DNA from: a virus
Lineage: Duplodnaviria > Heunggongvirae > Uroviricota > Caudoviricetes
DNA: 4,190 bases
Virus record (IMG/VR): IMGVR_UViG_3300018486_000204
Reading direction: 5' to 3' (one strand)
In this document: piece by piece, positions 1-4,190 of the stretch
How the letters are laid out: every line of letters begins with the position of its first letter
Numbering within the stretch: position 1 is the stretch's first letter
Made by a program: the position numbers and the translations under genes
The notes under the pieces: model-generated
Database searches by the model: none
Seen by the model: the letters and a program-made list of their open reading frames with translations, nothing else
What the model was told of the DNA's origin: nothing

Positions 1-6
1 ATTCAT
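1..6 (-). CDS. rmlD: Start of the next O-antigen gene, probably dTDP-4-dehydrorhamnose reductase (rmlD/rfbD); only ATG AAT (Met-Asn) lies inside the window
   Basis: Minus-strand sequence at the rmlB stop reads TAATGAAT, so an ATG (plus 4..6) overlaps the rmlB TAA (plus 6..8) in the classic TAATG coupling arrangement. An rmlBDAC gene order is usual in E. coli O-antigen clusters, and RmlD begins Met-Asn as I recall. Two codons cannot confirm identity. Confidence 0.35.
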
Positions 7-1091
7 TACTGGCGGCCCTCATAGTTCTGTTCAATCCACGATTGATAGGCACCACTTTTCACATTATCAACCCATTTTGTATTGGACAGGTACCATTCCA
101 CTGTCTTCCGAATCCCGCTCTCAAACGTTTCCTGCGGTTTCCAGCCCAATTCGCGGCTAATCTTCTCTGCATCAATCGCATAACGGCGATCGTGTCCCGG
201 GCGATCGGCAACATAAGTAATTTGCTCGCGGTAAGATTTCTCTTTCGGTACAATCTCATCCAGCAAATCACAAATAGTGAGCACTACATCGATGTTTTTC
301 TTTTCGTTGTGTCCACCAATGTTATAAGTTTCACCCGCTTTACCTTCGGTTACGACGGTATATAACGCACGCGCATGATCTTCAACATACAGCCAGTCAC
401 GAATTTGATCCCCTTTGCCATAAATAGGTAATGCCTTACCTTCCAGAGCATTGAGAATAACCAATGGAATCAATTTTTCCGGGAAATGATAAGGACCATA
501 ATTGTTAGAGCAATTAGTCACAATGGTTGGTAAACCATAGGTACGTTTCCACGCGCGGACTAAATGATCGCTGGATGCTTTTGAAGCGGAATAAGGGCTG
601 CTTGGCGCGTAAGCTGTTGTCTCTGTAAATAAGGGTAATTCTTCTGTATTATTTACCTCGTCAGGATGAGGCAAATCACCATAGACTTCGTCAGTAGAAA
701 TATGATGAAAACGGAAGCTAGTTTTCTTGTCGCTATCAAGAGCAGACCAATAATTGCGAGCGGCTTCCAAAAGGACATATGTACCAACAATATTGGTTTC
801 AATAAATGCCGCAGGACCTGTAATTGAACGGTCAACATGGCTTTCAGCAGCCAGGTGCATCACTGCATCTGGCTGATGCTGAGCAAAAATCCGTGCCATT
901 GCAGCTGCATCGCAAATATCCGCATGTTCAAAAACATAGCGTTCGGAATCAGAAACATCTGCAAGTGATTCCAGGTTTCCGGCGTACGTTAATTTATCAA
1001 CATTAACAACACTATCCTGCGTATTATTTATAATGTGACGAACTACAGCAGAACCAATAAATCCTGCGCCACCAGTAACAAGTATTTTCAC
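6..1091 (-). CDS. rmlB: dTDP-glucose 4,6-dehydratase (RmlB/RfbB), extended SDR family
   Basis: 361-aa ORF with N-terminal Rossmann motif GGAGFIGS and catalytic Y-x-x-x-K (YSASK). Near-identical over its full length to E. coli RfbB as I recall it. Uses a GTG start (plus 1089..1091 = cac) and a TAA stop at 6..8. Sits immediately downstream of galF and JUMPstart, the canonical first position of the O-antigen operon. Confidence 0.96.
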
Positions 1092-1166
1092 TTAATTTAT
1101 TCCATATTACTTCAGAGCATGCTGTGAAATAAGCGGCTCTCAGTTTGATTAATAGAGGTATTAATG

Positions 1167-1178
1167 CACGCTACCGCC
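1167..1178 (-). promoter_or_regulatory. ops element (operon polarity suppressor), recruitment site for the antiterminator RfaH
   Basis: Minus strand reads 5'-GGCGGTAGCGTG-3' (plus strand cacgctaccgcc), an exact match to the canonical 12-nt ops sequence, in the untranslated leader about 75 nt upstream of the rmlB start. Confidence 0.9.
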
Positions 1179-1205
1179 CCTGGCTTTACAGCTACCAGAG
1201 CACTG
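1167..1205 (-). promoter_or_regulatory. JUMPstart 39-bp conserved element upstream of a polysaccharide gene cluster (contains ops at its 3' end)
   Basis: Minus strand 5'-CAGTGCTCTGGTAGCTGTAAAGCCAGGGGCGGTAGCGTG-3' matches the JUMPstart consensus found upstream of rfb, cps and kps clusters, as I recall it. Position between galF and the first O-antigen gene is the expected one. Confidence 0.88.
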
Positions 1206-1463
1206 CATGCATGTCTACGATGTGACGAGCGTTACCCACTCGCGCTAAACCCGAAAAATTCAAACGCTAATTGTCTTACCAATCCGCTCTGGAAACAAGG
1301 AAAATCCTGGAAAACTTTGACTAAAATCCTATTGCTAACTCGTTGTTATTCTGATTGTTTATATAAAACAACGGCAGGAATATTCGCAGCAAATTACTTT
1401 CGCCACGAATCTTCACTGCCGTTATAATTTTCTTATCAACCGTTACATCCGGTCAGATTTTCA
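1206..1463 (-). promoter_or_regulatory. Leader region expected to contain the O-antigen operon promoter (exact -35/-10 not resolved)
   Basis: 258 bp of non-coding sequence between the galF stop and JUMPstart. An AT-rich tract with TATA-like hexamers lies around 1351..1374 (minus strand ...TTGTTTTATATAAACAATCAG...). By established knowledge the rfb promoter lies upstream of JUMPstart, but I could not assign a convincing sigma70 -35/-10 pair by eye. Confidence 0.4.
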
Positions 1464-2357
1464 TTATTCGCTTAACAGCTTCTCAATCCCTTTACGGAAC
1501 TTCGCCCCTTCTTTTAGGTTACGCAGTCCATACTTCACAAACGCCTGCATATAGCCCATTTTTTTACCGCAGTCGTAGCTGTCGCCGGTCATCAGCATGG
1601 CATCAACGGACTGTTTTTTCGCCAGTTCAGCAATGGCATCAGTCAGCTGAATACGTCCCCATGCACCAGGCTGCGTACGTTCAAGTTCCGGCCAAATATC
1701 GGCAGAAAGCACATAGCGACCAACGGCCATGATGTCTGAGTCCAGCGTCTGCGGCTGATCCGGTTTTTCGATAAATTCAACAATGCGGCTGACTTTACCT
1801 TCGCGATCCAGTGGTTCTTTGGTCTGGATGACGGAGTATTCAGAGAGGTCACCCGGCATACGTTTTGCCAGCACCTGGCTGCGTCCCGTTTCATTGAAGC
1901 GCGCAATCATGGCAGCAAGGTTGTAACGCAACGGGTCGGCGCTGGCATCATCGATAACAACGTCCGGCAGCACCACGACAAATGGGTTGTCGCCAATGGC
2001 GGGGCGTGCACACAAAATGGAGTGGCCTAAACCTAAAGGTTCACCCTGACGCACGTTCATAATGGTCACGCCCGGCGGACAGATAGATTGTACTTCCGCC
2101 AACAGTTGACGCTTCACGCGCTGCTCAAGGAGAGATTCTAATTCATAAGAGGTGTCGAAGTGGTTTTCGACCGCGTTCTTGGACGCGTGAGTTACCAGGA
2201 GGATTTCTTTGACCCCTGCAGCCACAATCTCGTCAACAATGTACTGAATCATTGGCTTGTCGACGATCGGTAGCATCTCTTTGGGAATCGCCTTAGTAGC
2301 AGGCAACATATGCATCCCAAGACCTGCTACCGGTATAACTGCTTTTAAATTCGTCAT
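1464..2357 (-). CDS. galF: GalF, UTP-glucose-1-phosphate uridylyltransferase paralogue (GalU-like, regulatory/low-activity subunit)
   Basis: 297-aa [47 protein letters not shown]..., matching E. coli GalF essentially throughout as I recall it, with the nucleotidyltransferase N-terminal G-rich motif. ATG start at 2355..2357 preceded by an AGGTAGGA-like ribosome-binding site. Conserved position between the colanic-acid and O-antigen clusters. Confidence 0.96.
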
Positions 2358-2497
2358 TATTTTCCTACCTCTAAGTGGCTGATAGTGCGTAAATTATTGC
2401 CATAGGTTAGCCAAGCGTTATGGCTATATAGCAAAGCTTAGTGCCGCATAACTTTGATTAAACCTTACGATAACACTACACACCATCAGCATCTGGG

Positions 2498-2558
2498 TTA
2501 CTCGGATTACTCGGAAATCCACATACTGATAATTTAATCAGTACCTCTTTCCGAATAA
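2498..2558. repeat. Composite repeat block in the gne-galF spacer: 9-bp tandem direct repeat, 7-bp perfect inverted repeat, and an inverted 8/9 copy of the 9-mer
   Basis: Read directly from the sequence: ttactcgga at 2498..2506 and again at 2507..2515; palindrome TACTGAT-aattta-ATCAGTA at 2524..2543; tccgaataa at 2550..2558, whose reverse complement ttattcgga matches the 9-mer at 8 of 9 positions. Spacers of 8 and 6 bp give a near-symmetric layout. Confidence 0.6.
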
Positions 2559-2599
2559 TCGTAGCCCAACCTGGCCCTTTTTTCTCTGACTCGTCTGCA

Positions 2600-3595
2600 T
2601 TACTCAGAAACAAACGTTATGTCGTCTTTTTTGGCATGAACGAATTCATACTGCAGAGTTCGATCCAGACCTTGCGACAGCGTATACGGTGCCACAAAAC
2701 CTGAAGAATGCACTTTCGTTGCGTCAAACTGTGTTGTTGCGCAGAATTTTTTCACGCGCACAGAGCTGACAGCGTATTTTTTGCCCGTAATTTTGCTCAG
2801 GATATCAAAGCAATATCCACCCAGCATTCCTAGTGGATAAGGCAAGTGCATAGAAGGGATCTTTTTGTTCAGACTTTGTTCAACTTCAGCAACCAACTGG
2901 TTCATGTTCAGGTCTGGCTTATCAACGTAGTTATAAACCTCGTAACCTGCGGCAACATTCTTCAGTTTGTACTTGATAAACTCAACAATGTTTCCAACAT
3001 AAGCCATGGACTTATAGTTAGTCCCTGCGCCCACCATCATAAACTTGCCGCCAGCGATCTGTTTCAGCAAGTTATAGACGTTACCGCGGTTGCGTTCACC
3101 GAAGATAACGGTAGGACGGATGATGGTTAATGAACGTTCTGTTGGTGCTTTGTTATACCATTCACGCAGCACTTCCTCTGCCTGCCACTTACTTTTGCCG
3201 TAGTGGTTGAAAGGATCGTGTGGATGGTTTTCGTCAGGGTTGTGTTTGTTCAAACCATAAACAGCAACGGAACTGGTAAAGATGATATTTTTAACGCCAT
3301 TTTTTTCCATGGCCGCCAGCACATTGCGGGTACCCTGAACGTTGACATCATAATAGAGAGAAGTAGGGCTGACGTCATCGCGGTGTTCCGCTGCCAGTAG
3401 TACAACAGTGTCAAAACCGGCTAACGCCTGGTCGAGTGCCTGTTGATCACGAACATCGCCAATCTGTGTGATTTCTGGATAAAAGTGGCTCTGCTGTTTG
3501 TCCAGGTTCTTGATATTAAAGTCAGCAATTGCCGTTTCAAGTAGTCGGGTTCCTACGAATCCGGAAGCTCCTATGAGCAAAACGTTATCGTTCAT
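2600..3595 (-). CDS. gne: Gne, NAD-dependent UDP-N-acetylglucosamine 4-epimerase (GalE-like extended SDR)
   Basis: 331-aa ORF with N-terminal Rossmann motif GASGFVG (plus 3551..3571) and catalytic Y-x-x-x-K (YGKSK). Matches my recollection of the Gne protein (Z3206 in E. coli O157) found between wcaM and galF in serogroups whose O-antigen contains GalNAc. ATG start at 3593..3595, TAA stop at 2600..2602. Confidence 0.88.
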   Translation of the reverse strand: MNDNVLLIGASGFVGTRLLETAIADFNIKNLDKQQSHFYPEITQIGDVRDQQALDQALAGFDTVVLLAAEHRDDVSPTSLYYDVNVQGTRNVLAAMEKNGVKNIIFTSSVAVYGLNKHNPDENHPHDPFNHYGKSKWQAEEVLREWYNKAPTERSLTIIRPTVIFGERNRGNVYNLLKQIAGGKFMMVGAGTNYKSMAYVGNIVEFIKYKLKNVAAGYEVYNYVDKPDLNMNQLVAEVEQSLNKKIPSMHLPYPLGMLGGYCFDILSKITGKKYAVSSVRVKKFCATTQFDATKVHSSGFVAPYTLSQGLDRTLQYEFVHAKKDDITFVSE

Positions 3596-3752
3596 AAATC
3601 ACTTTAGTCTGGTTGTTACATAAGAAACACAAGATAAAGATGAGTACCTTCCCTGAGTAGTCAATGCTGCCCAGCCCCAGCTTTAACAGTTAGTGTGAGG
3701 ATTATAATCTTTTAGAACATTATATCCAGTAAGTTTATGAATGGTCGCAAAT

Positions 3753-4190
3753 CTACTCCCTCCGTTCCGGCAATCTAAAGTTAATCTTTTCCACATTAAC
3801 AATATGGTGATTAATCCTGTCGATATCGACGGAGCTTTGCCCTCTTTCATTCACCGCATGAACATTTGCAAGTGACAGCAGTGTTTCTTTTTTCGCCATA
3901 AAGACGCCGCGAACGTCTTTGCGCATGTCGAAGTTCATGCTCAATGCTGATCCAACTGAGGATTCCTGCATCACATTGATATTACGCATAAAAAGATGTT
4001 GCGGTTTGTTGTGTAACTCCAGCGACGCACGCTTCATCTCAATGTTAGTCAGCGCCACAAAGGAGACGGCATTCCCGGCGGAGATTTGGATACCGCGCAA
4101 TTTATAAGCAAGATGGGTGTTATCCAGTTGAATATTATTCACTCGGAAATTTTGCGGTATCGAGAGATATTTGCCTTTAATTACCCCATA
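3753..4190 (-). CDS. wcaM: C-terminal portion of colanic acid biosynthesis protein WcaM (5' end lies beyond the window)
   Basis: The minus-strand reading frame stays open from the window edge (4190) to a TAG stop at 3753..3755. The ORF track's start at 4142 is only an internal GTG codon, and the upstream in-frame codons translate without a stop (…[23 protein letters not shown]…). Called mainly from synteny: wcaM is the last colanic-acid gene directly upstream of gne/galF in E. coli. I cannot verify the sequence from memory. Confidence 0.62.

Follow-up and report, generated by a model that had tools for sequence, protein, structure and literature searches.

The spacer between gne and galF in many Enterobacteriaceae contains a conserved hairpin, which we denoted P1 and which we interpret, at a probability of roughly 0.5, as a cis-acting RNA hairpin forming the first module of a structured gne-galF intercistronic leader. 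The starting point was an Escherichia coli window (the whole stretch of DNA that was analysed, 4,190 nt), in which an initial annotation made from the sequence alone had singled out a block of direct and inverted repeats at 2498-2558. The best explanation of this block is that it represents the upper two thirds of P1, a hairpin of the gene-strand RNA. P1 in turn is best explained as a locus-specific cis element that is vertically inherited with the gne-galF pair in many Enterobacteriaceae. Transcription of the gene strand through P1 is assumed throughout.

All genes of the window lie on the minus strand. The 3' part of wcaM (stop codon 3753-3755) is followed by gne (2600-3595, stop codon 2600-2602), the GlcNAc-PP-undecaprenol 4-epimerase gene (RefSeq product name, N-acetyl-alpha-D-glucosaminyl-diphospho-ditrans,octacis-undecaprenol 4-epimerase), the 242-bp gne-galF spacer (2358-2599), and galF (1464-2357, ATG 2355-2357). 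JUMPstart (Rfam RF01707, 60 bits) is located at 1167-1205, 1.3 kb downstream of P1, and the gene order closes with rmlB on the same strand. Strain K-12 is without the entire block; the segment from 13 nt after the wcaM stop codon to 17 nt before the galF ATG (window ~3739-2374) is replaced there. No annotated feature was found in the spacer in RefSeq records, and a scan of the whole window against Rfam 15 (E <= 1) returned only JUMPstart and a spurious microRNA match, with none in 2358-2599. The literature searched gave no description of a spacer element, and the EDL933 transcription-start supplements contained no mention of galF, Z3205 or Z3206. The initial annotation had stated that no known feature explains the block, and Rfam 15, the RefSeq annotation and the searched literature all bear this out.

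Sequence inspection together with pattern and inverted-repeat scans recovered every repeat that had been described. The tandem 9-mers (TTACTCGGA twice) occupy 2498-2506 and 2507-2515 on the plus strand; in their sense form on the minus strand (UCCGAGUAA twice, 2498..2515), they make up the 3' strand of the middle and basal stems of P1. Carrying one mismatch, the inverted near-copy of the 9-mer (2550-2558) belongs to the 5' arm of P1. Allowing at most one mismatch, the 9-mer matched the window five times against 0.67 expected, and five or more matches occurred in 0/200 shuffles. The inner inverted repeat is perfect over 7 bp (2524-2530 and 2537-2543, spacer of 6 nt), and as RNA it gains an eighth pair, G.U. 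It had been proposed that the outer 9-mers pair around this palindrome; they do so over a longer stretch than claimed, with arms of 13 nt (2505-2517 and 2548-2560) that are 92% complementary. Folding of 2480-2570, which the initial annotation had suggested as a check, gave -33.9 kcal/mol for the minus strand (z = -5.3) and -29.9 kcal/mol for the plus strand (z = -6.5), with 0/200 shuffles as good in either case.

The Escherichia version of P1 spans 2493..2569 on the minus strand and consists of a basal 5+3-bp extension, a 13-bp middle stem, and an 8-bp apical stem. The 5' arm of the middle stem (GAUUAUUCGGAAA, 2548..2560, minus strand) contains a UCGGAA core that is invariant in 24/24 sequences, and the 3' arm (UUUCCGAGUAAUC, 2505..2517, minus strand) contains the invariant core UUCCGA. 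The apical stem-loop with the 7-bp palindrome lies at 2523..2544 on the minus strand. The block ends 41 nt past the gne stop codon and starts 140 nt before the galF ATG; the distances given earlier, 55 bp from gne and 165-200 bp from galF, fit the inner palindrome but not the block as a whole.

A Gne protein search identified gne followed by galF, 190-250 bp apart, in ~35 Enterobacteriaceae species, and P1 was present in the spacer of at least 24 of them, representing about ten genera. The carriers belong to Escherichia/Shigella, Citrobacter, Enterobacter, Lelliottia, Kluyvera, Pseudescherichia, Trabulsiella, Pseudocitrobacter, and Cedecea, and two species of Siccibacter have a shorter version with an apical region of 19-20 nt and a bulge. 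The spacers of Buttiauxella, Dryocola, and one of the two Cedecea species were without P1. On the gene strand, the consensus reads CUGCGA-N4-UCGGAAA, 30-32 variable nt, and UUUCCGA-N4-UCUGRG. The outer 9-mers of the initial annotation thus correspond to the invariant arms of P1, and the family-wide UCCGA-N4-UCUGRG takes the form of the tandem 9-mers in Escherichia, of TCCGAGTTA TCTGAGTTA in Citrobacter, and of TCCGAATCC TCTGAGTCA in Kluyvera. Within the spacer, where column identity averages only 47%, the P1 arms show the highest conservation, and the most conserved piece of all is TTCCGA of the 3' arm, invariant in 26/26 sequences. A 2x2 internal loop (R-C opposite U-G) is also conserved and never paired. 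The inner palindrome is confined to Escherichia, Shigella, and E. albertii (L003-L005); in the other genera, the sequence of the 30-32 apical nt is variable, and a stem is often missing there (mean z = -0.78). Hence, the outer tier of the proposed two-tier stem-loop is supported by its presence in at least 24 species, by compensatory changes, and by an excess of G.U over A.C, whereas the inner tier is specific to Escherichia/Shigella. Likewise, conservation extends across about ten genera for the outer arms but not beyond Escherichia/Shigella for the exact duplication of the 9-mer.

Covariation was assessed in alignment A2 (24 sequences, 72 columns) with 500 shuffles as the control, using the structure ...(((..((.((((((((((( followed by 28 dots and then ))))))))))).))..))).... 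Paired cells made up 88.0% of the total (82.2 +/- 1.2% in shuffles), 25 cells were changed on both sides (14.1 +/- 2.8), and the covariation score was 0.193 (0.111); 0/500 shuffles reached any of the three values, though covariation may be overstated by these controls, which ignore phylogeny. When the register was slid by one to three columns, only 23-62% of cells were paired. The three pairs flanking the invariant core covary: A2 columns 13-60 alternate between A-U and U-A, columns 14-59 show G-C, U.G, G.U, U-A, and A-U, and columns 22-51 show C-G, G.U, U-A, U.G, and G-C. Eight of the 16 P1 pairs never vary. The structure of P1 is thus conserved with compensatory changes across species.

The substitutions also carry a strand signature. 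G.U outnumbered A.C by 36:9 in the P1 register, compared with ~1.2:1 in slid registers, and both P1 and the helices downstream of it tolerate G.U and avoid A.C. An excess of G.U over A.C fits selection on the gene-strand RNA, as a DNA site, a cruciform, or an antisense RNA predicts no such bias. Furthermore, the gene-strand fold was better than the antisense fold in most genera, and the sense duplex was better than the antisense duplex in 20/25 species.

Templated correction of imperfect palindromes can mimic covariation. An alternative is that P1 has no function; it would be a quasi-palindrome left over from the gne block, its symmetry maintained by template-switch (hairpin-templated) mutation and not by selection. 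The function of P1 does rest on inference, and strains in nature can do without it: in strain N9, the 5' arm of P1 is interrupted by IS3, and in Cronobacter, which is without gne, TGCGA-N4-TCCGA-N4-TCTG is kept and the hairpin has collapsed. However, a neutral quasi-palindrome is unlikely because the arms are invariant across about ten genera, against the 47% column identity of the spacer. Moreover, a preference for G.U over A.C is not a product of templated correction, and the internal loop is conserved yet not symmetric.

Further variants indicate which parts of P1 can change. Escherichia has a lengthened base and a perfect apical stem; among nine Escherichia variants, the apical stem and the 5' arm of a long-range helix (described below) are invariant, and the base and an internal loop are variable. 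In one Escherichia strain, the allele is of the E. albertii type and has a deletion of 51 nt at its centre. In UBA5654, the apex carries an insert of 58 nt, and pairing is kept, a C-to-U change having produced a U.G pair.

The Escherichia-specific inner palindrome TACTGATTAAATTATCAGTA raises the possibility of a LexA (SOS) box, which we consider very unlikely. The 20-mer TACTG-N10-CAGTA (2524..2543) fits CTG-N10-CAG with TA flanks and an AT-rich centre, and its heterology index, 8.8, lies inside the 1.2-9.5 spanned by 28 E. coli boxes, the next-best site in the window having 15.8. The index lies at the weak end of this range, however, and was obtained with a LexA matrix rebuilt from 28 E. coli SOS boxes, not from a curated file. 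A random palindrome of the 7+6+7 type scores as well with a probability of 5e-4, and the LexA-type pattern had its sole match in the window here, with 14/200 shuffles matching within one mismatch. The 20-mer is invariant in nine Escherichia variants, although by our estimate an invariant 20-nt stretch is expected ~12% of the time, given ~10% variable columns in alignment A3. The likeness was a post hoc observation, and many transcription-factor motifs could have been matched. The candidate box overlaps no promoter-like site in the scan of 2300-2700, is absent from all other P1-bearing genera, and lies inside an RNA stem; the apical stem explains the palindrome equally well. The palindrome and its index thus resemble a LexA box, but promoter overlap and conservation at orthologous positions were not found.

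The main rival to the RNA hairpin is a DNA operator, a serious alternative to which we assign a low but real likelihood. According to this explanation, the arms are 14-bp dyads of the GA-N4-TC type (TnCGA-N4-TCnGA each), and the two RcsB/RcsAB-like (LuxR/FixJ-type) dyads, 46-48 bp apart centre to centre and ~125-170 bp upstream of the proximal promoter of galF, control galF transcription. Several features of P1 count in this direction and against an RNA. The arm cores UCGGAA/UUCCGA and GA/UC are invariant; invariant core pairs are uninformative on pairing and suggest sequence-specific recognition. The apical region is constrained in length (30-32 nt between the cores) and not in sequence or structure, which is more typical of phased DNA sites and would be unusual for an RNA loop. 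In addition, the Kluyvera genome L011 has kept the 3' arm with no recognisable 5' arm, and the Cronobacter motif persists without a hairpin.

The resemblance of the dyads to RcsAB boxes is partial. The RcsAB consensus of Wehland and Bernhard 2000 is said to be the 14-bp TaAGaatatTCctA, with conserved T1, A3, G4, T10, C11, and A14. A consensus of TAAGAAT-ATTCTTA has been published (PMC7298118). The left dyad TACGATTATTCGGA matches the RcsAB box of 'galF P1' in Klebsiella, TAAGATTATTCTCA, at 11/14 positions (PMC3438125). It matches the consensus TAAGAATATTCCTA at 10/14, which is also the score of the best match upstream of E. coli wza, a site conserved in four genera; the right dyad reaches 9/14, and neither dyad qualified as an RcsAB box. 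The AT-rich centre of the dyads and their distance upstream of galF are comparable to those of RcsAB boxes; in Klebsiella, ~111-124 bp separate the box from the downstream transcription start mapped for galF. In Salmonella, the region upstream of galF has an RtsB ChIP peak and a long 5' UTR that is subject to regulation (PMC5013294).

However, RcsAB boxes have a purine (A or G) at position 3, whereas nearly all genera (24 sequences) show C there in either dyad; the dyads also lack the TAAGA half that the wza boxes of four genera conserve. A DNA site predicts neither the compensatory changes nor the G.U bias, and, in contrast to an RcsAB box, P1 comprises two inverted dyads able to pair as RNA. 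In UBA5654 and Siccibacter, the spacing and the dyad sequence are altered but pairing is kept. The motif occurred at no second locus, either in 336 kb of loci searched with a covariance model or among the metagenome matches listed, and the Klebsiella galF upstream region is not homologous to the gne-galF spacer. Homology of the spacer with the Klebsiella galF promoter was accordingly rejected, the RcsAB box being present there (L070, 2316-2329) and P1 absent. A look-alike mini-hairpin in the K-12 wza leader is probably due to chance and is not conserved in Salmonella, Enterobacter or Kluyvera.

It is highly improbable that P1 is an intrinsic (Rho-independent) terminator, be it for gne (minus strand) or for an antisense RNA (plus strand). 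The strong hairpin just past a stop codon and, in E. coli, a plus-strand T6 run at 2577-2582 downstream of the hairpin would suit this role, and antisense RNA over galF has been reported in K-12 (PMC7373196). However, a terminator scan of 2300-2700 found none, and no genus has a gene-strand U-tract after P1. The plus-strand T-run is Escherichia-specific and lies ~8 nt from the hairpin base (2569), with an adjoining weak 3-bp stem that was not scored. A scan of the same region, 2300-2700, found no sigma-70 promoter-like site.

Several other candidates were rejected. An integron attC site was considered by eye, as GTTGGGC fits GTTRRRY, but the order of core and inverse core is wrong. An ops/RfaH site in the conserved GTGTAGT after P1 agrees with ops at 7/12 positions and has no C3-G8 pair (by eye). 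A small open reading frame at 2476-2613 (45 aa, TTG start) was discarded on account of the apical sequence, which varies, and of its length, which differs by 1-2 nt between genera.

In Escherichia and a subset of the other genera, P1 is followed by two further helices. Immediately 3' of P1, the 5' arm of a long-range helix (GCUGAUGGUGUGUA, 2477..2490, minus strand) is complementary to a 3' arm (UACGCACUAUCAGC, 2378..2391, minus strand) located just 5' of the galF Shine-Dalgarno sequence and overlapping the position of a conserved -10-like hexamer of galF, in the -10/discriminator region. The two 14-nt arms pair throughout, two G.U pairs included, with a duplex energy of -25.8 kcal/mol (z = -4.9) in the window. 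Across genera, 6/10 pairs of this helix are changed on both sides. Pseudocitrobacter achieves the pairing with other sequences (UGAUGAAGUGUAG and CUAUACUUCAUCA), and UBA5654 shows a swap from G-C to C-G. G.U and A.C occurred at 58:14 in the long-range helix, against a slid-register background of ~2.3:1.

The second helix is a Shine-Dalgarno-sequestering hairpin, UCAGCC-N7-GGUAGG (2364..2382, minus strand), just upstream of the galF ATG and part of the RNAalifold consensus, which takes the form UCAACC-N7-GGUGGA in the 26-sequence spacer alignment. This hairpin is paired in 95% of cells, with C-G, U-A, and U.G as alternating pairs, and its ratio of G.U to A.C is 21:4 (~0.6:1 in slid registers). 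Taken together in the 26-sequence alignment, P1, the long-range helix, and the Shine-Dalgarno hairpin were 89.1% paired, compared with 84.6 +/- 0.7 in shuffles, and had 34 double-change cells, compared with 16.4 +/- 3.5 (0/500 shuffles); nine pairs had changes on both sides. Minimum-free-energy folds of the whole spacer gave the same layout in E. coli, Kluyvera, and C. sedlakii.

Duplex z-scores between -2.0 and -5.4 mark a strong long-range helix in Escherichia, Citrobacter, Kluyvera, Trabulsiella, Pseudocitrobacter, Cedecea, and UBA5654, but the helix was unsupported in Enterobacter, Lelliottia, Pseudescherichia, and Siccibacter (duplex z ~0). The role of P1 therefore cannot depend on this helix everywhere, and the per-species duplex z-scores mark P1 as the more general element. 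Pairing between the apical region and the downstream leader in a pseudoknot gave no general signal (mean z = -0.5). Such pairing was seen only in Escherichia and in two Kluyvera sequences.

A conserved promoter-like pair, CTGGCT-17-TATACT, is situated ~32 nt before the galF ATG and coincides with the 3' arm of the long-range helix; at this position, K-12 has GCTATAAT and the window has TTGGCT-17-TACGCA. To judge from these hexamers, galF probably has its own proximal promoter, in which case the structures would matter for longer transcripts arriving from upstream. Long and multiple 5' UTRs of galF have been documented in Salmonella (PMC5013294), and a galF transcription start at -61 has been mapped in Klebsiella (PMC3569464).

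P1 was restricted to a single locus. A 91-nt query matched 1314/5426 complete E. coli genomes with a median of one place per genome and a maximum of two, and the same 1314 genomes match the whole spacer, that is, they are the genomes with the gne-type galF spacer. The block lay between gne and galF in every record examined. The single copy per genome led us to reject a dispersed repeat (REP/BIME, ERIC/IRU, BoxC) or a MITE. The covariance model built from the 24 species (R1) matched the window at 2497-2568 with 68 bits and also found the Siccibacter P1, a genus absent from the training set. Over 336 kb of loci, R1 gave no match with E <= 0.5 outside the gne-galF spacer; it had no match in K-12, Klebsiella or other spacer types, and found nothing in the gne-less spacers of K-12, L197, Cronobacter, Atlantibacter, and Scandinavium.

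By eye, all five of these gne-less spacers have T(G/A)CGA-N4-TC after the wcaM stop codon. In K-12 and L197, this position has a hairpin whose core differs from that of P1 (UCCUGG/CCAGGA and UUCCUGG/UUAGGAA, respectively), and Cronobacter, Atlantibacter, and Scandinavium have none.

A scan of metagenomes with a two-arm pattern returned at least 120 loci. Among the matches listed, nine were genuine, and 9/9 of these lay between gne and galF in E. coli-like, Citrobacter-like, and Enterobacter-like sequences; the other matches listed were without the other conserved features of P1.

Intercistronic hairpins that stabilise or process messages are exemplified by the REP hairpins of malEFG and the stem-loops of pap and puf. 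P1 resembles them in being a stable hairpin right after an upstream stop codon, without a U-tract and between co-oriented genes, and in both cases the expression of the flanking genes may need to be uncoupled. Unlike these stabilisers, P1 has one copy per genome at this locus only, its stem is invariant across genera, and its apex is constrained in length. The spacer as a whole is reminiscent of leaders that occlude the Shine-Dalgarno sequence (translational operators, RNA thermometers, and riboswitch platforms), as it has a covarying sequestering hairpin and, in part of the family, a long-range helix that closes a central domain. It differs from such leaders in that the conserved nucleotides are in helices and not in junctions, and that no Rfam family is matched. 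Like JUMPstart/ops and the EAR RNA of Bacillales eps operons, P1 is a cis element in a polysaccharide gene cluster; however, it contains no ops sequence and shows no similarity to the model of either JUMPstart/ops (RF01707) or EAR. Both of those elements act on elongating transcription, and an antitermination role for P1 would be speculation.

As the first module of an RNA leader, P1 would be a stable boundary hairpin in read-through transcripts from gne. It may block 3' nucleases or direct processing of the gne message, and it may insulate the folding of the downstream leader. GalF output from read-through RNA, in contrast to RNA made from the proximal promoter of galF itself, would then be set by the structured leader, and the block may in this sense be a regulatory site of galF, as the initial annotation had supposed. 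A further reading, which we regard as quite unlikely, is that P1 and the helices following it are an undescribed protein- or polymerase-responsive RNA element of enterobacterial surface-polysaccharide loci. Its invariant double-stranded core and length-constrained apex would be the recognition surface, either as the binding site of a specific RNA-binding regulator or as an element of the put or EAR kind by which RNA polymerase is modified during elongation, at the point where it passes from the colanic-acid/gne region into galF and the O-antigen cluster.

GalF lies at the junction of the colanic-acid genes and the O-antigen cluster; in Klebsiella, galF is at the head of the capsule locus and is controlled by several regulators. 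P1 sits in the recombination-prone flank of the O-antigen cluster, where its presence tracks the gne indel, and K-12 and pathogenic lineages may therefore differ functionally in this element. The carriers include O157, O55, and many other GalNAc-containing serogroups. If the RNA-hairpin interpretation is true, P1 is a defined, testable element of ~70 nt with clear arm and compensatory mutations, and a conserved gne-galF RNA would add a post-transcriptional layer to the supply of UDP-sugars for surface polysaccharides.

Relative to K-12, the window differs by an indel or replacement extending from about position 2374 to 3739, which comprises the entire gne gene and both flanking spacers. Homology with K-12 ends 13 nt past the wcaM stop codon and restarts 17 nt ahead of the galF ATG. 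The version carrying the gne block is confined to 1314 of the 5426 complete genomes of E. coli. Some metagenome-assembled genomes assigned to Bacteroidales, Prolixibacteraceae, and Marinilabiliales (loci L036-L054 and L063) encode relatives of the Gne epimerase with 74-77% amino-acid identity. This identity is unusually high across phyla, which suggests that the epimerase gene has moved by horizontal transfer.

At the wcaM end of the block, the motif T(G/A)CGA-N4-TC (3739-3749, minus strand), with which the 5' arm of the spacer hairpin P1 begins, also occurs 3' of the wcaM stop codon. The motif is likewise present past wcaM in spacers that lack gne (L002, L197, L198, L200, and L202). In K-12 and L197, a hairpin is found at this site with a core unlike that of P1 (UUCCUGG/UUAGGAA, UCCUGG/CCAGGA), and in Cronobacter the site holds a collapsed TGCGA-AGAT-TCCGA-CTCC-TCTG without a hairpin. 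The motif may mark the junction at which gne was deleted or inserted, or it may be part of a wider element.

On the galF side, a promoter-like pair, CTGGCT-17-TATACT (2386-2391 and 2409-2414, minus strand), is located ~32 nt ahead of the galF ATG and is kept upstream of galF in most genera, the K-12 version being GCTATAAT. In gne-type Escherichia spacers the -10 position reads TACGCA or TATGCA, and therefore the putative proximal galF promoter may be weaker in those strains. The central domain of the spacer also contains a 10-nt inverted repeat, TATTGCCATA / TATGGCTATA (2395-2404 / 2419-2428), which is predicted to form a hairpin in the whole-spacer fold. Farther along, in the galF-rmlB interval, a canonical JUMPstart RNA/ops element (1167-1205, minus strand; RF01707, 60 bits, E = 1.7e-12) heads the O-antigen genes.

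Around P1, the 9-mer ttactcgga has a third near-copy, made up of the last gne codons and the stop codon (2600-2608); its sense strand, TCTGAGTAA, is the family consensus for the basal 3' strand of P1 (UCUGAGUAA). A T6 run (2577-2582, plus strand), found in Escherichia only, lies ~8 nt downstream of the hairpin in the antisense reading; no terminator was scored there. A core identical to that of P1 occurs in a mini-hairpin of the K-12 wza leader, UAUUCGGAAGUUAAUUUCCGUAAUAACCC (positions 4017-4045 of locus L205, minus strand), about 75 nt upstream of ops. Since Salmonella, Enterobacter, and Kluyvera do not keep this mini-hairpin in their wza leaders, the resemblance is probably a coincidence.

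Locus L069 comes from a genome labelled Salmonella Choleraesuis (4.26 Mb) and has the gene order yegH, epimerase, galF; its 129-bp epimerase-galF spacer (2372-2500) contains no P1, and either the label or the gene arrangement looks atypical. In E. coli strain N9 (L073), an IS3 element lies inside P1 in place of the 5' arm and gne. The N9 allele is a natural loss of the P1 hairpin, and it may be of experimental use.

Follow-up and report, generated by a model that had tools for sequence, protein, structure and literature searches.

The stretch of DNA analyzed here (4,190 nucleotides in full, referred to below as the window) carries four genes, all of them on the minus strand. The one at the upstream end, wcaM, runs off the window edge and is represented by its C-terminal 145 amino acids. 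The genes, spacers and smaller elements are, read along the minus strand:

3753..4190, minus strand: 3' end of wcaM, the last gene of the colanic acid cluster (WcaM model NF007517, positions 320-464 of 464, E = 5e-90)
3596..3752, minus strand: wcaM-gnu spacer, 157 bp with 36% GC, the region upstream of gnu
3701..3728, minus strand: promoter-like site (-35 TGGATA at 3728-3723, a 16-nt spacer, -10 TATAAT at 3706-3701)
2600..3595, minus strand: gnu coding sequence, 331 amino acids (open reading frame, identity to the O157:H7 protein WP_000999466.1, PF01370 match, SDR motifs)
2358..2599, minus strand: gnu-galF spacer, 242 bp
2498..2567, minus strand: inverted repeat or stem-loop of 70 nt just 3' of gnu (arms at 2548-2560 and 2505-2517, TCGGAAA ... 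TTTCCGA)
1464..2357, minus strand: galF, full length, the downstream neighbor of gnu (GalF model TIGR01105, 688 bits against a cut-off of 659)
1167..1205, minus strand: JUMPstart RNA element (Rfam RF01707, 60 bits against a gathering value of 35, E = 1.7e-12)
1171-1178, minus strand: ops element within JUMPstart, GGCGGTAG (ops match)
6..1091, minus strand: rmlB/rfbB, with which the O-antigen operon of this strain opens (NF007490, 798 bits; cut-off 649)

The open reading frame at 2600..3595 begins with ATG, has its stop codon inside these coordinates and keeps the same start position in orthologues of other genera. Its product matched the Pfam family PF01370 (NAD-dependent epimerase/dehydratase) with 107.6 bits against 20.9; at E = 8.5e-31 such a match means that the 331-codon frame is not a chance one. 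A first-pass annotation of this DNA had placed a 331-amino acid epimerase gene here, between wcaM and galF, and the reading frame and the family matches of the flanking genes agree with it. It had also stated that E. coli K-12 has no gene at this site, which was borne out when the loci were compared: in K-12 MG1655 only 174 bp, without any annotated gene, lie between wcaM and galF, against 1395 bp (2358-3752) in the window. The two intergenic regions could not be aligned beyond the gene ends, and the K-12 spacer contains no remnant of gnu.

The protein encoded by the gene is the same, at 331 out of 331 residues, as WP_000999466.1 of the O157:H7 strain F7386, for which the RefSeq product name is UndPP-GlcNAc 4-epimerase. 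In an O157:H7 genome this accession is the product of the one gene that separates wcaM from galF, and we have equated it with Z3206 by its site and not by locus tag. It is annotated between wcaM and galF in two further strains as well, one of the O166 family and one of the rfbBDAC type. The gene can thus be named gnu (formerly gne, and Z3206 in O157) and, with high confidence, be taken to encode an NAD-dependent epimerase of the extended SDR type that converts UndPP-GlcNAc to UndPP-GalNAc. The EC number of this reaction is presumably 5.1.3.26. The gene is an already known, ordinary and routinely annotated one, carried by about one in four E. coli genomes.

As recounted by Cunneen et al. (2013; PMC3682973), gne was the initial name of the gene located upstream of the O157 and O55 clusters, and the original annotation in O55/O157 was that of Wang et al. 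(2002), as told by Cunneen et al. (2013). According to the account of Rush et al. (2010) given in the same paper, the O157 enzyme was inactive on UDP-GlcNAc and active in the conversion of UndPP-GlcNAc to UndPP-GalNAc. Cunneen et al. (2013) gave the name gnu to the proteins of their clade D, separate from the Gne/GalE clade A, and reported that in 104 of 115 serogroups gnu is present or absent as the O-antigen structure would lead one to expect, and that O86 requires both gnu and a true gne. A later review (Liu et al., 2019) places gnu upstream of galF in O55 too, with the same functional assignment, and subsequent reviews and structure papers have kept both the assignment and the site just upstream of galF. 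The LL004 locus described in a 2021 paper has the same geometry as the window (wcaM ends at 1394, gnu spans 1553-2548 and galF starts at 2791). Iguchi et al. (2014), on the other hand, still call the gene outside galF "gne (UDP-GalNAc-4-epimerase)". The name gne used in the first-pass annotation is hence obsolete, superseded since Cunneen et al. (2013) and at variance with the RefSeq product, and the gene should be annotated as gnu (UndPP-GlcNAc 4-epimerase), not as gne or galE. Its statement that O157 and O55 carry the same gene holds, by protein identity for the former and through the review of Liu et al. for the latter. Its caution about the substrate raised the right question, but the function need not stay provisional, because the protein is identical to the biochemically characterized O157 enzyme. 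We also observed that orthologues at 82-88% identity in other genera mostly go under the names "NAD-dependent epimerase/dehydratase family protein", "UDP-glucose 4-epimerase" or "UDP-N-acetylglucosamine 4-epimerase".

The protein contains the motifs G9xxG12xxG15 and Y132xxxK136. When aligned by BLASTP to K-12 GalE, its S109, Y132 and K136 stand opposite S124, Y149 and K153 of the latter, and these three residues are invariant across 34 orthologues. Judging from its sequence, Gnu is a member of the extended SDR superfamily, with a predicted Rossmann fold, the GxxGxxG motif, the putative catalytic Ser and YxxxK. The earlier description of the product as "GalE-like" is correct as far as this fold is concerned, but does not extend to the family. 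With the GalE model TIGR01179, whose cut-off is 262.3 bits, the protein obtained 71.4 and matched only in the N-terminal part (residues 5-170), while PRK10675 gave 56 bits against a cut-off of 394. Identity to K-12 GalE was 30% over 299 gapped columns with 17% gaps, and identity to the GalE-type epimerase encoded within an O166-family cluster was 24%. A comparison with Gne/Z3206 and GalE proteins, which had been proposed from the outset, thus sets complete identity to the O157 enzyme against 24-30% to the GalE-type ones. No NCBIfam model matched the Gnu protein at or above its own cut-off.

A sequence search of the PDB retrieved no close solved structure for Gnu (best E = 2e-17), and the AlphaFold2 model, built on an alignment of 34 orthologues with at least 81% identity, had a mean pLDDT of 67 and a pTM of 0.71. 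Confidence was low in segments 111-131, 166-194, 275-289 and 315-331, the putative substrate-binding segments especially. The top Foldseek matches in the PDB were all generic extended SDRs at about 20% identity, with TM-scores of only 0.5-0.65 because the model is weak; with that same weak model, the solved structures nearest by fold were UDP-hexose 4-epimerases. Neither the weak model nor the Foldseek matches gave structural support for binding of a lipid substrate. A transmembrane anchor was considered and rejected, the highest 19-residue Kyte-Doolittle mean being 1.45, at the beta-1 strand of the Rossmann fold. We assume that Gnu associates peripherally with the membrane.

Two other functions might be read from these data. 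The gene could encode a genuine Gne, i.e., a soluble UDP-GlcNAc 4-epimerase that supplies UDP-GalNAc, as first annotated in O55/O157. The original naming (Wang et al., 2002, cited in PMC3682973) and the label kept by Iguchi et al. (2014) favor this, as do the extended-SDR fold and catalytic triad shared with GalE and the UDP-hexose 4-epimerases found nearest by fold. However, the identical O157 enzyme is reported to be inactive on UDP-GlcNAc (Rush et al., 2010, as summarized in PMC3682973), Gnu forms a clade apart from Gne/GalE and O86 needs both genes (PMC3682973), and the match to the GalE model is well short of the cut-off and confined to the N-terminal domain, with 24-30% identity to GalE-type enzymes. 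We consider a genuine Gne very improbable. The protein could otherwise be an SDR acting on another lipid substrate, of the 3-beta-HSD/HpnA/OleD kind and unrelated to O-antigen initiation. Such a reading finds some echo in the PF01073 (3-beta-HSD) match at 95.7 bits, in the best NCBIfam matches, which are HpnA, LegB and OleD-type reductases (all below cut-off), and in the sterol dehydrogenase NSDHL, one of the two best PDB sequence matches. Yet these scores are either far below the family cut-offs or generic overlaps at the clan level, the protein is identical to a characterized O-antigen enzyme, and polysaccharide genes adjoin it in Enterobacterales and also in Bacteroidota (a glycosyltransferase gene upstream in 43 of 50 loci). 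The chance that it is right appears to us negligible.

With Gnu as an UndPP-GlcNAc 4-epimerase, O-unit synthesis proceeds as follows. At the inner membrane WecA makes UndPP-GlcNAc, Gnu inverts C4 to give UndPP-GalNAc, as described in the literature for the identical protein, and the glycosyltransferases of each serogroup then build the O unit on UndPP-GalNAc. In this way the O unit can start with GalNAc though the sole initiating transferase transfers GlcNAc-1-P. By analogy with GalE, a tightly bound NAD+ would transiently oxidize C4, giving a 4-keto intermediate that would be reduced again from the opposite face. Y132 would be the base, with K136 and S109 assisting, since these are the conserved residues of the GalE type. 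The gene itself would be transcribed from its own conserved promoter of the sigma-70 type located in the wcaM-gnu spacer.

This last point derives from the spacer. The first-pass annotation had pointed out that the gene has its own upstream spacer, and its 157 bp indeed contain a conserved promoter-like site, matching the sigma-70 consensus at 10 of 12 positions about 105 nt upstream of the gnu ATG. Among 13 aligned wcaM-gnu spacers of Enterobacterales the mean column identity was 40%. The CTG of the -35 region was invariant and TATAAT was kept at every position (five invariant and one nearly so). The conserved blocks of the spacer are mainly these two elements and the stretch directly before the ATG. 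Phylogenetic footprinting therefore supports a putative dedicated gnu promoter, conserved across genera. The JUMPstart element with its ops, on the other side, lies downstream of galF, between this gene and rmlB, where it is expected for an O-antigen leader and marks the start of the O-antigen operon proper. This puts both galF and gnu outside the O-antigen operon that depends on RfaH, as had been proposed before for gnu. A scan for canonical terminators gave none in either the wcaM-gnu or the gnu-galF spacer.

The gnu-galF spacer contains a second element of interest, the hairpin just 3' of gnu. In 14 sequences of Enterobacterales the arms TCGGAAA/TTTCCGA were invariant and their spacing was constant (30-32 nt), while the loop sequence was free. 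The surrounding 115 nt have a folding energy of -36.3 kcal/mol (z = -3.9). In the hairpin alignment 85.7% of the cells pair, against only 23-63% in slid registers, and there is a compensatory change in 4 of the 16 pairs. The covariation score was 0.158, compared to 0.107 in shuffles, and 5 of the 500 shuffles attained it. With a loose alignment of 19 spacers RNAalifold gave no structure, and the hairpin appeared only after anchoring on the arms. Altogether there is moderate support for a putative conserved RNA structure 3' of gnu. A covariance model found the hairpin exclusively 3' of gnu, at 22 loci, and nowhere else in 434 kb that included the empty K-12 site. In E. coli it is single-copy and present in 1314 genomes, approximately the number of those with gnu. 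It appears to belong to the gnu module, although outside the coding sequence. It matches no Rfam family and has no U-tract; it could act as a terminator, as a stabilizer of the gnu transcript or an insulator of it from galF, or as a binding site for a regulator.

Judged by its nucleotide differences, the window is a recombination mosaic. The best match over its whole length among the genomes compared was 98.4-98.6%, but the differences are unevenly distributed. From wcaM to the gnu-galF spacer, only three sites differ from the O166-family strain 1190, all of them synonymous and located in gnu, whereas galF differs from that strain at 39 sites and from rmlB-type strains at 19-44. The rmlB segment is 99.2% identical to that of several serogroups, including one genome with K-12-like coordinates. 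The exact RmlB protein of the window was found, with gnu upstream, in two different types of rhamnose cluster. One of these RmlB-sharing clusters, that of UMNF18 among others, reads rmlBDAC-wzx-wzy-GT2-GT2-gnd-ugd, again with gnu upstream. UMNF18 we take to be O147, with an O unit starting with GalNAc. As for the present strain, whose cluster beyond rmlB lies off the window, we infer that the O unit probably starts with GalNAc.

The mosaic structure bears on another alternative, namely that this is a bona fide gnu without any role in this strain, the O unit being perhaps initiated with GlcNAc and the gene having been carried along by recombination of the wcaM-galF flank. The near identity to the O166-family strain from wcaM through gnu to the spacer, next to a galF that is 39 sites apart, is what such an event might leave behind, and gnu adjoins many different O-antigen clusters. 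Against it, the reading frame is intact and under strong purifying selection, the overall fit of gnu presence with GalNAc as the first sugar is close (PMC3682973), and rhamnose-type clusters with this RmlB allele, for instance the one in UMNF18, are likewise accompanied by gnu. We regard a gnu without a role as unlikely, and hold to the reading of a working gnu that serves a GalNAc-initiated O unit. The first-pass annotation had linked the gene to serogroups whose O unit "starts with or contains GalNAc"; the association with GalNAc as first sugar stands, but the mere presence of GalNAc does not suffice (Cunneen et al., 2013; Liu et al., 2019). The presence of gnu predicts a GalNAc-initiated O unit, which is useful to infer O-antigen structures and for glyco-engineering, although this is textbook knowledge in the O-antigen field.

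Among 5426 complete E. coli genomes gnu was present in 1324 (1315-1324 gene-bearing), nearly always as one copy per chromosome, and 3324 had the empty wcaM-galF site of the K-12 type. The gene is thus accessory, as had been noted. That it was "inserted", as the first-pass annotation put it, is not demonstrated, because the order wcaM-gnu-galF is shared by about 20 species representatives of the Enterobacterales, including Enterobacter, Kluyvera, Cedecea, Lelliottia, Trabulsiella, Pseudescherichia, Siccibacter and Dryocola. There are no notable direct or inverted repeats flanking gnu that would point to insertion of a mobile element. The locus resembles a long-standing presence/absence polymorphism that recombination exchanges along with the O-antigen clusters. 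It is just as plausible that gnu was lost in the lineage of K-12 as that it was gained in this one.

E. coli alleles differ from that of the window by 3-13 nucleotides and 0-1 amino acid changes, and that of E. albertii by 106 nucleotides but only 10 residues. The gnu gene is intact and under strong purifying selection. Some irregular cases were also found. Of the approximately 1340 places with gnu among the complete E. coli genomes, one belongs to a record classed as a plasmid, and 13 records have divergent alleles with 80-95% DNA identity. There are also shorter E. coli variants of 296-305 amino acids (P0013-P0017, P0026, P0029 and P0056; P0017 is 99% identical over the aligned part), which may be truncated alleles or alternative gene calls. 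In the O169/O183-family strain G6/7 (locus L005, 3751-5387) an IS1 replaces gnu and truncates wcaM, with the gnu-galF spacer retained. In the O160-family strain FXCREC004 (locus L007, 3241-5307) gnu is split by ISApl1, and an IS3 element and a truncated wzx are also present. The two halves of this split gene were named differently by PGAP, the 3' fragment being called "UDP-N-acetylglucosamine 4-epimerase".

Full-length homologues of Gnu with 65-77% amino acid identity turned out to be widespread in Bacteroidota (Marinilabiliales-type, Bacteroidales, Alistipes and Muribaculaceae). The set comprised genomes and MAGs (loci L036-L095), with the match at approximately 3001-3990 of each. The neighbor upstream was a glycosyltransferase gene in 43 of 50 of these loci, usually directly adjacent. 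In a quick neighbor-joining tree the enterobacterial Gnu proteins nest among those of Bacteroidota, so that enterobacterial gnu may have been acquired from Bacteroidota by cross-phylum transfer. In Mixta theicola (locus L033, 1704-2603) the gnu homologue was not located in the wcaM-galF interval. A WecA homologue, 53% identical to that of E. coli, precedes it, an arrangement in which the producer of the substrate adjoins the epimerase. A WecA-like gene was considered as a consistent partner in Bacteroidota and discarded, as one was found by tblastn in no more than 5 of 80 loci (the enterobacterial Mixta among the five) and by Pfam in 3 of 42 downstream Bacteroidota neighbors.

Given the promoter conserved across genera, the stem-loop found only with gnu and the Bacteroidota homologues at 65-77% identity, one may speculate that gnu is a traveling cassette, a self-contained "first-sugar switch" with previously undescribed cis elements and a cross-phylum origin. 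We offer this only tentatively and think it rather doubtful. What is added here to a known gene is the cross-genus promoter, the conserved 3' hairpin and the close relatives in Bacteroidota, and these are relevant only to the regulation and evolution of the O-antigen locus.

It remains to place this Gnu among the systems known. With GalE and Gne (K-12 GalE, O86 Gne2 and the Gne of Yersinia enterocolitica O:8) it has in common the extended-SDR fold, GxxGxxG and the aligned Ser-Tyr-Lys, and presumably, by analogy, the oxidation and re-reduction chemistry at C4. It differs in the substrate, which according to the literature is a membrane-bound UndPP-sugar and not a nucleotide sugar (PMC3682973). 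True gne genes are, moreover, inside the galF-gnd cluster, while gnu is outside (PMC3682973; Liu et al., 2019). GnaB/WbpP, the UDP-GlcNAcA 4-epimerase, likewise inverts C4 of an N-acetylhexosamine derivative and was once named Gne, too, but by its description it belongs to clade B and acts on a nucleotide sugar (PMC3682973). The Gnu of Yersinia pseudotuberculosis (O6, O7, O3, O10 and others) shares clade D and the function proposed for it, and the correlation reported between its presence and a GalNAc first sugar is absolute (PMC3682973). However, it differs from the E. coli enzyme at about 50% of the residues and its gene is inside the O-antigen cluster (PMC3682973). The Bacteroidota homologues are, at 65-77% identity, closer to E. 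coli Gnu than this Yersinia enzyme with its reported figure of about 50%. The closest of the known systems is that of O157:H7, with which the window shares an identical protein, the wcaM-galF site, closely similar spacers (about 157 and 242 bp) and the same RefSeq product. The two gnu genes are separated by eight nucleotide differences, all synonymous, and the O-antigen operon downstream opens with rmlB in the window, whereas that of O157 opens with a glycosyltransferase gene followed by wzy.
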